A DNA stretch of 64,000 nucleotides. It comes from Moniliella sp. 'wahieum' (Eukaryota). The notes under the pieces are model-generated. The model ran no database searches. It saw only the letters and a list, made by a program, of their open reading frames with translations, and had not been told where the DNA came from. The stretch is from assembly GCA_003971905.1 (NCBI GenBank), contig RSEE01000028.1:124001-188000 (forward strand), given 5' to 3'. This document shows, piece by piece, positions 1-64,000 of this stretch. How positions within the stretch are numbered: the stretch's first letter is position 1; each line of letters begins with the position of its first letter. Position numbers and translations under genes: made by a program.

Positions 1-439
1 GCATAGAGCAGCGGGAACAAGCTTGAGTGGGAAGCCGGGAACCTTCATGATGAAGAGGCTGAATACGGACAGCAGCCATGAATGAGTACTTGAATACGTC
101 TTGGCGCGTCCATTGGTAGGCACGCAGACGGCGAAGCGAAAGGGCGACCGACGTGTCGAGTTCGAGGCGGCAGGACGCGGTAAGGGCACGGGAGAGAAGG
201 TAGCGGAGGAAGGGTGGGACGCGGGTCCATGTGGCAATGATGTGCTGCAGGCGTACGATGGCGGCGGGCTCGATGTACTCGTCGCCGGGGCGGGCGTCGG
301 GCGGGGAGGGGGCGATGGGGGGGGTCGGGGCAGCAGCGCCGGCAGCAGTGCGGCGGGCAGATGCGGTAGCTGCTCCTCCAGCACTGCCCGGAGCGCCGCC
401 GTTGGCGACGCCTGCAAAGCGCACGCCACTGGCAGCCAT
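1..439 (-). CDS. AUR1: Inositol phosphorylceramide (IPC) synthase Aur1/Ipc1, N-terminal part (runs off the window start)
   Basis: Minus-strand translation from ATG at 439 (MAASGVRF...), across frameshifts, gives ...RLELDTSVALSLRRLRAYQWTRQDVFKYSFMAA..FSLFIMKVPGFPLKL. This resembles the N-terminal 'LD.S..P...L.RL..H/Y.W/F...IM..P.FPLKL' segment I recall from basidiomycete Ipc1/Aur1. The catalytic PAP2 region lies outside the window. Confidence 0.65.
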   Translation of the reverse strand, partial: MAASGVRFAGVANGGAPGSAGGAATASARRTAAGAAAPTPPIAPSPPDARPGDEYIEPAAIVRLQHIIATWTRVPPFLRYLLSRALTASCRLELDTSVALSLRRLRAYQWTRQDVFKYSFMAAVRIQPLHHEGSRLPTQACSRCSM

Positions 440-1151
440 GGAGGGGGCGGGATGGGCGCAGGGGGGGCAGCCTAGCAGCGGTGGGGCCAGGCGATGGGAT
501 GCGATGAGCGCCGCGTAGTTAGCCGCTGGCGTGGTGCTGCACACGTCGCCCCAGGAGGCCATTGAATATGCACTGCGTTACTATTGACTAGTGGCGATGC
601 CAGTTACTTAAGCCTGCTGAGCCTGAGCGACTCGAGCATATTCATCCAACGCCTCTCTCGAGTGTGATTACCCGGGCAGCTGACCTAACTAGGAGCTTGC
701 GCCCCACCCCAGGGCCCCAGGTGTGCTCAGGCTGCCCTGTTGCGCTCAGCGCGCTTGGGGGCGCCTGTATCCCCTCCTCTGCCTTCCTATCCGACCAGTG
801 GCTACGCGCCAACGAAGAAACCACCCCATCCGACCCCCCAGCAAGCCAGGGCGGCGTGCCACAGAATGGGCGGGCATCTTTCGAGAGCATCAGAAAATAA
901 CGAACGAGCGGGACCAGAGCGCACAGATGCAGAGTCGCACGTAATGGGGGGGGTGGGGGAGGAGGGGGGGACTCGAATGGCACGTTGACGCGGAGTGACT
1001 AGCACATAGTGATGAGAGAAAGATGTGTTGGAAGGAGGAGCAAAACGGGGTCTGAGATCTGTGATGATCTGAGGGGCCCCGCCCCCGCTGTCGCGACGAC
1101 AGCGCAAGCGTACAAGAGGTATCCCATCACTGCACACATGTGCAGAACAGG

Positions 1152-2228
1152 TTACTGCGCCTTGGCTTCCGCCACCAGCCTGGCCTCATACCTGGCCACA
1201 CGATCGGCCTGGGCTAAGGCCTCAGCCGCCTTAATGATTTGAATCACGTTGATCACTTGCTTTAAGGCGCAAATGGGCAAGGTGAGTACGCAGAGGATCT
1301 GGGGCCAGGTAAGTTGGCTGATGAGGCGGAGCAATGTCTGAACAAGGGGCCTTGGACGCCCTTGCTTGCCGCCACCACCCATTCAGAGGCAAGGGCGAGG
1401 TCAAAGCGGCACAGAGGTGCCAACAGATATGCAGGCTGAATCCCAAGGGGGGTGGTGTAGGACTTCATGAGGTAAAGCGCAACAAAAATAACTCGTTGGC
1501 GGCACAAACCAGGAAGAGGACGTTGCTGTTGTGGTAGTAATACCACAACCACCTGCTCGTTTCTTTCGACACCTTTTTGTGGGAAGCAGAGCCCCCGGAA
1601 ATAGCGGCATACATGAATGTAGTGACTGCTGAAGTCAAGGGCAATCAGCAGCTGAAACAAGATCTTATAGTTGGGCCAAGCGGCTGTGAGGAAGCAAAGC
1701 AAGCACGAAGTGGTGCAGCTGTTCAACAGATATCAGCACCCTGCCCGCGTCGAATGGCGAAACACCACAACGAACTGAAGCGAGGGGGTCCACAGGCGTA
1801 CTTACCGATCGGTAATCATATCAAGAACAGCACCAAATTGGGTTGACTGGTTAAGCGCACGAGCAGCCATACCATCAAACGCATCGAGGAGACACGAACG
1901 CAGTACAGCACAGTGCAGTACTTTGGATGCGTGTCCATGAAAATCAGGCTTCCAAGGGCAAGGACAAACGCGAGCGTACCCAATCAAGTTCGGTACGAAG
2001 AGGAAATGTTCTCATTAACGAGAACAGCGCCATTCGCCCCGTCTGTTGTGACTGGTGTTGGTGATGCGGGTGCCACTGGCGATTCAGGGGTTGACACAGC
2101 CTCAGTGGGGAGCCCATTCTTTCCGGAATTAGGGAGTCAACAGTGGTAGTGGTAGGAGCAGTAGAAGTAGTCGGAGTAACAGCAGCGGAAGCAGCCGCTG
2201 CAGCGGCAGCAGCACGCATAACGGGCAT
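1152..2228 (-). CDS. PIS1: Phosphatidylinositol synthase (CDP-diacylglycerol--inositol 3-phosphatidyltransferase)
   Basis: PNLIGYARV, the CDP-alcohol phosphotransferase motif LDAFDGMAARALNQSTQFGAVLDMITDR|CTT, LDFSSHY, and C-terminal ICALKQVINVIQ. GT-AG intron at about 1719-1805 (GTAAG donor, CTGAT branch point). Several frameshifts; start ATG (2228) is tentative. Confidence 0.92.
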
Positions 2229-2773
2229 GGCAGTGTGGAGGTGGTGGTTGATGGCTGAAGTCGACGAAGAGTAAGATCTAAGAGCACTGATGAAGTTGTG
2301 GCGGCGCCCTCGCGATGCCACATAGGCTGCATCAGTCATCGGCGCATCAGCAGCTGAGGAGCAGCTGAGGCCCAGTGCTAGCTTGGCTTTCAATTCGCCG
2401 ACACCAGCACCCGCTCAGTCTTTGCTCCACTTACGTCGCATGTCGCATGTCACAAGAGGGAAACGCACTACAACAGTATCCAAGCCTTTCAAGTACTGGC
2501 GGAACGCGCCGTGTCGATGGAATCGTCACCGCGTTATCAGGTAGACCTCTGTGCTATATGTGTTGACGCGGTTGGCGGGATGGGTCGTGCGCCGACGCTT
2601 AGATGGCTCTTCGTCGACCTCCATCTCGTCGTCAGGCAGTGCCGAGTTGGAAAACACACGGCTAAAATTGCGATAATAGGACGGGCGTACAGTTTCCTCT
2701 CACGCTAGGCGGCCTCAAGTTCTTCTCGTTGATCAGATTGTAGAATGGCGCGGCCACCTGGGGCGGAAGGTTG

Positions 2774-3360
2774 CTAAGACGCATGTTCAGGAGAACTGCT
2801 TTGTAGGTATCCGGATCTGGGCCAAAAGCAGATTACGGATGGGATGGGGTGATGCATGATGGGGCCTGTCGAGAAGTATAGTTTGCGCAGCCCCCGGCTG
2901 GCAAGTCCGGCAAAGGGGTTGTTGACCGCATCATCACCACCATGATCACTGTCCTCAGTCCGTATTGGGCCCCGTGCGTGGTGACCAGTTCGGTCAGGGC
3001 GTGTCGACATTATCGATGCGTGTGTCGACCAAACGGTGTGTGCAATAGGAGCTGGATGATCGATGAAGAGCGTTTGAGCGCAATGTAGTCTATCTCGTCA
3101 GGGCTGGTGAAGCCAAAGCCAACATTAGTGACGTTGAGGTCTTCAACACTGTGCAGGGGCGTCGCCGGACGCATCCGTTTTGCGCTTGGGCTGGGCAAAC
3201 ATGGCGGACTGGGAGCGGCGGGAAGGGCACGTGGCGGCGGATTTCTTGCCATGCAAGTGGTGCGCATCCCAAGGATGGGCCCGAGGCAAGCAGCAACCCT
3301 AATCCCGGCAGGCGTGGGAATTGCCACTTCGTCAGTACGCAGCGTGAACGTTTTGAACAT
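2774..3360 (-). CDS. Possible small hypothetical protein (two abutting ORFs 3010-3360 and 2774-3010)
   Basis: Two adjacent ATG-initiated ORFs only; no recognisable motif. Confidence 0.2.
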
Positions 3361-4170
3361 TCACCAAGCTGGACCTGATCGGTGCAACAGCGGGTGCTGT
3401 GTCTGACTGATGCGCATGTCAGCCCAGCGTCCCTCAGACCTTCAGGCACCTGATCGGCCTGCCACAGCAGACGCGCGGGGGACCGGTGAGATCGAGAAGG
3501 GGCGCGTGATGCGGGAGGTTGCAGGGGGGCAGCGTCTCACGTAAGGAGACGCGCATGGGCACGGGGCGTGTGTGGGGGCGGTGCGGGGGCGCGGCGGGCG
3601 TGTGCATGGCGTCTGCCCTGCGTCCCCCGGCGCAACAACAGCAGGCGCCGTAGAAACCAGGTGCGACCCCCACTGCCACGCCCGTCCCTGCGTCCTCGGC
3701 CGCCGCATCGCCACCTGCCGCCGCAGCCTCCCCGCCGCCGCCGCCGCCGACGTGACGGGCGGACGAACCCCCGCCACCGCTCCCGCCACCCTGTCCCTTC
3801 GCCCGTCGCTCGCTCTGTCCCCCGTCGGCGCTACGCTGAACGCCGCACCCACCGCGCGGCATGGCAGACCTGTCCCACGTCATCACCCAGGTCACCCAGG
3901 GCTCGACCGCCGCCCCCCCTGCGCAGCGGCGCCCGTCTCGGCCGCTCCGTGTCGGCCACTAGCCAGGGGTCAGCCAACAGTACCGCCAGTGGTGCTCAGT
4001 CCGGCGCACCGCCTGCCCAAGCTCGCAAGCGCCGCAAGAAACCCCCGCATCCGATCCCGACCCCGTCGTTGATCCCATTCGCCACGCTGCCGACCAGGCT
4101 CGTGCGCATTTACTTGCCCAGACGCGTGCTAGCGCTATAATCCCTCCTCCCGCCGACCCCCCCGGTCCCC

Positions 4171-5862
4171 ATGACCCCCCTCCAAGTGCAGATGCTGGTG
4201 CTCCAACCGGCCCGCTGGATCAGCACCGGCATCAGCGTCCGCGCCTGCACCACCATCCCAATCACAGTCAACATCCCAATCACCGTCAGACCCTACGTCT
4301 TCCCTTGGTACCACTCCTTCCCCAGCCGGGCCCTCCCCTCCGATGGTAGCAGCCACCCGCACCCGCACCAATCCCCGCCGCTCCCTCGCTGCCTCCCGCT
4401 CCCCCGGTCGCCGCCGGGGCGAGTCAATGCAGCCAATCGCGCCCGGTCTGGTACCACTACTCCGATCAGCGGCTTCTGCATCTACATCACATGCTGCTGC
4501 ACCAGTACATGCGTCTGCTCCTGCCTCCAGCCTGCGCCAAAGAAGCCGGGTGGCCTGTCTGCCCTTCTAGGTCTGTTGACCTGCAGCTCCAACTCGTCAA
4601 CCAAGAAGATGGCTGAGGACCCACCGAGCCGGTCGACTTCCGACTCTAGCAAGGCTGATTCGACTGCCAGCGAGATGTCCGATGGAGTGGGCAAGAATGG
4701 AAAGGCGGCACGTGTGGCTCCGGAACGTGTGGCCAAACGTCGCAGTGTTCATGCCGCGTCCAACGCCAACGGCCGGCAACCCTCCATCATCGCCTTCGCG
4801 CAAATCACGCGGCACTCCACGCGGCACTCCGCGCGTCTCTACCGACGCCACCTCCCTCATCAACCCGGGCGGCATGACCGGCTCAACCCCTGTGGGAGTG
4901 GGGAATGTGGTAAAGAAAGACGAGACGGGCGATGTGCTGTCCTCGGCGGTCGTGCCGCCAGGAGCGGCCTTTGTGTCGACTCGGTTCATGGAACGCCACG
5001 CCGACCCCGCTCCCATCGCCTTTTGGGCACGGGAGGAACCAACTCCAAACGCCAGTCGTACATTGACGATGACGACAATGGCGCGGGCAGTGGCGAGGGC
5101 AGCAAACGGTCCAGTCGGTTTGACCCATCGGGCCTCCATGCCGGCTTGCAAAATTTGGCCGACGAGCGGGAGCGCGTTGAAGCCGAAGGGCAGGAGGGGG
5201 AATCGGATGAGGAGGAGTACCTTGACGAGGAGGAAGTGGATGAAGACTATGCCGAGGAACAACGAATCATCGCTCAGGGGGGCACGGGGCTCCGTCGAGA
5301 CGAGCACGGTGTGCCCGTTCCCATCCTCGCCCCCCTGCTTCCTATCGACAAGCACAAAAAGTGTATTGTACTCGACTTGGACGAGACCTTGGTGCACAGC
5401 AGCTTCAAGTTGATTCCTGATGCGGACTTTGTCGTGCCGTGGAGATTGAAGGAGTGGTGCACAATGTGTATGTGGCGAAGCGCCCGGGTGTGGACGAGTT
5501 TTTGCGCGTGATGGGTACGCTGTATGAAGTGGTTGTCTTTACCGCGTCTCTCAGCAAGTATGCGGACCCTGCTGGATATTCTTGACAAGAAGCACCGCGT
5601 CGTACGCCATCGCTTTGTTCCGGGAATCGTGTACAACCACAAGGGCAACTTTGTCAAGGACCTCTCCCAGCTCGGTCGGCCACTCAACGGGACGATCATC
5701 ATTGACAACTCCCCGCCTCCTACCTCTTCCACCCCTATAATGCAGTTCCCATCTCCTCTTGGTTTAACGACGCTCACGATACGGAGCTGCGTGACCTTTG
5801 CCCTTTCCTCCACGATCTGGCGGACGTGGGCGACGTACGTGCCGTGCTCGATGGGCGGATAG
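4171..5862 (+). CDS. PSR1: Psr1/Psr2-like FCP1/SCP (NIF) family HAD phosphatase
   Basis: [18 protein letters not shown] (DxDxT motif), [53 protein letters not shown]. Low-complexity N-terminus containing LLTC. Frameshifted; start uncertain. Confidence 0.88.
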
Positions 5863-7252
5863 AGACGGCCTAGCGACCCTGCTCCTTCCCCCCCCCCTGT
5901 TCTTGCGGCCTTGAGCCCATCCATTCGTTCTTTGTCCCGCTTTTTTTATTCTCCTTGCCTTCATTTTCTTCGGAAGCGCTCGCGGTTTCATCCGATTCCG
6001 ATTTCATTCTCTCTGCTCCTTTTGCCGTTCATTTCTACCCTACCCTGCTTGGTACCTGGTTTGGCTAGCCCAAGGTATGAACCAGCCTTTGTCCTTTGAT
6101 CTCGATATCCTTTTCTTTCCTGGCATGTATGTTCGCATACCCACGCAGTTCACCCAATCCGGATTTTTTTTCCTCTCTTGTTGGGATGAGACAGGTGGAG
6201 GCACCTCATTAACTCATTGTTCCTTCCCTTTCGCCTACATACATCTACTAGAGTGCATCGTAGTAATACAGCTCTCACTCCAACAACTTGGAAAGTGAAT
6301 CGTACTTACGTGTATGGGCGGCTCAACTCGTCCAACGTTTGTGGCCGCCATTCTCGCCCCAATGCGCCAAACTCCCAGCTCACCGGCTGAGTGACGGGGG
6401 GATTGACGAACAGCGTAAAGGAGACGCGCCACGGATGAATCTATGCCGAAAGTTTTGATTATAGTCCAAAGTTGAAGGTCTCCACTCACGGGTACCTGCT
6501 GTCTTTTTGGCTCCATGTTGAGCTTGGCATCCCACCAAAGATCTCGCATTAACTAGCGGGACAGAAGAGTCTCGGTAGGGAGGTGAGGTCGATGAGGAAC
6601 GGGGTATAGAGCGTGATCCAAAGGGACCGCGATGAGCGATGAGCTCATCACTTCCTCACTCCATTTTCCCCACGGAAGCTCCGACCACAGCTCTTCTTCC
6701 CAGCATGGTGAGTGAATCTCCACGGGTCTCCCAATTGGGTTGGCACGAACAAGCAGCACACGCCGGATGAGCGAGCTGCGGTCGCAGATCAAGCGTCCAC
6801 TGCGTTTTGTTCCTCTGCCCGCGATTGTGCGGACAAAACTGCAAACCCGTCGGAAAAGGTTATGAATTGAATCTCACCCTGGTTAGTACCGTTAGTACCC
6901 TGCAGGAATGCCTCGGAGTCGTACTGAGTTACCGATTACCACGACTGGGGGGGGCAGCGTGCCGTGTGCTGCTGGCCCGGATATAGATATCCGATCTCGC
7001 GAATGAAAACCGCTTTGGAATCGCCTCCATCTCGCAAGGCAGGCGGGCAAAAAGTGTGTCAACCTGAAATGTTCATATTCCGACAGCGGAACGGGCGGCG
7101 CCTGGAATTTTTTCATCTCCTGGGCGGAATGCGGCGGCGAGTCATCCGATGCGCTGGCGCCAACATTCGCCCCCCTCTGACTCGGACTTGTGCGCCCACC
7201 GACTCGTCGCTTTTCGCCGTCGACTGTCGACGTCCACTGCCAGCCTCCCACC

Positions 7253-10200
7253 ATGTCCGCCGCCTTCCCGCCCCACGACGGTACGTTTTGGCCGAGCCCC
7301 CGCCGTCGTTCCCGCTGCTGACGCTTCGCCCCCCTCCCATCCCCCATCCCCCAGGCACGCAGCAGTTCTCCTTCCCCCAGGAAGAGGAGAAGGTGCTGGC
7401 GTACTGGAAGGCCATTGACGCTTTCAAGACGTCGCTGGCCCAGTCCGAGGGCCGCAAGCCCTTCAGCTTCTATGACGGCCCGCCCTTTGCACTGGTCTGC
7501 CGCACTATGGCCACTTGCTCGCCGGCACAGTGAAGGACATCATCACCGCCACGCCACCTCGATGGGCTACTATGTCGACCGCCGCTTGGCTGGGACTGCC
7601 ACGGCTTGCCTGTCGAGCACGAGATTGACAAGAAGCTGGAGATCAAGACGAAGCATGATGTGGAGAAGATGGGTCTCGGCGCGTACAACAGCGCCTGCCG
7701 CGAGATTGTGATGCGCTACCAGTCCGAGTGGAAGCAGACGGTGGAGCGCATGGGCCGCTGGATCGACTTTGACAATGGGTACAAGACGATGGACCTGTCG
7801 TTTATGGAGAGTGTCTGGTGGGTCTTTGGCCAGTTGCACAAAAAGGGGCTGGTGTACCGTGGAACGCGCGTCATGCCCTACTCCAACGCCCTCACCACCC
7901 CGCTCTCCAACTTTGAGGCGGGGCTCGACTACCGGGAAGTGCAGGACCCGGCCATCACGATCACCTTCCCGCTCAAGAGCGACCCCAAGACGGCTCTGCT
8001 CGCCTGGACCACCACGCCCTGGACCCTGCCCTCCAACTTGTCCGTTGCGGTGCACCCGATTTTGAATATCTCAAGATCTTTGACGAGCAGCACCAGATGA
8101 CGTTTATCATCCTGGAGAAACTGCTTACCACGCTTTACAAGGACCCGAAGAAGGCCAAGTTTACCAAGCTCGGCACTGTCAAGGGCAAGGATCTGGCCGG
8201 GCTCGAGTTTGAACCCATGTTCAACTACTTTGTCGACAAGTACCCCAAGGCGTTCCGGTCGTGGCGGACGAGTATGTGACCGACTCGGCCGGTACCGGTC
8301 TGGTTCAGCAAGCGCCCGCGTTTGGTGAGGACGATGCCCGTGTTGCGATTACCAACGGCATCATCTCGCATGACCAGCCGGCGCCCAACCCGCTGACGGA
8401 CAATGGCGAGTTTACGGAGGAAGTGCCCGAGTATGCGGGCATGTACGTCAAGGATGCCGACAAGCACATCATGAAGGCGCTCAAGGAGCGTGGCCGCCTC
8501 ATTGTCCAGAGCACCGTCAAGCATCAGTACCCCTACTGCTGGCGCAGCGGCACCCCTCTGATCTACAAGGCCATTCCGTCGTGGTTTGTGCGTGTGGAGC
8601 CTGCGACGGAGGCGTTGCTCAAGAACACGAGGCCACGTACTGGGTCCCCTCGTACGTGGGCGAAAACCGGTTCGGCAACTGGCTCTCCCAGGCTCGGGAC
8701 TGGAACGTGAGCCGCAACCGCTACTGGGGTACGCCGTTGCCTCTGTGGGTGTCGGACAACTTTGAGGAGATTGTGTGCGTGTCGTCGGTGGAGGAGCTGG
8801 AGCGCTTGTCGGGTCAAGGGCATCACCGACATCCACCCCGACAAAATCAACCACATTACCATCCCGAGCCAGAAGGGCAATGGCGTGTTGCGCCGCACGC
8901 CCGAGGTGTTCGACTGCTGGTTCGAGAGCGGCAGCATGCCCTATGCCCAGTCTCACTACCCGTTTGAGAACAAGGAGAAGTTTGAGTCCTCCTTCCCGGC
9001 CGACTTTATCTCGGAGGGCATTGACCAGACCCGCGGTTGGTTCTACACGCTGCTCATCCTCGGCACGCACCTCTTTGGCACGGCGCCGTGGAAGAACGTG
9101 ATTGTGTCGGGACTGATCCAGGCGGAGGATGGCAAGAAGATGAGCAAGAGCAAGCGCAACTTCCCCGACCCGACCATGCTGATCAATAAGTTTGGTGCGG
9201 ATGCCATCCGTCTGTACCTTGTCTCGTCGGTGCCGTGCGGGCGGAGAGCCTGCGCTTCCGCGAAGATGGTGTGCGCGAGGTGGTGACGAGTGCCTTCCTT
9301 CCCTGGCTCAACTCGTTCCGCTTCTTCCTGGGCCAGGTGGCGCTGCTCAAGCAGGAGTCCAAGATTGACTTTAAGTACGATCCCAACGCGGCCAAGAGCA
9401 CGAATGTCCTGGACCGTTGGATCTTGGCTCGCCTCCAGTCGCTGATCAAGATGGTGTCGGATGAACTGGCTGCGTACCGGTTGTACCAGGTGATCCACCG
9501 TCTGCTGCTGACCATTGACGAGCTCACCAACTGGTACATCCGTTTCAACCGGGACCGTCTCAAGGGTGCCAACGGGCCCGAGGACACGGTGGCTGCGCTC
9601 AACACTCTCTTTGAGGCACTGTTCACCCTGACTCGGACCATGTCTTCGTTCACGCCCTTCTTGTGAGAAACCTGTACCAAGGTCTGCGTCCGTTCCTACC
9701 TGCGCACCCCACTGGGGAGCTGGCCAATGCCGACCTGCGCTCGATCCACTTCTTGCCCTTCCCGCAGGTGAAGGAAGAGTACTTGGACCCCGTGCTGCAG
9801 CGTCAGTTTGGCGCGTTCCAAGCGGTGGTGGAGCTGGGTCGTAAGTTGCGCACGCGCAACAAGCTCCCCGTCCGTGTTCCGCTGCAAGAGCTGCGCGTGT
9901 ACCATGCCGAGCAGCAATTCCTCGACGATGTGGAGGCCCTGGCGGGCTACGTCAAGGCGGAGCTGAATGTGGTCGAGCTGCTGCTGACGTCGGACGATGC
10001 GGCGACCGGGGTCGAGTACCGCTTGCTGGCCGACTGGCCTGTACTGGGCAAGAAACTGCGCAAGGACGTTGGCAAGGTCAAGGCGGCCCTGCCCAAGGTG
10101 TCCTCGGCCGAGGCCAAGCAGTACGCTGCCACGGGCACCATCTCGGTCGCTGGCATCGCGCTGTCCGAGGGCGACCTCAAGGTGACCAAGGAGGTCAACA

Positions 10201-10574
10201 CCTCGGCTCTCCAGGGCCAGTGGGACGCCGACTCGGACGGGGCGGCGGTGGTGCTGCTGGACCTGGAGGTGCGTCCGGCGCTGCAGGCGGCTGGCAATGC
10301 GCGCGAGCTGGTCAACCGTGTGCAGCGGTTGCGCAAGAAGGCGGGCTTGCAGCAGACGGACGTCGTCGACGCGTTCTACACCTTTGACGATGCGAGCGAA
10401 GGCGCGAGTCAGTTGGCAAGCGACTTTGCGTCGCAGGCGGAGCTCTTGGGCAAGCTCCTGCGTCGGGCCCCGCGCCCGGGTAAGGAGCGCGCGGCGGAGG
10501 CCAAGGTGTTTGCCGAAGAGAAGACGGACATCAACGAAGTGCCCTTCACGCTCGAGCTGGTGCTGCTGAGCTAG
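7253..10574 (+). CDS. ILS1: Cytosolic isoleucyl-tRNA synthetase
   Basis: [24 protein letters not shown] with intron 7281-7354 (GTACGT...GCTGAC...CAG). Motifs: FYDGPPFA(T)GLPHYGH (HIGH), [58 protein letters not shown]. Multiple 1-nt frameshifts. Confidence 0.97.
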
Positions 10575-12195
10575 ATGCCGCAGTGCGCTCTCCCCAAGGC
10601 CAGTGCGCCATACATGATTCTTTTTCCTTGCATTGTTGGTGCTCTCTATCCAGGCAGAAACAGTAGGCGGCAATGCGAGCTCTGGGCCAGGTGAGGTATC
10701 GAGCAGCACGTCTGCAGAAAAGAATACTATAGTAGCTGTGGCGTAGACTTGCAAATGGGCATGATAGAGTCACTGTGGCTGGGCCTATATTATGGCAAAA
10801 ATGGACGCATGGCGACGCTGTCTAGTTTGCACACTCGGAAGAGACCAGCACCGACATGGAACGTCTGGGCAACACGGATAAAAGGCCTGGCGTCCTATGT
10901 CCGCAGCCCACTCTTCTGGCCTGCGCGCGGCGCTTGGAACGGGATGGAAAGACGGGCAAAGCCGGCGGCTGGCATCGAAGGTGGAGCGTTGGCAAAAACG
11001 CCGAGAGTGGTGGGCAACTAACACTAGTCACTAGTCCATTACAAAACACAGCCCAAAACGGAATTGCCACCAAGGGTCGGTCCCGGTGCCGCGTGCCACA
11101 CAATGGGGGGGGGGTGGATGTGTGGGGCAGCGCAGACGCGTGTGGGGGTGGTACTAGTTACTAGTTACTAGTTACTGCGCAAGCGCATGCCTGCACCGGA
11201 GCGACAGCAGATGTGCGTCGTGCCACAGCCGCCTTGCGCACAGCCAGCATCTCCGCCTGGTGGACGCGGGTGCGGTCCAGCCCGTAGATGGCGTGGCTGT
11301 GGCGATGCCAAGGCAGGCCAGAGGGCCATGGAAGCCCCCATCGCTTTTTGTGCTCTGCCCCATCCCGTCGGCCGCCTGGTTGGGCTGCGGTGTGTGCTGC
11401 GGTATGCGCTGCCGTGCCTGGTTTACCGCTGCAGCCCATTTGACGGCCAGTGTGGCATGCCATGCCGCATGCACGGGGCCAGAGCGGGTGTGCATTGGGG
11501 TGCGGGGGGCACGCGTGTGGGGTTAGATTGCAGGTGCGAGGCAGCACAGCAGCCTGGTCTGCATCCATCCATCGGTAGTCCTGTCGCAATACTCGCCGGC
11601 TGGGGAGTGGTGTGGGCCGAGCGGTGATCAGCGCTTGGTAAGGAACAGGCAGGCGGCAGAGCGGCATAGTACGGATGGGTGCGGGGGGCAGTGCTACCCC
11701 CTGCGGCCTGGAGCTTAACGCTTAACCCGCTGCAGGCGGATGATCGAGATGATCGAGGATCGATGATATGCAAGGTACGTGGGTGCGGTGGCGTGCCTGA
11801 TGCAGGGCTGCCTGGGCTGATGCATGATGGCCGTGGCGGGGGCAGCGCCAAGTAAGTAGCGGCTAAGCATCCCACTATCAACAAAACCAACAGGCAGCCG
11901 CCAGCCTCCGCCTGCCAGCCAGGCGATGCATGATGCATGCGCGCCTATGCACGGGACACGCTGATCGAGGGCCGGCCGGGGGCGGCTGTGATGCGGTGTG
12001 GTGGCCGTGTCTGGGGAATCTGCGTGGCGGCAGCGTGCCCCCCCTGCGGAGACTGCCGCCAAGCCGTGCCTCACCCAGCCCTGGGCCCGTGCACCAAAGC
12101 GCGCACCTGTCTCCGCCCGTCAAATACCCCACGCCCAGCCCCCCTCCCTCGGCGCTTCTCCTGCCCCCCACCCCCCTCCTCCTCTCCCCCTCTCC

Positions 12196-14297
12196 ATGTC
12201 CGCCGCCATCGACCACGCCCGCCAGATCTTCGGAATCCCCCCTCGCCAACGCGGCCAGGGCACCAACCCCCACGCGTACCCGCGCCCCCCCCCCCACATT
12301 GACTGGGACCAGTACACCCAACTCTACACCGAGTCTGTCCACGATACCGACAAGTTTTGGAGTCGGGTAGGCCGCTTTCCCTCCCTGCCTTGCTCTGCTC
12401 TGCTCGCCTCCTGCTAACCACAGTCCCTCCGCTGTTTGCGCCTCCCTTCCCGCCACCATCCAGGCTGCGCGACCTTCTGACGTGGGACGTGCCCTTCAAG
12501 ACGGTCCGCCACGGTGGCTTTGAGCATGGCGACGTGTCTTGGTTCCCCGAAGGCCAGCTCAATGCGTCGTACAACTGTGTCGACCGCTGGGCCTTCAAGG
12601 ACCCAAACAAGGTGGCCATTATCTATGAAGCTGACGAGCCAGGCCAGCATCGCGAGATCACCTATGCCGAGCTCCTCCGCTCCGTCAGCCAAGCGGCCGA
12701 GGTGCTCCGTCGCCTGGGTGTCAAGGCGGGTGACACGGTCATCATTTATCTCCCCATGATCCCTGAAGCTGCCATTGCACTCTTGGCGTGCGCTCGCATT
12801 GGCGCGGTGCACTCGGTTGTCTTTGCTGGGTTTTCTTCCGACGCGCTCCGGGACCGCACCAACGACTCGCGCGCTCGGGTTGTGATTACTGCCGATGAGG
12901 GCCGTCGTGGTGGCCGGACGGTGGCAACCAAGTCGATCGTAGACGCTGCACTTCAAGAGTGCCCTGGAGTGGAGCATGTCCTAGTCGTTGAGCGGACGGG
13001 CAATCAGCAAGTTCCCTTCAACCCCCAACGTGACCTTTGGTGGCACAAGGAGTGTGCGAAGGAGCGTGCCTACGCGCCCCCCACTCCTCGCAACTCGGAA
13101 GACCCGCTCTTATTCTCTACACATCCGGCAGCACAGGCAAGCCCAAGGGTGTGGTTCATTCCACGGGGGGCTACCCTGGGTGCAGCTGAGTGTCAAGCAC
13201 ATTTTCGACGTTCACCCGCAAGACAAGTTTGCCTGCATGGCCGACATTGGCTGGATCACGGGCCACACCTACATTGTCTATGGCCCCTTGGCCAACGGAG
13301 TGACCACGCTCATCTTTGAGTCCACTCCTACATACCCTACCCCTTCGCGGTACTGGGAGATGGTAGACCAGCACAAGCTCACTCAGTTTTATACCGCCCC
13401 TACTTCCATCCGTCTGCTGCGTCGGTTGGGGGACGAGCATGTGGCCAAGCATGACCTTTCTTCCCTCCGTGTGATTGGGTCCGTGGGGGAGCCCATCAAC
13501 CCGGAAGCGTGGCACTGGTACAATGACCAGGTGGGGCGTGGCGAGTGTGCCATTGTCGATACGTGGTGGCAGACGGAGACGGGATCGATTTTGGTCACGC
13601 CTCTGCCCGGGGCGACCAAGGTCAAGCCCGGTTCAGCCACGTTCCCCTTTTGGGGCATTTCTACCGTCATCCTCGACCCGCACACTGGCAAGGAACTGGA
13701 GGGGAACAATGTGGAGGGCGTACTGGCCATCAAGCGCCCCTGGCCCTCCATGGCTCGTACCATCTTCAACGACCATGAACGCTTCCTCGACACGTACCTT
13801 CGCCCATACCATGGCTACTACTTTACTGGTGACGGTGCCGCGCGGGACCAGGATGGCTACATTGGATCCGGGACGGGTAGACGATGTGATCAACGTGTCG
13901 GGCCACCGGCTGTCGACGGCAGAGATTGAGTCGGCGCTGATTGAGCATGTTGGCGTTGCCGAGACGGCGGTGGTGGGCATTCCGGACGACCTGACCGGCC
14001 AGACGATCTGCGCCTTTGTCACGCTCAAGCCTGACTTTGAGTACGATTCGAGCGAAGCGTTGATCAAGGAACTGGTGATCCAGGTCCGTCGCAACATTGG
14101 ACCGTTTGCGGCCCCCAAGAAGATTGTCTTGTGCTCGGATCTGCCCAAGACGCGATCGGGCAAGATTATGCGTCGCATCTTGCGCAAGATTGCGGGGCGA
14201 AAGCGACCAGCTGGGGGACGTTTCCTCCTTGGCCGACCCGAGCGTGGTGACGCGTCTCATCGAGCAGTTTGACAACACTGCTGCCCCTACCAAGTGA
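12196..14297 (+). CDS. ACS1: Acetyl-CoA synthetase (acetate--CoA ligase)
   Basis: Intron 12367-12463 (GTAGG...GCTAAC...CAG). Motifs: [109 protein letters not shown]. Confidence 0.97.
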
Positions 14298-15297
14298 CCT
14301 CCTCGCGAAGAGTCCTTTTGCGTTTTCACCTCGAGCATTCGTATGCTCTGATCCTTTCCTCCTCTGGAACCTGCCGCTCCCCTTTGTGTGTGTGTTCCTG
14401 GTGGCGGCATATGTGGCCGTTTCCTTAGATGGTCTCGATGATCAAAGAAATGGCACGATAGATTCTTCAGACGAGAGAAAGCGCGCGGGGGGGTGTCAGT
14501 GAGCTGAGGTACTTAATCTTCGTGTGACGCTCCCTCGCGGAGGCTGAAAACGCGGTTACACGGGAGCCAGGCAGACGATAGGTTGAAGGCGCTTCACATT
14601 CTCGTGTGGTATACGCTGACACTCAATTGGCTTGGAAAAGATCAAATAACAGCTACCTAGCTCAGGCGGAAGAGCGGTGGGCTCATAATTACTCGTGTGA
14701 CCCACAGGTCGTCGGATCAAGACCGACGGTAGCTACTTTTTTTCTTTGTGCTAGTCAGCGCGCTGTCCACATGTCTTAATTCCCGTGAATCGTTGTTTCG
14801 GCCGCGGTATAGAGATCGGCAAGGTAACGCAAGCACTCAGCGTCGTACATGGCCAGTTCCGTTCCGCCTCCCTCCTTTTCCGGATGCACCCGGTTGGAAT
14901 CGCCAGCAGATGTACTCCTACGTGTACATCGTAACTTGACGTGTGCGCAGCGGCCAGGCCCCGATAGATTTGGATCGTGCATTATACATGTAAAAACCGG
15001 TAAGCCCAGGGATGATCGAAATGGTCGTCGAGGACATCACTTTTCGATGGAAAACATATAGGTGTATCAAGTGCCGTACCCAATGAGCGGGAGCCTAATA
15101 CTTCTTTCTTTACTGTTTCGTAGAAACGCTCCATATGTGTGTGTTTGGCATCCAGGCGCTGGCCCATTTTTTAACCACTTAGATGCATCGAGGAGAGGTG
15201 GTATTAGTCTGATCAAGGACAAACGCGTGGGCCTAGCGGCGAAATGCGGCCCAAGGGAAAAGAATAAACCACAGGAAGACAAAGACAAAGTGTTTTC

Positions 15298-17593
15298 TCA
15301 AGCACGACGACGCTTGTCCAACTGCTCCTCGATGACTTTTCCCTCAATCTGGCGTTCCTCTTCCAACTGTTGCTCCTCCTCTTCCTCCGACGGCTGGCCA
15401 GTCTCGTCGACTTCCACGTGGTGCTGCGAACCCAAAGGGACGAATACAGTCCTCCCGAGGCAAGAAGTTGGTCGTGCGTGCCTTGCTCCAACACCGTTCC
15501 CTCCTTGAGGACAAAGATGATATCGGCATCTGCGATCGTCTTGAGCCGATGGGCAACAAAGAGCGACGTACGCCGTTGGCTCAGCAGCGTCTGACGAATG
15601 GAGCGCATCAGCTCCGCCTCGGTCTGGCTATCCAGAGCCGAGGTGGCCTCGTCAAAGAAGAGGATCTCAGGATTTTTAAGCAGCAAGCGCGCAATGGCCA
15701 ACCGTTGTTTCTCACCTCCTGAGATCATCAGGCCACGTTCACCCACCTGGGTCTCGTACCCTTCCGGCAACTTTTGCACAATCTCATCCAACTTGGCTCG
15801 GCGTGCAGCATCTACCACCTCTTCGTCCGACGCCTCGAGGCGGCCATAGCGGATGTTGTGCATGATGTCGTCGTGGAACAATGGCGTGTCTTGAGGCACC
15901 ACACCAATCGCACGGCGGATCGAGGCTTGGCTTACCTCGCGAATGTCCTGACCATCAATCGTGATCCGACCCGACTGCGGCTCATAGAATCGGAAGAGCA
16001 AGCGGAAAATGGTCGACTTGCCACAGCCCGAAGGACCAACAAACGCCACCTTGCTCCCGGCGGGAATGGTGAACGAGGCCCCCTTGAAAATGGGTCGATC
16101 GGGATGGTAGCCAAACCATACGTTCTCAAACTTGATCTCCCCGCTGGTGACTTGCAGCGGCGGGGCATTGGGGGGGTCAACGACATTGACATTGACGCTC
16201 TCCAAGTTGAACAGGGTCTCCATGTCAATCAGCGACTGCCGCAACTCGCGGTACACCGATCCCAAAAAGTTGAGCGGCAGGCTCAATTGAAAGACGAGCT
16301 GGTTGACCAAGACCAGGTCACCGACGGTCATGGTGCCAGCCAAGACCCCTTGAGCTGCCAACAGCATCATGATGGTCAGACTGGTGCTAAAGATGATGTT
16401 CTGCCCCGAGTTGAGCGCAGCGAGCGAGGTGGCAACCTTGACGCTGCTCTTTTCGTAATCCTTCAGAGCCGCATCGTACTTGGCCACCTCGTACGACTCG
16501 TTGTTAAAGTGTTTGACCGCCTCGTAGTTGAGAAGGCTGTCAACACTGGTCGTCGCAGCGCGGTTGTCGGCCGCATTGGCTTCACGACGGAAGCGTGTAC
16601 GCCATGCAGTGGTCCTGATGGTGAACCAAGAATAAGCCGCCATGGTCAGGGCGGTTACGCCGGCAAAGAGGGGACCACATTTGTACGTCAAGATGCCGCA
16701 TACCATGGTAATCTCCAGCGCGGTGGGCACAATGTGAAACACGACCGATGTGAGGAGGAACGAGATGCCCTTGGTGCCTCGATCAATGGCACGCGTCAGC
16801 CCACCTGTCTGGCGACTGAGGTGCCAGCCCAAGTCGAGTCGAGCAAGTGGCGAAAGACGCCGCGGGCGACACGACGGATGGAGCGCTGGGCTACATTGGC
16901 AAAGACGGCATTGCGCAGCTCGGAAAACACACTGGCTCCAATCCGAGCCATGCCGTACCCCTAAAATCGCAGCGCCAACCACGGCAAAGACGGTGGCTGG
17001 GTGGGTGGGGTCGAGGGGTAGGGCGAGGGTCTGGTTGAGGTGGTCAATGATCTCTTTGAAGAAAAAGGGGACCTGCACGTTGAGTAGCTTGCCTCCAACC
17101 AACAGGCCCAGCGCAAGCAGAACCCGGCGCTTGGTACTCCAATTGTCTTTTGGCCAGACGTGCTGCAGAAGGCGCCGGATGATCTTCCAATCCGACCTGC
17201 GCTGTTGCTGCACCGACTTGTCCTCCACCTTGTTAATCGCCAACGGGTCAGTTCGCCCATCGGAGGCCTTCGAGGTAGACGTCGGCGTGGACTTGCTGGG
17301 AGGGAGAGTGGACGCAAATCGCACGGCTAGGGTGGGGTGAAGGACGGAGCAAGGTAGGTGGACCGCCTTGGGCCCAACAGGCGGCCGGGCAGGTTGGCAC
17401 GCACGGAGCCGACCCGCGCTGGGGTGAGAGGAATGCAGCACGACGTGAGGCCGGCTGGACGTCCCCTGTTTACAGCGCGGGGCAAGGGAGGGAAACGCAT
17501 ACTCCTGCGGAGCGTGCGGGAGGAGGTGGTGGAGGAGGAAGAGGAGGAGGAGGTGGTGGTGGTGGTGGTGCAACAGGACAACGCAGGCAGCAT
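15298..17593 (-). CDS. ATM1: Mitochondrial ABC half-transporter Atm1 (ABCB7; Fe-S/sulfur export)
   Basis: [44 protein letters not shown], Walker [10 protein letters not shown], signature ISGGEKQR, Walker [15 protein letters not shown]. Arg/Ser-rich presequence-like N-terminus from ATG 17593. Ends ...DKRRRA* at 15298 after a frameshift. Confidence 0.95.
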
Positions 17594-18325
17594 GACTGAC
17601 CGGTGACCACAACTTTCAGGTCCGGGCGGGTGCCTTAGCCTTATTCCTCGGATCTGTGCAAAACCTAGGCTGTCGTCATGTCACACATCGCTGAGGCCAA
17701 GGGCACGCGCGCCGCACATTGCATGCTGACTTTGATCGGTGATACTGGCCGAATGCCCCCCCAAAGCCCTGCTGATGCTGAGCGCTCCACCGGTCCTGAC
17801 CAACGCGCTGGCCATATCCAGGCCCCCCAATGTCCCTTGGATGGCGCGACGACTGCTCCTCAGCGCTTGGAAGCTCCCTCCAGACGCCCCAGTCCAACGC
17901 AGGGTTGCTGGCCTGGTACTTGCGCTTGCGCTTGGCCCGCCTGACGCGCTCCATCCGCTCGACCACAGGCCCCCACCGCGGCAGGCGCATACTGGAGATT
18001 GCATCAGGCCGGCTGGCCGGCCTCCGATCCGATCCAAACAGGAGGCGGTAATCACGTGCTTTAGCTTGGCCGCGAGCAGGCGGGGTAATTATAATTGCCA
18101 TGCGCAGCGCATGTGCAGAATCGCCGCATGCGTTTGCGGCGACCCTTTTTGGCGTGCTCGCTTCAGGCTTCACCTACCTACCTTCCATCCGCCCCGCCGG
18201 CCGCCATACCATATGCATCGCAACTCCGCCCATGTAGCACCGCTCCGTGCCATTTAACGGTAGCCATGCCCCCCGAACCCATTCCTTCCTGCTCCCCCAC
18301 CCCCCTCCACCGAACTTCTCTCACG

Positions 18326-20091
<1,766 letters not shown>

Positions 20092-20770
20092 AGATGCTAT
20101 GGTTGTCGTGGCATGATGTTGTCCACGCTGTGGGGTCAGAGCGCAAATGGTATATGCGTGGATATGCACAGTTCGGAGGCCGAGAGCGTTCGTGTTTTTA
20201 GTAGTCTTTGGCCAAGTGTCCGGGCCAAGCGTAAAAGGGATGTCGATGATGCATGATGCATCATTCTGCACGATCAAAGTAATCAACGCACGTACTTATT
20301 GTAGGTAGCACGTGTTGTGGATACGGATGAACGCGTGGTATTGGGCACGGTTCCCCGTTCTCTTATAGATTCAACTGCATTCTCAACGAGTTCACAACGA
20401 GGTTCAACACCTTCATTATGCATGTGTTCTGGTGCCAAGCACACCAACTTCCACAGCATTGTGACATGTGTGACTGAATACTGTGAGGCTTGTTTTGTTT
20501 TGCAATTTGAGGGCGATCATTTGCAGGATACATCTTCAGTATGAAGCCTTTGAAGAGACATTGAGAGCTTAGAGACTGAGTTCAGAAATGGTCGCATCTC
20601 AGATCTCAAAAGCTAAGCACCGAGTCTCAGGCCGGATCTCAAGCCTCAGGGGCCTCAGGTGAAGTCTGAGACCTCTTCAAAAGCCGGCTGTGACATGCAT
20701 GTGAAGTTCAGAACCCGGCTTATCCGCGGAACATTGAGCCTCACACATGTATATACATCTGCATGCAGTG

Positions 20771-20809
20771 AACGTTGAACTTCAACGTTGAACTTCAACG
20801 TTGAACTCT
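20771..20809. repeat. 13-bp tandem repeat (AACGTTGAACTTC x3) containing the palindrome TTCAACGTTGAA
   Basis: Read directly: aacgttgaacttc aacgttgaacttc aacgttgaactct. Confidence 0.9.
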
Positions 20810-23624
20810 CGCACAGGTGTTGGGGGCGCTGAGCGCTGAACCTCAGCACTCAGCTTGAGTGCTGATGAGTTCAAAGAGCGAGCCCTAATATAGTCGATCG
20901 GTGGCTATTGGACCATAGTTATCGGATCCACAAGCAACAGAACGGTCCACATCTTGATGGGTATTGATGATCATTGCGTTAATCAGGCTCGCCAATCCGG
21001 CGTATGCCGCTAGTTACGATATACGACTGGGGGGGTCGTAAAACAAAAAAACACCCGATGACGATCGATATCGATGAGGTGCCACAGTTGTGCATTTTAT
21101 ATTAACCCCTAATAATATTATGTTCTCGTAGCACAGTATCCATCAGGACCTGTGTTGGTATAATCACCTGTTCTTTTAACCCCCACAGTTTCTCACTGTG
21201 GCTTTTGCGGTCGACATTAAAAGACAAGACATACCCCACAAACGCGCCAAACATTGCGTATTGTGATTTTAGTGCCTGTCTGCTCTCCTCACTCTCTTCT
21301 GTTCCTATACTACTGCCTCCCTTAGTTCGTTAGCAGAAGATACTCTCTCTTTGCACTTTTGTGACTGACGTAGCCAGCAGCCTGGTATATGCATTCGGTT
21401 ACCCCGGAGACCATGAGGATACCAAGGTGCGGCTAGGATACTGCCCTCAGCTTTGCAATTTTATTATACCCACACAAAGCCAAAATCCGCCATCTCTTAA
21501 GTATTGAAGCAAATATTGCCGCCATTCTATTTCTCCCATATATGCGACTGCGATGCAATGCACGGTACCCTCTATACGGTGTATCATTTATCCCGTCTCA
21601 GCACAATTGCGGGCCCCGGGTGTATGTTAGGATGGAGACGTGTCTCGTTTCTTCCCGCCCTTTGCTCCAATTACTGCGCATTTTACTAGTTACTGGCTTG
21701 TTTTGTCATATGGTGTACCCGCCGCCAGTGACGTGGTGGCTCCGATCCCGATTCATTTCGAAGGATGTGAACTATGAGGCTCGCTGAGCGCTGACCCAGG
21801 ACTGTTAGCAGTCGATACGAAGTCGAAGAGACGTGGATGATCGATAAGTCTTCGATCAGATATATATATGGCCGCGAGAAGGCCCGAACAGTGCGCCTTT
21901 GTGGGCCTGTGACATGCGAGGCCTATGGCTTGCGCTGCATCACGTGAACCGACTGATGATTTGCAGGCACACGACGCTTGCGTGAACCCCGGGATCTTAG
22001 ATCTTACCAGTGGCCCACTCTTCTCATGGGTGCGGCATTGGGGGAAGACACTGGAAAATGTAACCTGTGACCAGTGTGACCGAAAGTGTGGCACATGTGT
22101 GACGTGCGTGTGAGAGTCAGATCTCAGATCTGAGATGTTGATGCCACGCTGTGACACGTGACAGGGTGGCATGCGACATGCGACATGTGACAGGCGCCGT
22201 ACGTTAGGCGCGCGAGCGTACGAAAGATGGAGCAGAGGCCAGCATCCTCAGCCTGAGGCCTAGCGTTGTCGAGTGCACGTCGCCCGGGCTCAGCGCCTCA
22301 ACGTCTGCCTCTGCCTGCCCCAGCCAAGCGCGCCATCGACATCGCTCATCGACCATGCCTTTTACATGTACGACTTGGTTTCTCTGTAGCAGATTATTTC
22401 GATTGTTTAGTCTCGACTGCAGCATGTAGGTAGCGCGTAGCGCCTTTGCCAAACGAGTCGAGGGCGGGGTGGCTCGTGACGCGTGACTGTGACTCGTGAC
22501 TTAGTGACTAAGCGACTTGGAGAGAGCGTGGCGATCGTCGATCCCCCAGCTTTTGTTGGCAGCAACACGCAGCAACTTGGAACTAGTGTCCGAGTTGGGC
22601 CTGTTGACCTTGGCGAAGTGTTGTTTCGTGCTCAGACAGAAACGCGGTTACGACACGTTGGGACGCGCAGAAGCACGCCGGGCATTCGTGGTGCACCAGC
22701 ATACACGTAAACTCTGCGTGATGCTCGACGCGCAATTTTCAATGGTGCATGGTCAGGCCGGTCACAGGCATGGCGTTGGGCCGATTGAGCGACCGAGTAC
22801 TGACCGGGGTCGGTGACGTGGGGCATGTGACACGGGAGAATGGGGGCATGGGGGTAGACGGGCTGATGCATGATGGATGGTCAAGGAACAGTGCCATAGT
22901 GAGCGCTGAGCGATCCTGTGTGATGCATGATGGAGAGGGGCTCTGAGTGCCTCAGCAGATGGCCGTTGGTTTATTGCTGCAACTCTCTTCAGGAGAGCAG
23001 CCCCATGCGGGTGTCCACATCGATCGCGAAGGCCGCTTCATCGATCCTTCGTCGTCGCGTCTCCCGTGCCAAGCGGTCCAGCACGCCCAGCACGTTCAGC
23101 ATGTCCAGCTTAATCATTAATCACCAAGCTTCCAACAGGTGTTGCCAGTGCTCGTGGCCTGTCACATAGTTGACTACTAGTAGATGGGCCTGATCGTATA
23201 GGCACTACACGTACTACACTGAGGAACGAGCAACTGACTATTGACTGTCACTGGTCACCGGTCACTAGTGACTAGGAACTGTGACGAATGTGCTTGGCCT
23301 AGTCCTAGTCCCTGGTCACCGGTCACTAGTCCCTGTAACATGTAACACAAGTCACTTCTGGGGCAGTTACCTCGGTCGAGCGCCGTACAGTTATCGCCAC
23401 ACATTCGCCTAATATTAACCGCCAGTCTCCGTCAGTTGTGCTTGGTTTTCTTCTGCCCCCTCTCCCTCTCCCTCTCCCCCTCCCCCTCCCCCCTCCCCCT
23501 CCCAGCCTCCACCCCAAATAGAAAGGGCGCATTGGAGCAACAACAGTCCGCGCGTCAGCTCATCACCTGAATACACGCTCCCTCTCGCCTTTCGAGCCCT
23601 CCCCACCCACCCCACCTGGCCAAA

Positions 23625-26600
23625 ATGGCACCATATCATCATCTTTCTACCACACCAACACGCGTCCTTCCGCTGCGAGTCCCAACTACTTTCTCACTGT
23701 CCTTCCCCCACCCCAGTACGTCCCAAGCCCCACCCCCCACCCCGTCCACACATGGGAGAGATTCCCGATCAGAGGCAGATGGAGAACAGATGCTAACCCT
23801 TCATGTCGTTGTTGCTTGCCGACAGACTCTGCGCTCGGCCACTGACTCCCCAACACCCACAGTCCCGTGCCGCCCTGTTGGCGCAACCTCACACTTGCCT
23901 CGCGGGTGTCTTCTTCCCCTCTTCCCAACCTTGGGCGGACAACTTGCGATTGCACGGGAGTATGGCCTGCCCTCGATCGGTGGCCTAAGCCTCTATCGTC
24001 GATGATGGATTTGGCGCATTGGGGCCTTGCGTTGGTGACGAAGTGTGGCGCATCATGTGGGCGCCCTACTTCAGCTCTGATACCTCTTGTGCGCCATCGG
24101 AAGCCGTATTGGATGACCCTTCATCAGTTGTCAGCGCCTCCCATTGTTGCACGCATTGAGTGGGCCGTAGAACCTACGCGGGCTCATTGGTGGCATGCGT
24201 GGCTTGACAACAATGTGTCTTGTACCATCAGCTCCCCTCCCTCAAGCAACCAAGTACCCAAGCCCTGGCACTACTATCACCAGCCGGGCCTCGCTTGTCC
24301 CACTCTCGCAGTCCCAGCGTGCAAAGCAATACATCCACAGCCCAAAGTGGCACCCCAACCCCCCACGCCTCCCCAATGCCAACCATCGACGCCGACATAA
24401 GCGATGGCTGCGCGTCTTGTTTACTACCTGGCCCCCGTTCCCCCTCCTTACAAGATCGGATCACCACCTCAAAACGGCCGGCATCGACCACCTCAGATTA
24501 CCCTCTGCCAAAAGGGCTTCCCTCTCATGCCTCGCCACCCCTACCTCAACACCCTTCTCCTGAGGTGACTGCGGTTCCGGTCCCCCTCTATCACCCCAGT
24601 ATCTACCGCCTCAGCCTCAATCTCAGCCTCCACCTGAACCTAGTGTTCTGGTGCAGACCAGTACCTTCCCAACCACAGGCTTTCCGTCTGCGCCAAGCCC
24701 ACCCTCCAGATCGACTTCCTGCTTGGGTCTCTCCTTAACTGGATTGGGTGGGACAGAGGGACCAGAGAGTGATGGCGACACGACGGTGGTCTCTCGCACC
24801 CTATCGGCACAATCCACCAAATCTCCTTCTACCCTGGAGAAGGAAGGCGATGGGAAGCTCTCTTCCGCCCCCTTCTGCCTCAACCGGAGGATGGAGGCCT
24901 CGGGAAAGCAATACCCTGCTTCTGTCACCCTTGCATCTCGACAGTGCTCAATTTGACTCGGTGTCTGAGAAGAGACACTGGAGGAATTTGAGCAAGAACA
25001 GGTGCTGGCGAAGCCAGAGAAGGTGTCAAGCATCCCGGGGGATGTTCAAAAGCCGCATCAACCTCAATGCTCGGGAGACGTGTGTCATTTTATCGTTAGC
25101 AGTGCCTCTACTGCGAGCTTGCCGACTCAGAATACAGCTGGTCCAGAACATGTTCAAAAAGGATGTCGACTTCGGGAAGCGAATGGATCCTGCACACATC
25201 CCAATCCTTGGGCGAAGAGGACCAAGCTGCGGCAGCCGTCATTGGTATCCAGCCCGTTCATGGAAGCACAGCCGACCGAGAAGCATACCGGATGTGGCCA
25301 CCTTTGCTGAGTTGGGCCATACCCTTCTACTACGGAGCGAGTCGGGGCGCATACAACCCGATTTTGATCCCCTGGCGACGATCAAGAATGAGTTCGTCCC
25401 GTTGGCACCCGACTCCAACGAACATTTTCCCTTGGAACCATCGGCCTTCTTTGCGAATAATAACCCAGCAGGGCACACAATTCTCTCCCCTGCCTCGCCT
25501 TCGGCCACTGCTAATGAGGAGTTTTTCTCGGTCGATTCAACAACCCTGTTCCCCCGTGACTGCGATTCCTGCGGAGTTCAAGTCAACCGTACCCACCGTC
25601 GAATCAGAAAAGAAGCACCCCGATGGAAAGTCATTCTGCCACGGATGAACATTCTCCCTCGATTGCTGAAGAATCTAACAGCATCGATACCGACTCGTTC
25701 CCGCCGTCGAGCGAATCAACATCGTGGGGTCAAATGGTGCAGACTATCAACAACTCATGGATTATGCGGACGACACTGTCGCTTCATTTCCCGCATCCGA
25801 CTTGAGCGAAGATGACGAGCATGTGACATTGATGCGAGCGGCCCGCGCGCACTTCAGATTCCCTTGCTGTCCAACACAGCCATTGATCCAGTCACCACAG
25901 GGACCGAATCGTCTCAACCCCATCCCATAGCCCAACAGGGCTCTATCACAGTCCCAGAGATCCAGCCGAACCCCTCAAATTGTTCCGGTGACTGAGTCGT
26001 TGTCTTCACCACGGGGCGAAAGTATCCAGGACCTTCCCTCGACTGGAGAAGAAGTGGAGGATCAGTCAATCCCCCCGTCTAGCGTGAGGGGAAGCATGAT
26101 ACGGCCCACGGGCACCACAGCGCCGCATCTATCTACTCCCTGGAGGAACCATACCGAAATGCTCCCTCTTCTCTCTTCGAACCACGATTTAGCCAATCTG
26201 GATGGCTTGCCCAATCGTCTCACCTCCCCTGGTGCATCGCCATTGGCTAATCCCGAAGCAAGGATGGGGTATTCTTCCCTCGTTCCATCGTCGAGTGCCC
26301 AGAGCTATCTGTTGATGAACAACAGTCCCAGTCAATTTAGTGACTCTACTCCTATTATTGCCCAAAGTATCCAGGAGGTGGACGAATCCATCTTGTCCGC
26401 ACCGCCTTCGGGATATTCTCTCGCCCACCCGAGTTTGGAAGAGTCAGGAACCTCCTTGGACTTAACGCTCGTCAAAGGGATCAATGAGTCCAACAGCCAG
26501 GATGACGAAGGCTCGGGCACTCCTTACCGGCGCAAAGGTATTTCTTCTGCTGTGAGCCGGAGCGCTAGCTCTACCGAGGATGTTGAAGCACATTCGCCCA

Positions 26601-28280
26601 TCCCCCCTATCCTGCCCCCAAAACCAATTCCACCTTCTCCCCTAACGGTTTCACTGCAGCCGACGGCCAGCAGCCTGTACGCCCCTTCGATGGCTAACTC
26701 TGCCACGGGACCGGAGCAGAATCCTACAACGGGATCATCCCCAAATTGCGTATCCAATTCCACCCAAGCGTCTGGAGTGACGCATCATGCGCATCATGCG
26801 TTGCTCTCCACCCTTGACGGTCAAGCCGGTCAAGGGAGTCTGCACAGTTAGTCTTTTTACTCTTATGCGTGTTGATGCACACTTCCACATGTGACTGACT
26901 TTCTTTGAACAGATGGTGAAAAGAATCGCTCGACAGCTTGGAGCCCGTCGGATACTGAAGATACAATGCTGACCCTAAGCGAAACCAGCCGCTCTCTTCT
27001 TGACAAAGGCAAAGTGGACTCAACGGAGGGTTTGGGCTTAGGCTTGATTTGGGACGAGCAGGATTCGTCTGCTCAGCCTTCTTCGCTTCGGCACGACCAC
27101 GCTGTTTCGGTCTCATCGAGGATCAGCGCCCCTCTATTTCCGTGCCAACCTGGGGTGGAGTCGTCTTTCTCGGGAGAGCCCAGTCACTCCTCATGAGCAT
27201 GCCCCTCGCCACCGACGATAAGATGGAAGCGCGACAAGACCTTATCTTGAATTATGCGGCGGCTCTCCCCAAAGTCTCAGCACAATGCTGTATCTCGCGC
27301 CGTTACTTCCCCAGCGACTGGTCCGTCGCCTAGAACTTTTTCTTCTGCACAATTACCGCCACCCGCCGCCATCAACAACGATATGGGGGACACACTCCCA
27401 TCCCCGCTGTACCACCGCCCAATCCCTACGCCTCGCCCCCCTCAATACCCAAGTCGGTTCCTCTCCCACCACAAGGACCGGATGCCATGCGGCCGGGTGG
27501 CGTGGCCCTGGAACCTCACCTGAACCCGAATCCACATCGTTCTCCTCTCGTCGGCACCCTCCAGGAAAAGGACCGATCTCTTCCACCATGGGGACAAGAT
27601 TGGAAACATGCTTCTGCCCTTTCCGACTCAGCGTCCGGGCTAGGGCTTGGGAGACCAACTTCCTCGCCTTGGCGCTCCCCGTTATCACCACCACAGGCTC
27701 AGTCGGACGTGATGCCATCCCCTACACTCCACCCCATCCTGCGGGTCTCAGCCCCTCCCGCTTCGCGCGCTTCCCTCCCCACCTCGGGCTCCCACATTGT
27801 ATCACAAGTCAAACTTCACGGCGTGCCATGCATGGCATCATTGTCGACCACGTCTGTCTCTGAGCCCACCACGCCCGTCCTGGGTACCGACAAGCCCCTA
27901 TCTTCCGCATCTAGCGGCGAAGGGGAGCGATTTCGTTCGATGCTCTGGCCACTTCGAAGAGTGACCAGCCATGGCCACCTTATCCGCCCTCTGGCCGGCC
28001 GAGCGTGACATGGGACCCTACAGTGGTCGAGCGAGATGGACCTCGAGGACAAAGTATTGGTGGAACGATGAGCAAGTGGGGTAAGCCCCCCGCTTCCTCT
28101 TCTTCTTCACGAACTCGACGAGCGCTCGCCGTACTGCTTCCTCTATCCTCTATCCGTCGTACCCATACCTCGGGCTCCAACAGCCCCAGACTTGCCTCGC
28201 CCCGCTTGGACGGCTCGCCGCTCTCACCCAGCCTATCCCCTCGACTTGCCTTGGCCCGACTGTCTCAGAAGCAACCGTAA
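23625..28280 (+). CDS. Large Ser/Pro-rich hypothetical protein with a conserved basidiomycete N-terminal domain
   Basis: ATG 23625, intron about 23716-23825 (GTACGT...GCTAAC...CAG). Then HPQSRA...GVFFPL.PTLGGQLAIAREYGLPSIGGLSLY...P.VGDEVWRIMW...PIVARIEW......WW.AW, followed by about 4 kb of frameshifted S/P-rich coding-like sequence ending RLSQKQP*. Confidence 0.6.
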
Positions 28281-31200
28281 AATGTGCACCACGGCCAATG
28301 GAGCTAGGTTACCGGTTACCATCGAGCTTTACCCCACTTTATCCCACTCTCCACCTTTACCCTATATGCTCTCTCTCGCTTTCTGTCCCACTTAATTTAC
28401 GATATATATATCCGACTGCTGCTGTTGGTGATGCACTGGCGGTGGGTGCATCTTGTTCATCAAGAATCTTTCTGACATCAACACAGAGGTTGGTATGTAC
28501 AGAGGTCTGATTCATGCTACGATACGCCGTGACTTGTGTGAGCGAATGATGGTGCGGCGCCGTGACGGGTAACATGGGCTATTAGGTGATGCCACATGCA
28601 ATGGTGTGGCAGTATACACAGAGGTCACCATTGTTGGCTAGTTTGCGTGTGGAAAGAAAGAGAGAGAGCTGCTGCTTCTCTTCTTTTGGGCATTCACTGG
28701 CTCCCTTCTTCATCCATGCCAGTCTCTACTATCTCTCCTCAGGCTGTAGGCACTGTGATAGTTTGGCTGATCTCGCTCCCATTTCCAAGTTATTCGTCTC
28801 GAGCGTCTCGCACTTTCCCTGTTTCTTCCACTTCGCACAACCTTGTCCTCTGCCCTTGCTTCTTCCCCACCAACGATTGCTACACCTCTTGTCCTAGTCC
28901 CGATTCTGGTCTCCTTCGCCTTAGCCCCGACTGTGGCAGACACTAGGATATCGCTATGTGATTATGTATACAAAAGGAGACAAAAGAGAGGGGGGGGTAG
29001 TACATATTCGACAACGTAGTATCATCAACAAAAAGGGATGATGTCGTGGCCCTAGCTGGCACTATACTATGGAATCGGTAGTATATGAGGTCTGAGGACT
29101 TGGGGCCTTCTAATCGACTCATCGGGGTTGGACAAGCACGACTGAAATGACATATATGCTAGTATTCCCCACTCTTGAAACCTAGGAGAGGAGAGGGGGT
29201 AGGGAAATACACATATCATACTTGATTGGATAGGCTATTGATCTCACTGGGAATTGTTGGTAATCTTGAGACCAGCGAAATAAGGGATGGTGTTGGGATA
29301 GCACTATAGGGTCCCAAGAGCATAGCCGGACTCCGGCACTCCCAGCCACTTCCACACTTAGCAGCTGGCTCCGCTAGTAGTTACGCCCGAGAGGAAGTCT
29401 GGCACTCCGACGTGCCTCCTTCACTTGAAGCTCTTGAAGCTTGAAGCCTCTCGGCAGTCGTAGCCCATTAACCGGTAAGCGGTAAGCGGTAACCCGGTAA
29501 CGCGGTAACGTGGTAACGCGAACGCGTAGCGCAGGAGGCTGTGCGAGAGAAGGGAGGGTCCCGATCATTGACCATTCAATTAGTGCGGCCGGGTGACCAG
29601 TGACCTAGTGACCGGTGGCCCAAGGCGGCATCTCAGATCTCAGGATCTCAGAACAAAGGGTGCATCCGAGCGGGTAAAAGAGTACGATACAGTGCGGGAA
29701 AGATGGCGTGGTAGGGATATCTTCTCCCTCCAAAAGAGCCACCCGCCCCACCTCTCCATCACTGGCATCACCTGCATCACCAGTCTGGGGAACGACGGGC
29801 ACGACACAACGAGGGTGTCCCGTGCGCATAATCGATGATCAAGCACCGTTGCCGCATGTGCCACATGTCAAATGTCACACATGCCAATACTAAATCTATG
29901 CGTTGGACACAGTACCGTTGCCGCGTTAGCATCATGCCATGCATCATGTATCAACGTACTATATATCATCGTAGCGTAACCGCGTAACCGCGCGTATAAC
30001 CACAGAGTATAACCGGTGAGGCCTTGGGGCTTGAAGCAAATTTAACCGCTAACCACCCTTCGTCTTGGACTTGGTCAGGAGCCTGCCCCAGGCCTCAGGC
30101 CTCAGGTGGGGCCGACGCAGAAGCGCACACGACGGTGGAGACACCTAGTCTCTATAGAGAAACCAACGAATTGTCTGATGATTAATGATTCAAGTATCAA
30201 CGAGCGTATCAAAAGTCGATAACAAAAGAGAGAGGAAAAGGAGGGGAGGGCAGAAGAGGAGAGGGCATGTCGAAAAGACAAAGAGAGAAAGGGGGGGCCA
30301 TGCGCGCACGGGGGCGTAGCTTGGCGTACTAGCCTATCATATATCACCCACCACACGGAACCACGGATGATGCATGATGGGTGGCGCGTGGGACGGGAGG
30401 GTACCTAGTAACTATCGTTATACTAAGTAGCTGGCTAGCGCTACTGCCGCGCTTCCTGATTAGTACCGCCACCAATCGATCGACCTACTCAGACCTATGC
30501 GCCCAGGCGCCTCTGCCCGAGGCTTGGGCTAGATCCTAAAACGGAGGCAGCGGGGGCAGGCTATACCGGCTGCGGCCCTCTGTGCACCTGAGGCCACAGG
30601 GTCTCAGGCTTAGCACGGCTCAGCTGCTTGGAGCTGCGCAGGCGGAGTGCAAATATCAAATGCTCTCACATGCAGCTCACATGCTTCATGTTGGTCTTAG
30701 ATCTCATCGATGGAACCAAGGCCGGATGTCTTTCGAACCCGCTCTCCTGGTGGATCGATCAGAGCAGCGGCAGGGATCCTATACTAGGGATCGGCCATGG
30801 CCATTCTACCGGCCCGCTTCCACATGCATGTCAAACGTTTCAGCTGGCCCCAACTCCGACTCCGACGGGCTGCCACCGGGCCACCGATCGAGGCAAAAAT
30901 GGGACAAAGAGCGCTGGCGTGCGGGCGGCAGTTTCAAGCTGGCTTAAGCTTTGTGTCGCACGTCCCATGTCCCATGCACCATGTCACATTCATCGAAATC
31001 ATCGATAATTGATAAGGCCTGGGGCCTGGGGGGGTCTAAGATGATCGATGATCGATGATCGAAGTAGTAAGTACTTCTCCGAAGAAAATTAGCCAGTTAC
31101 TATCGACTATCACGGTAGCCGGTAACCGACGCAACCGGGAACCGGAAACCAGAAACTAGTAACTAGTCGCTCCAATTCAACGCGCAAAGACTAAGTACGA

Positions 31201-31886
31201 AGTACTAATGATTGCAATGACTTAGTCCTGATTGGAGGCCACGTAACCTGGGCGCTACCCGCCCAAACTCCGCTCTGGAACACCTGGCAAATAGACAGTT
31301 GCTACGTTGTCAACATGCCCTCGTGCGCCTGAGATCGGTGAAGATATCGTGGTGCCTCAGGACGGGCGTGGCAGGCTCACCCATGGCAGGGTGGCGCCAC
31401 GTGTGCACCACATCGGCGTTGAAGAGGCCGGCCTTACGCCTTACGCCATCGGGCCGGTCAGAATGAGGATGATCGATCGTACTCAGGGGCCCAGGCTCAG
31501 CGGCTCATCGATCATCGACATCGCCTGCCCAGCCCCTACTTATCCCCGACAGGCCGGAGGACATGCCCCATGTGCCAGTGACATATGCCAACCGCGCGGA
31601 GGGTGCTTACAGCGGCAATGTTATCCACGTACGAGTTCTTGCCCCCACTGGCTGTGTCCCCATTCTCTGGCCCGTGCCCCGGCCTGCTCGGCGTGCGTCT
31701 CTCCTCTCACTCACAGCCTTCGCCTCTCCTACCACTTCCACCACCCCTGCTCTTCTGCTCGCGCTCCAACTCATTCCCGCCCCATCCGTGCACCACAGCA
31801 CACTAGCTGCGAAGCGCCCCCACGTTCCCACACTACCGACATCTCCCACTCCCACCCTCTTGCTCCCCTGTTCCACTCCCTATCAT

Positions 31887-32886
31887 ATGTTGGGCAGCCA
31901 AGACGAGCCCCAGCGCGCCACCAACGGCGCCTTCCCCCCCGCCCAGCGCCTGGCCGGCAAGGTGGCATTTATCACAGGCGGTGCCAATGGCGTTGGTGCC
32001 AGCATCACCAAGCTCTTTATCCAACATGGCGCTTCTGTGGTGTTTTCCGACTATAACGAGAAGGCTGGCTATGAGCTGGAGAAGGAGCTAAACCAGTCGC
32101 TTCGCCCTAAGAGCGCCAGCTTTGTTCATTTGGACGTTACTTCGGAGCCAGGATGGATCAAGGCGATGGAGCAGGTACGTTGGGCATAATAGTTCCTTTT
32201 TGGTATCGAGACAGTCAACACCCCAAAAAGCTGACTGCTGAAATGCTGGGATACCCTGTGCGTACATCTGTAACAGGTCAAGAGCACATATGACCGCCTT
32301 GATGTGTTGGTCAATGTCGCTGGCGTTTTTTCCTCATCACCGTCGGTGAGCGAGACGAAAACCGAAGACTTTCAACGGGTCATGGAAGTTAATACCCAAG
32401 GCACGTTTCTTGGCATCAAACACGGCTCGACCCTCATGAAAGAGACCGCTACGCCCACCCCTGATGGGGGCGCAATTATCAACATTTCTTTCTTCGGTCG
32501 GGGGAAAAATTGCGGTGGCGCAAATGACATCCTACTGCACATCCAAGGCGGCCGTGCTGCATTTGACCAAGGCCGCCGCCCTGGATTTGGCTCGGCATAC
32601 ACCTCCTATCCGGTGTACAGCCATCTGTCCCATTTGGGTCCGGACCAAGATGTTGGACGAGGTGGAGGACCAGTTGGGGAGATCAAGGACGAGACTGCTA
32701 ACCCCATGCGGGCCGTGCTTGGGCCCGAAGATGTTGCCTTTGCCGCCTTGTTCCTTGCCAGCGCCGAAGCAAGGTTCATCACTGGCACCGATCTGTACGT
32801 CCTATCCCCCTCTTTCGAGAGGCGTGTTCGAACTGACCCTCATTTCATTGTGTAGCGTGATTGATGGTGGTTACACGGCGCAGTAA
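31887..32886 (+). CDS. Classical short-chain dehydrogenase/reductase (3alpha,20beta-HSD/FabG-like)
   Basis: RLAGKVAFITGGANGVG (TGxxxGxG), LDVT, DVLVNVAG, GAIINIS, YCTSKAA (YxxxK), FITGTDL|VIDGGYTAQ. Introns 32175-32276 and 32795-32855. Confidence 0.93.
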
Positions 32887-33276
32887 ACGTGGAGTCAGGC
32901 AAAGAGTCTTCGGTGGTTATTCTGATACACGCCAACTACTTTTTCACTCCGCTATTCAGCCAGCAACTAGAGTGACCCCAGCTTGTTTTGTTCAACTACT
33001 GTGTGTAACCCAACACCGTCTATTGCAGCAGCCAGTTCCCTCCAATTTACATTCTACTCAGCCTTTCTTCTCGCACAATCAATATAACCAAAGTTAACAT
33101 ACTGGAGGAAGTCGCCATATCCATTTGTTGTGTAAGGGGAACAAGACAGCGGAGAAATGGAAGGAAGCGGAGAGCAAAAAGGCAGAGGTGTGTTTGAATA
33201 AAAGGTACTAACAGAAAAAAAAACGTACGGCACAGGGGTTTTGGCCTGAAAGAGAGGAACCACGACAAGGGACAGG

Positions 33277-35065
33277 TCAAGCGATCAGAGCGGGCGGTTC
33301 ATTGCACTGCCCCGGGCGCAAGGCGCAGTACAAAGGCTGCAGCGGACGAGCAGCGACGCCGCGATCGGCCATGCGGAAGCGGATGTCGTGCATGCGCGGC
33401 ATGGCGAGGGTTAGGTTGCGCTTCATTTCCGTTCCCTGATTCTTGTACGATGCACCAGTCCAAAACACCTCAGCGGCCGAGGCGGCGCGCGGCCAGATGG
33501 TGGCATCGAGCGACGGTCCGTCAACCGTCTCGGACCAAAGTGCCGCCTCACCCCCCAATCCGTTCCTTGCTACCGGGAACAGCCTCGGTCCCATTGAATG
33601 GGTCATACGTGTACATCTTGCTCCACGACACATACGGGCACCAGTAAGTTGAGTTACCCGGTGCACCTGTCAACCATCCACCCGCCGTACCGCAGTCGAG
33701 GTAAAAGAAGTCGGACGGGGCCAGAATCACCTTAACCCCCGGGTTGGACTCCAGGATCTGGACGACAACCGCAGACGTGGTCCAAGCCTCCACAATCGTC
33801 CCATTGCGGAGCGACTTGCCCGTTTCAGGGAAATTGACGGCCATCTCTTCCCACAACATAGGTCTCTTGCCCAGTTGGGTTAGGGTATCATGAGCGTTGG
33901 CGACAAAGGGCTTGATGCCAGTAGCGTCAATATCGCTTGCGTTGGTAACATTGTAGCAAGCCAGGTTCACTTCATCTCCACCCGTACCAAGGAGGGGGCT
34001 TGAGAAAAGCGCAGCAACTTTGTGGAGCAAACCCGAAATGTATTGATTCACACCAGTATTGTTGAGCTTCAGCGAACCGGGAGGGGGTTCGTTGGCCACG
34101 TTCCACCACTCGGTCTCCCCACCGCACTGAAGGAGGTCAGGGCCAAAGTCTTTGACGCCCTCATACTCGTGTCCTGATGTCGATCTCCACGTTCACATTG
34201 ATACCGCGCTCAGTGGCATAGGAAATCACGCTGGCCACATCAGCCGGCGAGTAGGTCAGACCGGCGCTTGCGGCTCCCTTTTGGGCCAAGACTGCGTATT
34301 CCCCATCAAGCTCGAGCGGGAAGCTCTGCGAATCGGCAATGTGCCAGTGGAACTTTGAGAGGAAATGGGGGGTGTCAGCCAGGCCTGGTATGGTGACACG
34401 GAAAGGGTGTAGTGGGTACGTACCTGGTTGAGCTTGACAAGTGACATTGTATCGAGCTGATGTTGGATCTCTGCCACCGAATAAAAGTTGCGTGCAGTGT
34501 CTAACAGGGAAACCACGGTAGGGGAAGGCCGGCTTATCCTGGATGGTGTAGGGGGTGTTGGGAATGTACTTGGAGGAGCCATCGGGAGGGCAAAAATCAG
34601 TTGTTGGAAGGTGGTCAAGCCACGCAGCGCGCCCAGTGCCGTGTTGGCCCACACAATCGCCGCCGTTCCATCAGCGGGAACAGTGAGGTTGTACCCCTCG
34701 TCGTACTGTTCCGGAAGCTTGCTCAGTTCCCCAGCCAAGGAGGAATTATTGCAGGTGAGGTGGACCTTGACCGTGTTGAGGGCCGGTGCGCTATTAATCT
34801 CGCCCGCCTGGTCTGCCCCACGGCCAACGACGAGGGCAAGCATGTTGGAGGCTTTGATTTCGGACTGGATGCGTTGGGAGGCATTTTGGAGATCAGCCGG
34901 GGCATCGGAAGGAAGGCTGACGACGAGGTGGCCAGCGTCGACGCGAACCGTCTTCTGGCCCGAATGAACCGACGCCGGCTGCGGCCAAAGCGCGTGCGCT
35001 GTGGGCAGTATGTGCAGTACGGTGATTGCCGTAGTGAGGGTGAGGGCCAATGACGGGATGCGCAT
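33277..35065 (-). CDS. Secreted beta-N-acetylhexosaminidase, glycoside hydrolase family 20
   Basis: Signal peptide MRIPSLALTLTTAITVLHILPTAHA|LWPQP. Motifs: DEGYNL, GALRGLTTFQQL, IQDKPAFPYRG, LDTARNF, KLNQ|FHWHIADSQSFP (intron about 34353-34423), EPPPG, TGGDEVN, YLDCG, GGEAALWSE, WPRASAAAE-like, LQPLYC. Confidence 0.94.
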
Positions 35066-38000
35066 GATGGGCCCCGGTGGTGGATGTCGTGGAGAGGAGG
35101 ACGGGGCAGAAGCGCGTACGGTAGCGGTGGGGCATGCGACGGACCTGATATATAAATGGCAGCTAATATACCGCGTGCCATACCCAACACACTGTACGCT
35201 CTGGAGCTGGGCTGGCGGTGCTATTGTTCGGCTTGCTGTAGATCGTTGTCGCTGCTGCCCATGGTCTGGGGGAGCGATGGAGGGCACGGTGGCGCTGCCA
35301 CATGCCATGCCCCGTGCACGGACATGCATGGACAGAGCGCTTACCGGCGTAGCAGGCGCCGCCGTCGGAGGTATAGCCGGATGCAAATGCTTATCACTAG
35401 CTCACTCGCTGTTCTTGCGAACGCTTATCATTATCAGCGTCACCCATCATCCATCGCATGTCATGCATGTCACATGCAATCGCAGATCGCGACCCCAGTC
35501 GCAGCAGTCACAGTCACTGGAGTGTCCTCCATATATCGGCCTAACGTCTACCGTCTGCCGCCTAGCGTCTACCCCACTTCACACTACCAGTGGCAGCTAC
35601 TTGGCGCCAGCATCCACAAAGCTCCCCCAACAGCGGAGAAAGCGCCTGTTACTACATGTTACAAGTATCGGGCCCAGCCCAACACCACTCATTGTAGTAT
35701 AGTGGCTGTCAAGACAGCACAGCAGCCCCTGTGTGCCAGGGCCGGCGTGTGCCATATGGTCTGCCCACAGGTACAGGCAGCTTGGCCATTCGAAATCAAG
35801 ACGGTTCCAGTCCTCCATCCTCGCCTAGGCAAAGTGTGAACACCGAGACGAAGACCAGAAGCTGAAGACTTCAAGCTTCATAGTCGCCGTTCCTCTCTTC
35901 CCAAAACGAGCGCGTAGTCTTTCTCTCCCCATGGCACTCTGCTCTGGAAACTATACGTACTGTTTTTGAGCTGGGTCCGCTTTCACTTTGTGTTGTAGTA
36001 GCCCTGCAGATCACAACTCGGCGCGCTGGCTCCGCACTGATCCCTTGTTGCCCTTTGCCGACTCTCCTGTCGATGGATGGAGAGCCGCTCTGTACTAAGG
36101 ACGTCTTGATGGGGGCAAGCGATCAACCGTATGGGGTGCGAATTCTTCGTCCCACAATCGCTGAAGAGCCGAGGAAGCCAGAAGAATGGGAGAACACACA
36201 TCTTTCTCAAAGCCCATATGGACAGATACAACCCCATTTAGGCCTTTTTAGTTGTTGGGTTTTGCAGCTCCCGTCGTCTCCCCAACAATCGAAAGAAGCC
36301 AATGAATTGATGAAGTAGCCAGCAGCTTATCATCTTCTGTCTAGTTGCTTGGCTCTTACAAATCGAGAGAGGTATAGCGCTGGCAGATCCGTCTCGGATG
36401 GACGTGGTATTAGACATGTGAGCAATGAACCATTTCTAACGAGAATCTTCATCATCTAGTTCTTTGTAACAGTCAAACATCTTCTTGTGGTATAGTATCC
36501 TAGTTGTTGTATAATGTCCTCGCATGACCTTTGCCATACGGAAAATTGAAGGCGAAGCAGATGGAGAATGTGTGTGGCTCCGACGAGGGGTACACAAGGC
36601 GACTATGAGAAGGGTAGGTCTCATATAGCCGACGACGGTACTGGAGAGCAGTGAGGCTAGTGAGGCCAGATGAGGAGTCCTGCCGCCATATGATCAGTGG
36701 AACCTGTATCATGCAGCTGAAGATGGTATATCATTGGGGCATCGCCCCAACATATGGGTCTCAGGTACTTGCGTTCTCCAGTTGCAATCAGGATGCTGCA
36801 GTAGGCGATAGAGCTCCATTGCACTGACGCATCATGGGGCGGACATCTCCTCTGTGGTGTCCCGCCATCAGGAATGCATCCCTGTTGGTATTCCTCTTCT
36901 TCCGAGTCTCCTAATTGGCTAACTACGGAATGGCTATTGCGGCGTTAGGGCCGAGGATCTTAGTGTGTGATCGTCGACTGATGGGCATCCGTGCGCGGTG
37001 CGTGGAACTGCCGCGCCACTTTTACGCTGGGATGCGGCGAGAGAGAAGCCATTCATTCATTCACTTAAGGAAATCGGCACACGTTGCTGGTACGGAGGGT
37101 CATGACATACAACACACTCTTCTTCGCTCACTGTTAGGGCCCCACAGAGGGAAATAGATGATGAACTTTCTCAGAGATCCCAGCCACTCTCCCGGCTGCG
37201 TCCACAGAGGGAGAAGAGAAGGAGGAGAACGAGGCATAGTATTAATGAGCCTGCTTCCCCAGCGGTGTCCTAAGTGCTGTTATGCAGTGGTAGAGGGAAG
37301 ACAGGAGCTGGGTTGAACCCAGACTGAAGAAGAGAAGAGGAAGAAAGAGTGGCACAAGACCAGAGGATAGGGATACTGGCGTGGTTCCTGGATCTGGAGG
37401 AGGGTCAGAGTGACCTCGGAGGTGGCTGGCCTTTAAGATCCTTGCTCGAGAAGGCGCGGCGGAATTCAATCTGGAGCGCGCGAGTCGCGAAGCGCTTTAC
37501 TACAGCCAGTTCCCTTTTTGCAAGCGCTCGCAGATAGGATCGATAAAGCCATGTGATGACCGGATCCCGATGCCAAGCGAGACAGCAATCAAGAACTGGA
37601 GGTCAATAGACGATAGGGATTGATTGCTGGTCAGCGATAGTAGAGATAGCAGAGAGGGAGGAGGGAGTGGAAGGAGGGAAGACTAAGAGCTACGGCTGCC
37701 GAGGCTTCTAGAAAGAGGCATGTCGGACAGCCACACTTTCTCCCCCGAGCGGAACTAGCGGAGCTAGCTGCTGGATCGAAGTGGCCGGGAGCGCCAGAGT
37801 CCGGCTATGCTCTTGGCACACTGCACTAGTGTCCCAACGCATGCCAAGTGGCGTGTCAGAGATGCCACCCCACTTCAACAGCTTCAACAGGCATATGGCG
37901 GCTGGCGGTTATTAATTACCACAGTGACGCGCGAGTGATGTGGGCCGGATCGGCCTCGGCACTTCGCGCGAGGTGGGGAGTGTGATACAGCGTCACTGCC

Positions 38001-38316
38001 CCGGCTCGGCGGCTTGCCTGACCGGGAGAATCACCCACTGTGATGAAAATCGTTGCGTGAGATATTGTAACATCCAAATCAGGTAGGTTAGATTATCTCT
38101 CAACCGAGCGCCTTCAGTTTGCGCACAACTCTGACTGGGTTACTTGGCTTCTCTCTACCACCCAACCTCCTTTGCTTCCTCCTGGTGAGGAACCCCATTG
38201 GCAGCACCCTTCCATTGTGGCCGGTCCGCATTGCCCTTACTCTCTGTACGTTTTGCCTCCCTCCATCGCCCCATGTCCAACAGTGATAGTGGCTGACTTG
38301 AACTTGCTCGTTCAGG

Positions 38317-40610
38317 ATGAATCCATACAGCGAGTACCTTCCTCTTGGAGACGATTCCCTCGAAGAGGCGACTCCCCTGGTGGGAGTTGCCCCAGTGGAA
38401 GGGTTGCACGCTGCAATGGCTCGGTACCGGATGCCGGGCCAACTGGATGATTCCGATAACGAGTTGCAGTACGTGTCGCCTTGTGGGGACGATACAGAAT
38501 CCGATTCCGATTTTTCGCTGGCCGGAACATCTCCTACCGGATTCTCTGGGTCGGTCGCATCCCACGCAACGATGCGTACTGAAGCTACTACTCCCGATTC
38601 GCCAACCCACTCCCTCCCGAAGGCCGATTTGTACCCCACCACCCAAGCTAGCCCTAAGCGCAAGTGGGCCACATTTAGCCTCCCGTCTCCCAAGGACAGT
38701 TCGGATGCTGTCTACCAGCTGTGAACCCGGTGCTTTCTCTCGGTCTAGTTGGAATGGACAAGGGTCCAGTCACTCTTCCATCGCATTCCACTCCCATCCT
38801 CGGTGCTGGCGCAGAGAATTGGTCCGTCGCCCCTACTCACACAGGTGCGACGCCCAACGAGGGAGAGATGGTACTGAACGAAGACGATGGCGAGGAAGAG
38901 TCCAAGTTTCGCCGTCTAGAGCAGAGCCTCAATTTGCTGTTTGTAGATGGCGACGAGGCGAGCTCTGACATGAGCCAGCCGGCCACAGTGGAGCATCGCC
39001 CTGTGCTTCTCTTTGGCTCAGAGAAAATCGTTGTCGTATTCCGCAGCCCGGTTCTGCCCGATGCTCAGACCGCCTCGGTGGCCAAGTTTGACTCCCCTTC
39101 AATGGGGGACACCCCTGATATCTCCTCTGATGCTAAGGACGAGGCAGTTGAAAGTACCAAACGGGCTGTACTCAGTCCCCGCTTCAGGCCAACAGGCTGC
39201 TTGGTTTCCAACCTGAAGTGGATGTGGTGGTAGCTACTGTCGAAGATGCGAACGAGGCGGCCCTTCGTGCATTGTGCTCGCCTGGTGTGGAAGACTTGGA
39301 TTTCAAGTCGGCCCCTCCGCTTGAGCCTGCCATGTCCCCAGCCGACCTCCGACACTGACCTTACGACTTTCCTTCTCTGCGATGTGATGGATACGTCGAC
39401 CACGGCCGATGACAGTATGTTCTCTGCTGTCACACATCAAGATGATGCGTCAATGACTGGGGATGTGAGTCTAAACTTTGGCCCCACTGCTGCGTCGGCA
39501 AGCCAGTCTGGCCACTCGGTGCTTCTCGTCCGCGGCCGAGAACGTACCGAACAAACCGGAAAATGCACCGTTTGCCAATTCGGATGTACCGGTGGTGGTC
39601 CCCAAGCGGACGGCGACAATGAAGCCTGCAGCCACGGCGCCTTGCATGTCGCTCCCAAGAGCCCTCCCCCTCCGGTTGCTAAGTCTGATCCCAGCAAGCA
39701 AACACGCTTCCACCTGCCCATTCGTTCACAGAGCATCCGCGAACAGCGAACGGCGCAAGTGGACCGTTTCCTACATTGACTCAACAGCCCGTGGCGTACC
39801 CCGTTCGCCACCGCGGCCAGGTACTGTACTGGACCGTGCCCGTTTCGATGCCAAGCCCACGAAGAAGAAGAACAATGTCTCCCTCCTCTCCCTGCAACGG
39901 ATGAGGTGAGCTCTTCGCGCGAACGCTACCCAACTCTCACGACCCTAATTCCTAGCTACGTCGAGCCTGCCAAAACCTCCGCTGAGGCTGAGGAGGCCAA
40001 CAAGAGCCAAGGGCCCGGCCAAGCATACGAGCCCACAGCCGTGTCCAAGCCCAGCCTCGACTTACTGGTCAACATCAAGCAGGCAATTCCAAGGCCCAAC
40101 CCCTGACCAAGAAGAATGACAAGACGAAGGATGACTCCAAGAAGGCGGGGTGAAAGAGACGGCTCGCAGTAGTACTACTGAGACGGAAGATCGGCTGAGC
40201 ATGTTGCGGGAAGCGATTGCGTTGGCCCAGGAAGAGGTCGGCCGTCTTGAGAGGCAGAGAGGGCCATGGGTCGGAGCCATGGCAACAAGGGAAGCAGTTC
40301 GTATCGAGTCTAACGTCCAAGTCGCGTAGTAAACCAGCGGCCTCCAAGGAGACAAGGAGCTGGGGCTCCGACCGCGCCCAAGGGTCTTCCAAGACCAAGG
40401 ACAAAGCGACCAAGGACCTCGTCTACTATCGGGCACTGTCTACGCTCTTCCTGCCTGAGCTGAAGAACATGTGGATGTGTTTTGATGGGCGAGTACACCG
40501 TTCATGCAGCAGCATCTATTACCATCTGTGCGAGAACGACGATGTTTTGTGGATACCTACCGACCCGACAAGTGCAGATCCGATTTTACGTGTGTGTAAA
40601 TGCATGATAT
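38317..40610 (+). CDS. Hypothetical low-complexity protein (frameshifted chain of ORFs)
   Basis: Consecutive acidic, S/D/P-rich ORFs (38317-38724, 38721-39233, 39478-39909, 39906-40106, 40217-40654) on one strand, with a coiled-coil-like segment (LREAIALAQEEVGRLERQ). No recognisable domain. Confidence 0.4.
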
Positions 40611-40912
40611 CTTCCGCGTGTGCTGGACGATTCGAAAGATCCACGTGTAACTAGAATGGGTTGGTGACTTGGTGGTGGTGGTGAGGGGGGGGCGCCAAAC
40701 ACTGTTAGATATGCGCGCGAGCTGGGTGGCAGATGGTGGGCAAACAACAAGCTCTGCTGTCCTTCCTGTCCCTATATAATGAGCATTGAACGATGCAAGC
40801 CACGCTACATGTGGGGGTGCCCAAAACACTGCGCCGGCATTTGCGATTTGAAATTGAGTCCTCGGCCGATGGTGCTGCAGGCCGCGATCCGGATGGATGC
40901 CGCATCGCCACC

Positions 40913-41695
40913 ATGGCCCGGACAAGGAAAGCAGCCGTCTCGCCGCCGTCGCCCCAGCCCACGGCGGAAGCCTCCTTGCCCCCGTCCGACCCCTCGCCTC
41001 CGACCGCATCCGAGCCCCCCCCTGCGCCCACGCGCACCCTTGCCGATCGGCGAGCGGCGCTCGAGAGGCTGAAGGTGGCCAAGGGCAAGGCCGGCCGGGC
41101 CAATGCGAAAGCACTGGCCGCGTCCGAGTCCGGATCCAAGAAGGCGCCCATGGGCAGGATGAACGAGCACAAGGCACGTAAATTGGAGGCAGCTCAGAAC
41201 GAGCTGGACCGCCTCGAAGCTGAGGCGCGTGGGGAAGATGCTAGCCGGTTGGCCCATTGGAACTACTCGGTCGAAGAGACGGAGCGCTGGAATGCCAAGA
41301 TGGACGTCAAGGCTGCCGTGCAAGATCAAGGCGCAGTGGATCACGGTACGGCAGCAGAGCGGGCGTATGCGCGAAAGGTGCGCGCGCTCCCTTCACAATC
41401 CAAGTCCATTGCCAAGAAGGATGAGGAGGCTGAGGAGGCTGAGGAGGCTGAGGAGGCTGAGGAGGGGTACGGCTCGCACGCACCCTCTGCTGACGCAGTG
41501 GATGCTGTCGTGGAGCACATGACTGCAGAGGCAGCCAACCGGGCCTCCCGCAGCCGCAAACGTGCTGCAGACCCCGAGGCCGAAGTCACTTACATCAACG
41601 AACGCAACCGTCAGTTCAACGACCGCGTCGCCCGATTCTACGATCGCTACACCAAGGAAATCCGGGATAATCTTGAACGCGGCACTGCACTTTGA
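40913..41695 (+). CDS. SYF2: Pre-mRNA splicing factor Syf2
   Basis: HWNYSVEETERW, AAERAYARKV, SRSRKR, and the conserved C-terminus VTYINERNRQFNDRVARFYDRYTKEIRDNLERGTAL*. Intact ORF from ATG 40913; internal (GAGGAGGCT)n repeat at about 41423-41464. Confidence 0.93.
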   Translation: MARTRKAAVSPPSPQPTAEASLPPSDPSPPTASEPPPAPTRTLADRRAALERLKVAKGKAGRANAKALAASESGSKKAPMGRMNEHKARKLEAAQNELDRLEAEARGEDASRLAHWNYSVEETERWNAKMDVKAAVQDQGAVDHGTAAERAYARKVRALPSQSKSIAKKDEEAEEAEEAEEAEEGYGSHAPSADAVDAVVEHMTAEAANRASRSRKRAADPEAEVTYINERNRQFNDRVARFYDRYTKEIRDNLERGTAL

Positions 41696-42699
41696 ACATT
41701 CATCTCACTCTCCATGTGCTTCGTACTTCCACATGATCCACAGGAATCCACAGCTAGAACACTAGATTCAACGTCATGTTTGGGTGGGAACTGACGGGCT
41801 TGGGGAACGTTTCACTAGAGGGGCCCTTAGGCCTTAATCGAGGCCACCTCTGTGAGGCAACCCGGCATGAAGAGAAATAGTCACTTGCAGATTAACCCAC
41901 CAGAGATGATTTCGACCACAAGCCCATCAGTCAGGTAGGGATATGTGTTTTGAGATGGAGATTGCAAAGCCGAGCCAGGCCACAAAGATGAAGCTGAAGG
42001 AGGAGAAGAGATGGCCAGCATTGATAAAGTGGAGAGAAGGACTGGTTTTCAAAACAACAGAAGAAGCCGGGTATGCTAGGACCAAAACAAGAACTAGTGG
42101 GAAGCTGAACGAGTGTGTGGGGAGCACCGGACCGTAGAGGGGAGGGGGGGCAAAGTATGTTGTCCCCCCGGTTGACTGTTGCAGACCAGTGTGCGATAAT
42201 GGTTTGATAGGTTTGTACCCGGCCATTTGTGGAGGGTGTGGAGGCATGCACACAGGATGCAAGTACTCCTTAAAAGTGTTAACGAGGCGGAACACAGCTA
42301 TGATGACTATACGAAGGAGGGGAAGCAGTCCACGCTGCGAAACCGGAAAGTAGACGGGGATATGAAATGAGGTACACGGCTCATGAACTGCTGTGTGTTC
42401 CTCGTAGTGAGAACATGAACGATCCGGGTTGGAAGAGAATAGAACGTAGTCCATAGCGCTAGCCATGCAGAGAGCAGCAGTTCAACAGCATGGCCTTTTG
42501 TGTCGGGTGACACAATGTGATAGGAGCCGTGGTGCTGGCCCCCAGACGGCGGAGGGAAAAAAAGGAAGAGGGGAGGGTCCAGCCCTGGCATCGAGGATGA
42601 GAACAAAAGCGACAGAACATATCCTGTTCTCGTTGGGGGAGAACCTGAGAAAGCAAATAAATAACGAGCTACTCGCACGAGATATGGGATGGAGAAGTT

Positions 42700-43879
42700 A
42701 GAGGAACCTGAGGAAGCCTGGCGATTTGGGCTGTGCCTCGGCTACAGCCAATTTTCCAAGGGGAAGAGCTGATACGTGAGCCATCATCCCACCAGTTACC
42801 TGGGATGGGCCAGGTATATAGCAGAAGCATGTGGATCCTGCACAGCGCTGTCGTGGACGGCTTGCGGCAAGTGAATTTATTGGCCTCACAGTGACCGTAC
42901 CGGGCGAGGCATCATCCGGATGATGGCCACGGGAACGATGGTCGTGGCCCTATTGATCCCCTGGCAGGTGTTGTGCGGCAGGGGACTGGCTTTGTAGTGG
43001 CTGCGCGGGTGCAGCAACAGGCAACGCAGCGGGCGTAGGCGACGCAGAGATGCCAGGGGTATAATGAGACGAGCGAGCATCCCAGCCATGTCCATCATTA
43101 AGAAGCATACAGTCGTATTGCTGTTCATCCGCCTCGCCCTGGCGCTTGAGCCCCTTCATGAAAAGCTCGCGCAAAAAGTCGTAGTCAGGGTCCTCTCAAA
43201 GTCAAACTTGCCAACGTAAAGGAGATAGATGGAGAACTCTCCAGGAAAACCATCGCAAAGGTCTTTTATGGGGTCGTTTGATTCTTCTCGCCGATATCCC
43301 CATAGCCCTGCTTGTTGGAATTGGCCTTAAGTCACTGCCAAGGGAGCGCCAATACGTGGCCTAGCGACTCGAGGTTGTCACGGCGCGACTGCTCACGGCC
43401 TAAGTGGGTGTTGATAGGCATGTACCGGGCTGTTCCCGGAGCGACTTGGGCTCGCGGTAAGGAATGTGCAGTTGTCAGGTGTAATGTCGCTGTATATGAG
43501 GCTCTTTTCGTGCACGGTCTGCACCTGTATGATCGTCTGGCGGGCGATCATGCGCATAGTTTTTTGACGGCAATTTTGTGGCCACACATATCAAACAGGT
43601 CCGAGGACGTTATGCAGTCCCTCCAGGCCAAAGTAGTAGATCTGAGGCACGCCGAGACAGCCGGCCAAGATCTTGTACGAACGGTACTCGTCGCGCAGCT
43701 AGGGCGCATGGCTCTTGCGCGCGGTTCAAAATTAATAGCGAGACGGTCTGGCTGTTTTTAGCAGGTTGGTACCTTCAAAGATGACGCCAAACGAGCCTTC
43801 GCCAATCTTGCGACCAACGTGGTAGTGGATCCCAACGACGCTTGACGTGGCGCCGGAAATAGCCCGCGTGCAACGTCAT
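42700..43879 (-). pseudogene. Decayed casein kinase I (Yck/Cki-type) copy
   Basis: Recognisable [60 protein letters not shown] and EDPDYDFLRELF. However, the catalytic loop reads IYSDITPDN, the DFG segment is deleted, the DLLGPSLE and FMYFLRG segments are deleted, and there is an in-frame stop in LPWQ*LKA. Confidence 0.8.
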
Positions 43880-44149
43880 GGAGGGAGAGGATGAAGCTTG
43901 AAGAGAAAGGGGCTGCGGTGGTAGTGGTTGAACGTTTAACCTTCAACCTCAACTCAACGAGTATTTCGCACTCAGCGTCCAGATCAAGGGGCGGGCCGCC
44001 CAAGACCGGCCCTACAAAAACGCGGGGCGCAACTGCGGAAACATGATTCCGCTCGCTTATTTTTTTCTGCCCTCCCTAGTCGGGCTGTAACCAATCAGGC
44101 GGGGTTCACTGCTTTCTGGTCTACCATTCCCTCGCCTTCAAGCACCGTC

Positions 44150-44591
44150 ATGGCCCCACGAGCAACTCCTGGTACGTCCCATGCATGCTGTCATCATTCA
44201 TGCCGCTGACGCTGCTGTGTAGACAAGATTGGCTCTTTGCTCTTTTGCAGTGCGTGCGGGAGCCTTCTCGACATGGTGTCGGACGACGATGTCATCAAAT
44301 GTGGTGCGTGCGGGACAGGACAAGATGCTCATGTGTATGATGGGTTAACGGTCGTAACCCGATCGCACGCTTCTGCCTTTCCCTCAGTTCTTCGCCAAAA
44401 GCGCCAGCTCGTATCTACGGTGCGGGAGGATGGAGAAGGCGGTGAAAAGGCAGCGACAATCAATGAGCGCTGTCCCAAGTGCAACCACCCCGAGTTGATG
44501 TTCCACACTCTCCATCCGCTCGGCCGACGAGGGGTCTACCGTATTTTACGATTGCCCTAACTGCGGGTACTCATTCAGCCAGAACAACTAA
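44150..44591 (+). CDS. RPA12: RNA polymerase I subunit A12 (Rpa12)
   Basis: [23 protein letters not shown] with intron 44172-44222, [40 protein letters not shown]...NN*. Two Zn ribbons with the TFIIS-like RSADE motif. Confidence 0.92.
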
Positions 44592-46347
44592 ATGCGGGAC
44601 CTTCTTGCAAAATGTACTTCTAGCGCTATTCATGCTTATGGATGCAAATACGGCGAATGAGTGGGGTGGCACAGTAAGTTGGCTGGGATACAGAGCCCAG
44701 CAACCATATAAAACAAGCGATAAGGGCGAGTGATCATTTACCGGGGAGTTCCTTTGCAAGGCGCTGCTGGGAATGATCCATGCACTACTGTTGGCGTTCA
44801 ATCCATTAGCAGGCGCGGTTGCTATTAGTACATAGCAACAATTGCTGCTATTTCTGCGTGTATCTCATTTCTAGCCTGCACAAAGCTAAGGAAAGAGCAG
44901 TGGAAACGCATCGCGTACCACTATCGCCCATTGGGGGCGGTTTTCCGCCTTCCGCCCACCGAAGTACTAACCCATGGGATGGGCGTCGCCAACAAAAGGC
45001 AGACATTTGTGGCACCCGTCGCTCGTCGCTTGGCACTAGTAGGAGTTTCTAACTCGGGTACGGCGGGTGTGAATGCAGATGCAACAGGAGCAGCATGCCA
45101 TCTCCATTGAACGACGCTCTTCCTCTAGTTCGTTCCTGGCATGGGCACGCATTTGCTGTGGGCAGTCGGTGGCAATGTGGCCGGCACGTTGCCCTGGGCC
45201 AACGCGTCAGCGTCTCTGCGTCATGGCGTCCCGGAGCGGATGTGGCAGCCAGCATAGCCGGACCCAGACCGCCACTGTGCCCCATCACCGGCTCGCAAGG
45301 CGCCCAGGCCCGTCGGTCAGCGGCAGCAAAGGGGTGCACTTGGCGTTAGCACCCCGCGTCCAGCCTCAGCTGCTGGGATTAGAGCTAGCTTAGGGCTTAG
45401 TGCCTAGTACGCCTCGAGGGGAGTGCACTGGAGCGGCGCATGCAGGCCCAAGTTGCATGCATTGCAATGCAAGGGCAGGGCATGACAAGGCAAGGCCAGG
45501 CCAGGCAATGCAAGGGCAGGGCACGGCAATGCACCACACCAGCATCCCTCGTACCCCACATCCGGGGCGGAGCGCTGAGGCTCAGCTGCCAGAACGACGC
45601 TCGCAAGCCAGGCACGGGGGCGGCGGTGCTGCGCAATCGGTGCATTTTGGCTCGGCCGGCCACGCAGTGCCAGGCACTGGGCCAGCCTGGGCCCCCAGGC
45701 TGCGGACAGCGGACGCCGTCACCGTCAGCGGTTGCCTGCGTCACCAGTCAGCGCGCCCGCCGCCGTCGCCGTCGCCACCACCATCACCGCCGCCGCCAGA
45801 GCTGCCACGCCGCCTCGTCGCCTGCTGCCTGCCCGTGTCTGCCGCCAAGCCAACCCCGCGGCTGGCTGCCTCACCCTCTGACGCTTCCCCGGCTGCATCG
45901 TCAGGCCCATGTCGAGCAGCATGTGGCGGCCGACGCTCCCTGCACGTTTATCCGCCTTTCTCTGACGGCTGTCCTCCGTCTGTCTCCGCCTTCGCTCTTC
46001 CCTTTCGCGAATCGTCCCCGCCCGATCTGACGCTCAACACACCTCGCCACTAGCTCCGCGCTGGTCACGAGCAGCGAAGGGTCCCCAGCGATCCTGAGCG
46101 CGACGCGATCCCACCCACCTAAGCAGCACGCCACCTCTGCTCCGCGTGCCCATGATACGCTCATGCACTCAGACAACGTCCCCGCTTCGTCTGATGCTCT
46201 TTCTAATGCTCGCTCCTGGCATCACCCCAATGCGGCTACTGGCCTACCCCAGGCCTATCAGCCCTTGCATCCAGCGGAAAACACGGGACACGACACCATT
46301 TTTTGACGAAATGATTTGCGCGGACAGTGTTGGGTATGTGTTCATCC

Positions 46348-49300
46348 ATGCCGCCTTCATCTCCTGACTCTTGTCCCTTTTTTTGTTATTGCTGCAGCCC
46401 GGCTACATCGCACCCTCCTGCCGCATCCCTCGTCTCCGCTGCAGACGCCAGCAATCCCAACTACACCGCTCCAGGGCCGGCGCAAGCTTCCTGGGACCAG
46501 CCCCCTACCACATCCAGCGTGTCGGCTACGGATCCCCGTGACGATGTTTCGGCAGTGGCTCATCTGCAACAGGGATGAGTTCGTATCCCATGCTTTTCAG
46601 AAGCGGGCATCCGACGTGTCCGCGAACATGTCCCAATTCGGTGCTGGCTCTCACTATAGTCATACCAGCGATGCGGATCTAGGCTACACAGCCAAACCAT
46701 CGTACGCCCTCCCCGAGACCAGCTAGACCAGCTGCAAGTCCACGTACATGGCGTTGCGCTCATAGGAGCCAAAGTCGTGTGGAGACACAAATCCGTATGC
46801 GCATCGAGCTTGTTCGCAACAAGATTTACGGTGGTGGAGGTTCCATTGCTGATGATGGGAGGAGCCGGCTCCTGACATGGGGATGGCGTCGAGTCAAGCG
46901 TGCAGTACTGCCACGCCCGCTTTGGACCCCCAGAGTTGTGGCAGCGCATTGGGAGCTTCACTCACGTCAAGCTGCCTCCAGGAACAGGGACTCGGCGTAA
47001 GGGTCGCAAGTTTAAGGAACCGCAAGTTAACCCCCAAGAGACGTTGTTTCTCGACGCAACCGTTGTAACGCGACGTCACCACATGATCGTGTCTATGTGT
47101 GTGAGGGATGCCAAACGAGAGAGCGCAAACGTATCCTCCGCATGAAGGGACGATCCAAGCGTAATGGAGACACGGCCAAGCCCACAAGTACTGGCGACCG
47201 CACTGGCGACACGGGCAATGTTGATGGTGTGGACAGCGACCGCAAAAATGGGCTGGAATCAGAGGAAGCCCCCACTGTGGAGGAGATCCAATCGTTTGGC
47301 ATTGACCCTTCACTGCCCAACGCAGTGGATCTAGCTTTGCGTGTGCGGGAGGAGCGAGCAAGAGAGCGCGTGGTCGTGTTTAACACAGGCGACTATGTCG
47401 AGTTTCACAACGGCGAAGCTGTTCTCCCGACTCGTATCACCTGCTACTGCCGTCACCACAAGGAGAAGATTGGCTTTTGCATCATCTTCACCCTGCGAGA
47501 CTGGACTGGGCAGCTGTTAGCTACGGGGACCACTCCACCCATCATGATCACCGACGATCATAAAACTTCACAAGGTCCTCAAGCTCAGGCCCATATGCAA
47601 GCTCAGGCCGATGCTCTCGCGAGGTACTCGCCCAAGCCCGTGCTAATAGGGCGGCTAGCCTTCGCGCGCAAGGGATCACCTCGCCTCCGGCCCCCCTCTT
47701 TGGATCACCGAGCTTCGACGAACCTTCTTCCGTATCGCCTCATACATGCCGTGTGGTTTGGATGCGGCGGGCACCATCCCAGCCCAGAACAGCCCTGCTG
47801 GCCGCGTTGAAAGAGCGGCGCAAGAGCTCCAATTCGCGGTCAAAACCATATGCCCGCTGCCTTAGCATGCATCTTCGTCCCAGACGATGGGTTCTGCTAG
47901 CGCACGCCCATCACATCGGCAATCTTCTCGCCACTCTCTCGGAACTGGAGATACAGCCATGTCCCTGGCGTCAAACGATGGGACTCCGCCGACATTTGAC
48001 CCACGCATGTCAATCACTTCTGCTGTTTCCCTTCAACCACCCGACGCGTCTGTCCGTTCGCGCAAGAGTGTGGTTAGCTCTGTTTCTGCAAACGAAGCGC
48101 AGCTGGTTGCTTCACCTGCCTCGAGTCATGGCACAGTGCCAACGGGTCCGATGCCCCTCTCTGCACTTCAATCTGGCTTGGCGCCAGATACACTTCAGCC
48201 TTTGCCCGATCCTGGAAATCTGTCATCGTTGAGCCCCAATGCAGGCAATCCTTCGGCCTATACGGATTCGTCTATGCTGCTTCAAGCGTATGCGTTTGCT
48301 CGGTCTCAAGCGGAAGCAATGTTTGGGAACAGCCCTATGTTCTTTAACGGCCAGGGCCAGCCCAACCCTCATGTCTATGCCGCCATGTTATCTGCTATGC
48401 AGTCGCTGCGCAATGAGCAGCAGACCGACGCTCCAGGGGCAAACACCTCTTTGGCCTTTCCTCCTGTGGTCCCGACGCTCCCCCAGCCCCTTCTAGTGCT
48501 CGGGCCAGCACGGCCGGTTTGGTTGATGTGGCGATGGACACTTCGGCAGGTCAACCCGCAGTACACTCTGCATTACAGACTTCGATGAGGAAAGCACTGC
48601 TCTTGCTGTGCCTAAGATCGCCCAGCTCATTCCGTTTGAGGGCCCTACTACGGGAGGGATTGAGGTTACTGTGTTGGGGGAGAATTTTGTCGAAGGAATC
48701 AGCGCCGTTTTTGGAGACTATCCGGCCATCTCCACCAAAGTGTGGGCGAAGAATACCTTGGTTTGTGTTCTTCCCCCAGCGTCATCTCCTGGCCCAGTGA
48801 TCGTCAGTCTTCGTCTGCCCATTCACCCGTCCCATTCCATTCCGAAACCGAGGAACAACCCCCTTTAGCTTTCTTTACATACGTCGAACAAGCGGACCGT
48901 TCCCTGATGGAGCTCGCTCTGCAGTTGTGGGACTCAAGATGACCGGCCAAATGCACTCAGCGCGCGACGTTGCCATGCGCGTTGTCGGGACCGGCGCCGA
49001 TACCTCAGCGGGGGTGGGGCCGGGTCGACGGGGTCGAGGCCAGAAGGGCAGCAACACTCCACCGGTGGTGTTGCCTCACAGTTCACTTTGCTTGCGCGTG
49101 ACGCTACTACGGGAAGCTCGTCCAACCCTGTCCAATTACAGGACTCGCTGTTGTCATTGCTGGCCATGTCAGATGAGCAGATTCCTGTCTCGCATTCACA
49201 AGAAGTGGTAGAGGAACGTGGCGCGCCATGGGTCTGCCGTGCTCGCCTGCCTCCTCATGCACGAAGCCGAGCCGTTGGCTTGGCAAATCAAGCGGGGCAG

Positions 49301-50478
49301 ACGCTTCTCCACTTGGCCGTCGTCCTCGGGTTGCGCAATTGGTGGACGACCTGCTACGTCGCGGTGCCCCAGTCAATGCCCAAGATCGATGTGGACTAAC
49401 GCCATTACATTTTGCCGCCATGCATGGACGCACAAGCATTGCTCGTCGACTGTTGTCCAACTTTGCTAACCCATTCGCGCGGACTCGGACAGGGCTCGCG
49501 CCCCTGGAGCTTGCTCGCACTAGCAAGCAGGACGAGATGGTTGCTCTCCTCCAGACCCATTTCGCCGACCTTGCTTCTTCGCCGTCAACAAGCCTGGTGA
49601 ACGCTCGAGACGAATCTTGGGCTTGGTCCGAGGATGACTTCGCCGCAAAAGGTGAGAATAATTTGGCTGGTTCATCGGCCAAGGCAGCTATTGCCGCTCC
49701 CCGTTCTCGATGCACTTCGGTTGATGAGGACAATCTCTCTTCTTCCAGTGTGTCCGAGTCCCAACCCGACTCGTGTCGAGCCTCTCCCGAAGTGTCTGCA
49801 CCAGTGACCACTCAGACCAGAAAGCGGAGAAGTCATCCTCGGCATCGAAAAAATCTGGGCGAGCGTCAGGACAACACGGGAGAAGGCGTCATTGGAAAAG
49901 CCCATCTCGTCCGAAAAGAGGCCTTCAGTGTCCGAAGAGAAGAAAGCGTTGGCAGCCAGGTTGGCGATGGTGGCCTGAGAACCCACGACGCAAGTTTGGC
50001 CTGTCGAAGCTGCAACAATCCTTTCCCCTGCTGCCTTGACTGCTACGCCTATTTCGGTCTTCCACGTGGGTCTTTCCTCCAACGAACCGGTCTTGGCCTC
50101 TGCGGAGGAAAGGAATAAAGCGATTGCACCTTCCACTGCGACACAGACTGATCCCTCGGGTTCGTTGCAGCACTCTCGCAGGAGGAGCTCGTCTGTGATG
50201 TCTGGGGGGACCTCGATTCGCAAGCGTGGCTCCAGGAGCAAGGCGAAGGACGATGGCCGGGATGGAGCTGTGATGGTCGTGGCTTCGAACGGGGGTGCCA
50301 AGGGGCGGCGCGCCCCCCCTGGTGGGAGGACCGGATGCTGCTGTTCTTCTGGTTGCCAGCTCTGTTTGTGGCCCTCGTCGTCTTCCTGTTGATCTCGATC
50401 GGACCCTTGCAGCACCTGCACGATGCGATGCGCAAAGGCAACCTGTTCAAGCTGTATCCTGACGAACGTCAGCTATGA
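46348..50478 (+). CDS. Spt23/Mga2-like ER-membrane-bound transcription factor (IPT/TIG + ankyrin + C-terminal TM)
   Basis: GAK(S)RVETQIRM, CQTRERKR, RITCYCRHHKEKIGF, PPIMITDDHK, IPT domain LIPFEGPTTGGIEVTVLGENF...TLVCVLPP, ankyrin repeats GQTLLHLA and GLTPLHFAAMHG, TM DRMLLFFWLPALFVALVVFLL. Start uncertain; frameshifted. Confidence 0.9.
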
Positions 50479-52007
50479 TCCGCCTTGCCCAGCTGCACTC
50501 TATTCGGTTGATGGGGGCACTATGTCTCCCACCCTCTTATTGCCGCTTGACCTCCCCTTCCTGTTCTTGTGCCTTGTTCCGCTCCTCTCCCGCACCTGCG
50601 TCTGCCTTTACTTGCTCGTGAGACCGTTGTTGTATGGTCTTTTCTGGAGTGTGCTGGTCGCTGCGCCTCGCCCTCTCTCTTTCCTCTGTGACGCGCATTG
50701 CTGATGCGATCGATGCGCCTCTTCCGCCGGCGACCTTCGGAGCGCTCCATGTATCTACCTACCCACTCGCTCCAGCTACTGCGGTCCTCCCTATGCCCCT
50801 CTCGCCTATGGCTCGCAATCTGCCCCCACCCCCTCCGCTCACTGTTTGGTCTCTCCCCAACGAAGGCTCGCCGCGTAGAATCGATAACTGTTTGACAAGT
50901 GGCCGAGAATGGAAGGCGATATCATAGCGCGCGTCGTATAGTGAGTGGCTCACGATCGTACTGCAGATCAAGATGCAAAAATGTTTCCTCAAGACGTACG
51001 GGCGTGCCGGAGCGAGCGCCGCGCAGTACCCTCCGCCAAACCCGGACCAACATTGACTGGGCCTGTTGTTTGATGTGGTCCCTGCTGAGGAAGGAGGGGG
51101 TGGCCAGGGACTACAGAAGCAGGGTGGGACTTGTGGGAGGAGGCTCCCCGGTATGAGGACCAGACGTGGATGATGACTACAACCAAAACGACTTCTACTT
51201 TGGTTCGGGCGGCGAGCTGAGGATGGTAACGATGGCGACGATGGCAACGATGGCGACGATGGTGGGGTAATGGCGAGGTACGTTCGAGTATATAGTCGCT
51301 ATGCCCCAGTTGTGAGGCCTCATCGATTTGCGCATATCCTACCTTTCCCGCCATTGGCGCCGCTCAACTGCGTATTCACGGTTCATCAAGAACTATACCA
51401 CACTGACTGCACTTGTTTGCCGGGCAACTCGTTTCGGATTGTATACCACTACACCACTTCTCCTGGCGAGAAAAGATACGGGACGGGCTGTGACCTACGT
51501 GCAGAGTGGGCATGAGTGGGCGTGAGCAGTCGGAATGGAATATGGCCGTTGTTTCGTAAAGAAGCGGGGAAAGAAAGGGATTGGAGGGTCCGTATGAGAG
51601 CCACCGCAAGTAGAAGCAGGAAACGACGGGGCGCGCACGGACAGGCATGCAGGCATCAACGTGAAGAAAGGGGTGGGCACTGCGGCAAGGACTAGACAAC
51701 CCTCCACCCGGAGCTCGCAGCCAGCGAAAGCACCATGGGGGAGGGCAATGCTGCCAGCGTGGGGTAGGTATTGCAGCGCAGTATGGCAGCCGAGCCAAAG
51801 CGCATGCGGAGGGGAAGGAACAGGGACGAGGTCAGCAGATGGTAGACAAGTGGATGAGTGGACGAGGAAAAGGGGGATAGATGGTGGTGGTATACAGGCA
51901 CGGGGCCAGGCAAGAGCAAAACGATTGGAGCCACCGCTCCGCAGTACCGCGTTCATTTGGGGCAAACCGCCGTGCGGGAACAAGAGAAGTCTCCCCCCGA
52001 AACGGAC

Positions 52008-52750
52008 TTAGAGGATAATGCATCCGCCACAGCAGCCAGAGTCGTGGGCGCCATCCTCCGCTTGCAAGGGCTGCATCCCACCCGCAATTCCAGCCCCCGC
52101 AGGCATCATCCCGGCCCCTCCCCCTACCCCTGCGCCGGCACCGGCACCGACGCCGGCGCTGGGCCCGTACCCGGCGCTCGCTGTTCCGCCCAAGCCGAGA
52201 TGCCCCCCCGTGAGCTCGCGGTTAAAACGACGAATCTCACGAACCAAATTGTAGAAGGCTTCATCCACATTGATCCGCTGCTTGGCACTCGTCTCGGTGA
52301 AGCGGCAGCCAAACATCTTGGCCAGTTCGCGGCCCTCATGAGATCCCACCTGACGCTCGTACTCCAAGTCGCACTTATTAGCCACCACGACAACGGGGAA
52401 GCGGTCCTTGTCCTTGACACGGAGGATCTGTTGGTGGAAGGTGCTGATCTCATCAAACGAGCTGCGACTGGTGATGGAGAAACCAGGAGAAAGCCCTCGC
52501 CGGTGCGCATATATTGCTCGCGCATGGCCGAGTACTCCTCCTGGCCAGCAGTGTCGAGCACGTCGAGGAGGGCGACCTCGTCGTCAATGACGCATTGCTT
52601 GCGGTACGAGTCCTCGATGGTGGGGTCGTACTCGTCGACAAAGTGGGACTGGATGAACTGGATGGTAAGTGCGCTCTTGCCAACGCCGCCGCCGCCGACG
52701 ACAACAAGCTTGTACTCGCGCAAGAACTGGGCGGGCATGACGCCAGACAT
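52008..52750 (-). CDS. RAS1: Ras1 small GTPase
   Basis: [50 protein letters not shown]-terminal GCCGGCIIL (palmitoylation cysteines plus CAAX). One frameshift near 52480; no intron seen. Confidence 0.97.
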
Positions 52751-55033
52751 GGTGGTGGATGGGGGGTGGCCGGACCAAGGGCGTGGGGGCGAATGCTGGG
52801 CTGCGCTGCGCTGCGCCTGGGCTCTGAGAGGGTCTGGGGCGCGGCAGAGCAGAACGCAGCGCAGGGGAACCCAAGCCCAGCAGGGCGCTGTGCCACCGGC
52901 GCCCCAGAGCCAAAGCGGCGCCGGCCAGCCACACACTGTCCCCGTGCCACATCCGCACCCTGCCGTTCCGTGATGAGTTTCGCGGTGTGTCAGATCCCGC
53001 CCCAGAGCCCAGTGCCCCTGTGCCTGCATCCGCGCCTACGCTTACCGTTAAACGTCCTTTGGGCGTTTTGGGGCCTTTGCGACGTTTTTTTAATCCCGAG
53101 GCCTCCACGAGCGTCACGACCTTAGGGTTGTAGCCGTCGACTAGCTTGCCTCGGCTCGGCGCTCAGACGCTCAGGCACCACCCGGCGAGGCTGGCTGGAA
53201 CCAGTCCACCACCTCGCTTTCCTTGCCCTCACGCAGTGTGGCTGCATCCCTGGCGGTGGCGTATGCCACATAGCTTCTAGGGCGCTACTTGACGCCCGGG
53301 TCCTAATGTGCCCCTGCCGCTCAATGAGAAAAGGAGCAGGGTCGCACTCGCGTTCTGAATATTGAAAGAGAGAATCGGCAAGTTGGCATATCTGCTGCTG
53401 ACCATTAATTGCATACAGGACCCTTAAGCCCCAAACCGGAGCGTCAGGGCATCCGGTGCGCGTGGGTACGCAGACAGCCCACTACACCACGGGGGTTATT
53501 CGCTTTCTTTTGCCACAGTCATCGAAGCCATCAGTCGTTGGGTAAGTACGGGCACGAGTTTGCGCCCATCTCAGGTCGCTCGCGCATGTGGTCAATTAGT
53601 ATCTCTGGCAGTGGCAATGACGGCTCGATAAGAGGTGCAGGCGAAATGACGGTCTGGGCGCGCGAAGCCAGTCTCCTATATATATACGCCTACATCCCAT
53701 TTTACCGTTTCTTTGTTGGCTCACCACACTGGCGGATGCACCACAAAAATGTTTAACCAAAGTGTGCACATATCTTGACTCACCATGTGTGCGCTCTCAG
53801 TTACTCTTTTGTGCCATCAGTGTGCTTTACTACGTTTACTGCTGCCCCCCTACTATGTGGTATCCCGCTATAAGCAGGCACAGAGCCTATACTACTGATG
53901 ACCAATTGGCTGGCAATTAAACATACAGAAGATTGAAGGTATTGAGAACAGGTGAGTGCATGGATGACATGCGTCTCAAGCGTCAAATTGCGTCGCTTCC
54001 ACGTTGATTCTTCTACATTTTGAGAGTATCGGATGTGTTGAGCCACACCGTCGGTGGCTCGTGTGTTTTGGCCAACGTCTCTTCAGTTTCTCCCTCAGGC
54101 CTGCGAGTTCCGTTTTGTTTTCTTGCTTCTATTTTACCTGTTCTGCAGCCTAGCCCGTGGAGGAGACTCTGGGGCTGGTTAATGTTCCTCTGTAGGTGTT
54201 GCTGATTGGTTTAGACCACTACCACCACTAGCAGAACGATTGCATCATGCTCGAGAACATCAGGATCTAGTAGATCTCATCAGGATGTATTGTGGATAGG
54301 GTAGAGGACAACAGAAGCGAACACAGGGGAGCACAATGGAAACCAAAAAGGGCGATGAGGACAACGCGTGTTTCTGTGCCACCGTCGCAAAGAAGGTCTG
54401 TCTAGGGATGCCATTTAAACTCCACGTCACGCGTCACGACAGAAAAGCGTACTTTCGACTATCTATAATCTCTAACACACGCCGGATGAGCAGGTCGGTT
54501 AAAGCGCAGCCTTTTTTTGTCCCGCCTTAGTAAGCTCTGTCAATGATATGGTTACAGTATATATATACGTCTCTCGATTCGCTGCACACACCATACACAT
54601 CACCGGCCCAAAAGATGTCTCAAGATAATGGCAAGATATCCTGGGGTTTGAGGGTCTAACCTCACGCGTCACGGTGAGGCCACGGAGAGATCTGAGATCT
54701 GATGCCTCAGAGGAGGCTGCGGGATGCTCCGGTCAAATAACCGGCACGGTGTGGTGTGGCTGAGTGATCTTTCGATCAGTTTTGTACCCTATAACATTGG
54801 CATGCATTATATAACAGCCTAGAGCGTCTGTTGTTTGCACGTTGGATGAAATGCAAGAAGCGATTTAAACCTCATGTTTTCAGCCCAAAAGTAATCAGTT
54901 ACTCACAAGTTACTATCGCTATAGCGTTCCTATATAGTAGCTTACTGCAGCTATTCCCCTGCCGGTTATCGAGAAGTTATCGTAACCGGTTACCGTAACC
55001 GTTACCTATTTTTTCGATCTATCCAAGTCGCCC

Positions 55034-55244
55034 TGTTGACCACCAGTGGTCTAGAGCCCATCGGCCTTCAGTGACACGTGGCCCGATCCACACAGTGCAC
55101 CGGGGCAGTGAGTTCCGACCCTTCCACGGGTTTCCACTGGCCTCCAGGCCAGGAGCCTATCAAGGCCCATAGCTCTAGCTCTCCTTAGCTCTTGAATGCC
55201 ATCTCCATCGACCATCGCCAGCATCGCTAGCTAGGCCTGTGACA
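55034..55244 (+). repeat. 5' LTR
   Basis: TGTTGACCACC...GGCCTGTGACA; identical by eye to 60090-60300. Confidence 0.97.
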
Positions 55245-55260
55245 GAGCTACAATCTGAAG
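55245..55260 (+). other. Putative primer-binding site (non-TGG, half-tRNA type)
   Basis: GAGCTACAATCTGAAG directly follows the 5' LTR. Its reverse complement CTTCAGA-TTGTAGC-TC resembles an anticodon arm with a GUA anticodon. Confidence 0.5.
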
Positions 55261-55391
55261 CACCCCACTGGCGCAAAGGATCAATACTCAGCACCACCAT
55301 CGGCGCCCACCGTCACCACCACCACCCCAACGCCACCATCGGCACCACACACCAACCAATTCAAAAAAAAACAAAGGAAAAATCAGCCACC

Positions 55392-56623
55392 ATGCCCCCC
55401 GAACTGGAAGAAAACACCCCTCCTCCCGAAGTCTCTGTCATCGAAGAGGCGCAGGACATCGACGAACCGACCACCACCCCTGTCTCCGACCCGACCTGGC
55501 AACAGGCCCTCACCGACGTCAGAGACAACCTCCTCGCAAGCACCCGCGCGTTCAAGCCCACCAGCGCTGACAATCTCCGCTCCACATGCCGCTCGTTCGC
55601 TACGGATGCACACACGGCGGCGTATGGACCGAAGAGCAAGAAAACACCGGGCGGAAAGGAAAATTGGATCTACACGCTCACCCTCGCGTTGGAGAAATAT
55701 GTATTGGCCGTTGAATTCACGAAGCCGCAAAACACCCGTGAGGCCCTTGCATCCGCGAGTGAGGACATGGCCGAGCTTCGCCACGCTGAGAAACGCGCGT
55801 CAAAAGAGATCGAGCGTACCAACGCGACGCGCAAGGACGCCTTCCGCGACCCCACCGAATATGTGCTCTGGGAGCCCTCCATCCTCAACATCCTGGACCG
55901 CATCCACCCCCCGCGAAGGACATCGTTCGCTCCGGTCCATCGTCACCACACTACGACTCGTCCCTCGATCTACGCCTCCAGAACCTTCTGTGGTCCCACC
56001 TCCCGAACGACGTTCAATCTGCCATTATTGCACAGGACAACGTTGACACGTCAGCTGACTTGCTCCGTGCCCTGCGAAACAAATACGGTACGGTCGACTG
56101 CAAGACGTATCATGAATTGTCCAGTCGCTTTCACCACTGCTACCAAAACCGGCGCAGCGGGAGCGCGTTCCTATCTGAAATGGGGACGCTCCGCAACCGG
56201 ATCAGCGCAACCACACCGATGTCGGACGAGCAATTCCGCCGTATCCTCGTCGGGGCCCTCCGCGACCCTGGTGACCGTCGCCGCCTAGAGCACATGACTC
56301 TGGCGGAGACAATGCAAGACGTGGAGAGAATCCCAGCGGACCCAGAGTACAGAATTCCGTACCGGGGCCGTCACCCCCGGACCGCCAACTCGGGCGCTGG
56401 CAAACACGACAGCGCGGGATCCCAGCAGCATAGCGGGGGTCCTCCTGCCGGTGCATCTCCCCGTAGCGGGGGTGCTCTTGCGAGAAAGCCGTCCGGCCAC
56501 ACCGGGGTTCCTTCGAACAACAAATGGCACCGCAACAGCTCCGCGCGAGCGCACATTGCCACCGAAGACGACGTCTCCGAAGGGGAGACCCTGTCTGTGG
56601 ACCTTGCCCTATCTGACAAATAG
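55392..56623 (+). CDS. gag: Copia gag ORF ending in TAG
   Basis: ATG 55392 in context GCCACCATG. One apparent missing C in the C-run at about 55907-55912 rejoins a helical capsid-like region (..SADLLRALRNKYG..FLSEM..LRNRI..MSDEQFRRILVGAL). Stop TAG at 56621-56623. Confidence 0.75.
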
Positions 56624-59600
56624 GAACTCGCGGGCAACCAGGACATCCAGTCTCGTCACGACTCGGGCGCGGATCCTAGCATCTGGAAGGATCTCAGGGT
56701 ATTCAAAACCCTCAAGCCCAGCAACCGCTCAATCGAAATCGCTGATGGAAAACATATTAAAGCCAGTGGACGCGGAACATGTAGCATCGGTATCAAGTGT
56801 ACCGACGGCAAATGTATCCATGTAGACCTACCCGGCAGTCTATACGTCCCCGGCATAGCAAGCAATCTCACGAGCGTAGCGCAAATAAGTGACGCAGGCC
56901 ACGCATCCTGGTTCGCCCCCCACCGAAAAGGTATCTGGTTAAATGACAAGCATGGCAAATATCACCAAATCGCGGATTCCTCATACAAGCTGAACATCGT
57001 CCCGAAACCGACACCCACAAACGAACACGCGGCCAAAGCTGCCGTCGCCACCCAACACACCGCAGCCAACACCATCGAGCACGTCATGTACGTTCACCAA
57101 CAGTACAACCACGCCGCGCTAGACCTACTCCCGACACTAACCGCCAACGCGCGAGCGAGCCTCCGCGTCAGCCCTGCCCAAATCCGACGCATCCGCCCCT
57201 TCTGGCATTGTCCCACCTGCACAAAAGCTCTGGCCAAAGCGCCCAGCCACCCTTCGCGCCACGGCCGCCGCATTTCGGAACGTCCTTTCGAAGTACTGCA
57301 CGCCGACGTAGTCGACCTCCCTCGCATCACTGGCATGGGACATGGATACGCCCTGGTCGCGGTTGATGACTGGAGCCGTTACACCTTCGCTGTTCCCCTA
57401 AAGACGAAAGGACAAGCCACGGCGGAGCTGAAAAAACTCATCACCCGCGAGCAACGCATCGGAAAGGACCGTCTGCTTCGCATCTTGAAGACAGACAATG
57501 CCCCCGAGCTCACCAGCGCACTCCGTCCGTTCCTTGAATCCGAAGGTATCACGACGGAAACCACCATACCAGGCCAAAGTCAATCAAATGGGGTGGCCGA
57601 GCGAGCCATCCAGGCAATCACCACACGCGCGCGCCAACTCATCATCGCCTCGGGCCTCCCGACATCAAACTGGTGGCAGGATGCCTTGCTGGCAGGGTGC
57701 TGGACGCACAACCTCATGCCACCGACATCTCCACGCCAGGGCACACAATCTCGGGCTGAGCTGTACAAGGGGTCACCCCCACCGCTGCCAATGCACGCCT
57801 TCGGATCCTTGGCGTACCTTCACCTGGCCCAGGACCAACGTGACCATAAGCTCAGTCCGCGGGCTGTCGAAGCCATGCTCGTCGGGTACGACGCAGGTCG
57901 AGGTACAAAGGGTTGGCGCTGGGCTGTGTACGACCCGTCCATGGGCACGTTCCGATCCCAATGGGCAAAACCATACAAGTGGACCCAGCGCCAATACCAC
58001 GAGGTTTTCCCCGACCGCTTTCCGCCTGACGTATCTCGCTTCCCCGCTCAACCCCTGCCTGACAGAACTATGACTGACACTGAAACCAAAAAGGGAGAAG
58101 AAAAAATGAACAAAATTGAAGTTGCAAATCCCAACACACCACCGAGAATCAACACTGATACTGACGCGACCATCGCAAGACAAAACGACACCCATCCAAC
58201 CACCCCCACCACCAGACGGTACCCCGCCCGGACCCACCAGCGCCGTTTTGACCTTGACTGGGCACAGCTCCCCGTAGCGGACGACCCTCATGATGGTGAC
58301 TTCCACGCACACGCTGCCGCGCTGCCTCCGGTTCCCCTCCCTGACGGTAGTCGTAGTCCTGCGATCGGCCTACGCTTCCCACTGCCCGACACTGCCCTGC
58401 CCGCGTACAGCGACGGTCTCCATCCGCCTGAATACAAGGCGATGATCGCCCTTAGCGAGCCAGGGCCGCACGAGCGCATCCAGCTCACCAAGGACGGAGT
58501 ACCTGTTGCACCCAAGACAATGAAGGGCCTCCAATCACACCCCTCATTCGAACCAGTGCTGGAGGCGATGCGCACGGAAATCGACACCCTAGCCCGCTAC
58601 GGCACATTCGAAGTCGTCACGCCCCCTCCAGACGCGCAGCTGCTGATTGGTCTGGCGCATCAACACCAAAACGGACGCGGACGGAAATTTCCTACGCTAC
58701 CGAGCCCGTCTCGTTGGCCGGGGGCCACCAGCAGGATGCTGACACATGGGGACAAACATTCGCCCCTGCCGTGCGCACTCCTGCCATCCTCAGCCTTATC
58801 GCCCTTGCTGGAAAGTTCGGCCTCCACCTCTTCACTGCTGATGTGCACTCTGCCTATTTGAACGCTCCCCTCACGGAAAAAGTGTACCTCCGCCCACCCC
58901 CATTCTTTCCCGAGGAAAAAGGCAAGGTCTGGCGTCTCCGGAAAAGCCTATATGGCCTCCACCAATCCGGCGCAAACTGGGCGGTATTCATCCGTGACTT
59001 GCTCCGCGGAGACATGGGTTTTGTACAATCTCTGGCTGAGCCGTGCTTGTTCATCCGACCCCGTAAAGGCGACACGGTCCTCCTTGCCGTGCACACCGAC
59101 GATCTTCTCATCGCCTGCACGTCTCACGCACGCTACGATTCCTTCCTCACTGAGATCAACACCCATATCGAGGTGCGGGGAAACGGCCCCCTACACTACC
59201 ATCTTGGCTGCCAGTACGACACCATAAACGGGAAACTGTACCTTAGCCAGCCAAAATTCATTGAGGAATCCATTGCCAAACATGAGGTTCCGCCACCCCT
59301 GGTTATGGGCCTCCCCCACCCCAGCAAGATGATCCCCGCGCGCACCGACCCCGAACCGCCCGCACTGCCCGCCGAGAGACGCGACTACAAGCCAAAGTAG
59401 GATCTGGGCTGTGGGCTGCCCGCATGTGCCGCCCTGATGCGCTGTTCGGCATCTCAGCTCTAAGCCGAGCAACTGCCGATCCCTCCAAGGCCCACCGCGC
59501 TGCGGCAACAAACTTCCTCCGCTACCTCTACGGTACCAAGGGCTACGGTCTCCGACTAACACCCGAGCCTAACGCACCCGCTCTCGCGCTATACACGGAT

Positions 59601-60095
59601 GCCGACCTGGCTGGAGACCCTGACCAATGGCGTTCCACGTCGGGATGCCTGCTTTTCGTCTACGGGGTTCCAGTGTCCTGGAGGAGCGTGCGTCAACCCA
59701 AGAGCGTCACCAACACTGCTGCGGCCGAATATACGGCGGGATATGAGGGCCTCATTGATGCGAACTACGTTAAAAACATCTTACTGGAGCTCGGTGCCAT
59801 CACCTCAGACGAGCCCATACACTGGTACTGCGACAACATGGCGGCACTTGCCTTGGCCGAAAAAGTGGGCAGCACGGGCAAACTACGTGAGCTGAACATC
59901 CGGTACCACAACGTACGCCAGCATGTCGACTCGGGCGAAGTCAAAATCGCGCACATTGCTGGAAACGAGAACCCGGCCGACATCCTCACCAAACCAGCCA
60001 CTAAGGTCTCACTCCTGGCCAACTTGCCTCGCCTCAAGCTTGAGGACGTTACAACCTTCCATCGTACTGAGACCTCTGGCCAGCGGGGGTGTTGA
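56624..60095 (+). CDS. pol: Copia pol (protease, integrase, reverse transcriptase, RNase H)
   Basis: Protease HDSGA...IADG....ASGRG...LYVPGIASNLTSV. Integrase HQQYNH/CPTC, HADVVD..VDDWSRY..KTDN..SNGVAERA. RT ARLV..GHQQ, ADVHSAYLN, LRKSLYGLHQSG..W, HTDDLL. RNase H YTDADLAG, AEY, CDN, NPADILTK. Stop lies inside the 3' LTR; frameshifts near 58650-58715 and 59390. Confidence 0.95.
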
Positions 60096-60300
60096 CCACC
60101 AGTGGTCTAGAGCCCATCGGCCTTCAGTGACACGTGGCCCGATCCACACAGTGCACCGGGGCAGTGAGTTCCGACCCTTCCACGGGTTTCCACTGGCCTC
60201 CAGGCCAGGAGCCTATCAAGGCCCATAGCTCTAGCTCTCCTTAGCTCTTGAATGCCATCTCCATCGACCATCGCCAGCATCGCTAGCTAGGCCTGTGACA
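60090..60300 (+). repeat. 3' LTR (preceded by a short G-rich PPT, CAGCGGGGG)
   Basis: Identical to the 5' LTR and followed by TSD CGCCC. Confidence 0.97.
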
Positions 60301-61622
60301 CGCCCGAACGGATCCGAACAGTGGCAGTACGACGGTGACGCGGTGACGGGGGTTAAAATTTGGTTCTCGTGATGCATGATGCGTTATGAGATAGATCGAT
60401 GGGGCTCTTCTCCATGTTGGGAGGAGGCTTGGGGATCCACTGGGGAGCTTCTGTGGGGTTTAAGTGACGTGTGTGATGTAACACCTATCTCCTGCGCCAC
60501 ACATTATTGCACTTCATTTGTCGCAATGTGGTGTGCGGGGACATGGGGACAACGGTAGCCGGTAGGCGCCGACTACTCAGGCAGGGTATGGAGTACTGGG
60601 GTACTGCGGAGAGGAGAGTGCTGGCTTACCGGTTACCAGTTACCAGTTACCAGTTACTGAGGCTACGATCTTAGTGTGGCGCGCGGCTGAGAGAGATGAG
60701 CCTCATCGCTGAGCAAGGACTAGGTTAATTTCGAAGAGGCGATTGATCGAGGTGATCAAGGTGATCGATGATCGGGCATCATGCACATCATGCATCATGC
60801 ATGCATCGTGTGGCTGGCTGGTTGGGTGCGGGGCGCGGCTGCTGATACATGATGCATGATGCATTATGCATGATGACTGATGCTGACGCTGAACCCCTGC
60901 TGCGTGTCCGATTCCCCCGACGACGGCACTGCACGGCGCTGCCCGACGGGAGCCAATCATTGGCACACTCAGCCACTCGGCCAGCTGAGATCGGAGAGTG
61001 TCATCGACATCGATCATCATCTCGATCATCGACCACCAATCGTCTACACCTTCTGTCCTTCCGCGGCACCACCGGCACCAGCCAGCTACCCCGGAGAACT
61101 TCAGTCTAGAAGGAACATTGCCCTACGCCACTTGCAACATTCAGCTGGCGATCCCTTTAGCCCCGGTGTGGCGTACGTCTCAGAGAGGCCCCACCTGCCA
61201 CATCACCCTCCCACTCCATCAGTCTCCGCCCCACCCCACGCCCCCTCTCCGATCGGCCAGACACGCCCCTCTCCCTATCGCCTCTCTCCCTCTCCCCCAT
61301 CTCCTGCCCCTTCCGTCCCCGCCAGCCAGCCACACCTCACTTCTCACACCTCCCAAAACCCAATCTGGACCCCCAGCAGCACAGTCACCAGTCACCACCA
61401 GCCACCTCTCCCCTGCTCGCCTCCGTACTCTCCCAACTCTGGAAGATCATCGGTATACACACTATACCCATCCATGCGGTATACACTCTATACCCGTCCA
61501 TGCGCTGGGGCCACCCTCCCCCCCTCATATAAGCCCTGCCCTCTACTCGCTCTCTCTTTACTGTTGCTGCCTTCATCTCCCCCGCACCTTTCCCCTCTCC
61601 AGACGGCAGCAAGTGCCTAGCC

Positions 61623-63152
61623 ATGATGGCAACCACCGTCTCCACAGCCCCCTCCGCTATCCTTCGTCCATCGCTCGTGCGCAGAGCACTACACAAGCGC
61701 AGCGCCAGCCTCGGCGCCCTCATCAGTACCGACAGCTCTTCTTTCGCCTCTTCCTCCGCTGCTGCGTCCACTGCCGTTTGTACGAATGCTGCGATGTCCG
61801 CCATCGCATCTGCCTCCAACCAACAACCCGCACGCACTTCGGATTCTGCTCCGACAATCACTCCGTCTTCCTCCAAAGAAGAGGGCCGCAGACCCCGTGA
61901 CCCTTACTATGGCTTTGCTTGTACGTCCCTATTGATTCCAGAATGTAGAATACCGCGCTCTGAACGTCTGAAGAAGACGCGTCGTCGCGACCAAAGAGAC
62001 TAATCTTACCTACACTTTTGGATGACCCTGTGCAGACATGTCGGGTTTGTCTGAGCGGTTTATCACCCTTCTTTTTGGCTGCTCCGGCCCAAGTTGTGAT
62101 AGGCCGCCTGCAACACAGGAACCGACATCGGCAACACAGTTGGCCACCCCACCACCGCTGGCGTCCTTTGTTGCCTATGCGCTGTACCGGACTCGTCTGC
62201 CAAACGAATAAGCTACCAAGCTCTTTACCTCCTAATGCGGCTTAAGCAGTACTTCCCCAATGCGCGCGGAAGCAATGGACACTCTTTGTACATCACTGCA
62301 CTCATGCTGGCAAGCAAGTCTCTGTGCGATGACACCTACAGCAACAAGAGTTGGACCATCGTCGGTCAGGCCTTTCTCTCTCGCTCAGCTCAACCACATG
62401 GAGCGCGAACTGCTTGGCTTTCTCAATTACAACGTCAACGTTGACCCCCCGAGTTGCGTGCCTTACCAACGCAATCACCAACCCCACCATTGATTTGGCG
62501 CAATACCTCTACTTTGCTTGCATTGCGCATCAACCGTCCCTCTGCCAATACCACTCTCTGTGCCTCACCCTCCGCCCGGAACCCTACCAGGGCAGCATAC
62601 GAGCCCCATTGCCTCCCAGCGGATTCCCGTCACAGCTTGGACCATAACCCAGGCAGGGAAGGGCATGTCTCAATTCAAACTGAGACGGCTTCGTCTGGAG
62701 CAGCGCGAAGAACCTCTGCTGAATCCTGGGTAATGGAAGGGCAGGGGCCTCAACGAGGTGCATGCCTTTCCACGCTCTCGGCCACGTCGAACCAAGAAAC
62801 TGTGCCCGTCCGGGGGGTAGACAAAATCCCTTCCGTCGCCATGTCAACAGTGCGCTGTGAACCGTATCCAGTGACGACTGCACCCTACCCTATGCCGACA
62901 CACAACATCCCTTGGTCCACAAGAACAAGTGATGAGTTAAGCATCTCGGATATGCCGCGTCTTTCGTGCTCCTCGGAGGCTAGCACAACATCGGAATTGA
63001 CCGCGCTCGAGATGCCATCGTCTCCGTCCTCTTCGTGGAATCACGGAATGGTTCCAGAGCTACAGGGGCCACAGGACACATGCGTGGATGCCACCCCCCA
63101 CTCGCACAATGCGTTCCGCCAAGTGGCCACGAGGCTTGTCCCTGCCTCTTGA
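61623..63152 (+). CDS. Pho85-type (Pcl/Clg1/Pho80-like) cyclin
   Basis: RDPYYGFA|YMSGLSERFI with intron 61921-62035 (GTACGT...ACTAAT...CAG). Cyclin box: LASFVAYALYRTRL, LLMRLKQYFPNARGSNGHSLYITALMLASKSLCDDTYSNKSWTIV, LNHMERELLGFLNY. Disordered C-tail. Confidence 0.88.
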
Positions 63153-64000
63153 TGCACTTCCTGTACACTATGCCTGTAGGCTATACTCTCTTTTTCATCT
63201 CTTAATTTTCCCTTTAATCTCCGCGGCTCCCCTGTTGTTGCATCCACGTGTTGCTCCATGTACACCACATGTATGCCACCCTCTTTTACGCTCTCTGTGT
63301 CCTGGGGGAGGCGCATTTGAAATGCGACTTCCTCACAATACCTTTCGTAAGGACATATGCTGTGGGAGGCTATTGGCGCCGTTCCTCTTTCCTCTGTTGC
63401 ACCATTTCTCGTGGGGAGCTTGCATTTTCTCCTCGCGTTGATTGATCCCCTTGACTTTTGAGGCCGTTGTAATCTATCTATCCTCTGTTCTCACCCTATA
63501 CGTTCTTCCACACAACAGGTCCACAGGTTGGAGAGAGGCTGATATGCATGGTAATAGAGACGCTAAGGGTCGCACCTCATCCGTCGTATATTATGTGTTG
63601 TTGATGGAGGGGCGTTTCTTCCGTACGTTCAACTTCATATACCACCACCCTTCCACAACTTATAACATAACAACGGATGCTGGTGGGGAGGCGCGGGGAT
63701 AGGGGATTCGGTGACGCGCGGATTCTATTTTTGTAGCAGACATTGGCGGGGATATAAGTTGGACCTTATGTGCTTTTGACAAAGCGGCTATTAGTGACGC
63801 GTGACGCCAAACGATCGGACACTAAGAGAGGATGGTGGAGAACTCGCTATATTGCTCGCTATTATAATCATCGGTGGCCGGCTACCCCGGCTACCCACGG
63901 AGAGTTAGCGACTGATTTCTTGTTTTTTCGTTGGCGGCCACAAGGCCATCTCCACACCACACCACACCATATGGCAAGTGGAACTGCCTGGAACTGCTCT

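Follow-up and report, generated by a model that had tools for sequence, protein, structure and literature searches.

The stretch analysed here, 64,000 nt of contig RSEE01000028.1 from Moniliella sp. 'wahieum' (the window), contains a copia-like retrotransposon whose gag and pol share one reading frame interrupted by a single TAG, which raises the question of how the enzymes encoded beyond that stop are made. Its genes identify the host as a fungus. A sequence-only reading of the locus had proposed programmed recoding at the stop. That proposal stands in so far as an inherited stop at the gag/protease border needs a bypass, for which readthrough is the best-supported route. From comparison of this element with its relatives, we estimate a probability of roughly three in four that family A, as we call it, relies on programmed UAG readthrough between gag and pol.

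The whole element spans positions 55034–60300 of the window, and its features lie on the forward strand. Direct copies of a 5-bp target-site duplication, CGCCC, flank it on the left (55029–55033) and right (60301–60305), and its 5′ LTR (55034–55244, 211 nt, TG..CA ends) is identical to the 3′ LTR (60090–60300). The primer-binding site (55245–55258) matches the complement of the anticodon arm of the host spliced tRNA-Tyr(GUA) at 13 of 14 letters, as judged by eye, and suggests priming by a tRNA half. The gag region (55392–56620) comprises 410 codons in copies whose frame is open, as in a 410-aa protein from a short-read contig (P0011), and in the window copy has a weak Pfam match to PF17241 (E 0.06). 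Downstream of the stop lie a DSGA-type aspartic protease (56660–56899; PF22936, E 1e-11; catalytic D codon 56660–56662), an integrase core (57278–57577; PF00665, E 1.7e-9), and, 3′ of the integrase, a copia-type reverse transcriptase (matched stretch 58720–59286; PF07727, E 2.2e-30). The end of pol (59286–60095) terminates at a TGA within the 3′ LTR and would, by its position, be the RNase H region, with no Pfam match there; a purine-rich tract (60080–60089) precedes the LTR. The order of protease, integrase, and reverse transcriptase, the LTR ends, the 5-bp duplication, the tRNA primer-binding site, and the polypurine tract are those of Ty1/copia elements, and a recently active Ty1/copia family is the best explanation of the element.

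The TAG at 56621–56623 directly follows GAC AAA, and from 56624 the frame remains open for 745 codons, through the protease, integrase core, and SH3-like domains (PF22936, PF00665, PF25597). The catalytic D of the protease is the 13th codon past the stop. No in-frame ATG occurs before codon 155 (57086–57088), 3′ of the entire protease, and the six further ATGs between the TAG and 57086 are all out of frame. These observations, like the identity of the LTRs, had been made in the sequence-only reading and hold. The element thus combines one inherited in-frame stop with no usable AUG ahead of the protease, the gag-stop-pol layout. The accompanying claim that protease can be made only via readthrough goes too far, as splicing and internal promoters are also formal possibilities.

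The TAG is neither a product of decay nor a base-call error. The genome contains 20 full-length copies of family A at 99–100% identity, and an alignment of these copies, the check that the sequence-only reading had suggested, shows TAG GAACTCG in frame between gag and pol in 20/20. All copies are identical at the junction, from 31 nt before the stop through 62 nt counted from its T. Matching 5-bp target-site duplications of their own flank 19/20 of the full-length copies, so the family spread with the stop already in place. A short-read contig, ~96% identical, likewise yields a Gag of 410 aa (P0011) that ends LALSDK at the same codon, with pol called separately; its source is a 5089-nt contig, taken to be that of the X1 record because the lengths are equal, and it places a stop at this codon, whichever of the stops that is. 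The window copy has three further frame breaks, near 55906 in gag, near 58652 at the reverse transcriptase, and near 59387 in the end of pol. These vary between copies, none being common to all, and in short-read contigs from two other studies small indels fall at the three breaks, with none near the TAG. The three breaks are therefore most likely long-read errors.

The same junction recurs in other copia families of this genome, which were surveyed with a protease search (at least 119 matches) and a reverse transcriptase search (at least 150), representatives being fetched per score class from the one error-prone assembly. The genome contains 79 occurrences of the string TAGGAACTCG with the protease motif after it (20 in A, 56 in B, 2 in C, and 1 in E), as against 0 in the reversed control. 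TAG GAACTCG stands in frame with the protease in six families: A (20 copies), B (56), C (2), E (1, with a second found later), D (7/10 copies read), and H (1). Related contexts follow the stop in K (GACGGCG, 4 copies), K′ (GGATACG, 1 copy), F0 (GACAGCG, 5 copies), and G (GGGTGCG in 3 of 5 copies, the other 2 being altered by indels). In single copies, a long gag frame runs to the TAG in A (481 codons), B (490), C (434), F0 (426), and G (646). Every copy of D and H that was read has its gag frame broken just before the TAG, and gag or protease is likewise broken near the TAG in the copy read of L100, a family sister to G.

Reverse transcriptase identity is 68–69% among A, B, and C and 30–38% between these and D or H. 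A reverse transcriptase tree, to which E could contribute no sequence, groups A+B+C (99/98) and F+K+K′ (100/99), joins the two groups (98/96), and leaves D, H, I, and G on separate long branches at 23–41% identity. The ten junction types thus represent about five deep lineages and not ten independent observations.

All ten junction types have G at +4, C at +9, G at +10 and at +12, a purine at +5, and C or G at +11, and nine of the ten keep A at position −2 (56619 in the window), so that G-R-N-N-N-C-G-S-G at +4 to +12 describes the shared 3′ context. In the window this context is GAACTCGCGG (56624–56633), a candidate readthrough signal. The second residue past the stop differs among types (L, G, Y, S, or C), and fixed letters with differing encoded residues indicate constraint at the nucleotide level. 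Elsewhere in these elements identical residues use the same codon between families in only 25–44% of cases, and five families share a codon at 1 of 36 invariant reverse transcriptase columns, which indicates that synonymous sites are saturated. The stop, Glu, and Leu codons of the junction are nevertheless identical in six families; from codon usage, the chance of this is 2e-4 if the six are independent and 0.023 counting three deep lineages. Comparison of these distant families thus shows a real, inherited junction stop under nucleotide-level selection.

L100, held out when the pattern was defined, also fits it, 47 codons ahead of the protease and in a shifted frame in the single copy read. 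Families I and J (one copy each, with the protease frame shifted) have TAG GAT as read without the rest of the pattern and were excluded from the count of junction types. As background, just one of 905 TAGs in the host DNA of the window precedes the pattern, and 48 distant copia loci in which the protease could be placed (80 fetched) have no instance. A looser form of the motif gave 205 matches genome-wide, no excess over the 218 of a reversed control, so the motif carries information at the junction alone; of 20 loose matches picked by eye, 8 are decayed copia and the rest lack a readthrough-like gene context.

Relatives without the stop exist as well. Among 28 copies of the F group, 18 are without the junction, a gap of ~81 nt, read by eye, that takes in the stop; a sense codon stands in its place in 5, and 5 keep TAG; in family D, 3/10 copies lack an in-frame junction. 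The sequence-only reading had counted a sense codon in relatives against recoding; the F copies with a sense codon and the F and D copies without the junction go some way to that result, although their nearest relatives keep TAG. Because K and K′ retain the TAG and the copies with a sense codon retain most of the context, loss of the stop is the simpler reading of how the F forms arose, as judged from these sequences. One G-run in pol breaks the frame in most F copies, with or without the stop, and is probably a read error that recurs. The stop-less F and D derivatives have spread in the genome, and the F form without the stop is commoner than its sister with one; such relatives, one form with 18 copies, count against readthrough.

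Under the readthrough model, the single UAG would set the ratio of Gag to Gag-Pol. Most ribosomes would terminate there and release the 410-aa Gag, while a few would insert an amino acid via a near-cognate tRNA and continue into protease, integrase, and reverse transcriptase. The signal would consist of A at −2 together with G-R-N-N-N-C-G-S-G at +4 to +12, within the mRNA entry channel of the ribosome; in several sister families the C-G-S-G letters could double as the 5′ arm of a hairpin, for which no stable counterpart was found in A. The model would explain the fixed UAG, the kept frame, the conserved 3′ letters, and the A at −2 together. From the conserved context we infer readthrough itself, and likewise its rate, the inserted residue, and the part played by structure. 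No CUA anticodon, as a suppressor tRNA would have, was seen among 15 of 63 scored tRNA matches (2133 candidates; three anticodons uncalled).

More tentatively, at somewhat less than even odds, A-N-UAG-G-R-N-N-N-C-G-S-G may itself be an undescribed readthrough signal of fungal ribosomes, acting mainly through primary sequence to +12 and kept or reached repeatedly by copia lineages ~30% identical within one host, with the GAACUCG form needing no pseudoknot. The sequence-only reading had expected a signal based on structure; the signal looks instead like primary sequence from +4 to +12, perhaps with a short hairpin. The AGTC-N7-GACT mini-hairpin to which that reading had drawn attention does lie at 56649–56663, but its region folds no better than shuffled sequences (z −0.49 over 120 nt, +1.00 over 60 nt), and other families are without it.

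Further searches of the RNA gave a similar picture. Local folding downstream of the TAG in family A yielded nothing above shuffles, and no distant pairing partner is shared between A and other families: the best partners of +4 to +21 differ in place from family to family, with one in B matching integrase codons for DNAPEL, one at a similar distance in C, and this match falling outside the top three in A. The C-G-S-G letters take part in a predicted hairpin in K, K′, F0, D, H, J, and G, and in a weakly predicted one in B, C, and E; only that of G beats shuffles (z −4.6). A 6-bp stem is kept in 5 of 6 sequences from A, B, C, and E and is broken in A, and no two-sided change was seen in this stem or in a 7-bp stem of 13 K-like copies.

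The junction shares features with described stop codon contexts and differs from each. The type I (UAG CAR YYA) and type II (UGA CGG/CUA) motifs are absent from the family A junction, as the sequence-only reading had found for CARYYA. UAG followed by G is the type III context, and AA at −2/−1 favours readthrough in yeast, according to the accessible text of two reports (PMC13517186; bioRxiv 2022.12.06.519325). The accessible text of the first gives as examples MoMLV (UAG GGA GGU CAG, with a pseudoknot), WDSV (UAG GAU CCA), and CIRV (UAG GGA GGC), lists the hexamers UAGGGV, UAGGUA, and UAGGAU, and states that such sites usually need downstream structure (PMC13517186). Like these, the junction has UAG and then G at a gag/protease border with acidic residues just upstream, and hexamers on that list as given in the accessible text occur in K′ and L100 (UAG GGA) and in G (UAG GGG). 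In contrast, UAGGAA of family A is not among the hexamers in that text and has only the +4 G in common with them, the fixed +9 C, +10 G, and +12 G fall outside the type III definition given there, and neither a pseudoknot at +12 nor a long-range partner was found in family A with folding that does not model pseudoknots. That no stable downstream structure was found in family A, where type III sites usually need one, counts against readthrough.

In-frame stops between gag and pol are known from other fungal retrotransposons. In the Ty3/gypsy elements Tj1, Tosmo1-3, and Tcry1 of fission yeasts, such a stop occurs with no AUG for pol, and transposition of Tj1 needs the stop, according to the accessible portions of two reports (PMC4600332; bioRxiv 2022.12.06.519325). 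As far as those portions describe them, a short nucleotide context around the stop is conserved across these families as it is here; they differ in being gypsy elements with UGA in a type II-like GAA-UGA-CU, whereas the present families are copia with UAG, another context, and natural stop-less derivatives. Two gypsy families of the host, sampled at 2 loci each, lack the motif at the gag/pol border, and an apparent stop followed by ELG in L281 proved to be the edge of a truncated copy. Among copia elements, Tca2 (pCal) of Candida albicans has gag and pol in one frame with one stop, and its pol is made from gag-pol RNA, as stated in the accessible text (PMC2194720); the stop is UGA, followed by AAAACAGG and a predicted pseudoknot in the part available of a second report (PMC4139406). 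Tca2 and the present families share the in-frame single stop and the purine-rich letters after it. Unlike Tca2, family A has UAG and GAACUCG, and folding that does not model pseudoknots revealed none. Tca2 is a single family, whereas about five deep lineages share the context here; the likeness is one of layout and does not imply kinship. The shared UAG context appears new; the gag-stop-pol layout itself was already known from Tca2 and Tj1. A literature search that covered subscription papers thinly turned up nothing about such a motif or about copia elements split by UAG in the fungal group concerned.

Tca2 had been cited by the sequence-only reading as a precedent for readthrough. It serves as one for layout only: a 300-nt Tca2 junction in S. 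cerevisiae gave 0.3%, a background level, in the accessible text of that work (PMC2194720), and this result counts against readthrough. It also introduces the alternative that survives best, though it is unlikely, namely that the stop is bypassed in a non-canonical, Tca2-like way (internal promoter, re-initiation, remote sequences, or a host factor) and that the conserved letters serve that step. Tca2 is the only tested copia of this layout, and the accessible text reports a weak promoter at its junction along with the lack of readthrough by the junction alone. Family B has an in-frame ATG six codons past the stop, and no stimulator structure was found in A. Against this, the first in-frame ATG of A lies beyond the protease, so re-initiation fails for A, and only B has a suitably placed Met: in D the first ATG is codon 32, beyond the catalytic D, and C, E, and K have no Met between the stop and that residue. 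Moreover, A, B, C, F0, and G keep the frame across the stop, which initiation elsewhere would not need.

Splicing is a less probable alternative still. Here TAG|G would act as a 3′ splice site, and a minor spliced RNA with the stop removed would fuse gag to pol, in keeping with a stop that is invariably TAG and is invariably followed by G. Possible branch sites lie 8 nt upstream in A and B (CTGAC) and 11 nt upstream in D (CTGAT), and both CTGAC and CTAAC are present as likely branch sites in host intron candidates. However, C, E, H, K, K′, and I lack a branch-like YTRAY within 45 nt, one B variant has an altered CTGAC, and the distance from branch to AG would be 7 nt as against 11–24 nt in a few unverified host intron candidates. 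The open gag frames contain no consensus-like donor in phase 0 (GT sites: 0/15 in A, 0/14 in B, and 0/4 in C, where the frame was read from an internal Met only). In D a CAG stands immediately ahead of the TAG, and the conserved letters fall on the exon side. The conserved branch site and in-phase donor of a host 3′ splice site are thus absent from the junction, and both splicing and internal initiation fit worse than readthrough.

A ribosomal hop or paired frameshifts past the stop are very improbable: the codons on either side of it resemble each other in E (GAA..GAA) and in A and H (AAA..GAA) but are mismatched in B, C, D, F0, and G. Least credible of all is that the TAG was misread in sequencing, that it arose by nonsense mutation in a family unable to move on its own, or that the codon has been reassigned: the assembly is rich in indel errors (1 to 56 indel columns per family A copy) and one G-run difference recurs among F copies, but 20/20 copies and an independent short-read contig have the stop, contradicting the base-calling error that the sequence-only reading had allowed for, the same site carries a stop in lineages ~30% identical, pol frames of 1139–1160 codons are open in single copies, and host kinases show no excess of TAG. 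Among 122 host kinase matches, internal TAG occurs in 7, TGA in 12, and TAA in 8, so UAG is not a sense codon in this host and a changed genetic code is excluded.

Readthrough of the UAG thus being the favoured route, the families offer an approach to how copia elements pass a gag stop: the Tca2 junction alone was insufficient, and here evolution marks the letters that matter. They form a reporter-ready set: the ten-letter context is fixed, positions +5 to +8 vary, some families have a hairpin and others have none, and stop-less derivatives occur naturally. If readthrough is correct, one more UAG context would join a short known list, and gag-stop-pol would be the main strategy of an entire copia radiation. 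For annotation, a stop ahead of the protease need not signal a dead element. In the databases, the nearest pol proteins (P0015, P0016/P0164, and P0020) have their start called at a Met within the protease or shortly before it, consistent with a break at the junction.

Wider searches were also made. A PDB search with the protease gave no real match, and a motif scan of viral contigs hit twice, with no open frame at either place, and both hits were put down to chance. A metagenome scan recovered only distant copia, 23–37% identical; two metagenome copia loci have an in-frame GAA TGA CTAG ahead of the protease, so copia elements with a gag stop are not confined to the Moniliella host.

In family G, another Copia family of the same genome, a shuffle-tested fold of the junction (L065:2786-2880) places a long stem-loop directly after UAG GGG UGC (z -4.6), an arrangement that looks like a tombusvirid-type readthrough element. 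Two metagenome copia elements carry GAA TGA CTAG in frame, 59 codons 5′ of the protease (L133:2723-2729 and L134:106-112); from its sequence this is a putative type II-like site, and its GAA-TGA-CT core is shared with Tj1, the fission-yeast Ty3/gypsy element with an in-frame stop between gag and pol. In two gypsy families, each read from one error-prone copy (L282, minus strand, and L280), gag ends just 5′ of the protease and pol lies in a different frame as read; one of these single copies ends gag with AAC TAG GGG.

Stop-less derivatives arose several times in Copia families F (L061, L062, L213-L232, L075, and L078) and D (L085, L103, and L107), where the stop was lost by either in-frame deletion or replacement with a sense codon. 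One stop-less form is present in 18 copies, compared with 5 copies of its stop-bearing sisters.

In family A, the copia element of the window, the primer-binding site (window 55245-55258) matches spliced tRNA-Tyr(GUA) (L233:1494-1582) along the anticodon arm, across the intron position; comparable sites occur in families B, F, and K. Of 31 pattern matches, 30 carry identical tRNA letters. tRNA-Tyr is a known near-cognate reader of UAG. A first look at the genome gave 2133 tRNA candidates; about 40 tRNA matches, such as L121, have one common score, and the single match among them whose sequence was read is tRNA-Ala(AGC).

Host genes lie on either side of the family A element, at 52124-53035 (minus strand) and 61533-62500 (plus strand); their translations point to Ras for the first and possibly a cyclin-like product for the second. 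Frame changes also occur within both, in line with an indel-rich assembly. The flanks of locus L017 do not match each other, and its left flank is identical to the target-site duplication of L016; L017 is a recombinant or mis-assembled copy. Close to contig ends, AGTAGGGTTTCGGGG was found repeatedly (C2:9585, C10:1002031, C12:986660, C14:3426, C24:757765, C30:1913, and C33:9590 of G000, the genome searched) and is possibly a subtelomeric repeat.
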